A DNA stretch of 56,414 bases, filler included, from Bipalium vagum (taxonomy: Eukaryota), in the NCBI GenBank assembly GCA_037834085.1. It is 3 parts of 3 records of this genome, joined end to end, with 100 filler letters (N's around TTAATTAATTAA, not from the genome) between each part and the next. Parts side by side here need not be neighbours in the genome. Positions count along the whole stretch, not along the records: positions 39,551 to 56,414 come from JBBMKC010089336.1; 2 more parts are not named here. One strand, given 5' to 3'. Positions within the stretch are counted from its first letter, which is position 1, and every line of letters begins with the position of its first letter. The position numbers were made by a program, and so were the translations under genes. The notes below the pieces were generated by a model, which saw nothing but the letters and a program-made list of their open reading frames with translations, ran no database searches and was not told the origin of the DNA. Below are positions 1-56,414 of this stretch, one piece after another.

Positions 1-675
1 GTAGTATTAGTATTTATACCTTATTTATAGTTTTTTATTGTTTATTTTTCTCCCGGGGGTGTCTTGGTACACCTAACAAAATAATAAACTAAAATTATTT
101 TAAAACCAAATATTATTTTAAAATTACAAATTCTACTAATATTAGATCAAAATTTTAATTTTGAATCAGGTTTAATATATCTTTTTCTTTTAATTCTATT
201 TTTAATATTAAATAAGATAATTAAAGAATTATTAATTTATTATATTAATATTAAAAAGATACAGATTAAAATATAATTCGAAAACAATGTGTAATTCCCA
301 GTTCATATGAAAGAATTAAAGCATCTAAATCAATGAAAATAAACTTAAATTTGATAAAACTTTTTTGAACCCTTACAAAAAAAATAATTTTATATAAACA
401 TAAAACCAAAATCATTTCTGTAAACTATATAAATATAATATCAAAAGTTTGGGAAGCTTAATTCTCAAAAGAAAATAATTTATTAAATATTTTAGAATTT
501 GAAACCAAAAAATTACAAGGAATATATTATTCAAAATAAATTAGTAGAAACAGAAACAGAATTATGATTGAATTTAATATTGTTGAAGGAGCTTATTATT
601 ATGTAATGATGAAAAAACTAAGTGCGTAAAGATTTTTTGTTCAATAAATGACTTGTGCAATTTTGTATAAAATTT

Positions 676-689
<14 letters not shown>

Positions 690-713
<24 letters not shown>

Positions 714-720
714 TCATTAA

Positions 721-767
<47 letters not shown>
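690..767. repeat. (TTA)n microsatellite
   Basis: Direct run of tta/att triplets; explains the poly-N ORF at 641..823. Confidence 0.95.
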
Positions 768-769
<2 letters not shown>

Positions 770-2194
770 ATAAATTAAAATAAAAATTACTTTCAAATAA
801 AATGGTTCAATCGTTGCGTTCAAATATTGTAAAATTCGTGTTCTATTTATGTGAACTTATGACTTCCGTTATTGATTGGATATTTTTTGAAATTTAACCT
901 GATGGTAATATTTGTTTAATTTTGTAAAAAAGTATTTTTATGCCGCCTGGTCAGTCTTGCACTGACCCTATATATTTTTCAAACATAAGTTACTGCTATT
1001 TTTTAATCATATCATTTCTTATAATTTTTTTTCCTAATTCTTATTCCTTTTTTTATTATTTTTTTACATTTTTTTACCTTAAATTTTATATTTATAGCAA
1101 ATTGACTCTTTCTATTTTTTTTAATCAAACAAACTTTTGAAACTTAGATCTCACCTTTTATTATTAAATTATTAAACGTAACATTACAATTTTTAAAAAC
1201 TTTAAATTAAAAACATTTAATAATTGTTAATTTAGGCGTGAGGTCCTTATTTAAAAAAATTCAAAAAAACTTATTGTTCGAATCACTTCTTATAAGCATG
1301 ATTAAAACTAAACACAACACAAAATAAAAATTATATTACTATAATCATTTGTATGGATCACTAAAAAATTCTTAGTTCTTTCTAAGTCTCCACAAATTTA
1401 ATTTAATAATTTTAAATATTAAACTTACATGAGAAATTGTGATATAATCGAAAATAGGTTTACACTTTTTGATGATATTATAGGGGAGGATTATAATAGT
1501 ACCAATTTAGGAATAAAGAACTAGTCATGTAACATTATAGGAATTTTAAATAAAAATGCATTTCAGCCTAATGGACTTCAACCATTTCAATCCAACCTAA
1601 ACTGAACTAATGATTTGTGTAATTTAAAATGGAAAATATATGTTAGAAAGAAACCAAGTCATTATGAATTACATAATCTTTTAATATATTTTAATATATT
1701 AATAAAAATAGATAAAAAGATAATTAAGTATGTGGTAAATTCTAGCATGCTTTTCATGAAACTTAGAAATGAAATTTAAATTTATTAAATTAAGATTAAT
1801 TTTTATCTACCTTATTACTTCCAGTCAAAAATGTAGAAGTTTGGTTGTTTCATTTTCTCTCTTATTGTAATAACTTCGAAATAAAAAACCTTTTATATAT
1901 TTTATAAATTTTTTGGCTTTTTAAAATGTTTACTCTATAGGTAGATTCATTATTTATTATTTCACGCATTTTAAATTAATTATGCGTCATTAAATTAATT
2001 TGAATATAATTTTATTAACATGTAAAATCTTTTAAGCATAAATAAATATAATATTGATTTAACTTTTTAATTAAATTTATATTTTATTTGTATATTTAAA
2101 AATATTTGTGAGCATAAAGTAATTAGATCTGAAAGAAATTAAACAATAATTTAAATTTAAACTAAATTTGTTTTATTGCATATAAATTTTAAAT

Positions 2195-4811
2195 ATGAGT
2201 AAGAAAGTAACACCCCAAGGTTTATACTTAAAAGATTTAAGAAAGAAAGCAAATGGAAATGTCTATGATATACAAGCAGCTAATATTAAATTTAAACTTT
2301 TAAGTATATCCGAGAAAGATCACTATGAAGTATCAGCTAAACGAATTAACGAAAAAAATCAATCAGAAATAGTTTTTACAACTCAGCGTGATACACTTGG
2401 AAATAATTTAAAGGTTGTATTTATATTTAAATTTTTTGTATTTTAAAATGATATTTTTACACGTATAGGAAGTTTCTGAAATAAACAAAAGAAAAGCTGA
2501 TTGGGAAATCAATAGTTTGAATAATATTTTAGCGATGGGTACATCTAAAGATATTTTGCACAAAGAATTCTACACCATAAAAATTTCTGGAGCTGAATTT
2601 TGTAGAAGTGATAGCAATAAGCCTTGTTTTGTGACAAGTGAAATATGTCTTATTAAATTCAGTTTTATGAAGGGCATTATTGATCAATTGATATTATTTC
2701 CTGACATTATCAAAGTTGCTGCTGGTTATAGACAAAATTTATATGAAGATTGTAAGTGGTTTAATTAATGGTTACGTTTTAAGTTAAATGATTAACAATT
2801 AAATAATTTGCACAAAAGGAGATTGGAATTTTGAAACTTTTACGTGAAATAATTTATTTAATGTTATCTTACTATTTTACTTTAAATTTTCAGCATTTAT
2901 TTTTAAAAGGTAGTTTTATCTTTGGTAAATTGTTACATAATATTGTAAAAACTTATTTAATGATAATTTGAAAAATACTTTATTTTCCAATCAATAATCG
3001 TAAAATTATCAATTTAAATAAGTTAAGCTGTAGCCACTTATTTGGGATTTGATGGGATCTCTTTATTATTTATTATCAACAGCTCGTCTCTTAACTGTTG
3101 TATTTTGTTAGGATGGGTAATATTATTTGGATTTACTTGTATTCGATTATCCATTAAGACATGATTTTGATACATTTTAAGTTAAAATTGCGAAAATTTA
3201 CCATTAGTCAAGATATGATTAATTTTTTAATTACCTTTCACCACCATCTATCAGAAAATTGGAAAATCTGTCGTTGATAGCACTTCCTTGCCATATGTTC
3301 GAAAACGCCATCTATGTATGTTTTTATGGTGTATAATAAATCCAATTCTCTTCCACATAAGGAATTTTGTAGCGATCGGAATATGTAGTATCTTATAGGT
3401 GAAATGTGATTTTGGTACATGAGCCGTGCAAGATCTCAGATATGTTCCACTGACTAGTTGTTGTACAATCAATCAAACGTGCGGTTTATAATTATTATGC
3501 AAGACAATGCTTCTCTGTTTTGCTAATTATGATCGCTTAGAATCGACAGTCGTGCACAGTTAATCATAGCCGATTATTGATAAGCTTTATTAATAAAATT
3601 AAGCAAAAAATATTCGGAGTTTTCCAAATAATCCAATACTTAAAACAACGATAGATAAATGGTTCAATGTGTTTGAAGGGTAGCGAATCATTAAAAAAAA
3701 TAAGTTTTTTTATGACAAAGGCCTTCGGGCTTTTATTTATTATCTTTTTGTTTGGTTTTTGAAATTTCTGACTTTGTTCCAATTTGATCAGTGGAAGAAA
3801 ACGTTGGATGGAAGCCGGAAACATTTAGAAATAATCATTCCATAGAAGAATCGATCATTGAAATAAGGCGGTTTTTTAATGGAAAATACGATCCGATTTA
3901 TGTTCCCACCAAGGACCACCGTGATGAAGTAGGATCTGCTCTGTACACTCTTTACACTGAAAATCAAATGACCTGTCCATGGTTAGAGTCCTATGATGAT
4001 TGGGGCAAGAATTGCTCTATTTATCAATTGGAACAATTGATTTTATCTGTATTGAATCGATCAAACATTGCAGAAGTAAATTTAATAAAATCACTATCAT
4101 AATGTTTCTTATCTTTGGTGCGTTTCTCGACATTGTGATTTTCTGTAGGGCTTGTCTAGCGTTGCTATAGTACTGGATTTCTGGTCAAAAATGAAAGTAG
4201 AAATGGCTCCCGAAACCTGCCAAAGACATTTACAATATGGATTGGCCAATCAATGCGCCACAAATATTCTCTTGAAATATCTCTACGGCAGTTTTTTGAT
4301 GCTCCTTTTGCCGGAAATGCCCGAAATCCGTTCTCTTGTTAGTGAAGACTTCTATAGAGATATGGATCATATTGCACCTATAGATGTATATTTGATATTG
4401 ATTATTGTGAGCCTTACGAATTTTTTCCCGCTTTTCTATATAGGCCAATGACGATTTGGAGACAGTCGAGTTGCCGAAATCAAATAACGTTGTTTGGAAC
4501 GATTATTTTTTCGACAAAACCGGAATAGAAGATGTCATTTCGGGTATGAATGGAATTACAATTAAAAGCGAGTATGGATTCTTTCTATCAAAATCGATGA
4601 AATTGATTTTTTTTTAAAAATAGCTTTAACTCTTCATCGTCTACATACAAGGTTGGATTATCGAATTTTTAAATTTTGTTTCATAATAATGTTTAAGAAA
4701 CCAATGGAATTGGGTCGAGGCAGAGGAATCGGAAAAAAACCAGATAATAACAAAGTTCCAGGATTTACGGAGTCCAATCGGAAGAAGAAATTACCAAAAG
4801 TTGTATGTTGA
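2195..4811 (+). CDS. mael: Maelstrom homolog (HMG-box-like N-terminus + MAEL RNase H-fold domain), piRNA pathway; spliced, about 7 exons
   Basis: Frame-consistent GT-AG splicing: exons 2195-2413, 2469-2751, 3792-4075 and 4149-4385, then about 4444-4571, 4624-4651 and 4698-4811 (last three less certain). HMG-like N-terminus (..KFKLLSISEKDHYEVSAKR). MAEL signature SEICLIKFSFMKGI...FP....GY and C-terminal C-x2-H-x8-C (TCQRHLQYGLANQCA), which together give the ECHC zinc motif. GRGRG in the tail; AATAAA about 10 nt after the stop. Confidence 0.85.
3230..3660 (-). mobile_element. Decayed mariner transposase fragment inside maelstrom intron 2
   Basis: The minus strand reads ..IVLHNNYKPH.. (cf. ILHHDNARPH) and ..YYIFRSLQNSLCG..IKTYIDGVF..FSDRW, the mariner C-terminal pattern. 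Frameshifted. Confidence 0.7.
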
Positions 4812-6496
4812 TGTCTGTCAAATAAAAAATTTCAATTTTTAATTTCTTTCATTTTATGACGTTTTTAATACATTGATATTGATAATTACATGTCGGCATA
4901 TTTTATTAGTTGAAAAATTGAGCTTAATAATCGAATAATTATAAATAAAAAATAATTCAATACAGGTTTATGCAAAAGTATATATATTTAATATTCAAAA
5001 TTTATAGAAAATTATTCAGAAATATAGACTAAATATTCGATTGTTTCTATTTGAATTTGATCGCATTATGGTCAACCAAAGTACTGTCTCAAGAATTTTA
5101 CGTGACATGAATTACCAGAATGCAAATAGCCAGAGTTCCCGAAGAGAGAAATAATTTTGCTTCACTAAAGTGGTGTGACATTTTTTAAAGAATCAAACAT
5201 CTCATAATGTCAAACTGTGCCTATCTAACCTTCACGAATTCCTGTGTCGTGAACAGTTCGACTTTTTCCTTCTTATTTGTACTCTTACTCCATAATACAC
5301 ACCTTGAACTCTATGTTCTTACATTAAATGCAGCTTTTATTCAAATATCTTATTTTTATTTTTCGTGTTAAAATAAGACAATTTTGATCATCAGTACGAC
5401 GACAATAATGGACAATATTATGAATCTCTCGCTGACGTTTTTTGGACTTTGATCAGAAGAATTATTTTAAAATACATTTTATTTATTTCGAACACAACAA
5501 TGTTTTATTATTTACATTTTTATTTTTTTTATATAATATGCTAAAGTGGGAAAACGTAATTGTTAAATAAATCTACCTGTGATATTTAGTTTATGTTGTT
5601 AAAACTTATGACTTCTATGACAGCTTTAAAAAGATAAGATGCTCAGAATAGAACTTCAGAATAAGGAAGTGGATAGAAAACAAGGCCATATATAAAAACT
5701 AGACGGAGAAAAGGACCTCAAATTTTTAGAAATATTTTTTATAATCAATACACGTCTCCCTAACTATTTAAAATTTTTTTCAGTTGATACGCTCGTTCAA
5801 AAAATTTTTTAAAATATTGGACATTTATTTTTTTGAGTCCAATCCCTTATGTATTTATATCTACTACAGATTTTTTTACTTTTTACGGTACTTCTCAAAA
5901 ATCAAAAATTCTTCTTAAAAAATGATCTCATCATTTCTGTGGTATTTGTCAAAAATATTGTAAAACATTTAAGATTTACTTTCTCATAAAGAAATCTAAA
6001 ACACAGGTAAATTAAATAAGGTTATTTACCGTTCTCGTACCCCCAAATTGAGGTTTGTTTTAATTCTTCATTTTAATCATTTATCACTAGATTATTTTAA
6101 TTAATAAATTTTAATATTTTTATAATTTTTAAATGTCATTACAATGTTATAATGAAAACTTTTTTAGATGAAGTTCAAGTTATAGCCTCCACAAATAAAA
6201 ACTTATGTAATATATGCTCATTCAATATTCCAGATAATATTATGGTTCAGAGTTCACTAAATCATTCACACAGGAATGAAGAAAATTTACCATTGTGGCA
6301 TATGTAATATTAACGAAACAGATAAGAGTTAGAGAAATGTTGCTTTCTATAATAAATGGTAAATTTTAAAAAATTGTTATGTTACTATAAACTTATTATT
6401 TAAGTAATTGTTTGAATAATATAAATCGTGATAAGAATTTCAACATTTTTAAAATTGATAAATATTTTTTCGCAGAGGTAAATATAGTCGTATTTA

Positions 6497-8081
6497 CACT
6501 GCCGTCCATAAGTTTAATCGGACTTAATAAAATAGCTTTTTTATAACAAAATGGTACCATTCTAAGATTTTTTAAGATAACGATAAAATAAATAATTTTA
6601 AAACACTTTAATTTTTTTATAAAAAATAACACGTATTATTACACAACAAGCACATTAACTAACATTTAAATTATTTTCTGTTTTCATCAAAATGACCACC
6701 TCTAGATTTAATAAGAGCCTGACGTATTCTAGGTAGTCTGTCACACAAATTTTGTAAGTACTGACCATCAACAGATTCCCAAATACTTTTAAGTGATAAC
6801 CAAAGATTGTTTTTTCCACTTGGAGGATTTTTTCGCACCTCTCTATCCAAATGATCCCAGAGTTGTTCTATTGGGTTGCAATCAGGGATTTGAGATGGCC
6901 AGGTAAACCTTCTTCGGATTTCTCTCTTAAATACTCCTTTACCACTTTAGCAGTGTGTTTTGGATCGTCGTCCTGCTGGAAAAAAGAATCCTTCGCCAAT
7001 TAATTCTGCTCCACAATTCAAAGCATGTTTCTTTAAAAATGTCCAAGTAGACTTCTTTCGTCATTCTTCCATCAATTTTCACAAGTCTTCTGACTTGTCC
7101 ACCCCCAAAACAACCCCAAACCATGATGTTTCCTCCCCCATGCTTAATAGTTTGCACTGTACACTCTTTCAGCATAATTTCCCAAGGCCGACGACGGTAA
7201 AATGATCAACGCTTATTGCCAAAAATTTCGATTCGTCTGACCAAAGAACTTTATTCCAGTCTTCCGGTGTCCAGTTATTATGTTCTTTGGTCCAGGTTAA
7301 TCGCTTTTGTTTATGGGCTTTTGTTAGACGTGGTTTTTGACTGATATACAGCCTCTTAGGCCGACATCAAGCAAACGCCGTTTTACTGTAGTGGTGCTGA
7401 TTTTTGTTTCATGAGAGATATTGAAATTATCAGTGATTTCTGAAGCTGAACTTCGGCGATTTCTCAAAGAACTGATCATAATATACCGGTCTTCCTGTTT
7501 TGAGGTTGAACTAGGTCTTCGGATCGATTGCGGTCATGGAATGATCCTGTTTCTTCTTTCCTTTTGATTGTTTGACGTAACGTAGATCAATTTCTCGGTT
7601 GAAAAAACCCAGATAATGCAAAATGTAGATTTCTACTATTCTTTCTAAGCTTAATTCCTTGCTTCTGGCCATTTTGAAAAATTATTTATTGAATTGAAAT
7701 GGCTTTTTAAAGTATAATAAATATTTGTTTTCAAATTTTTATAAAGTATTTTCAACAGACTTAAATTAAGGCTAAATTCAGTAAGTTTTGTTTAATTTCA
7801 ATTATAAAACACTCTTAAAAGCTTGCATAGACATTCTGATAATAAACATAGCTATAATAATTTTATCGGATTGTTTAATGTGATAAATAATTTTATATAT
7901 CATTTTTTATATATTACTTATATTTTATTAATACTGGCGTCATAAAATTTGATAATATATCTTGGTTTATAATATAGCTACCATATATTAATGTAAATTT
8001 GTCTATATCATCTCTTTTTTAAGTTTTAAAACAACATGAATCAAATTCTTTCAGGTGCGATTAAACTTATGGACGGTAGTG
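6497..8081 (-). mobile_element. Full-length but inactivated Tc1-like DNA transposon (about 1.6 kb)
   Basis: TIRs CACTGCCGTCCATAAGTTTAATCG (6497) and CGATTAAACTTATGGACGGTAGTG (ends 8081), each flanked by TA. Transposase on - from the ATG at 7672, with VLWSDES, TIKHGGGNIMVWGCF, FQQDDDPKH and QIPDCNPIEQLW motifs, broken by frameshifts and stops. Confidence 0.93.
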
Positions 8082-8464
8082 TATAAAAAACAAGGTACTT
8101 AATTACATATTATTATTATATGTAATTATTAGTATATAATAATTATTAGTTGATTCAAAGATTAAATAGAATTTCCCGTTAATTTCAAGTAATTACTATA
8201 TACTATATTTAAGGTCGAAAAACAGTTTAAGTTTGACGAGTCAGACAACTGGATGACATTTAAATTTTTTTAATAGATTTGGTTATAATTACGTATAATT
8301 ATGTAATAATTGAAGACAAAACAGTTTAAGATATTGTAGTCAACTAGTTCAATTAAATCAAATAAAACTATTAATAACACTGATTTAAACGAATATCAAT
8401 TTCTTTTTAATTAAGGAAAGAGTAAATAATTTACACATATATTATAGGCCGAGTATAAAGTAAA

Positions 8465-8760
8465 GCCAAGCCTCTATTAATGTGTAGAAAATGCAGCATG
8501 CATGTAGAAACCCATATCCACATCTTAAACCACTGTAAGCTATTCCCTCTAAGTAAAACATAAAAATGTACTATTTAAGAGATATATGATTCGATGTAGA
8601 ATTTGATTTTAAACCTATTGAATCTAAAAATAAAAAACCTCGACCAGGGCTAATTATTAGAAATAAATTCAATAACATATACACTTATTAGATATGAAAG
8701 TGCAAATGATATAGAAATAAATTTAAAAACCTCATGAGACCTAAAAAATGACAGTCGTAA
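8465..8760 (+). mobile_element. 3' fragment of an RLE-type non-LTR retrotransposon (CCHC knuckle + start of restriction-like endonuclease)
   Basis: Translates CRKCSMHVETHIHILNHCK (CCHC), followed by KPRPGLII..LDMK (degenerate PD..D.K). Confidence 0.6.
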
Positions 8761-9539
8761 AAAGATAGATTTAAATAGAAATCAAATCAACATCCTTTCA
8801 AATTCCAAACAAAAATTATTTTAAGTTAATTAAAAAACTTTTTTATGGTTGTGACCTATGCCAAAATGGTCTGAAAAATTATTTTTCAAATAACTATAAG
8901 ACAAATATTTAAATTTTAAATCTATGTATTTTTTTATATTGATTTTAGATATATCATCTTATAATAACACTTTTTCTAACCCCCAGGAATATGAAAATAC
9001 TGGGTATATACTACAGTATAGCCCTTTTAATATTAGACTAATCGTAAATAAGGATATTTATATATTCATCATAAAAAGACTTTCAAAAAGATTCCCAGTT
9101 CAAATAAGTATTAGAACAACCAGAACTATGTTTCATTGCATAGTCACCCAAATACGAATAAATCCCACAAAAAGTAAAAATATAAATATCAATGTGATTA
9201 AAAATTAAAATAATTTAAATTTATCAGCATGTCTAAAAGGAAATCCGATATCCCCTCAACATTTATTTATTTATAACGTAATTTAAAAACAATCTTTAAG
9301 GTAAAACCCACCATTCTTTAAATAGTACTTCGCGGGTATTTGGAAATTCATTTTTAAATAATTTGACTTACATTGTTCCGTAAATAAATTTATTCCTCTT
9401 TGTAAACTCAAGAACAGTGTTTGAATATTTCAATCATTCCATTTACATTCTAGTTTTTATCTTAGTTGCATTCAGCAGAATGAAATCTTCTTCATCTTCA
9501 CATATTTTGCAAAAAAATCAATATATATCCACCAGAGAA

Positions 9540-9980
9540 AGCAATATCACAGTGGTGGTTAAATGGTGTGATTGATGATTTTTGTGGATGGTCTCCTGTC
9601 TCTCAAATCCATAATTGGTAAATTTACTTCAAATAATTTTGTAAATATGTTTCAGAAATACATTGCACCAACTATAAAGTTGAAAATCGAAAAGAAAATT
9701 TTCTTTCAACAAGACAATTGTAGGGCACATACTTCAAGATTGGTACAAGATTACCTAAAATATTCAAATAAACAGGCTATTCAGTGGCCATCTAGAAGTC
9801 CAGATCTCAACATAGTGGAAGATGTCTGGAAAATTATATCAGATTTACAATTACGCGTAACAGACAGTATCCATATAAAAAGGAGACAAGACAAAATATC
9901 ATTGATTCATATGAATTACTAAGACCTCGATTTTGTAAAGTTTTAATGTCCAAAGGGAATTTGTATAATGTGTAATAAAT
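9540..9980 (+). mobile_element. Tc1-like DDE transposase fragment
   Basis: ORF 9572..9922 contains FQQDNCRAHTS and QWPSRSPDLNIVEDVW. Confidence 0.85.
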
Positions 9981-10237
9981 TATTGATAACTCATTGGTGT
10001 GCGAAAAAATTGTCCTTTCTTAATTTTCAATATTTTCATATCTTAAGTTCATGTATCTTAGAAACATTATTAAAAGATTAGATACTTAAAATTTATTTAA
10101 CTAATGTATGTGAGAAAATCCATTAACCTGATCCCATGAAAAATCCCCACGGCGGGATTTTGTCATTAAACAAATGACACAAAAAAATTATTATCATTAA
10201 TTTTAAAATATTCTTATTAATATTATTTAAAATTTAT

Positions 10238-10340
10238 TATTATTATTAATTAAAAATTATTATTATTATTAATTAAAAATTATTATTATTATTAATTAAA
10301 AATTATTATTATTATCATTATTAATTAGAAATTATTATTC
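10238..10340. repeat. Tandem repeat of about 23 bp (ATTATTATTATTATTAATTAAAA) x3-4
   Basis: Direct reading of the repeated unit. Confidence 0.8.
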
Positions 10341-10997
10341 AAAATTATTAGTTTTCAAAACCCAACAATTGAAACAAACCATTTTTTCTTACGAAAAGTG
10401 GTTTTCCATTGATAGACTAGATGGCTGCACAACATATTCAAAGAAAACAAAATATTTATCGTCCGACGCAGCAGAAAAAAGGTGAAGGAATTTATGGTAT
10501 GACCTTTGGTTTTGCCAAATGGTGTCCTGTCATACAAAACATTAGAAAGAAATTTCAAAAGTCCTGCATATATATAAATACTTTTTTGTACAAATTTGTG
10601 AATTAAATTATGGGAAGATCTTCTGGTTCCAACAGGATAATTCCAGAAACCACACGGCAAGGTTAGTTAAGAGTGGACGACTGCTGCGCATCTCTATTGT
10701 TATCAAGGGAGACTCGATCTGAAGACTTAAATATAATGGAGAACATCTGGCAGATCTGTCCCTGATTTTAAGGAAGAAATACAGAAAGCGTTTTTTGTTA
10801 TTCAATACCACCAAATGAGAACTTATTATGAATCTTTATGAGACTTTTAAAAGTTGTTTAGTCAAAGTAATTCTTTTATAATGGTAATGAGAAAAAAAAC
10901 GTTACGTAATTTTTCTAGTTTCTAGATGTCAATAATTAATCTCACCTAAAATAAAAATGTAAATATCATAAATTTAATTAAAAATGTGAATCCAATA

Positions 10998-11400
10998 CAG
11001 TTTATTTCGCTTAACCCGGTTTTTTTGGATAATCCGGTTTTTCGTGAAAACCGCTGAAATATTTCGCAAAACCACGATGCTTCAAAATGTCTAACATATT
11101 CCAGTAATCTATCGTGCGAATTGTAAAGTATTGATGACAAATGTTATCTTTACTGAATTTGTTCATTCAACTGATCAGCAAATGAAGGAAGAAAATCGAA
11201 GGGTATCTATCATTCTCGATCAATGCCCGGCATTTATACCAAATTCTTGCATTGACAAATGTGGAATTGTATTTTCTTCAACCAAATACAACATCCAATA
11301 TTCAGCTTCTAGGTGGTGCAATCATCAATGCAATGAAATATCAGTAAAGAAAGCGTCTTTTGCATAGAATACTACTGTGTCATGAAATCAAATATTCTTT
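10998..11400 (+). mobile_element. pogo/Tigger-like (DDE_1) transposon remnant
   Basis: TA+CAGT.. Tigger-type left end at about 10997. Translation MTNVIFTEFV..DQQMKEENRRVSIILDQCPA, then after a frameshift ..VELYFLQPNTTSNIQ.. (DDE_1 motifs). Confidence 0.75.
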
Positions 11401-12087
11401 TGGATATTCCGGTATTAAAAAACCGCATTAAGTGAATAGTACTGTTCTTAACATTATTTGTGTAAAAATATTAATAAAAAGAAGTACCTACATTCATAAA
11501 ATTTGACATTTTGCTGTAAAAAAATGCTGTTACATGTTACTTTTTCAGATCTGTGGACTTTGTGCTTCGAAATTTTTTTTATTTAAATTAACTGACTACT
11601 TTTTTTTAACCAAAACGTCATTATCGTCAAGTTAAAATTGTTGAGAAACCTATTTAAAAACAACCCCACTCTTATCTTCATCGATAAAGGAAAACAATTC
11701 ATTTCACCGACCTACTTAATATTTAAGAAAGATTTTTTAATTCAACAGCAGTTAACCAGGTTATGATTTTTGTTCAAAAGAACAAAATTTTCAAATTACT
11801 TTTTTATTTCATTCCGGAAACAGATTTAAAAAAACTTCATTCAGTTATAAAAATTTATTATATCAGTTTTTAAATATACTACATTTAAAATTCACATGAC
11901 TTGCACAAATTTACTACAAAAAAAATCTAATTAATAAATTAAGATAAGTGACCTATTTCACTCATAATAACTTAATACACATGTTTTAATTTATTTAAAA
12001 GTATTATGAAATATCACAAAACCCTATTACATATAGTAATACTTAGATAATAAGATAAGACTCAATTTCCAAATTTTATTGAAAGAC

Positions 12088-12647
<560 letters not shown>

Positions 12648-12972
12648 TTTCAAAAGTTCGAATTTATTATATTTAATCTTATTTAAACAATTTTTTTAAG
12701 TTTTTAAAATTAGTTAAAAATTAATCTTAAAATCTAAATTATAATTTTTAAAAAATTTTACTCAAAAGATGCTACAAAACTATATTTTTCATTAATATAA
12801 TTTAAAATTTATTATTAAAATTGTCTAAGATAAGATTTTAAAAATCATATATTAAACAAAAAGTATACAATGATATTAAAAAAAAAAGCTAAAATTTAAA
12901 ATAAGTTAAAAATATGTATTAAACAATAAAAATTATCAAAATTTCAAAGTATTTGTATAATAAAAAATTTTA

Positions 12973-15900
12973 TTAAATAGAAACACTAGGTAAAGAATCT
13001 GTTCCATTAATAGAAATTGTCGCATTTGTGCTGCCATTTTGAGAATCTGAAGGACTTCCTTGGGAAACAAATAAATCTTCGTGATTATGACAAATAAACT
13101 AAATTGAAACAATAAATTTTTAGTTAAAATTATCATATCTTACATATTCGTTTGATAATTTGATCAAGTGGTCAAAAAAATGTAAATTACAATATGATGT
13201 TGAACATTCGGAACAAAAGTGGTTAGAGATTACTCCACACTCATCACAATAGTGCAATGGGCATAACCACAAGGTTTTTGGGGTTTTGCTTAAATGCACA
13301 CATTTAAGATGATAAACTTGATCACAATTGTCATAAGAACAAATTATTTGGCATCTAGACTGACCACATACAAAACAGTTTTCATCTTCTTTTATAATAT
13401 TCAATGAACTATTTGAATGTACAGAACTAGCCTTGGATTTGCTCTTACGATCAACAGTTTTTTTCTGAGTTTCAGATTTCTTAATATTTTTTTTAAGGTT
13501 GCAATTTTGAGACTTCTTTGTTTCCGTTTGTTGTACTTTATCTAATCCAGCGAGATCAGTCGAAGAAGCTACTTTTGGTGGATCACCCAAAAAACCCGAA
13601 CAATTACTAGCTCCACATTTACAGGCTATTTTACTTTGTCCCAACGAAAAGAAATTATAGTTGAAAGTCAGTTCCTCGTTAGGTTCAATATCACTGAATA
13701 ATAAATAAATTGAAAATAACAAACACTTGAAACTAACTGAAGGGCGAATAATCCAATTCGTGTATCACCATTAACAGTCCATTTTTCTGTATAAAGATTC
13801 GGAGAACAGGAATGATTCATGAAACGGCTGAGGTTAGCCGACGGACCGGCATCTATTATTCGTTGATTATCTAATTCCATCATATAAAAATTAGTGACAT
13901 TGGAATCGTGAGCTTTCTTCAAACGTCTTGCTGCTTCCGACTCATCAATAAGCTCTCCAACATACTCATTCACGAAATCACCCTATAACACACAAAATCA
14001 TTAGAAAAAGGTTAGGCCTGCTTTTTTCTTTATTTTTTAAATTCTTTTATTGATCAAAATAAATCAATAAAATCACAAATTTTAAGTAAAAGTTGTTCTT
14101 TTAATATAATATTGATTTAATTGTAAAACTGAAAAAAAATGTAAATAACAAAAAACCTTTTTAACTGGTTGCAATATCCTCAAAGCCCATCCACGATCAT
14201 TAGAAAGAAAGACTTCCTGTTTCGGATATTCTCGCCGAGTGAATCTCTGATTACGACACATTTCACCGTTTCGACACACCTGAGGATGACATTCGTACAT
14301 CAAATTACGATTCATACACTCACTAGTACGACCACAGGGATCGTGGGAATTTTTATCCGGTCTACATTCACACTGTGGAACTTCAGACAGATCGGCAATC
14401 TTATTTATTCGAACATTTCCAATTGGAATATTGACTTTTATCGATCGATATGCAGTTGGCTTACTTTTGCGGCCAAGAATCGACTCCCATTTCGATTGTC
14501 GGAGTTCGAGAACTCTAGCGGCAATTTTAAGGCTTTTTCGATAATCACGATCTAATTTTGAACCACCATCATCGTCGTCGACATCAAATCTATCATTAGT
14601 CTGGTTGTTTTCATTGGAACTGTTGTCATTAATTTTTTTAGTATCTCCACCGTTCTAAGATATTACATAATAATCAGATATCACATGATAAAGTCGGTAC
14701 CAATTCATCACCCTCTTCAAATGGAAATGCATGAGTTTTGTTCATCCAATGATAATCGTTCGATCCGAAAAACTGAACAAGAAATTGACCTTCACTATGA
14801 GCAGATTTCAAAACTCTTTCCGGGGCATGACTTTGATGGATTATTTGGCCCGGCCACCATCGATAACTGCCTATTTTTAGCCAATATATTTCTCCGTATC
14901 GAGGATATTTTCCCATTTCACATTCTTCACAAATATACAAATCTGGGATCTAAATTTTTCGATAAAGTATGACAAAACCAAAAACGCAATACTTCATCAA
15001 TATCGGCACATTTTTGATGGAACGAGGCCGGACATCGTTCACAACAAATCAAATTTCCGCCTTTAGAGCAAATAAAGCACCAAGAAACGTTATTAGCTTT
15101 TGATTTTGATGCTTTTAATGGTCTTTCCAATTTCCAAAGATCTCGGTTTTGAGAATCATTAAAAGACAAAATTTTGAAATGTAAAGAATTCAGTTGAACA
15201 ATCCCGTTATTGACACAATTCATGAAAGGAGCAACTGAAATTTCCGAGCATCCACCCATCGATAAATGTTGTGGACAAATTATGTAATTGGCATTGATCT
15301 GAAAAATGTGCATTGGTTAGAAATCAATAAAAATGCTGGAATTTAATCATTAATAAAAAATTTGTATTACTTCTTTAGAACCTGCTGGAATACACCACTG
15401 ACCTTTGTGGAATGAGCGTGGACACATTAAGCATCTAATGTGATTGGTGCATTGTCGCACCATTTCAGGATTGTCCATGTAACAAGAGTGGCAAGTATGA
15501 GATGGACATGTCAATGATCCACTTCGATTATAATTGATCAATTGTTGGTATGGACCGTTATACAGACAACTGAAATGATAATATCGACCACAGCTTCCAG
15601 TGGAACATTTCATCATTTCATCTTTCTTGTCCATTTTGTCTAATTTCTGCATATAATAATAAGATAAAAATATGATGTTATTAATCTAAAACTCAATATA
15701 GTACCTGACAAACAAAACAACGACGAACATTTCTATTGCAATCCACACATTTATGGTAATTTATTTCTTTGGTGGTCGGATCCTTAGATGTAAGATAATC
15801 CATCAGAGCCACCATACAATCAACATGAAACTGCTGACCGCAACCACCTGTACAACTGATCACATTCTGTTGATCATTGTCTTGGATACAAAGGAAACAA

Positions 15901-17032
15901 AATAAAGTCCTTTTACAATTAGAAAAGAGAGGCAATTTTAACAGCTCATATTCATACTAAGGTATCACACAATGAACGTGGAATAAATTTGGATCAATAG
16001 TGAAAATTAGAAAGAAAACCATACGTAACTGTCATTGGAAACGATGGCTGTTCGACAATCCTTAGAAGACTCTTTCACGGAAACGTGTTCAGAATTGCGG
16101 TCACTGTCAGAAGTTGTGGTTTTTATTCCCAGTTCTGTGGATTTTGTTATAAAAAAGTCAAAAAGTACAAATGTTACCTCGATATGAAATTCCATATATA
16201 TCAATCCTGTCCTCCACAGACATCATCATCGCTTCTTCGGCTTCCTTCCATGATTCAGTAAACATTTGCATTTTTGATGAACATACTGCAAATTGTTGAA
16301 GAACCTTTAAGCAACAATTAATTGCAACATTCAAATAGTTAGTCTTACATATTTAGGAGTATTTTTTTCCTGAAGTTTCTTAATGTGGTTATCGAATTTC
16401 GATTTTCCTTCAAATACCATAATATCTTTAACATTCACCCATCCTCTCTCAACAAAAGGACCAAAATATGCTACATGAATTGTTTTCTTGTTATTTAGTT
16501 CTTTGTAAAACGTTCCATCAGGGCATTGAAAAATCATACATGGCCACCACGGATGAGATTTTACTTTGGCCCATAAAATTTTACCTATATAATAATCTGA
16601 TTGAAAAGTTTTCGTATCATATTGGTTCGATTTTCGTTGTGAATTTGTTTTAACAACTTTTGGTTCTTCCTTTATGATTTTAAAGGGATATTTTCTTTTC
16701 TTTGAACTAGATTTTCGACATCTAAGAGACGTTTGACTTAGACTACTTGAATCTTCAAAATTGACATTTTCTTGTTTTATTCTATATGGACTGTCATCCA
16801 CAAAATGAATACTTTGAACATCTGAATCAGTCATAGGATCAGTAGATTCACTTAAATAAGAATCATTTTCAAGTAAGGGTGAATTTCCTGATATTGAACA
16901 ATTTTCTGTTTTAATAAACATCTCATTTACTGAATCTGAAATGATTTCACAATATTCTTTTTCTGATATTACTACTTCATTTACACAACTATCCAATTCA
17001 TCAATAAAATAATCTAGCCCATCATCAACCAT
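12973..17032 (-). CDS. NSD: NSD-family histone H3K36 methyltransferase (PWWP-PHDs-PWWP-AWS-SET-postSET-PHD-C5HCH), multi-exon
   Basis: PWWP ([14 protein letters not shown]), several PHD fingers (e.g. [24 protein letters not shown]), second PWWP ([12 protein letters not shown]), AWS ([21 protein letters not shown]), SET ([13 protein letters not shown]; ELTFNYNF), post-SET ([13 protein letters not shown]) and terminal PHD-C5HCH, completed by the last exon FICHNH..SI* (stop at 12973). Short GT-AG introns connect the ORF pieces. Confidence 0.95.
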
Positions 17033-19061
17033 TATATGGAGTTTTATTCCGTTTAGGAAGTATATTACGAAATTAAATAATTAAAAAAATATATAAATTT
17101 ACGAAAATGTATCAAATTATTTAATCAAATTTAATCTGTTATTATTCAAACAAAAGTAACACTACAAGAGACAGAGACAGCTTAAATATTAACTAATTTC
17201 ATATTTAAAATTTATAGTATTTAAATTTAATTTTGTTTTTATAAAGACATTTTAAAGAATGTGAATATAATTTTTCAAGCACAAAAAATTTAAAGCCTAA
17301 CAGATATAGATAAAGTATGATCTAATATAAATTTATCAATTATTAACTGATTATTATTTAAAAACAACAAATTTATTTGCCTTTCAATATTTAATAACAC
17401 TGAATTTTATAAAAAAAAGAACAACTACGTTAATATATATCCATGAAAGTTGTCTTATGAAAATCGTTTTCATAATTATTCCAAGATTGAGATTTTTCGT
17501 TTTATTTATCATTTTAGAAAATCAAGAAATATATTTTTTGTTTCAAATTTAAATCAGAGGTTTTTGGTGAAAACATTGAAATTATAAAGAATTTCCAATG
17601 AATATAATTCTGCGAAATCTGACTACTGTTGCGTTTCGCGTCTAGTACTGATGAGACTGAAAGAGTGGCAGTGAGTTCAGCAGCCGGACGGATCCTTAAG
17701 ACCTGTTTATATGTCTTGCGTCGTTGTGTGCGTGTGGTTATGAGGGATCATTGGAGATGCATATTTATTGGAAAGTCAAGATTGTCAGTATGTCTGTTTG
17801 TCGAACGTTTACTGGAAAAAATTTTTTATTTTATGATACTGTTGGATTCTTTTTCTTAAGAAAAAGTTAGATTTTATTTTTCATAACGTTAACAATATAT
17901 GATTTTGGTTAATTAATGTAATTATAATAAATTATAACAAATGGTAAATTATAATTACCATTTTTCCATATTAAAAAATAAATATTTATTTTCATTGATG
18001 ATTTTAAGGAAACTTAATCCGTTTAATTATTTTGTAAATATACTTTTAATGCCAAATGTTATTATTGTAATTTTTTCTTTTTAATAGCATTAAACATTTC
18101 AACATCTCTGTATAAAACAAACGAGACTATTTTTAAATTCACAATAAAAATTTTAAAACCTTTTTTAAAAAATATAACGGTAATCCTATACTTTACTGGC
18201 AACAAAGTAGGTCAAATTTTAGCTTAATATTAAAAATACTATATATCTTTTTTATCAAAGAAAACCGAATAAAATGAACAAAAATATTTTTAATAAATTT
18301 TGAATATGTATAGTTTTGATAACCGATAATTAGTTTGGTAAATATTTGTTCACTTCAAATAAATTCTACGATTTTTGAAATGAGAAATAAAGGTAATCAA
18401 CTACTACTATACATATTATTACAATATAAGTGAAATGCAAAAATTTGACCTACTTTGGCCCCTCTAAAGTATAGGATTTCCAAATATAACATACACAAAA
18501 AACTTTTATTTCATATTTTTACACAAAACAGTAATTTAATATCATAATAAATTACATTTTTTACCCCCAAATGAATTGGTTTATTTGTTTACTATCATAG
18601 ATTGCAAAAGAATGCTGATATATGTAATCAAGTTTTTGTCTTCTGTCTTCATTAAATTATTTATATCATTTAACCTCCAAACCAATTTATTTTTGTTTAC
18701 TTTTCTCAATTCGTTGGGTTTGTCAAGGCACAAACCGTAATAATAATTAAATAATAACAATGATAAAATAATAATAAGAATATCTGTTTTTTCCAATAAT
18801 GTAGAAGAAATACATGAATTTCATAATTTTTTAGTCATTTTAATTGAGCGCTAAAATGAATATTCAAACAAATATATAACCTTACTATTTTATTAACAAA
18901 TCTATGTAAATTTTCACACAATAAATATATACTCTATTAATCCTTATTACCAGTTATCCTATCTTAAATGATTCGTGGGAAGCTGACTTTCAGTTTTGAG
19001 GGTTTCAGTACATCATTACATTTTATGGTAAAACTTTATAACTTATCAAAATTTTTATATG

Positions 19062-19624
19062 CAGGGTATCACAAAAAATGTGTACACACTTTAAATATAA
19101 ATCGTTAAGTAATTATAAGTCCTTATTACTTGTTTTATAGTTTTAAAAATACTCCAATAACTGGTAAAAAAATTACCACTATTTTAAACATATAAATTTA
19201 TTCTTAAAGATTGAATCATAAAAGGTAGGTTGAACTTTGAGCAGCATAAATTTATTATAAAAAAAATTACTTCCAGTTTGAAAACATAAGAGGTACAGAC
19301 CCTGTTCAAGAAAGAATTTCAGATAGATCCTACAACAAGACTGACAATTAGTCGAATAAAGGATAAATTCGAAAAAGATGAAACTACTTATAATGTCAAA
19401 AAGAACCGTTCTGAAAGACTGAATGTTCTACGGTATGTAAAATTCCATTGCTACGCACTGTCAACAGTGTCTGGACAAGAATGGAAGTCACTTTGAAATC
19501 TGGAGTTGAAAAACAAAATAAATTTCGTTTGTAGATTGTATTCAATTTTAAAATAAACTGCATTTCATTAAACTTCTGATTTATAATTATTTTAAGTTTG
19601 TATAAACTTTTTTGAGACACCCTG
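19062..19624 (+). mobile_element. Internally deleted DUF4817/maT-like (Tc1/mariner superfamily) element
   Basis: Imperfect TIRs CAGGGTATCACAAAAAATGTGTACACACTT and AAGTTTGTATAAACTTTTTTGAGACACCCTG+TA. The interior encodes the HTH N-terminus (..FKKEFQIDPTTRLTISRIKDKFEK) joined to the C-terminus (..HCQQCLDKNGSHFE). Confidence 0.8.
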
Positions 19625-20449
19625 TATTTTTTATTTTTGAAATTCATATTATCAACAAAATATCTGAAATCTTTTCTGAATTAAAAATATTTTGTGTAGA
19701 ATAAAGAAATTTTATTTACTATTATTAATAAACCTTTAAAAATATAAGTAAAACTAAATTGATACTTAATTAATAATTGTGTAAAAACGGGATCTCAACA
19801 GAATGGCATTTTTGATTAATCTGATAAAAATTATCTCTTACTTTATAAAGATGATTTGCTATCAAAATTAATGTCGTCTATGAAAGTAGAAATTTAAGAA
19901 ATTCAATTGACAAGACAAGCGCAAAAGCAATCTCAAATTTCATTTCGATTAAAAACATATAAAATTAATTAAATGTCTCTGTCAGGGAGTCACTTTCGTC
20001 AGAAAAGTGATATTTTAAAAATTGTTAAAATAAAAATTATGACTTGATTATTTCTTTGTGATTTTTCACTTTATTCCTTAAACAATAATTTTATTAATAT
20101 AAATATTTTTTAAAATATAAATAGATTTTTAGTTTTATTATTTACTCCTCTTTGATGACACACTGGCGTGTTTTAAAGTAACTTTGGAATGCTAAGTAAA
20201 AATAAAGACAAAATATTTATTCATAAAATACTTTTCAAACATTAATGCAATTTTCTTTTTGATAAAGTATTTATTTATTTCAAGACTTTATGTGAGACTC
20301 TTCAATGGTGGAGAAGAATATTTTTCAAGTAGACAGAAACACATTCATTTGAGTTTAACATTCTACCATTCAAAGTAAGCAAAACAAATGAAAGTTTGAT
20401 GGACACATTTATTTATCAATGAAAAAAACTTATATTACATGAAAACTAT

Positions 20450-20900
20450 AAGGGTTGTCAACAAGTTGAAACGTTTATTTATTTAGGAACATAAGAAAAA
20501 ATACATGTAATTTGGTACACACTTTATTTATATTATATATATATCTTGTCTTCGATTCGCTCTTTACGTAAAAGCCGAATATCAATCACAGTGCTAAATC
20601 ATTTTTGGAAAAAATTTGAGGACAGTTTGTAACTACAATCTCAGTCCTCTTGATCTTTTTTGTACTGTCGAATCGCTGTCCACAAAATAATCTTAGGCCC
20701 GAAATAATAAGTCATACAAAGCTAAATCAGCATTATGTGGTGATTGAGGGAAATCGGGCCATCCCATTTTTGCAATAAACTGATTTGTTAAAATGAAGTT
20801 TCAACAAGCCAGTAAGAACTAAATCATCTTTATCCAAAATAAATGTTGCCATAATCTTTTTACTCACACTTTTTTACGAATTCAGTCAAAAAATTCTTTT
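20450..20900 (-). mobile_element. Decayed mariner fragment
   Basis: The minus strand reads DLALYDLLF..CGQRFDSTKKIK (cf. SPDLAPCDFxLF..GxRF). Confidence 0.55.
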
Positions 20901-21283
20901 TTCTGAATAATGTTTTTATGCTAAATGTAGCTTTATATTCCTGTTCTTCGCTTAGCTAATACCGTCCTTGTGAATTAAAATAACAGAAATACGTTTTAAT
21001 TTATGTATCAAAATAACCTTTTTTTTCACCAAAAAGTACAAAAAAACAACCGCAATATACATGAACTCAGTGCATTGAAATCACAATAAAATAATGTCTG
21101 AAACACAAAATAACAATCAATGTCTGAGATTAATATATATTATGGGTATGCATAAGTTCACATCACTGATGTACATGTGGAATTTAAGTAATATTGTGGA
21201 GACTCTCACCTTCGGACCAACCAATTCAATCAAACCCCTCAAAAACTTCGATCCCAAAGCAATCCAAATTTTCAAAATAATAA

Positions 21284-21383
21284 NNNNNNNNNNNNNNNNN
21301 NNNNNNNNNNNNNNNNNNNNNNNNNNNTTAATTAATTAANNNNNNNNNNNNNNNNNNNNNNNNNNNNNNNNNNNNNNNNNNNN
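21284..21383. other. Artificial contig-join spacer (44 N + TTAATTAATTAA + 44 N)
   Basis: Six-frame stop linker centred in exactly 100 nt. Confidence 0.95.
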
Positions 21384-21551
21384 TTATTTTCTTGAAATAA
21401 AAATGTTAAACAATCTCGAGTTTTTGAATACTGAAACTGTCGATAACGTGGCAGTAACTATTCCATTACATGGAATACTTTAATAAAGACTAATAATAAT
21501 AATAATATTTCAACCTCTAGTAATTTTAATTTTAAGATTCTAAGTTTAATA

Positions 21552-22087
21552 CTCCCTCCATCCGGAAATATGGTATACATTTCAACAAAAATTGTAGATT
21601 ATCGTGATTATAAAAATACATTGGCCACTGTCATTGCATTGTTATAGTAGATACTCATGACAATATAACCTGAAATATTTGACGTAGGCAATATCATTCT
21701 TAGTTAAAAACGTAACGCTCAAACATCAGTGTTTCTTGAGACAAATAAAATTAATACCGCTGCAAGACAAATATGGAAAATTCTGAAAGAAATTTGTTAA
21801 ACTTAGAAAGAAGGGATTCCAAATATAAACAATTAACCAAAGAACAACGCCAAGGTATATTAGAAAAATGATTACAGAGATGAAGGAGAATAAGCTAAAA
21901 CACGGTGTAATCAATGAAGTTGTTCAATAAAGCGTATAATAAAGCCAAATCAAATTTCGAGTGAAAAATATCATTCTTAATTAATTAAAATGTTTCAAAT
22001 AAAGTTAATATAATATATTTATCATGTACATTTATTTTTTTATTTTATTTTTTCGCAAATGTGTACCATATTTCCGGACGGATGGAG
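21552..22087 (+). mobile_element. Non-autonomous Stowaway/DD39D-like mariner derivative (536 bp)
   Basis: 31-bp TIRs, left CTCCCTCCATCCGGAAATATGGTATACATTT and right (reverse complement) CTCCATCCGTCCGGAAATATGGTACACATTT, TA on both sides. Interior peptide QLTKEQRQGILEK*LQR..ENKLKHGVINEV resembles the N-terminus of DD39D transposases. Confidence 0.8.
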
Positions 22088-24239
22088 TAAAATAAATGAT
22101 AATAATTTAAGAAATTTGATAATAAAAAATAAGTTGTCATTAATTTAATAAATATTTAAAATTTTAATGAATTTAATAAATTTCTAATTTTAAAAATAAG
22201 ATAATAAAGAAAAAATAAATAAAATTTTAAAAGAAATTAATTAATGGAAAATTAGATTTTCAAAAAACTCCGATTTTTTGTTTGGTAGAAATAAAGGTAT
22301 GGAAATAAAACCTATAGATATCTTCTTTACTGACTGAGAGAAAATAAACAAAATCTGATAAGCTCATAATAATAACAAAAAATGTTTAATTATATTACCT
22401 TCACTAAATAATCTATTGGGAGTTTTCACTGAACCTTCTGGTTTATTAATAATTTGATCGCGATTAAAACCTCTCAAATTCTTCTCACTAATGTACTCAA
22501 ATTTTAAAGGACACTCAATATTGCAGATAATATTTATTTATAAATAAAATATATAAAATAAATAAATGTAAATCAATAAATAAATATTTTTATTATGAAA
22601 AAAATTAATAATTTTAATCTGAACCTGAATTTGATTGCCTGAATGTAATATAACATCCTTTCTCAAAGATGAATTAGTTTTCTCTCATTCCACATGTTAT
22701 GGTGACAGTTTAAAACAAGAAAAGATAAATATTTATTATTATTTTAGGAAAATTTAATTAAGCAAGATTAAAAAATATTGATTTTTGTATATACATGTAC
22801 TCTGATTATACCTTGCAAGTATTATTGTCTGTTTATTTTTAATAATAAATTGTGTAATCATTTAACAATTGTTTATTATTAACATACAAGGCATTATATT
22901 ACTTCTTTGATAAAGTAAACGTTTCCTGGATAATAATACAAAAGCTTTAACAATCTCGTTATTAAACTTTGATGCATTCACTATTGCTTAGGTATTCAAA
23001 CTAAATATGAAGATTTTTATATTTCAGAACCCAATTTTTCATGAAAATGGAATAAAAAATATTTACTCAAAATGACCAAAGTCCTTCGCTTTCAACGTCA
23101 AAAACGATGTCTTAAACATTGATGTTCTTTTTGAATACTTGAACCCATTGGATGCTTAAGGTTATATCGCTAATATTTTGATCCTTATTATATCTTATTA
23201 TAAAAATTTATTGACAATGTCAAGTAAGTCCAGATGAGTTTTACAATCTGATAGCCTTAAAGAATAAAAATAAATAATATTTTGCTTGCTCGTAGGAAAC
23301 CTTTATCTTTGGTTTTGAAAGGGTCTCGCATTAAAATATACATTGCTTATGAAATAGAAATATATAATCGCTTTTTAAAATGAGATTTTTTAACAAAGAT
23401 GAAAAGGAAATTTGAACTCATTCATATTAAAAATATTTTTATATTATTTATTTTTATAAAAAATATTAAATGAATTTAAGAGCATTACCTCGCAGTGGTT
23501 TTAAGGGGTTGTTGAGGTACTTTTGTAAGCCACTTTTATATATGCTTCTAAATAAAACAAACTCCGTTATGTGAAATAAATGACAAAATAGATCAATAAT
23601 AACGAATAAATTTAAATAGACATAATTTTTATTAACGAAAATTAGATTTATTTTACTCCGATATTTTGTTATTTAATTCATTTTATTTCTTTTAAGTCGT
23701 CATAATAAATCAATTTAATTTTACTGATATTTTTGCTTGTGAAAAAAACTTATCCTAATTCCGTTTTTTAGCGAATAAATATTTTTTTTTAAATAATAAT
23801 TTTTTTTATTATAAATTATGTTAATGGAATTTAAAAAATTTAATTAATTTAAATGTTAAATTTTACTGGATTTATTTTGAGTGGAATAATTGTTTGAAAT
23901 TGATTGAAAAATGCTTGTCATATTTTATAATTAAAATGGGTTTAATTATGAAAACAAATTAATTTCATCAAAGAGATTCTGGATTAATTTGTTTTCTTGC
24001 CAATTTCGTATAAATTTATTCATTTTTCTTTGTTTAAATTTTACGTAATAATAAATTTAATTTCTTTGTTTTTTTAAATGAAAATAATAATTTGTGAGAT
24101 GATAATTCAACGCTGGCACGTGGGGAAAATGTTTATCTAAATAAAAATAATTATACTATCCAATCCAATATATAGAACAACATTCTGTGAAAATAAAGAA
24201 ACAATTTAAGAACATGTTTTAAAAAGATTAATATTAATA

Positions 24240-25111
24240 CATCGTTTTCACCTCTATTTTGACAACGTTAAGGTTATTTTTGACATTGTAAAGGTCTATT
24301 TTGACAGTGTCAAGTTTAATTTTGGAATTGTAAAATTTTATTTTTACAAAATGTTAATTACAAGAGGTATATGTTCATTACGTTAAAAAGATCAACAAAT
24401 TCAATTAGAAATACATTTATTCAATAATAATTTCCTTTTTCAAATATCCTGAAATGTATGAAGTTATATTGCGATAGAAACCCTAACCCACTATTTATAA
24501 GTTCCATTAAAGATTCTTTATTTTCTGGTCTTTCTCTTCGTACAAATTCTCTCCGTTTTCAAAATAAATTTTTAAAAGGGTTTTAAAAAGGTGAGTTAGG
24601 AGGTAAAAATAATAAACCGAAACTGTTTTCTCCTATAAGTTTCCTTATTCTTGTAGTTTTGTGAAAAGGAACATTATCCATTATTAGAACTGATTTCGTA
24701 TACATATTTTTAAGAAAAGCTAATAGATTTTCTACATATTCAAAAACAGTCATCATTAAAAGGATGAGTTTGAACAGCATAACACAAAATAAAGATTCTA
24801 TATTCATTGCACAGCAAACAGATATTTTTCTTGATCCTATGTTTCTTGTAATGATTGGACAACCTGAATAGGTTTTTTTCTATAAAAGGTTGATCTCTCT
24901 TATCTCTCACGCTTACATTACAGCCAACTTCGTCAACCGTCACATTAAATTCTTTCAAACATTTATCAACAATTTTTGTTAAAGGGATCGAACTGTCTCC
25001 ATCAATTCATTCTTTAATAACATTTGCTGTTCAGCCGATAATTTTGTCCAAACTAAACTTTACAATGTCAAAATTAAACTTAAATTTGTCAAAATAGAGG
25101 TGAAAACGGTG
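24240..25111 (-). mobile_element. IS630/Tc1-like (DDE_3) element, decayed, TIRs with about 21-bp subterminal repeats
   Basis: TA-flanked TIRs CA(T/C)CGTTTTCACCTCTATTTTGACA at both ends. The - strand encodes VDEVG.N and SVLIMDNVPFHK..LLFLPPNSPF. Confidence 0.85.
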
Positions 25112-25349
25112 TAAATCAAAGCCTATCAGGTCTAATAATTCTTTTTCTTCATTTGTTTTAAAAATTTTTTTAACGAAACCGATAAGTTTAAAAAATAGAG
25201 TTAGCACTATATACACTACACTATATATACGTATATATATACGTCACTATATATAATATAAAATAAATATTGAATGACAGAGATTACATATGTGACTAAT
25301 GTTTGTTATAATGTTATCAATAAATGTTTCTTTTGAATAAATAAAAACG

Positions 25350-26600
25350 CTACGTAATTATGAAACACCCCAATACATGTACTACATAAAGATATTTTTA
25401 TTGATTTATTTTATTCAGTTTTATTTGAACTTGGAAATAATGGATGAAAAGCATATTAGACAATATATAATTTTTGAATTTCAAAGCTACAAAAACTGCA
25501 AAGAATATATGTATCCTCAGTGAGCAAGGTGCACTTGATGACAGAAAATGACAGCTTTGGTTCAGAAAATTTCGCGATTAAAGTGATTGAGGGCGTATAT
25601 CCAGTTTTGATCAGTACACCTTTGAAGACAAATCCTCAAATCATATTAAAAAAAATACCACAGCATAAAATTTTCCCTAAAAAATTGGCAATCAATTGAA
25701 ATCACTTAGAAAGATTAAAAAAATCGAAAAATTGATTCCCCACTAATTATCAGAAATCAATCACAATTTGCAATTCTCTTTTATTATATAAAATCAGCAT
25801 TTTTTAGAGCACTTTAGACAAAAAAATGGTATTTTGCCCTAATTTCAATGGTTAAATAAAAGTGAAACTTCACAGCCTTTGCCAAATCAAAAATTGCACC
25901 GGAATAAAAGTGATGTTATGTATTTGGAGGAATGCTAAAGGAATTACCAATTTTCAATATTTCCCAGTAAACCGAATTATTACAAGCCATATTATGGTCA
26001 ATTGGAAAGGCCAAAAAAAGATTTTAAAAGGAACTCGCATTGGTAAATTGAAATGGTCTAATTCTTCAGTACGACCTTATCGTTCAAAAATCAGTAGAAA
26101 AATTGCTCAAGTTAGGATGAAAGGTTCTACCTCAGTCAAGTTATTCTTTTCATATTGCTCCTTCCGATAACCATTTTTTTCATTTCTTACAAAATTTTCT
26201 TGCTGGTAAATAATTTAATAATAAAATGTTGCTCAAACTCTACTGACCGATTTTTTCAATTATCAGGTTGTATAGTATGAAATTTGTAGGTAATGAAAAT
26301 AGTGAGCCACGTGGTCGTCCAGAATCAAAGGTGTGCAACGACAAATTAAAGATGATCATTGAGTCTAACCAATGTCAGAGTGCCCAGGAATTGTCTGTAA
26401 AGTTTGGTGTCACCAAAAAAACTATTTTAGATCATATGAATCAAATTTATTAATAAATTTTGTTTTTCATTTTAAAAATTTCATACTACACAACCTGATA
26501 AAATCACCAGAATTCGAGAGTAAAGAAATTAAAATGCTACCTGAACGGTGGCTGAAAGTGATTGAAGACAACGGAAACTACATTGTTGATTAATTTCTGT
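25350..26600 (+). mobile_element. Decayed mariner element interrupted by a nested mini-mariner
   Basis: MDEKHIRQYIIFEF N-terminus, KVMLCIWRN, and C-terminal KSPEF..IKMLPERWLKVIEDNGNYIVD*. Confidence 0.8.
26263..26498 (+). mobile_element. Internally deleted mariner (236 bp) nested in an older mariner
   Basis: TA-flanked TIRs TCAGGTTGTATAGTATGAAATTT and AAATTTCATACTACACAACCTGA. The interior encodes PRGRPESKVCNDKLKMIIESNQCQSAQELSVKFGV (GRP + HTH). Confidence 0.88.
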
Positions 26601-28398
26601 TATTTGTATTAATAAATAAATGTTTTTATAATATTTGAAAACAACATTAATTATTACTGATAAATTTATTATTAAAAATATTATATTAAACATGAGAAAA
26701 TCAATTTTCATAGATTTTTCTCTATTATTTAATTATTAAATAAATAAATTCATTTATTTATAATTTAATTAATTTACAGTATTTAATATTATTTTATTTA
26801 ATTTATATTATTTAGATATAAAAATTATACCATGTTTTCTAAAATATAGATAATTATTTATATAAAATAAAACAAAATATATAAATAGATTTAAATTAAT
26901 TTTTGTTTAATTTAAACTGTTATTTGAAAGACTCTCATTTTGAATGAAAATAAAGTCAAATAAAAGGAAAAAAGAGCTTATGAATAAAACAGTTTAAAAT
27001 ATTTTGAAAAACTTTCATAAAAATAAGCCAATCAAGAAAAGGATTAAAGCAACTAATCATTAAAAATAGAAATATAATGAATTAATTAATAATAAAATTG
27101 TCTTAAATTACGATTTACCAGAAGAATTTTAATTTTAAAACATTTTGTGTTATATACTGTCAAGATCACTCTTATTATATTGTATGTATATCCTTGTATA
27201 TCTGATATTCTTTCACTGCCATTTTTTATGACAACAAATATTATATTGGCAAAATAATCATTTTAATAACTTTCGAACCATGTTGGACCATTTCAACATT
27301 TTTTGAACACCATTGAACTAATCTTTTTGAAACAGTTTTTGTTTTTTATCTTAATAATTTTTATTAATTTATTAATTTAGTAAATTTAATTAGTTAATTT
27401 TCCTTATCTTCCAATCGAAACTATCCTTAAAATTAATTTTATAAAATAGGATCTTTTACAAAAGTAGTGGTTACTTATAAAAAAATATTATGAAAAAGGT
27501 CCTTGTACAAAATAATATTAAAAAGACGAAAATTAAATCAAAGAGTAAGTTTAGTCTTTTACCAATTATTTATGTTCCCAAAGGCTTTATATTAATATGA
27601 ATATACAAAAGTCAGAAAATTATCCATTGAAACCGGAATTAAATATGATTATTTACCAATGAAATTTACTTCTTCAAATATAATCCCAAATATATAATTT
27701 AATCAACCCTGAAGGTAGATTAAATTTATATATAAAAATATATATATATAAACTTTATATTATATAATAAATGAATAAAAAGAAATGATGTTGTTGTCGT
27801 TTAATGTAAATGAATAAAAGTTCAGATGGTCTGAGGTGCTCGGTAATGAAAAAATTATTTATTTATTGTTTATCTATATAAATAAACGTTGAACTATTTA
27901 TCATGGCAATATAAAATGGTAAGATCGAATTTTATTGTTAATAATTATATATAATAGTGACTTACTGGTAATGAAATAACGGCTCAAATGGAAGGAAAAT
28001 ATTTACTTATAACTCATCTCTTGCAGATGAAATAAAATTAATAATTTTATTTGCTATTTTTTATCCTATCAAAATTTAAAGTTTAAAATACATGTTTTAT
28101 AAAAATTTTAAAATTATAAAATAAATTCCGTTTTTTATTTTCCTAAATTTATCAGAACGAGAAAAATAGAAAATAATTCTTTAATAAACATGTTTTTATA
28201 ATATCTATTTATATAATATAATATTATATTTTTATTACATTTTGTACAGAAATGATGACTAAAGTAATATAAAAAAATTTCATTTTATATTTTTTGTCCC
28301 AATTTTAAATAGATTTACTGAATCAACGCCATGTTATATATTAAATATTTATTATAACAGTTTTTTTAAAATTAAAACTTTTAGTGAAAAAATTCAAA

Positions 28399-29089
28399 AT
28401 GGATAAAAAACACTTAAGAGAGATTTATCTTTATGAATTCATAAAAGCCATGGGGCTGCAGAGGCCACCAAAAATTCAAGGGTGTATTTTGCCTGGAAAC
28501 AAATATTGAGCTAATTATAGTTCAAAATAATTATTGTACTGAGAGCGTACCATAGGTTGATAGTTTCAACGCTTTCGAGTTGGGACTTGCTCACTAAGAA
28601 GGCCGCGGACGGCAGGTTTCAGTGGACAATGATAAATGAATATGTTGATTATATCGGCAAAGCAGTTACAGAAATCTTAAATTGTCAAGAAATCGATGAG
28701 ATGAACTTAAAATGAAATGTAACGTATTCGATTGGCTTTGGTCAAATAAAATCTTTAATTCAAAATAATTCTTATCCAAATGGTGCATAATTGACGTTAC
28801 AAAAATTACAAAATCGGGCTACGAAATTTGCTTCATCCTCCATACCTTTCTGGTTCGTTGTCTTTCAAGTCTTCAAAAACCAAGATATTTTTGAAAAAAT
28901 ATTCCATAAATTAATCGAATTTATAACACCGGAATTCTTAACGATTTGGACAAATAAGCCCTTTTCCCGTTGTCAGGCATGTGTAAATTCTAGCGGTTGT
29001 AGCTTTGACTAATAGAATTTATTCAGACTTGACCTATTTACGTTTAAAGTTGAATATTAAAATCGGACATTATTTTCCGACCAACCTAA
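28399..29089 (+). mobile_element. Decayed, internally deleted mariner element
   Basis: MDKKHLREIYLYEF N-terminus; C-terminal ..RCQACVNSSGCSFD*; right TIR ..TTTCCGACCAACCTAA+TA. Confidence 0.75.
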
Positions 29090-29589
29090 TATAATATTAT
29101 TATAATGATAATCATTTGAAAAATGAAAATAATTTAAAATATTTTGAACAAAAAAATTAAAAATCGCAATTAATGAATCATTTAAACAAAAATTTTTAAA
29201 TTACATTTTGTTTAGAGTATTTTTATTTTATTTTATTATTATAATATTAAATTGGATATTTGCATAAACCGATTATGATTCGGACAAGTTTTAACCGAGA
29301 TAAATTATAGCTTATCTTATAAAATATATAACAAGACATGGAAGCCTACATAAATATCGATTGAAAAGGGAGAAAAAAGAAACACTTCGACAATTACATT
29401 TAAACTGTAAATTAATTTGTTGATAACAGGCAGGGGCTTAATTATCTTTGGTGAAAAATTCCTCTTTTCATTTAGTTTCAACATCATTTTCAGAAACGAT
29501 ATTAATTTTAATTTTTTGTCATTTAGTAAGGCTGTTTTTTAACCTGTCTTTTTTCTGATTTATTTGATTTTAATATATAAAATTTTTTT

Positions 29590-29780
29590 TTTAATATAAA
29601 TAATATTTTAAATATTTATAATATAAATAATATTTTTAATTTTTAAAATATTTAAAATATGAATAATATTTTAAATATTTTGAATATGAATAATATTTTC
29701 AATATAAATAATAATTTTAATTATAAAAATATTTTTAACATAAATAATATTTTCAATATAAATAATATTTTTTTATAAAT
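29590..29780. repeat. Degenerate AT-rich tandem repeat (AATATAAATAATATTTT core)
   Basis: Repeated AATAT(A/G)AATAATATTTT units. Confidence 0.65.
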
Positions 29781-30329
29781 AACGGACAAAAAATCTATAA
29801 TAAATTGAAATATTTCATCGTAAATTATTTGGAAAAAATACATTACTACGGTTTTTTATTTCAACAAAATATATTTATATAGTCTGATAAAAAAATGTTT
29901 TCCAATAATATTATTAAAATTAATACAAAAAATTGTGTCACAGACATTTTTATTGTGAAACAAAAACATAAATTTTATATACAAAAAAAATCTATATATC
30001 AAAATTTATTTTTACTTTTTCTGAAAATTTATAGATTTTTTTTATTGAAAAAATGTTAAAATATATAGTATTATTAATTAAAATGATAAATTGTTATTGA
30101 TTTTATTTACTTTCATTTTTAAAATATTATTTATTGAAAAAAAATCAGCGTTTACCACGAATATGTTTTGTTTTTATTTATTTTTATTTTGGTTTTATTG
30201 TTTTTATCTATTTATTTGTTGTCTTTATTTTTTATTTTCTTTAGAAAACATTTATCAGCGTTCATCTTCCTTCTCACTAATTAACAGAGAACATATTATG
30301 GTAATTATTTCAATAAACAATTAGCTTCT

Positions 30330-30620
30330 GAAAAGACAAGAAAACCACCCGTTCTTTAAAAGTTTGGTTACTAGAGATAAATAATGAGTGCAATATGAAA
30401 ATGTTCGATTATAGTTACAGAATAGTCAGATATCAAAATTGTCTTAAAATGCAAGAGCTCAAGAAGATCATACTTTCAGTTTAATTTTAAATGTATCATT
30501 TATTACGAGTTGTTACTACCCAAACAAACGATTAGTTTCGGTGTGTACTCGTCGCAATTAATCAGATTAAAAAATGAAATGCGCAAAAATCGTTCAAAAT
30601 AATCAAATAGCGAAGAAATT
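30330..30620 (+). mobile_element. Decayed mariner catalytic-domain fragment
   Basis: Reads ..KCIIYYELLLPKQTISFGVYSSQLIRLKNEMRKNR. Confidence 0.7.
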
Positions 30621-30902
30621 GCTTGCGAACATTAAAAAACCCTGTTTTATCGTGTTATCTGTTAAGCTACGAGCTTAGTACTGTGCTTTCAGACTAAAAT
30701 ATTTTGTGATTTTTACTAAGCTATTACTTTAACTAATGATTGCTTTGTTTTAAAAAATAAGTAATTGCATCGAAAATTTAATTTTATAATATTAGGAAAT
30801 AAGAAAATAGATATACATTGAAATTTAAGTTAGATGTAATTCAAAATGCCCAATCAACATGAAATGCAAAAGCTAGCGATCATTTCAAAGTACATACATA
30901 TA

Positions 30903-31181
30903 TAGGTTTTAAAGTTTAATTTCGTATTTTTTAAGTTTAATTTCGTAATTTTTAAGTTTAATTTCGTAATTTTTAAGTTTAATTTCGTAATTTTATGTGC
31001 AACATGTAGTTCACAATTGTATTAAATGCTTAGCAGGGGAAGATATTGTTAGTAATAATTGAAATAAAGTTTTTTGGTGTTTGGTTATTTAATTTATATA
31101 ATTATTTTTTAAAATTACGAAATTAAACTTAAAAAATACGAAATTAAACTTAAAAATTACGAAATTAAACTTTAAAACCTA
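30903..31181. mobile_element. Foldback-like MITE (279 bp) with long TIRs built of 21-bp subrepeats
   Basis: TA|TAGGTTTTAAAG...CTTTAAAACCTA|TA. Left arm has 4 copies and right arm 3 inverted copies of AAGTTTAATTTCGTAATTTTT. Confidence 0.85.
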
Positions 31182-31199
31182 TAAGTCTTGTCAAACGGT

Positions 31200-31880
31200 G
31201 GAAAAATCTAAATAATTTAATAGAAGCCAATCAAAAAAAATTCGAAAGTTGCAAAACGAGTTCTCGAATTCATATGGCCAATTTTAGAAAGGCTATATTA
31301 AGTTATGGGTACTTAATCAAAGAAAAGAATGACATTAAGAGTCATGAACGAGTATATTGCAAAAATATCGGACGTATGCAATAAGAACGAAAATGAATGA
31401 TTTCAAAATTTATGATAAGAAATAATTTAACAAGACAAGGGATGCTCTGCTTACGTTATAATTCGACGTAAGACAGCTCCAGCAGGTTGTTTTCCTTCAA
31501 ATATAATTGTCTCCGCAACTGAAAAATTATGTATGACTGCAACCGAAACTATTTTGTGGCACCAGAAAGTTTGGATTGAACGTAATTATACGTTTTCAAT
31601 AAAGAAATTATTCCTAATGATGAATTCTGCATCTGGTCATCGTACAGATGAGATAAAATCAAATTTCAAGACTTTTGGAACTTTTATTGCAATTATATCC
31701 GATGGAAGTTGCAAGTGTTAGATATGTGTTAACAAATCATTTAAAAGTAAAATGATAAATTGTTATAAAGTGAACAAAAATGGTAACTTAAAACGAGTTT
31801 CCTACAGAAAATATGCCAATGGATATCACAATAGTGGAATAATGTCTCATGGTCTGCAATAAAAATGGGTTTAATGAAAC
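31200..31880 (+). mobile_element. Decayed pogo-like (CENP-B HTH + DDE_1) transposase fragment
   Basis: KLFLMMNSASGHRTDEIK..IAIISDG..LQVLD.CVNKSFKSKM (cf. LLVxDxxxGH..IPGGxT..LQxLDxxVNKxFK). Confidence 0.7.
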
Positions 31881-32379
31881 TTCAATTAACTTTTATGATA
31901 CACCTGAAGTTTTTATTTATCATGAATTTAATGATTCTGCTGAAGAATTCGATAAAACATCGATGATGAAATTAAAGATATTACAGAAAAAATAGTTTAC
32001 ATCTACTTGTATAAAGAAAATTTTGGTATTGAAGATGAGGATTATTTTTGATAAATAAAAAATGAAAATCTCTAAAATCGAATATATTGTGTAATATTTG
32101 CACATTATTATTGATGTTTTATCATTATAAGCTACCAACTTTTAATGGAGGCTTAACCAGGTTGAAAACTTTTATGATTTTTATTAAGGTACTACTTTTT
32201 AATAAGCTATAACTCCTTAATAAGATCTTTTTTCAGGAAATTAAATTTTCTATTCTAGTAATCTAACAGCTGCTGCATATTTATTTATTGTTTTTTAATG
32301 TGAATATCTATTTCGTCTAAAGCAACATCTTTTTTCAAAAATTTAATAATAAAATTATAAAATGATCTCTATTCTCACA

Positions 32380-32830
32380 ACTATTTGTTTTTAGTGGTTT
32401 ACGAAATTTTTGTTGAACATATTTTTACTGAAATCGTATCTATCTGATTTGTCATCTTGTGATTTCTTTTAGTTCTCAACTATCAAAAGGAAATTACGTG
32501 ATAAGTACTTTTCATTGACTGAAGCAGCTATTGCAAATTCAAAGTATTGGTATGCAAAATGTCAATTTCGAAATGTCAATAATATTTCGAAAATTGATTT
32601 GGTCACATGCTAAAGTGTGAATGTATCTTTTTTTGGCTTATATTTTTCAAGGAATAGATTCCATAAATGTTCAGAACAGCGTACACATTGTGTGGATGGA
32701 AGACTTTTGATTCGTACAGAAATATGAATGATACTAAAATGAAACTTTTTATTTACAATAAATAAACAATGTAGGTAATCAAATAGAATCATTTCTCTAT
32801 ATATCTTTTCTTCCATTGATTTAATACTGA
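32380..32830 (-). mobile_element. Possible Merlin (IS1016/IS1595-like) transposase N-terminal remnant
   Basis: CVRC..KKD.F zinc-ribbon-like stretch and a degenerate QID motif; heavily decayed. Confidence 0.35.
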
Positions 32831-32839
32831 AAATAAATT

Positions 32840-33200
32840 TCCGAAAAAATTATTTTCATTGAAAAGGGGTATAATTTTTCTTATGAAATGCTCATTGACC
32901 TCTTTTTTCTGTCCAAGTGATCAAACTAGAAAGCAGTAGAAGCTCAATCAGGAATTTTTGGTGGAAATGAAATTAGAATACTGTCTTTTCAGCGATTGCA
33001 TCCATAGTTTGTTGAGATGTGTAAGCTGGAGCGTTGTCATGCAAAAAAAGCTGTTATAGCTCTGGATTATTAACTTTCGTCGTAACCATCTCACAGCACT
33101 AAAAAGTGCACATTAGTAGATCAAGTCAATGATTTCCAGAGTAAAATAGGTCTTAATCATATATAATGCATCCAAAACAAGCTAAGCATGCAACATATTT
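32840..33200 (-). mobile_element. Decayed mariner fragment
   Basis: The minus strand reads LFLHDNAPAYTSQ. Confidence 0.65.
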
Positions 33201-33946
33201 GAAGATATATTTTAAGAAAAAATTTAATTTTAATTAAAATTATTAAAAAAATCCTACATCATTGGAATTCATTTTGAAATTTTAATAATAAAAAAATTGA
33301 ACGATTTCCTTTCTTTTCACCATCACATAGCTAAACAAAATTATATTGACCAATACTTCCTAAAAGAGCCATTTTCATGTCAACTATAACTCAGAGAACT
33401 TCAGGATACAATCAACTTTCATCAGTGCTAAATAGACAGTTAGAGCTAAATGTGACGCCAACTATTTACAATGCCACAAATAAATTATGCAGATACACAA
33501 ATTATTTTCTATGTCAGTCTGAATTGACAGAATTAAGGGACAGTATAAATATGAATACAGTGGTACATACATGGAAACAAACAGTATAATTATTGACAGT
33601 AGAAAAAAAATGCAACATCAGAGGCAGAAGCAGAAGACAACAAGCCAGACTCAACTATCTTAGCTAACAATGTCAAACAAAACATCTCAACGAATACACT
33701 TAACTTATAGGGGTAAAGACCATTTTTGTTGAATAACACAAAAATTCACATTAGCCGATATCTGAAGATTTTTTTATTAAAAAAAACAATTTATGATGAA
33801 ATGGACTTCATCACTGAACCAAATTTTACTCGAAAAAATGCATCTTCTATCTGTTTTTTGAACAACTAATTACAGAAGGTAACACGTTGTAAGTGATTTA
33901 TTTCTTTTAATAACTGTATTAATTTAATTTTGTATGGATATAAATA

Positions 33947-34026
33947 TCAGGTTGTGTAGTATGAAATTTGTAGGTAACGTATGAATGTAGGTAATCATTT
34001 TACAAATTTCATACTACACAACCTGA
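33947..34026. mobile_element. 80-bp mariner-derived MITE with perfect 26-bp TIRs
   Basis: TA|TCAGGTTGTGTAGTATGAAATTTGTA-28 nt-TACAAATTTCATACTACACAACCTGA|TA; same TIR family as 26263-26498. Confidence 0.92.
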
Positions 34027-34039
34027 TAAAAATCATTTC

Positions 34040-34400
34040 TCTAAATTCTCCATATAGAGCCATATGATATTCCAAGTTCAACAGAGCAGCGTGCAACTGA
34101 TATTGCCAGAAAATTCTTTAGCTTATGTTTACGAGAGAAATATTTTCTGTTGATGTACCACCTTCGCCATCTATTTTGGTTTATCAATCGCACAACCTAT
34201 TTCCTCTAATTTATTTATTAGTCTACGGATTTTAGATAAATTTAAACGACGATGCACACCGATTTTATCACGAATTTTTATATAAATCTAAATATATTTC
34301 TTTTTTTTTGCACATCAGAGGAAACTCGAAAATCGTACTGGGTGTCCTAATGATCATTTAAGACGATTTTTAGCATTAAAAGAACTCTAAAACGGCATTC
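34040..34400 (-). mobile_element. DUF4817/maT-like transposase fragment
   Basis: The minus strand reads ..DKPK..ENIS..SVARCSVELGISYGSIWRI (second HTH). Confidence 0.55.
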
Positions 34401-35312
34401 TGATCATCAGCACATTATAATTTTAACAAATTAATATAATTCATCATAATAAAAATATAAATAATAAATACAAATATGAAAAAATGAAAAATAATATGAT
34501 AATAAAAATGAAAGATTTACCTCATAAAAATGTTACTTTACACTATTAACACAGTTGAAGCGCTCTAATTGTAATTGTGATATTTATTATTTATGTTACA
34601 ATTGATTGACTGTTAATAAGAGGAATCCCCACTCCGTGTAGAGATCTCAATTTAGATTTGCCCAAATAAACCTCAATTACTGATCGATATTCATCGAAAG
34701 TTGACTGTGGTAAATATTGCATTTCTGCCCAATTTGAAGCTCAACTGAAATTCATTAGGGAAAAGGAGAAGTTTATTTTATTTGTAGGAATTAGTCGATC
34801 CTCTCTGTGATTATCTCAACTATTATATTTATTAAATACTCAGTTATGTTTATTGATTTTATTTCATTTATGCAACTGCTTTGATATATTTATCAAAGGA
34901 AAACATAATGACAAATAATTGAATGACTATACAAACTTAGTTCGTTTTTTTTAAGTAGTCAGATTTCTGAATAATTTTAAACAAATTATAATTTTTTGTT
35001 TAAATGAATGTTTTAAAACGATTTATTTTTCACAATGAATTTTCTCGATATTATATATTTTTTTGAAAATAGTTTCGCTGATAGAGGATAATATAATTTA
35101 TATCGACTAATTAACATCAAAAGATTTGAAGTCTTCAAATTTTATTATTTTTTTTTCTATTGCAAAATGAATTTGAAAACAAATTTAATAATCAATTATT
35201 TGATTTCCAAATTTTTTGTTTTTAAAAAAATTATTGATTTAATAGCAATTTCTTTATTATTATTTTTAAGATTAGTATAATATTTAAAATGAAACATCTA
35301 AGTTTACAATAT

Positions 35313-35509
35313 NNNNNNNNNNNNNNNNNNNNNNNNNNNNNNNNNNNNNNNNNNNNNNNNNNNNNNNNNNNNNNNNNNNNNNNNNNNNNNNNNNNNNNNN
35401 NNNNNNNNNNNNNNNNNNNNNNNNNNNNNNNNNNNNNNNNNNNNNNNNNNNNNNNNNNNNNNNNNNNNNNNNNNNNNNNNNNNNNNNNNNNNNNNNNNNN
35501 NNNNNNNNN
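35313..35509. other. Assembly gap (N run)
   Basis: About 197 N. Confidence 0.99.
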
Positions 35510-35899
35510 AATAATATTAGTAGTAAGAAAATAAGTATAATAAAAATTATAATAATAATAAAATAAAAATAAAAAATAATAATAATAATAATAAAGTAAT
35601 AATAATAATAGATAAATAAGAAAACCTATAATTTTTAAAATCAAAGTATATTTTGTAAATTATATCCTTTTTTAAATGACTCAAATGATGGAGCATGTTA
35701 AACATCCTCTTTAATGAGGAGAAATGTCTCCAACTTTATAAGTCCAAAAAATTTTAATATTTGACGGTTGTTTTAAGAAAATATATCTACAAATTAAGCA
35801 AGGCAGATAGAGATATAGAAAAACAATTTATAGAATTGCAGTTTCTATCAAAATGTTTTTATTTATTGAAAGGCACTTATATTTTATCCTCTAAAATGT

Positions 35900-36430
35900 T
35901 ATATACCATTTTTTATTAAAATATATCGGATTTAACAATTTAATTACGGGTTCTACTTCTATAACTATTAATAATTAAATCGATTTTGGAAGATTAAACA
36001 ACACTCTTTGTTACGGATGATTCAATTGTAAGTACTGAAGAAATCATTGTCGAAATCGATGAAATCAGATTTTCTGAAATGAACTATAACCATGGACACT
36101 GAATATATAGAGCTTAGGTTATTGGAGATGTTCAGAACACAAATGATAGAAGTTTATTCGTTGAAATAAGCTAATTTGAACTTTTAAAAATATTATGAAC
36201 AAGCACCTCAAACCCGGATAAATAACCTTTATCAGTATCATTTAAAGATTTAAGCATGAAATGGTCAATCATGCTTAAATTGAAAACCCCAATTCTACTG
36301 AAGAAGCATGTAATGGACTAAAATTACAAATAAAATCACTGAATTGAAAAAAATATCGAAAATCCTTTATTGGAATCTATTTGATGAGGAATTAATCGAA
36401 ACAATCTCATTTAAAGAGATTAATATGATC
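35900..36430 (+). mobile_element. Decayed Merlin/IS1595-like DDE transposase
   Basis: EIIVEIDEIRFSEMNYNHGH*IYRA*VIGDVQ matches the Merlin motif VEIDESKFGKRKYNRG..WVxGGVE. Confidence 0.75.
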
Positions 36431-38019
36431 AAAAACCTTTTTTTAAAAATTAAGCTACTAGTAAAAGTAAAAATTAACATTAACATAACAAACAAAAAAT
36501 ATGAAGAGCTGTATGACATTTAAAAATTAAATATTTTATTTGTGAAATTAATATATTAAAACAAACCAATAATATACGCCATTTAATTGAATTTACAACC
36601 ATTTATATTGTTATTTAATTAATTTTTAAAAAGTTAATTGAAGTATTATATTTATCAAACTTTAATTACTTCTTCACCATGTCGGATGGAAAAACATCAG
36701 CAAAAAACCGATAAGTCGTTAATTATCTTCTATGTTATTATTAAGTCAAAACAATTCTTTCTATCAACTTCTTGTCAATTTTACTATCCATCTCATCGCG
36801 CTCGACTTTTTTTTCATTATGTATGTGTTTACTTTTTTTTTCTTTATTTTATTTTCTTTATTTCAACTCAAAATTTTGACGTAGTTTTTTCCTTTTTTAG
36901 AAATTAACTAGTGTTTTTTCATTTTCCAATCTTTTGATAAGTAAGATCTGGTTGGATATGGTCATATTTCTAGATTTCGTACTTTTGGGAAATACTTTCT
37001 AAAAATCAAAGTTGAAGGATTTATTTATTTTTAGGTTCCTTCGTTTAGGTGAAAAATTTTGGCAGGATATGATTGGACGTGGTCGTATAAGTGGTGGTCA
37101 CCTTTATATTAACTCCTCTTTTTCGTTTCTTTTAGCAGAGAAGGGAAGAAGAGATGGTGAAGTTGAAGTAAATCAGTAAAATAAATCAGTAAAAATAAGT
37201 TTTAAAGCTTTAGTGTTGTCGGCTTGGTGATTCTTCACCCTCGGTTGATGCATGTCAAGTAATATAGATAATAATGTTACAAATATAAATATCAATATAA
37301 TTCTGATCTATTAATCAAGGAAAATTAACTTTTATTAATATAACAAAGCAATGAAATAGTTGTCACTCTTCTGTATTCTGAACCTGAGCTCCTTGCAAAC
37401 TTTAATGTTGGTTTCCCTTATTATTAAACTGCACAAACTTCTTGGAGTTCCTCAGACGCATTTTAACATCTGTTTGAAATACAGTGCTGATTTTTTCGAT
37501 TGTCCCACTCATGTTTAACGCTTTCTATAATAGAATCAATATTTATAATTTAAAACACTGCAACGTGAATTCATTTACCTTTTATGTTATGAAAATATTG
37601 TGAAGCTTGTGTATGAGAGTAAAAATAATTATATGAATTGGAAGCTGAGAGATTTTTTCTTGGAACTGGTTTTTTAAAATAGACTTCTTATTCAGGCGTG
37701 ATTTTCATAATCAACAATCTTCTGAACTATGAAAATTTGTCAATAGACTGATTGCTGGCAATAGCTAGTGAGCAAAGAAATCATCTTTTTCAAAATCCAA
37801 GTCTGAGTGCATCTATATACAAAACTATTTTTCGAATCTTGTAGCAGCCAAAACAATCGGTAATCTGTGAAACTAAACTCCAGTTAGTACGAAAACTAAG
37901 TGTAAATTAAAACAACAAAAGTCAATCATTTATTTTAATGCTGTACATATATAATATTTATATAATATATTATTTTATATATCTATATGTACACATTATA
38001 TTAATTAAATTATATATAT

Positions 38020-38440
38020 GGGGTCTTCCAAAAGAGGCTTTACTACTTTTAACATATTAAATACAAAGTAGTTTTTGTTTAAATTAAAATTAAATTAAGA
38101 TTAAATTAATATTTAACATTATTCTAGCTAAACATTTGAAAATTAAATATGGATCGTTATAACGGGCAGAAATTGTAAAATTTTTTATCAAAGCGGTAGT
38201 TCAATTTCAGTAACTGTTAAAAAATTAAATGCAAAATTTGGGAAAAACAACTGTCCATCAAAACCAACAATTTACTGTCTGGTTAATGCTTTTGAAGCAT
38301 TTGGCTCGGTAGCAGATAGACCAAAATCTGGACAACGTCGATCTGCGCATATACCTGAAAATATTGCAAGTACACGAGAAAGCATTGAAGACAATAAATG
38401 CACCTCAATCAGTCATGGAGCACAGGAATTATTATTAAGA
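38020..38440 (+). mobile_element. 5' part of a DUF4817/maT-like transposon
   Basis: MDRY..RAEIVKF..SISVTVKKLNAKFGKNNCPSKPTIYCLVNAFEAFGSVADRPKSG..R..ENIA..RESI...TSI....QEL. Confidence 0.8.
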
Positions 38441-39378
38441 ATGGTTTTAGAAAATCCAATTCATCGTATTAATATATTCTCTTTATTTTATAAATTTTGA
38501 ATTATTTAATGATTATGACCCAAACATTGTTACATTTATAAAAGAATTAACATTTATTTTATTTTGAAACCTTCGTAAATATTGTGCCTATAAATATATA
38601 ATGCTGTACCATATAAACAATAACCGGGAAATCAATTCTTAGGGAACGTTGAACAGTTTAAGATCAGTAATTTATTATTAATTAAACATATGTACTTTAT
38701 ATTGTTAACCAGGTTTTTGTTTTAATGGTCATATATTATTATTTCTTAATTAGAATAATAGGTATTAATAATTATTTGTAATTATTTATTATTAATTGTT
38801 TATTAAAATCTTTTGTATTGCCTATGGAATAAGCTCTATCAATTGTTACATAATACTTTGCAAAACCTTCCTTCGCTTCTTTTTTAATTCTTCATGAAGT
38901 CCTTCATCATCATTGTATGATTACTTTAGAAAAATACGACCATCATTTACACAATTATATAATCCATCAGCAACGAAGACAAATAGTGTCACCATGGGAT
39001 ATCATTTAATTAAAAATATTAGCTAAACACAGTCTCACTTTTTGAATTCAGTTCAAAAATGGTAGAAATTATTTTTACTGAAAACAAAACATTAAATGCC
39101 CTAAGGAAATGATCATTTTAAAGAAAATCATTAGTGAGAGTAAGATGGCGAATAATTTAATTTATAAACGATACAAAGTAAATAATATTATTTGATCAAT
39201 ATATACATTTAATATTTTGAATAATAAAATAAACGTGAAAGTAAAAAATTAAATTAAAAATATCCTTATCCTTAAAAATAAAAATGTTTTTATTCATCAT
39301 ATTATAAGGTTCGTGTTATTTTAAAAAATATTTCAAGATTTCAAGATTTCTCAGTAAAGAAGTTTAAATAAAATCTCC

Positions 39379-39450
<72 letters not shown>
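39379..39450. repeat. (ATT)n microsatellite at contig end
   Basis: Perfect triplet run up to the N spacer. Confidence 0.95.
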
Positions 39451-39550
39451 NNNNNNNNNNNNNNNNNNNNNNNNNNNNNNNNNNNNNNNNNNNNTTAATT
39501 AATTAANNNNNNNNNNNNNNNNNNNNNNNNNNNNNNNNNNNNNNNNNNNN
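39451..39550. other. Artificial contig-join spacer (44 N + TTAATTAATTAA + 44 N)
   Basis: Same 100-nt structure as 21284-21383. Confidence 0.95.
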
Positions 39551-39699
39551 AATAATAATATATTTCATTAAATCTGATTAACCAAACAAACTTTTCAAAC
39601 TTGGACCTCACCTTTAATTAAAATTAAGTTATTTACTTTATAAAAATTAACCAACATTTATTTAAAATATTAAATATATTATATAATTATTTTATATAT

Positions 39700-42600
39700 A
39701 TCCCGCCGTCGACGAAGTTATATCTTCACGCAGAAAGGGATCATTATGGAAACAGCAAGGAAAAAGGAGAAGTGCACAAGAACGGAGCAGACATAGAAGC
39801 ATCAGTCTTCGACTAAATAATTACGGCAACGAGTTAAGAAAAAAAGAAAAAAACATCAATAGCTCATCAGAAGGAAAACGTAAACCGCAAATGCCTAAAC
39901 AAAGCTATGCTGTAAGAATTGCAGCCCATCAAGCTGCAACAAAAAAAAGAGATACAAAGATGAACATTATCCAATGCAGCGTTGTAGGGACCATGGTAAA
40001 TAGTAGAGAAAAGAGCAATCACGCTTTTATCAAATTAGAAGACAATTCCATAATATTTTGTCACAAAACAGGTATTGACTGCAGGATATGTAACAGAAAT
40101 ATTGGATTCAAAGCTGGTCTCAAGTCAGAAGAAACGGAAAGTACACTGCTGTAAATATCACGATGAATAACGGGCAAAACCTCGAAGACCATGTTGCCTT
40201 CAAGAACGCTTAAAAACTGCTTAAACCATTGCAGACATTCGTTGAAAGTAATGAAACATTAAATAAAAGATGCAAATCAGTAGGAAGGGCTGAGAGTAAA
40301 AGAAGAAATTCAAGAAATTCAAAAAACTGGAAAAAAGAATCCCCTTTCATCCCAATTACTGGAAACCAAACATGACGTTCTTGAAAAATGTTCCGCAAAA
40401 AAATAAATGAAAACTGCTCCATTCTGCAGACACTTTGCGAAATATTTTGCCTTAAAATCAGATAAACAGTCATATAGCTTCGAACTATGAGCAGCAGAAA
40501 ACAGCAGCCAGAGAATTACATGGTTCTCTAACCAAAAGTCTAGCGATACCAATAAACAACAAAATATGGATCATAATCCAATTCATAATGAACTGTAATC
40601 AGTGTAAAGCATATAAGCCTGACCTTAGGCTTACACGGAACTCTAAACCATCAAATCTCAAAGTAATGTTCAATAAAAGCATGAAACAAGTGATGGAGAT
40701 CATACGAAACATCGATGAACCAGAAATTAAGACATTTCCAAATCTTGATAACATAAAGGCGGCGTCAAGAAAAAATCGACAATCCCAGAACCGCCTAACT
40801 GGTCGTCCTCGATTTCTCCAATGATCAAGCAAGCTGAAAAAAAATTCGACTTTAGTCTACCCACCGCAGCTGATATCCTACAAACTCTGAAAAGCAGAAA
40901 CAAAAAATCATCCCCTGGCCCAGATGGGATTGTATATAACGACATCCTGATTGCTGACCCAGAAACCCTGATCTACGAAAATTTCTTGCAGACAATAATG
41001 CTTGACCATTTCTACAGACCCTATAGAAGTTAAGAGAAGGGTAAGACATGGTTGTCCATTATCTTTGTTATTGTTTAATATAACAATAAATACGGTTTTG
41101 ACAGAAAACTATAGATAATTCCTTCAGTTGGTATTTGCAGTACTTGCTTACGCTGATGACTTATCTGTCGTTGCCAACATGATTGGAGATTAGCAAAACA
41201 TGGTGAACAATTTGATTAATGTTATCCAGTGGTCATGGATGACAGTAAACGATTCTAAATGCGCGTTATTAAATCTCTCTATGAAGAAAATCGGACAGAT
41301 AACCATCAACGTCAGCCCTATATTGAATAATAAGTATGGTGAATGGCTCATATATTTGGGTATAGATAGGGGATTTAAAATTGAGCGAAACCCTCATCAT
41401 ACCTATGAATCAGTGACGAATCTGATGCGCAAAATACGCAAGAGTGGGCTATATCCCTGGCAGGCCGTAAAAGCCTATAAGACATTCCTCCATCCGAAAT
41501 TGATCTTTACGTTCCGCAACCATAAAACAGCGGTATCATTTTTAAATTGCTCTGAAAGTACGACCAAGAGTGAAGGTACACATTATGTACTAGATTTTAT
41601 TCTTAGGAAACATCTACGAAACCTTTTTCGCATTCACCGTCTTCTCCAATCGGATATTTATACTGTCCAATAGAATATGGTGGACTCGGTTGTATATCAA
41701 CATTTGATGAATATATAACCCAGTCGATCATACAAACTCATGGGATGGTGAACACATCAAATAAGAAAATGTTGAATCTAGCCTTGAATTCCTTAAAGTC
41801 TCAGTGAAACGCGACGACAGCAGAAATGGGCATTAAATGGTTAAACAAAGCACGCAATGAGGACCTACAAAGGTCTTGGTAGTCCAAAATTAGCATGGCT
41901 ATACATTATTTTGATAAGTACTACAATATTAAAATAGCCTTTCAACTAAACAACAACAGCGGAATCATTACAATCATCAAAGATAGAAATGAAATCACAA
42001 TCTTTGACAAATTCGCAACTCACCTGCTATGTTCATTCTTACATGAAGAAATCGGGGAAAAGATGTTTGAGAATTGGGCTAACTTGTGCAGCGCAGGCAT
42101 ACTGTCAAAAATAGTTGTCCTAAATGGTCGCCTAAACAAAAAACTGATGAACGGGCACCTGTGCAGTACAGATGAATGGTACATTATTCAGAAGTATTGG
42201 ACTAATAACTAAGAAAATAGTAACCAACCAATAAAAAATTGAAAATGGCCGGCAACTGTAGAAATTGCTATGGGAAGGAAGAAACTGCCTCACACGCCTT
42301 ATGCAGCTACATCAATAATGCCTATGGTACGAAAATGGTGTACGCGATATCTTAGTTGATTTGTAGTCCACACTTAAAAAGGAATGGGAAACACACGTTG
42401 AAAAGAAAGGAATTTTTTCAGCAAAAAACTTAATTCCTGTTATTCAATTAGTGAATAGGAGGCTTAAAATATACCTAATTATAAATGTCAAAATCCCCTT
42501 TGAATCAGAGATTTCTATCAAGGGCAATGACGAAACAAACAAACAAAAATATCAGACTTTGTTGGAGGAAGCTCAATCTGAGCTCGAAAGAACATGGTAC

Positions 42601-42900
42601 TACGATATCAGAACATTTATAATTGGAGCCGGGAGTTCGTGGATCCCCTCAAACTACGAAACACTCGGAGCATTTGGATTTATTATAGCAGAAATTAACT
42701 AAATTATGGAAAAATGTGCAGCAAGGACGATCACTAATACCCATAATATCTGGAAAAAATTCATAGCCAGAGCAGAGAAAAACATTTTAAAAATTCGCCA
42801 TCTCAATGAGAACCATATCTTTGATTTGAAATAAATCACTGTTTTTGTTTTTTAGTTTCATTTATTGTGTCCCGTACCTTTCCTGTGTTATTTTCGGTTT
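39700..42900 (+). mobile_element. Decayed RLE-type non-LTR retrotransposon, NeSL/R5/Utopia-like
   Basis: RT motifs KSSPGPDGIVY, RRVRHGCPLSLLLFN and VLAYADDL. Thumb region SGLYPWQAVKAYKTFLHPKLIF and YGGLG..DEY (NeSL-like). CCHC knuckle CRNCYGKEETASHALCS. Degenerate REL P(V)..II(N)VKIPFE..K.KY..L..FIIGA..SW. Multiple stops, frameshifts and internal deletions. Confidence 0.88.
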
Positions 42901-43129
42901 GTATTCGCATTTGTATTGTTAAACACGGTCGTGCTGTAATCATTATAACTTGGAAAAATTCTCTATAATCGTTAAATATCCTACATTATAGCCCTGATGA
43001 TCATAACTTAAAATGAAATACGTGTTCTCCTGTTATTTTAAAAGGATATCATGACCAACACTTTAAATACGGACATTTATTAAATATATATTTTTCTGTA
43101 GCACAAAGACAAAACAATGTGAGAGTAAA

Positions 43130-43452
43130 GAATTGTTATTATGATCTTCAAGCTTCTTTGTAAAAGGCAACAACGTCTTCACTATGTGTCCAGCAATTCA
43201 CACAGGTCTTTCCATGTGTGTCACCATGACAACACAAGACCACATTTGTCTTTGATGACTCAGAAAAAAATTGAAGAACTTTATTGGGACGTTTGGTTAC
43301 ATCCTCCATACAGTCATCATATTGCACTGTCAGACTATCATTTGTTTCGTTCACTGCAGGAGCACCTTGACGGGGTAAAATTTAATTCAAAGAGGACACC
43401 AAAAACTACTTATCTCGGTTTTTCAGCGAATAAAAAGACAATAAATGAATAA
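43130..43452 (+). mobile_element. Mariner C-terminal transposase fragment
   Basis: HHDNTRPH..WDVWLHPPYS..IALSDYHLFRSLQEHLDGVKF. Confidence 0.88.
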
Positions 43453-43699
43453 AAACCATATGAGAAATCAAGATAACTACCTCTCCCTCTATTGAGGACA
43501 TAAAGAAAAAATACTCAAAAAAACCCTTTTATAATATTTTAATATTTTCCGTTTTTAATGACGTGTTTTGTTTTTTTCCTTTTGGTGTTTGGCGATGTTT
43601 TGTCACACTTCAGAGGAATCTAACGAATTTTTTTTGAAATTTTTAAAATGACTTTTTCAGGATTTTTCTTTATTATTATGTTTAGAAATTTTTATTGAA

Positions 43700-45560
43700 A
43701 AAAATCATGAATAAAAGATTTGTTGGACATTTGGGCTGTATTTAGGTCGACGACTACCATAAATAGAAAGTTGCCAATGTCCACTGGAAGAACAGGAATT
43801 CAGTGGAAACAAGTTTGAATAGTGGAAATTCACTTGTGAAAAATATATTGATTGTGAACATAATCATTATTGAAATTGTTTAATATTAGAATGATTTTCC
43901 TGTATAAGTAAATACGGAACCCCCTCGCACTTGGTCAGTTATTGGTACCTGTCTGGTACTTTTTTGCTGTTTTCACTTTATCATTTTAACATTTAATTGA
44001 TTTTGTATTGATTATTTCAGTCTTCTCCTCAATCGAATAATTTGATTAACTGAAATCGATTTTCTTAGTTATTTCCCTCCATTTCATTAACGTATTTTCA
44101 GGCGTGGTGACAGTAATTGATTAAGCGCATAGCAAGGTCCCATATCTTCAAGGACCTTTGTTGTGCAGTGGGTGCAACCTCAAAAAAGCGTCGACTATTA
44201 ATTGTTGAAGATTTTATAAATTTAAAATGATATTTTCGTTATTTTACAAAAATATTATTTATTATTATTATAAAATAATTCCAATTATTCATTTTCAATT
44301 TTATATATAAATATAAATATTAAATTTTAACAAAACCTCATTTGGTCAGTCTCTTCGATTCTGAGAAGAAGAAAAACGTTTCCATTGAAAATGATTCTTC
44401 TATTTCTGCAATGGTTCTGTACCGGAAACGTTATTTGTGATTTCCTGTCTTCCATCCGGTCCCTCTTGAGAGACAATGGTAAAGATTGTAAAATAAGATA
44501 TTACACATTACGAAATATATGAGAAATAAATCAGAAATTTAAAAAAATAAATAATATGTGGAAAATGGTTTAGACACTTGGTTAGTCACAATAATATATG
44601 GCTGACCACAATGCCATCCACGGTCCTTGGTAAGAGATAATTAAAGATCAACAAATAGTTGTCAAATCGTGTCAAGGTAGATTTTGTTTTAATTATTTCT
44701 TTGAAAACATTGTACAGATATTTGTACAGAAGCCAACTTAGGACATTTGCTCAGTCAGGACAAATGTAGCCACTGAATTATGAAAATTATAATCTAAAAA
44801 ATAAATGATTTCTTATAATTCATATATTGCGCTTCAAATATTTCGATTAAAATATTATTAAAACAACAATAAAATTGTCAATATTTAGCAAATTAATTTT
44901 AACAATTAGAAAAACGAGATTACTTTCCGAATCATCTAATACCATGACAAGATGTTGTGTCTTTTAATTCTTGCTTTTGTAAAGATCATGATGATCCTTT
45001 CGATAATGACAGAATTGGTCCTCCGTCTACCTCCAGAAATGATTAAAATATGGAAAATAATGAAAGTAATGAACCCGATAAACGACTTACTTTAAGAGTG
45101 CTCCACCATTGTTGTAATTTTGTTTAAATATATTAAGGTGAAGCTTTTATTGCGTTTAATTTGGTAACACTCATAAATGTGGTTTACATCTTCATGATTT
45201 ATTTTTAGATTCTGGGAATCATGTCAAGCAAGATGAGAAATCAAATTTTTATTCGAATTTATAAACGGTTTAGAAAAAGGAGACAAACAAAAAGAATAGA
45301 ATTAATAAAAAACTCTAAATAAACTCACCTGCTCCTTATTTTGTTCGGACATTGAACCCCACTGCTATTGGAATGACATACTTCTAAAAATTCATGCAGA
45401 TAACAAAAACAACCAAACGGTCTCCATAACAGAGAAAGCAATTTGTATAACCCTAAAAATGTCCAAATGAAGTGGTAAATGAAATGTGACATTGGCAATA
45501 AAACTAATTTTAAATAAAATTCAGAACCAAAAAATATCATTTTAACACTGACCAATCAAA
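43700..45560 (-). pseudogene. Probable decayed multi-exon gene for a secreted protein (PAN-like first exon; kringle-like and CTLD-like remnants)
   Basis: Exon-like GC-richer blocks bounded by GT/AG. CFCYLHEFLEVCHSNSSGVQCPN resembles the neighbouring PAN gene (LCLLYGFHEICQSNTSCPN). Other blocks read SGYICPD*AN and QNHCRN..LLRIEETDQ. In-frame stops present. Confidence 0.35.
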
Positions 45561-45985
45561 CTAAAGTATCACCTACTAAGTGATTATTAATATTAATAAT
45601 AATAATATTATTATTATTATATTATTATTATTATCACACAATTATCACAGTATACAACCTCTGTTGGAAACGGATTATGGAAATATAATTTCCTTTCAGT
45701 AAATCTTTTGTTTCAAAAATGGAGAGATGTATGAAGACGAGAAAATCAGAAATTCTTTCTTCCAAAGACATCTTCAGTTTATTCACAATTCTCTTTCTTT
45801 CTCGGACTATCATTTACGATACTGAAACAATTGCACCCTGAGGAGATGCGTGATAATAAAAAGCTGATAATTTTTGTTCAAAATGAAGTCTTTAATTTCA
45901 TTGGTCAAATTAGGAAAAAATAAATTTCTTTGCTGAATAAATAAAAATCAATTACGACGTGTTCTCATTTTTAGTAAAACTTTCA

Positions 45986-46872
45986 ATGTTCTTTTTGTCT
46001 GGGTCCGTTACAATTTTATTTTTCATTTCGATATTTGATACTGGCGCCAACAACATTTTCCATGTGACCGAGTCCTGCGTGTATGACTCATTTCAAAAAT
46101 GGCCAGAGACCAATTTATTCGATTGTGCTATCCAATGTACCCAGACTGGCTACAAAGCTTTTCATTTCGACTCCATTGGCTCACTTTGCCTTTTGTATGG
46201 ATTCCATGAAATATGCCAGTCCAATACTTCGTGTCCTAATGTGACTATTTTTATCAATAATCGATATAATGAAATGGTTTGTGTTATTTCATATTTTGTG
46301 TTAAGCAGTTATATTTTCAGTTCCATTCTGATGTTACCAATGTGAGATTCAAAATATTGAAAAATGTCAAAGAAAGCTTTGGTAAATTTGAAGTGTTAAC
46401 GTTTAAAAGTCAAAGTGAAAGTCAAACTGTTCCATTGCTATTGGGAAACAATGGTTTACCAATTATAATGAAGGGAACGTACAGCTATTCTGAACTAGTC
46501 GCTGTTCCAGATAACACATCAATTGAAATAATAAAAAATTTTAAGTCCTACTTGGGAGACAATAGTTCAAGAATTTATCTGTTTAAGGGATATAAAAAAA
46601 GAAAGGAAGAACTCTCTAAAGAAAAGAGGATCACTTTAATTTTAAATACTGGAATCACGGATTTCGACTATTTCAAAGAGAACATAGAGAACAACCATTG
46701 GAATATCATGATTGTCAATGAAAGTATCTTAAAAGATCCAGAAAATGCCAAAAGGTTATTGGAACTGTTTGGAATGTGTGTGGCAAAAAAGAGAGATAAG
46801 AAAGAGAAAATTAAGGAAAACATTTGTAAAACTACGTCAAATATCAAAAAGACAAAGTGTAGAATGATATGA
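45986..46872 (+). CDS. Secreted protein: signal peptide + PAN/Apple-like domain + uncharacterised C-terminal domain (2 exons, about 280 aa)
   Basis: Exon 45986-46276 (MFFLSGSVTILFFISIFDTGA..; C..NLFDCAIQC...YKAFHF....LCLLY PAN pattern). A 44-nt phase-0 intron 46277-46320 (GT..TTTTCAG) joins in frame to exon 46321-46872. Confidence 0.7.
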
Positions 46873-46992
46873 CAGAGTTGAAGAAAGAAAGGAAAGGTTG
46901 ACCGGAACTTGACATTATAATTTTTTTTTCGCTTATCATTAATTTATGATAATATTCATTATAATAATAATTATTATTATTATTTTGTAATG

Positions 46993-47025
<33 letters not shown>

Positions 47026-49634
47026 TTATTTTATTTTAAGTTTTCCTATCTACTTTATAATAATAAATGATAATAATAAAAATAATATTAATAATAAATT
47101 AAATAGTAACAGTAATAAGAAAAATAATAAGAAAAAAAAACAATAATAATATATTATTTTTAAACGTTTTATTTTATATTTTCCTTTAATATTTTGTTGA
47201 TTAATTAAACATTTTTTATTTGTCTTAATTTTGTTTTGTTTTATTAAACGTTGCATTTATTTCCGTTTTAGTGTTAAAAGAATTTTTTTAATATTATTCC
47301 TAACGTTTAGTATGTCCTCAGCCTTTTTTATCCATTCTAAGTCTCTTTACTGTCATCTTTTACGGTAGTAACAATACTGGAGAGTTCTGATTTGTATTGA
47401 TTAAATTTATCTTTGAAACCAGGAATTCCACCTGGATACTTCCAAAAAAAAACATTCTTCCTTTATATTTTTACTGAGATCTTGCACTTGCTGAAAAACT
47501 TTTCTTTCTCAGAGTACCACTGGTCCTTAAGAAACTCAAAAGATACGCGCTTTGATAACCTTGTTGAACACTTTTATCATCTAACCAATCTGATTTACAT
47601 ATTGGGCTAAATGAAAAAGTAAACAAGAGAATTTGAATTATAAAGTTATACTAAATGCCTTTGAAATCTAATGGTGATGCTTTGCAGAGACAGAGCCATG
47701 GGTATAGAATCAATATGGGTATACATGGCAATATTTAGCGAATAATTATCTAAGGACCAAATTTCTTTAAAAGATACGTATTTTTTTCGTCTGAACATTT
47801 CTTTTTTTCAATTAAAAGCTGAAACTCACAAAAGTTTTGAAACAGAAAATATCATAAGCCAGTGACATAACCTTATACTTATTCCTTTGTTTTTTAATCA
47901 TTTATTCACATATCTTTGGCAACCTTAACAGCGGTAAGTTTCTTCCTCTTGCCTTCGAATCCAAACCTTTCCCTGTAAACATATTCTTTTCACATAATTT
48001 TTGTAACTGTTTCCATCTTTTCTTAAACATAAAACTTTTTTTTTCGTCATCCCTCTTCATAAATATACGTCAGTATTGTAAATTTCATATTTCGCCAATA
48101 TAACTTACTTTTAATTGAAATATATGCAGTACGGGTTTCAAAAATTCTGACCTTGTGCAAATTATTAAATGGAATATTTAAACAACTAATTAATTACTGG
48201 AGTGACAAATTCTTGAGTTAATTGATATTTATAGTTCACACAAGTTTAGGTCATTATAAACCTGAAGCTATATATAATTATGTAATAATTTTACTGTCCT
48301 TTTGATTTCCCGTTTTGGGCTTCGTTCCTCAAAATTATGACATTTTCTTATTTATGTTTTTGTGTTGTTTATTATGACCTATGGAACGTTCACTCTATTG
48401 ATTTTTATTGATTTTTAGATCTGTGAATTAGTGAGTGCTCTAGTAGAACCATGAAACATCTTCGGACCCAAACTAAAGTCACCTTTAGGTAACATATTTT
48501 CGAAATTTTCTTTTCATTAAAAATTAAAGTAAAGTAACCGGAAACCTTGCAAAGAAAGAACAGTTAATGAATAGACTGTGTGCTTGAAATGCGTCCAGAC
48601 AAACAAAATTTATAGGGTAAGGCCAGGTCTTCTATCTATCCTTCAACGGGGAATCTTCGGCCGTAGTCAGTCTTGAACTGCTTAAGACCAATGTTCAGAG
48701 GCATCATTTAGAAAGCTGAGTATAAATGTTGAAAGTCAGCCCACTAAGATTTGTATTTATGTCAATCCCTGTGAAAAATCCCATTTTTTGTTGCTTCGAT
48801 GCATGAGCAGTTTTGATAGCTCTGTCTTGTGAAGTTATCGGAATTCAAGTCTCATTTGTTTCAGCTGTAATGGTGGACCTTTCGGTAATGTACTTTTTAA
48901 TAATCAGGAGGTCTGTATGTTTCATTAACGTCATTTAAACGTATGGCTGATAAAGTCGTAGCGACTGATGTTCAATTTTTATGCTAGCCGATTCTTTGTA
49001 CCTATCATCGTACTTTTCGCTGAGCGACCACTTCCTTTTCACTTTCAATATTATCAATCTTTGTACCACACGATATTAACAGGGACACCTTCGATTTTGG
49101 TATGTTTTCAACAATAGAGAGGCTTGGCAACAAAACCTTTTCATAAATGTGTATTTTAGTAGATAAATTTGCAGCACAAATTTTGATGGTCACTTCTGTA
49201 AAGGTAAGTAACTTAGTAACGTTGATATGTTTATCTTCCTTCAGTATATATATCGCTGGAAAGAGGACGACCCTTCTTTACCATTTTAGATTAATTTATT
49301 TAAACAAATTATATATCAGTTTAATTAACTTTCAAAAATTCCCCCTTTTATTTATTCGCTTATTTAATTTAACAAATAAAAAAAATAAATAAAATGACGT
49401 CATTGTGCTCGCTATTGAACTGGAAATGCTTTTACCAATTTTACAGAAAGCATGCAATTATGTTTTTAAAAATCATGGGGCGCTGCTGGTCACTGTGGAG
49501 TGGTCATTATCCCCGGGATTTTTGCCGTTAGCAATGAGGACAAACACTTTTTATTTATATATTCAATAATAATGGACCGTGGGACCATTGCAAAACAAAA
49601 AATGTCCTCTTTCCAGACTATATTTTGTAATTAG

Positions 49635-50115
49635 CGCTCTCATATCGTAAAGAGTCATCCTGCCAGTCCAACATCAACAAAGTCCATAAGCTTTGCAACG
49701 AAAGAGGTTGGAAGCTTGTGAGAATTCATGATGACACGTCAAATGTAAAACTTTTCTTATTCCAACCCTTTTGTTAAGATCGTCTAAATGGTCGTATACA
49801 ATTTTGCAGTGAAGAACAAAATCAAAGAATAGTGGATCTACAGATCTGAGAGGGTCACACTGGGAAAGTGGGTGTATAGTGATGGAAAGCCCTTGGATTA
49901 CACGTATTGCTTCATTGAAATGTTGAAGGTTATTATGAATTTTGTTATTCGTTCTTAGTATTGGTATCCAGGGGAGCCAAATAGAGGGGTAGCACATTGC
50001 ATAGAAGGACATTGGTACCCGTAAAGGATTGTGGAATGACGACGATCGTTACCTTCTAAAACATGTTATTTGCACCAGTGGTCATCCGATTCAATATTAT
50101 TGTGAAACATTATGA
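49635..50115 (+). pseudogene. C-type lectin domain pseudogene (EPN/WND type)
   Basis: ..KLCNERGWKLVRIHD.., WVYSDGKPLDYT|YWYPGEPN..HC..GLWNDDDR..HVIC. In-frame stops, a +1 frameshift near 50007, and a conserved Cys apparently mutated to Arg. Confidence 0.75.
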
Positions 50116-52199
50116 CTCATAACGAAATCCTAATTTCATAACCAATGTGTAAAAGAAAATTAACGGTGTCAGATCCAAAGAAAGTTTGAACTGTACTGGA
50201 AATGAGAAAAGACCTCCAAGAGTGGGAAGAAATTCTTAGTGGACAAGACCACAATTATCTTAAAGGACGGTTAACAGAATCTTCATTTTGAAATTACTTT
50301 GAAGAACACTTTTTGGTCCCTGTTCGTTTTTTGAACGTCATTCACTTACTTGTCAACTTCATATTTCAATTTATATGCAACCTTCTTCAGAGATCTTTCA
50401 AACTGTAACGTCACTATGGTTGTACGTACGATCTTTTATGTTTTCAATTTATCTGAAGTCATTTGATCTCGTACGTCTTCCAAATGTTGTTTATCTTTCC
50501 TCAATACTCTGCCTTCTTTAAAGTTCTCTTACCAGTAGTCAATCCGTGCATGTCTTATTCGTTGATCACATGATTATTTCTTCATTATTTTTTTCTGGTT
50601 TCAAGCCATACATGGTTCCGCTGACAAAATGTAATACAAATCCGTTGACTTTCAAACATTGAAGTTTGAAAACCGCTGTTTCATTTAAACTGCGATTATT
50701 TAAACAAGGATGTCTCTTTAAATGATAAGCTGAATAGCTTAAAGATTTAGATTTATATTAATGAAGGGGTTCAACAAATCTAACTCAAGATGATTATTGC
50801 GATATTTTATTGTTTATTTAAATAAAATTATTATTATTATTTATTTAAGTTTATATAAGATATTCTCGCATCTTTTAGAAAACGCTATCGCTCTACTCAT
50901 CCAAATTTTCACTCTTACAAACGAGCATTTTGCAAGTCTAATTGAACTTAGGAAAAAGAACCAAAAACAAAGTAGCCCCAATCTTTTTCATGAATGTCCA
51001 TGAAGAAATCAACCCTTACAAATGTCCATCATTTTAACTTTGTCAATATTTGTAGTACTCAATCGTTGTCTTCACTCGAAAGCAGTATAACCAAAGAAAG
51101 ACCGGGCTACATCTTTGTGAAATGGTCAACAGAAATAGAAAGTAACGACGAGATCTCGATTAATTTTCACAACTGGTTTGAACCCAAACCAATTTGCATT
51201 TATGCTAATACTGTGAAGAAATTGCAATTTCCATTGCAAGACACCAGTGACACAGTCGAAAATAATGTCACTGAATTCCCCCAGTTTCGAACCAAGCTCG
51301 GGTTCAGAAGAAGTTTCGAAACAATTTCACAGTCACCTTCTCTTGGTAGTCTTCACAACATGTTACAAAATGTTTGTAATCATTATCATTATTGATTCGA
51401 TTATTATTGTTATTATCATTTATTTATTTCAAATGTTTCGAAAAATTGCTTTGATTTGATTGGTCGAAAAATGAACGGTTTAATTCATACATCATACGCT
51501 TATTTTCGAGTATAAAAACAATAAAAATATTATGTTTTCATTCTCTCAAATAAAGCAAGTCCAATTCGATTTTTGTTGTTTTTTGTTTTAGCTATTACAT
51601 TTATTTAACTTTTTTCTTTCTAAGAGGAAGTCACGGTTTTATTAATGATCCGTTCTCAGTTTTTTGTGAACAAATAATTTATAACTTTATATGTAACTCT
51701 TTTGCACAGAAACTGCTGATGATGAAACTCCTGGTGATAACCCTCTTTTGTGCGTTGATGGCCCCGGTTATAATGTCAACAAAGTGTGGTTCTACTTGCA
51801 GGTAAGTTATAAAAATAAATAAAAGCACACGCCAAAAGTACATTTCCGAAAATGTGCACAAAGCGTTTATTATTATTATTATGAAAGCGTGTTTGGTGAT
51901 TTTAGGAGGACGAAGAAAGGTTTGATCTATGTGGGAATAACTGTTCGATTAAGATCATCCAGCTGGATTAAGTTGGAAATTTTTAATTTTTTAATTAAGC
52001 CCGTAAAGGTTTGCCTGGTAAAGCTCCAGCACGTTTTCATATTAATTTTATAATAATGACAACGAAGGACAATGGACAGTGATGGTAATACTCTTTATTC
52101 AGTGAATGCGAGGCTGAGGAGATTGCTTTCGAAAAAAAATGCTGCAAACATAGGAAGCTGTTGAAGGCCTGTCGGGAAATTTTAAGAAGTCTTTTTTTG

Positions 52200-53050
52200 C
52201 TCAACTTTTTTTATTTATTTTTATCTTTATGTTTTAATTACTGTTTTTTTAATTTGAATAATTTTTTGTTTTATTTTATTTTTTTACATTAAATATTTTA
52301 AGTTTTTCAATTTGTTTTTTTTATTTTTCTATTATTTTTCATTTTATTTATTTTTATTTTTATTTATTTATTTTATTTTATTTTTTATTTTTGTTCTAAA
52401 AATAATTTATTTCGTATTTATTTAAAATATGTTTTATAATTTTTCTTACTATTTAAAAAACAATTTCTATTCCTCTTTTTATAAATTTATATATTTTAAC
52501 AATTATTTTAAAAAATCTTTTTTTTAATTTTACTGACATTTTTATTATATATTTTATTATTTTTATTTATTATATATTTTATTATATTTATTTTATATAA
52601 AATGTATTAACGTGGTTTTATTTATTCATATTTTATTATTATTAAAAAATTTTTTCATTTTTAACTACTTTTATTTTATTTTCTAAATATAAATTTCATT
52701 TAATTTATAATTTTTAAAAAAAAAATTTTGTTTATTTAAGAATAAATCATATTAATAATTATTTATTTTAATTTTATTTGCATTATTTATTTTTAATATT
52801 TTTCCTTTTATTTAAAACGTCGAATTTATTTTATGTTTTACTAATTATTTTAATTTCACCATTTTGTATTTTATTTTATTAAAATTTTTTTTTCTCTTAT
52901 TAAAATTTTTTTTCACTTTTTCCATTTTTACCTTTATGAGTTTTTAAAATGATATTTATATTATTAATTAATTTTTATTTTATTTTATTAAATACGTATT
53001 TTTTATCATTTAGTTTATTTTTATATTTATATTTTTATTATTTAATTTAT
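52200..53050. repeat. T/A-rich low-complexity tract
   Basis: Almost no G/C; irregular TTTTA/TTAT units. Confidence 0.85.
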
Positions 53051-53369
53051 TATTAATTATTTTTTCCAGGAAAGAACTCTGAAGACAATGAAAATTCGAG
53101 AAGTTGGAGAGATAAAATGAAATTTTGGTAAAATAGTAAGGGTCTTGAGAAAAAAAACCTTTTCATATTCCATAAAATATGCCATGGTTTTTGGTTTAAA
53201 TAAATGACTTTCTTCATTTCAGTGTCAATACTTTCAAACATTTTAAGGATAGTTGTCATTTCATTTTATGAGCTCCTCTTCAGATTCCGTCCAATTGTTT
53301 ATTTACTAAATGCTTTCAAAGAAAATTCAAATAAATAAATTTCATATAAAAAATAAATAAACATGATAA

Positions 53370-53825
53370 AAGTATTATTGAGTGTTTGGTGGTCCGTTAG
53401 GAGTGTTATTCATTATGAGCTGTTGCAACCGGGTAAAACGATAATAGCGGATGTGTATTGTTCCCAGTTAGATAGAATGAAGGAAAAACTTGAAAAGAAT
53501 TAGCCAGCTTTCACCAGCAGAAATAAAGTAATTCTTCATCATAATAACACACGGCTATACACTCCAGAAAATTAAGAACTTCATCTGGGAACAGTTATCT
53601 CATCCTCCATATCGTCCTGATATCGCGCCTTCTATCTATCATATTTTCCGTGCAAAACAATATTTTTTGGTCGGAAAAAATTACGATTCCCATGAAACTA
53701 TAAATATAGTCATCCAAAACGTCTTCGATTATAAACCACGGAATTTTTATAAATATGGCCTTATGAAATTAGTTTCTAAAGGAAGTTACATCGTACAAAA
53801 CAATAGTGTTTGTGTATTTAGTTAA
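53370..53825 (+). mobile_element. Mariner catalytic-domain fragment
   Basis: VLLSVWWSVRSVIHYELLQPGKTIIADVYCSQLDR..VILHHNNTR..HPPYRPDIAPS.Y. Confidence 0.88.
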
Positions 53826-53979
53826 TATATCTGTTCTGCGACTTCTTTTATTATTTAACTTTTCAATAAAAAACGACATTACTTATGTGTCGACCTAATA
53901 TTATTGACAATGTTATTATTACATAATATTGGTGTGCATTGATTATATAAATTCTTAAAATTCTTGTATCGTTTATTTC

Positions 53980-54990
53980 AGTTACCGAATGACAAGAAAA
54001 ATATCCGAATTTAATAGACATATCATAGTTGTACTTAAGAAGAGTGGGTGAACCAGGAATGAAATTCAATTAGATTTATAGAATCAATATTTCACCAGTG
54101 TATCTAGATGTGGAATGCAAATAATTTAGCAAAAGCTTTTAAGAACAAATGAAACAAAAGATTTAGATCGCATTGAAGACCCCGAAAGATTACTCAAAAG
54201 AATTTCAAGAGGAAGCAATAACCGTTTTCCTTGGCACAATTAACCAATCACTTCTTATCTCAAAACAGTACTATAATATCATCGAGTACCGTAAGAGGAA
54301 TGCTCAAAAAATAGGGTATTCATGGTTACAGAAGCAAAGGAAACCTTTCCTATCAATAAGACAAAGACAAAAGAGAGTGTTATGGACCAACAAGCATAAG
54401 GAATGGAATTTTAATAATTGGAAAACAGTTGTCTTAAGCATTTTCCAGTGTTATAGCCAGCATGGAAAACATCGGGTTTTACGGACAGCAAATGACAAAG
54501 GCAAACCAGGAAATATTCACCAAAATATGAGTCACGGACCTAAAATACATGTAAGGGAATTCTTTTCTTCGACTGGTGTGGGATTATTAAAGAATGTAGA
54601 AAGTTCCATGGATGCCAAATTATATCAGACAAGAATAAAAAATGACATTGATGTTGTTGCTAAATGCTTAGTATGCCCTGAGAATAATTTCAATTTCCAA
54701 CAAGACATGGCACCTCCACATAGAGCTTTGGGAACGTATAAATACTTTAAAAGTACAATTATTGGTGTGCTAGATTGGCCAGGAAATTCTGCGGATGTCA
54801 TCTCAGTCGAAAATATTTGGGGATATCTTAAGCATGCAATGCAACATGTTCTATGCCATTCCAAAGAACAATTGTGGAAAGCAGTTCAACAGCACTGGTA
54901 TTATTTGGATAGAAAATATTGTCAAAATCTCGCGAAATCAATGGCAATATGAGTTATCATTAAATTATCAGGCAACGAATCCTTACCCAA
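53980..54990 (+). mobile_element. Decayed Tc1-like transposase
   Basis: N-terminal HTH (ISEFNRHIIVVLKKSG..), RPRKIT, KPFLSIRQRQKRVLW, FQQDMAPPH, VLDWPGNSADVISVENIWG. Confidence 0.88.
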
Positions 54991-56334
54991 ACTAGAAATA
55001 TTCAAAAAACCCTTAGATCAACAATTATACTCATCGAAAGACAACCAACCCTCAGAGGATTGTCTTGTACAAAAATAGCACAACAAAACATATTTTCTGA
55101 ATAATAACAGAAATCTCTTCTAAAATATCTTCGTCGACTCAGTTAATCATAAAAATCCTCTTCTAAAGTAAGAAATTTCCGCTCCAATTTTCCTGATTTG
55201 CTGCCGCTTACATAAAAGATCGAAAAATGTCCATTATCCGAGGATTGATGTCTTAAATGAAAAACTTTCCAAAAAATATTCCTGAATTTCCCTGCCTAGA
55301 AATACTTTTTTGAATTGGATGATACTCACCTAGAGCTAGGTCCAGAGACTATCTCGTATGATAGATACGGTCAAAGCTATCTTCATCAATTCTTGTAATT
55401 GTCAATAGCAAGCGATGCGGCTTTGCAATGTTATTCAAAACCACCATTTTGTAGCGACGACGACTTCTTTTATAACTTTAAAGATTTAGTGTGAAATAAG
55501 ATGAAAAAATTGACACAATGTCAGAAGAGAGACATTTAATGTTATTCCATATGTCCATGATGACAGGTTGACATGAAAATAAATGTGATCTTCACATGGT
55601 CACTCTTGACAATAGATTTTGATAAACAATTTTATTTGAAAGCATTAGTAAATATAACCATTTGGACAGACACTGAGGAGAAGCTTCTAAACAAGACGCC
55701 TCACTCCTAAGGATTACTCTCACGGAAATAACATAACATTTTATATAGGAGTAGGAAACATGCTTAGAAATCCGCTTTTATAGATTTAAAGAGTTCATAA
55801 AACGAAATGACAACTATCCTTAAAAGGTTTGAAGATATTAACACTGAAACGATGAAAGACATTTATTTAAACAAAACACTACATATTTAGTGGTACGTGG
55901 AAATATTCTGTTTCCTCAAAACCCCTACCATTTCATCATTTATTCCATTTATGTTTCCAAGCCTTAAACGTTTTTCTAGGTCCATGTTCTGAAAAAAATA
56001 ATTTATGAAAAATAAATTAACAAGAAAATAAAAATATCAAAATATACCAAATGATAAAATAAAATATTAATAATAATAAATATAAATTAATTAATAAAAT
56101 ATATCATTTTCAAAACTTCATTAAAGTAAAACTGGAAAATAATAAGAAATAATAAGAAAAAAAATAAATAAAAGAAAAAATACGTTTTTCAAAAAACTAA
56201 AGTATAAAATAGTAAAATGAAAAAAATATTAAGAAATAAAAATAAATCCAACGTCTAAAATAAAAGATAAAATATTATAAATAATTAAAACAAAATAAGT
56301 AAATAATAAAATAAATTAGTTTTTAAATATTTTT

Positions 56335-56414
56335 AATATATATTTAATAATATAAATAATATATTTAATAATATAAATAATATATTTAATAATATAAATA
56401 ATATATTTAATAAT
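56335..56414. repeat. 21-bp tandem repeat (AATATATTTAATAATATAAAT) running off the window end
   Basis: Three to four direct copies visible. Confidence 0.85.

Follow-up and report, generated by a model that had tools for sequence, protein, structure and literature searches.

To our knowledge, single-ORF retrotransposons with a restriction-like endonuclease (RLE) have no ORF1 chaperone. Holding and unfolding of the RNA in these elements are thought to depend on the reverse transcriptase (RT) region and on host proteins. For Utopia and NeSL elements, parts of PMC4640811 describe zinc fingers and Ulp1 as N-terminal modules, plus RNase H in the Utopia elements of oomycetes, and in the same source R5/LIN is the flatworm lineage of the NeSL clade sensu Kojima and Jurka 2015. 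The Ulp1 protease occurs in nematode NeSL and in some Utopia elements and is not universal in the clade. For double-stranded target DNA, R2 relies on N-terminal zinc fingers and Myb (parts of PMC13580325, PMC13188248 and PMC5678591). Cold-shock domains (CSDs) have been described in retroelements of another type, with 46 bird endogenous retroviruses (ERVs) carrying them after several captures (PMC12287698, in part), and host YBX1 and CSDA associate with L1 ORF1p (PMC3753637, in part). The main texts of PMC4640811, PMC13580325, PMC5678591 and PMC13188248 never use the word 'cold', and that of PMC13188248 does not contain 'OB-fold'. No CSD in non-LTR, RLE or NeSL elements was found in the literature searched, and the original R5 paper or Repbase entries may already note one.

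We analysed a stretch of 56,414 nucleotides from Bipalium vagum (GCA_037834085.1), made of three parts joined end to end and called the window here. It contains a copy, dead and with an internal deletion, from a multicopy family of RLE-type non-LTR retrotransposons. The copy is about 3.4 kb long and lies on the plus strand at about 39701-43095, both ends being approximate. At 39701 the GC content rises from 0.14 to 0.39 and the AT skew from none to +0.36, and both are unchanged as far as 40800. The 3' end probably lies near 43095, where an AT-rich run and a T stretch resemble by eye the ends of LIN15_SM of the NeSL clade. No Rfam ribozyme or unusual folding was found at either end of the element; a hammerhead-like word near 42993, spotted by eye, was unsupported.

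The relatives P0002, P0003 and L001 served as tblastn queries to map the parts of the element. RT, CCHC knuckle and RLE are present in the order seen in RLE-type non-LTR retrotransposons (tblastn with P0003 and P0002), and the best PDB matches of P0003 are R2 structures. The RT motif -1/0 region (PDLR..., SSPGPDG) lies at 40618-41000 (+) and is frameshifted. Significant protein-level likeness to relatives begins here, at about 40618, as shown by the P0003 alignment (0 of 500 shuffles as good; tblastn E 2e-9); likeness to L001 at 40226-40327 was not significant, being equalled by 31 of 500 shuffles. At 41000-41005 (+) about 143 RT codons are deleted, the alignment leaping from residue 296 to residue 440 of the L001 frame. 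The RT core (41005-41640, with YADD at 41149-41160 (+)) is followed by the thumb and a linker, to 42107 (+); this part is broken by stops and frameshifts, and its core is 36-43% identical to P0003 and L001. The CCHC zinc knuckle at 42257-42304 (+) is 62% identical to residues 728-756 of P0003. The endonuclease at 42385-42834 (+) is 38% identical to residues 789-915 of P0003 (as far as 42762), and its frame ends at 42832-42834. The catalytic PD...D-K acids of the RLE are absent from this copy; together with the RT deletion, the stops and the frameshifts, this bears out the preliminary description of the copy as decayed.

The RT fragment had 530 protein relatives at E<=0.001, and the RT search among longer proteins gave 1 match. 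Three related metagenome loci were found, all without their N-terminus, one of which (L001) is interrupted by a mariner-like piece; no related viral contigs were found. A quick tree was built from partial RT sequences of 106 of 178 proteins, with SH-aLRT as its only support measure; rows with fewer than 150 aligned residues or 800 aa were left out, four being kept by hand. The window RT grouped with P0003 and P0004 (SH-aLRT 98), inside a clade of 23 rows (95), 10 of which have Pfam Ulp1. The Ulp1 profile also detected P0108, P0111, P0016 and P0020; it found nothing in L001 or P0003. The element had been called NeSL-like, a name that as a clade assignment means placement by neighbours ('NeSL-clade-like'), since the tree holds no named NeSL-1, R5 or LIN row. 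No relative scored above 3 bits with a CSD profile (0 of 178, the two closest relatives being without their N-termini), and Pfam CSD was found in 0 of the 63 relatives scanned. An alignment search of proteins of 1646-4700 aa gave 30 matches, none with a precomputed PF00313. Another RLE-type RT relative, P0047, also has an unusual N-terminal module, a GATA zinc finger at residues 178-212 (E 4.8e-10).

Around this one copy we found no flanking tRNA, no Rfam match near the gathering score and no rDNA flank. No target-site duplication was convincing, the only candidate being an AT-rich 17-mer pair. As for the traits of the R2 clade, the 5' ORF has no Myb or C2H2 match. At 39701-39738 (+), three short motifs follow the order given for the antisense 28S target of LIN24_SM/LIN26_SM (PMC4640811, in part) and are more closely spaced. 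They are possibly a worn remnant of a 28S target, a weak reading since the first motif recurs at 10149-10157 (-) in an unrelated hairpin.

That hairpin, at 10139-10161 (-), is short, perfect and GC-cored, has A and T runs alongside, adjoins a tandem AT-rich repeat and could be the end of a mobile element. The window also holds a second, very decayed RLE-element remnant at 8483-8536 (+), with a CCHC knuckle and then a PD-like stretch, and Tc1/mariner-like fragments at 38147-38497 and 43129-43449, flanking the element, and at 9572-9919 and 52638-56414; these fragments include an inverted pair with 72% identity. Two host genes are present, one for ribosomal protein S18 at 12215-12595 (-; Pfam S13/S18) and one for an NSD-type histone methyltransferase at 13123-17080 (-), with PWWP and AWS detected by Pfam and SET and PHD-like parts recognized by eye. 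A 199-codon open frame at 46273-46869 (+) has no significant Pfam match.

Upstream of the RT and co-oriented with it, a peptide-coding ORF had been reported, and indeed a stop-to-stop frame runs from 39687 to 40154 (+). Whether this frame starts at the ATG at 39891 is doubtful because majority letters listed for other copies (run X1, see below) abolish two stops upstream, in a different frame. Within this frame, a segment at 39981-40124 (+) resembles beta1-beta3, the loop and the start of beta4 of a CSD-like OB domain. Paired by eye with Escherichia coli CspA (locus L005), it is gap-free from G7 to I21, in line with the G-x12-FI spacing noted earlier, and it keeps F20, I21, F31, H33 and I37. 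W11, F12, G17 and G19 (CspA numbering) are lost, so the loss of conserved W/F residues stands as well; the conserved Trp that ends beta1 is Asn in the window copy, and none of the 40 differences (of 583) listed for run X1 changes it. The preliminary description had recognized RNP1- and RNP2-like motifs. For RNP2 (V-F-V-H) this held, the segment's I-F-C-H being aligned to D-V-F-V-H of the profile; in RNP1 (K-G-F/Y-G-F-I), F and I are kept and both glycines are replaced. The loop after beta3 is about 3 residues longer than in CspA and presumably closer in length to that of Y-box proteins.

The same description saw only beta1-beta3, and here the data disagree with it. In another plus-strand frame, 40136-40162 reads ...NGKYTAVNIT..., like the C-terminal end of CspA, and in a glocal frameshift-aware scan 40142-40165 aligned to the last nodes of the profile, with a frame crossing near 40141. 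The likely end of the CSD-like domain, comprising the beta4-beta5 turn and a beta5-like strand, is thus at 40121-40165 (+), after a frameshift near 40122-40141. The simplest cause of the frame break would be a small deletion in beta4 of the window copy. Run X1 depth is 143 at 40090 versus 551 at 40020, which would fit a nearby indel; none is among the 12 of 53 indels listed. Plain hmmsearch gained nothing across the frameshift (5.3 versus 5.2 bits); the second half was used by the glocal scan alone. Beyond the domain, a basic linker at 40166-40617 (+), broken and about 150 codons long, leads to the RT, and it holds no Ulp1 remnant, the Ulp1 profile having no positive score in any of the element's three 5' frames.

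The CSD profile was made from 17 bacterial and phage sequences and contains no eukaryotic CSD, which lowers its sensitivity. Against these sequences, hhalign gave E 0.0035 and a probability of 9%, with 0 of 60 shuffles as good, over beta1/2-beta3 only. The glocal scan of both strands of the window had its best match at 39981-40165 (14.3 bits), followed by 10.3 and 9.9 bits. When the 5' region was shuffled 300 times, no shuffle reached 14.3 bits (maximum 10.2). Profiles with permuted columns reached this score in 1 of 200 cases within the 5' region and in 25 of 200 somewhere in the window, the latter count being the fair test since the site was chosen by eye. In the ESM Atlas, residues 24-87 had PF00313 clusters at ranks 1-3 of the named clusters (0.82, 0.81 and 0.80) and at rank 7 of the unfiltered list, Atlas scores below 0.9 being leads only; the 10 best family matches were all of the same clan, as they also were for one third of shuffled proteins.

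A comparison with Pfam CSD PF00313 had been proposed at the outset; run on the ORF or on pieces of the broken copy, it gave no match at E<=10 (Pfam cut-off 27 bits), and we therefore file the segment as CSD-like and not as a PF00313 member. The single OB-type Pfam match was PF01336, with E 0.038-0.14 on beta1-beta2, far under its 27-bit cut-off. No CSD-type match was found in PHROGs, NCBIfam or PDB sequences. Among proteins 154-2000 aa long, the N-terminal peptide had 18 candidate homologs, of which none reached E<=10. In phage sequences, tblastn of the peptide gave 1 match, at E 6, which was put down to chance. The structure prediction also proposed earlier, a single-sequence AlphaFold model of the broken copy in its unshifted frame, had four strands and a pLDDT of 48, and the fold search with it had a best Z of 3.0 and no OB match.

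Contigs of one public run (X1, n=1804) were used to look at other copies; depth in this run is no copy number. The differences, indels and loose ends listed were 40 of 583, 12 of 53 and 6 of 437, so a junction or unfavourable letters may be hidden. Three of the differences listed lie in the segment. At 39995, all 10 covering contigs have A, which changes Met to Ile; at 40020, all 11 have T, which changes His to Tyr, indicating that the RNP1 aromatic is present in the family; and at 40090, 6 of 6 have C, which turns the second Cys of the window's CxxC into Ser. With these majority letters hhalign improved to E 0.0003 and a probability of 39%, and the CSD profile score rose by 4.8 bits, a gain that sets of three random changes equalled in 9 of 2000 cases; 4 of 200 column-permuted profiles reached 19.1 bits somewhere in the window.

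The contigs cover 30 of 30 bins of 39710-42825, and 10-13 of them span the sites listed in and just before the segment. Summed over the contigs, depth starts at 79 in the first bin and is about 460-560 across the segment; ahead of the RT core it is 600-850, and at the 3' end it reaches 7,000-10,500, individual listed contigs having a depth of about 20-70. Such a climb from 5' to 3' is what a 5'-truncated LINE family shows, and it places the segment within repeated DNA. Eight contigs have loose ends just before 41004, at the RT deletion, and none of the 6 loose ends listed (of 437) falls 5' of 41004. A contig joining 39964 to 41004 was disregarded for its shortness, with only 30 letters to a side. 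On the strength of this unbroken multi-contig cover rising from 5' to 3', the segment probably belongs to the element. That it holds a real OB/CSD-like fold is likely, with somewhat less assurance, and for both to be true, a real CSD-like domain and a part of the element, the chances are a little better than even. The preliminary reading of a CSD-like OB fold gained from the Atlas, the home-made profile and the majority letters and lost from the missing PF00313 match and the unusable fold model; language-model neighbours, CSD profile and majority letters make three weak, partly independent lines that are consistent with it.

If the fold is real, it might still come from a different repeat with a 5'-truncated RLE copy inserted beside it; this repeat could be a tyrosine-recombinase or LTR element or a retrocopy of a host Y-box gene. 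Clear homology to RLE relatives starts only at about 40618, the depth is uneven over 40126-40437 (260, 979 and 281), no contig bridging segment and RT is among the 8 of 1916 pieces listed, and ERVs are a precedent for mobile CSDs (PMC12287698, in part). However, strand, A-rich skew and GC content are uniform from 39701 on, cover passes from segment to RT without a gap or, among the 6 of 437, a loose end, and neither long terminal repeats nor large direct repeats were found. A single Y-box pseudogene fits poorly with the lost W/F residues and the many covering contigs. We regard an origin in another repeat as clearly unlikely. An OB fold of another type, anticodon-binding or RPA-like, would keep hold of the displaced strand of the target DNA and not of RNA. 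The PF01336 match would suit it, as would the absence of the CSD-specific W11 and glycines, but that match is far too low in score, the F-x-H...I motif and the CspA-like C-terminal end suit a CSD better, and the Atlas neighbours are CSD and S1/CSD-like, making this very unlikely.

There may also be no fold of this kind at all, the likeness being that of a poorly conserved 5' leader of the element that mimics a CSD motif by chance. This would explain why no library match for the segment was above threshold, why the score is matched somewhere in the window by 25 of 200 permuted profiles, why the AlphaFold model has low confidence and no OB match, and why a CSD occurs in none of the relatives examined. 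A chance match should nevertheless fade when family letters replace those of one copy, and here they improve it; the Atlas, a separate method, indicates the same family, and the beta5-like end lies at the right distance in the other frame. We consider chance rather unlikely. The remaining possibility starts from the CxxC, which had been taken as zinc-finger-like: a C2H2 finger of the R2/Utopia N-terminal type would follow a truncated beta-hairpin, as CRIC...GLKS of the window copy resembles C-x2-C-x9-L-x2-H. The CxxC is private to this copy, however, the second Cys being Ser in every covering contig, so a finger of the Utopia type is absent; there is also no downstream His in frame and no C2H2-type Pfam match. 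This possibility is already largely refuted and hardly credible.

We thus favour, with a probability of about 0.5, the reading that the element's protein had at its start a divergent, cold-shock-like OB domain, which would grip single-stranded RNA of the element itself. The segment would be a five-stranded CSD-like barrel, split in the window copy by the small beta4 deletion, and would form part of the reading frame of the element, about 200 codons ahead of RT motif -1. The domain may have been taken long ago from a host CSD gene, replacing the Ulp1 module of sister lineages. The surviving Tyr/Phe of RNP1 and Phe/His of RNP2 would stack on unpaired bases, and the domain could act as a built-in RNA chaperone, attaching in cis to the template so that this stays unfolded for target-primed reverse transcription. 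A function as RNA chaperone or strand-holder is plausible, the former by analogy with the known behaviour of CSD proteins and with YBX1/CSDA on L1 particles (PMC3753637, in part). The chance is about even that a flatworm-type RLE LINE lineage swapped its Ulp1/zinc-finger front end for a captured CSD, in effect an RNA chaperone of its own, Y-box-like and joined to the RT.

Compared with the NeSL clade, the window copy likewise has one RT-CCHC-RLE unit, and its nearest RT relatives bear Ulp1-like proteases, but it has neither Ulp1 nor a zinc finger and carries the CSD-like segment instead. With R2 elements it shares the layout of RT, knuckle and RLE and, if the fold is as proposed, a nucleic-acid-binding N-terminus, whereas R2 lies in 28S rDNA and the window copy does not. 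Its segment has in common with the CSDs of CspA and Y-box proteins the beta1-beta2 register, F20, F31, H33, I37 and an A-x-N-V-like C-terminal end. It is probably, though unproven, a new variant of N-terminal module for RLE retrotransposons, CSD capture by retroelements being already known. A built-in CSD would show that elements of the RLE class can acquire a module devoted to binding single strands, and it would offer a candidate part to R2-type gene-insertion tools; this matters only if an intact copy confirms fold and fusion. It would also parallel the capture of CSDs by retroviruses: the bird ERVs are likewise retroelements with a host-type CSD, but they are LTR elements with CSDs that Pfam detects, whereas the window copy is a non-LTR RLE element with a strongly diverged segment below Pfam detection. 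If our reading is true, CSD capture extends from LTR-type elements to the oldest group of retrotransposons.
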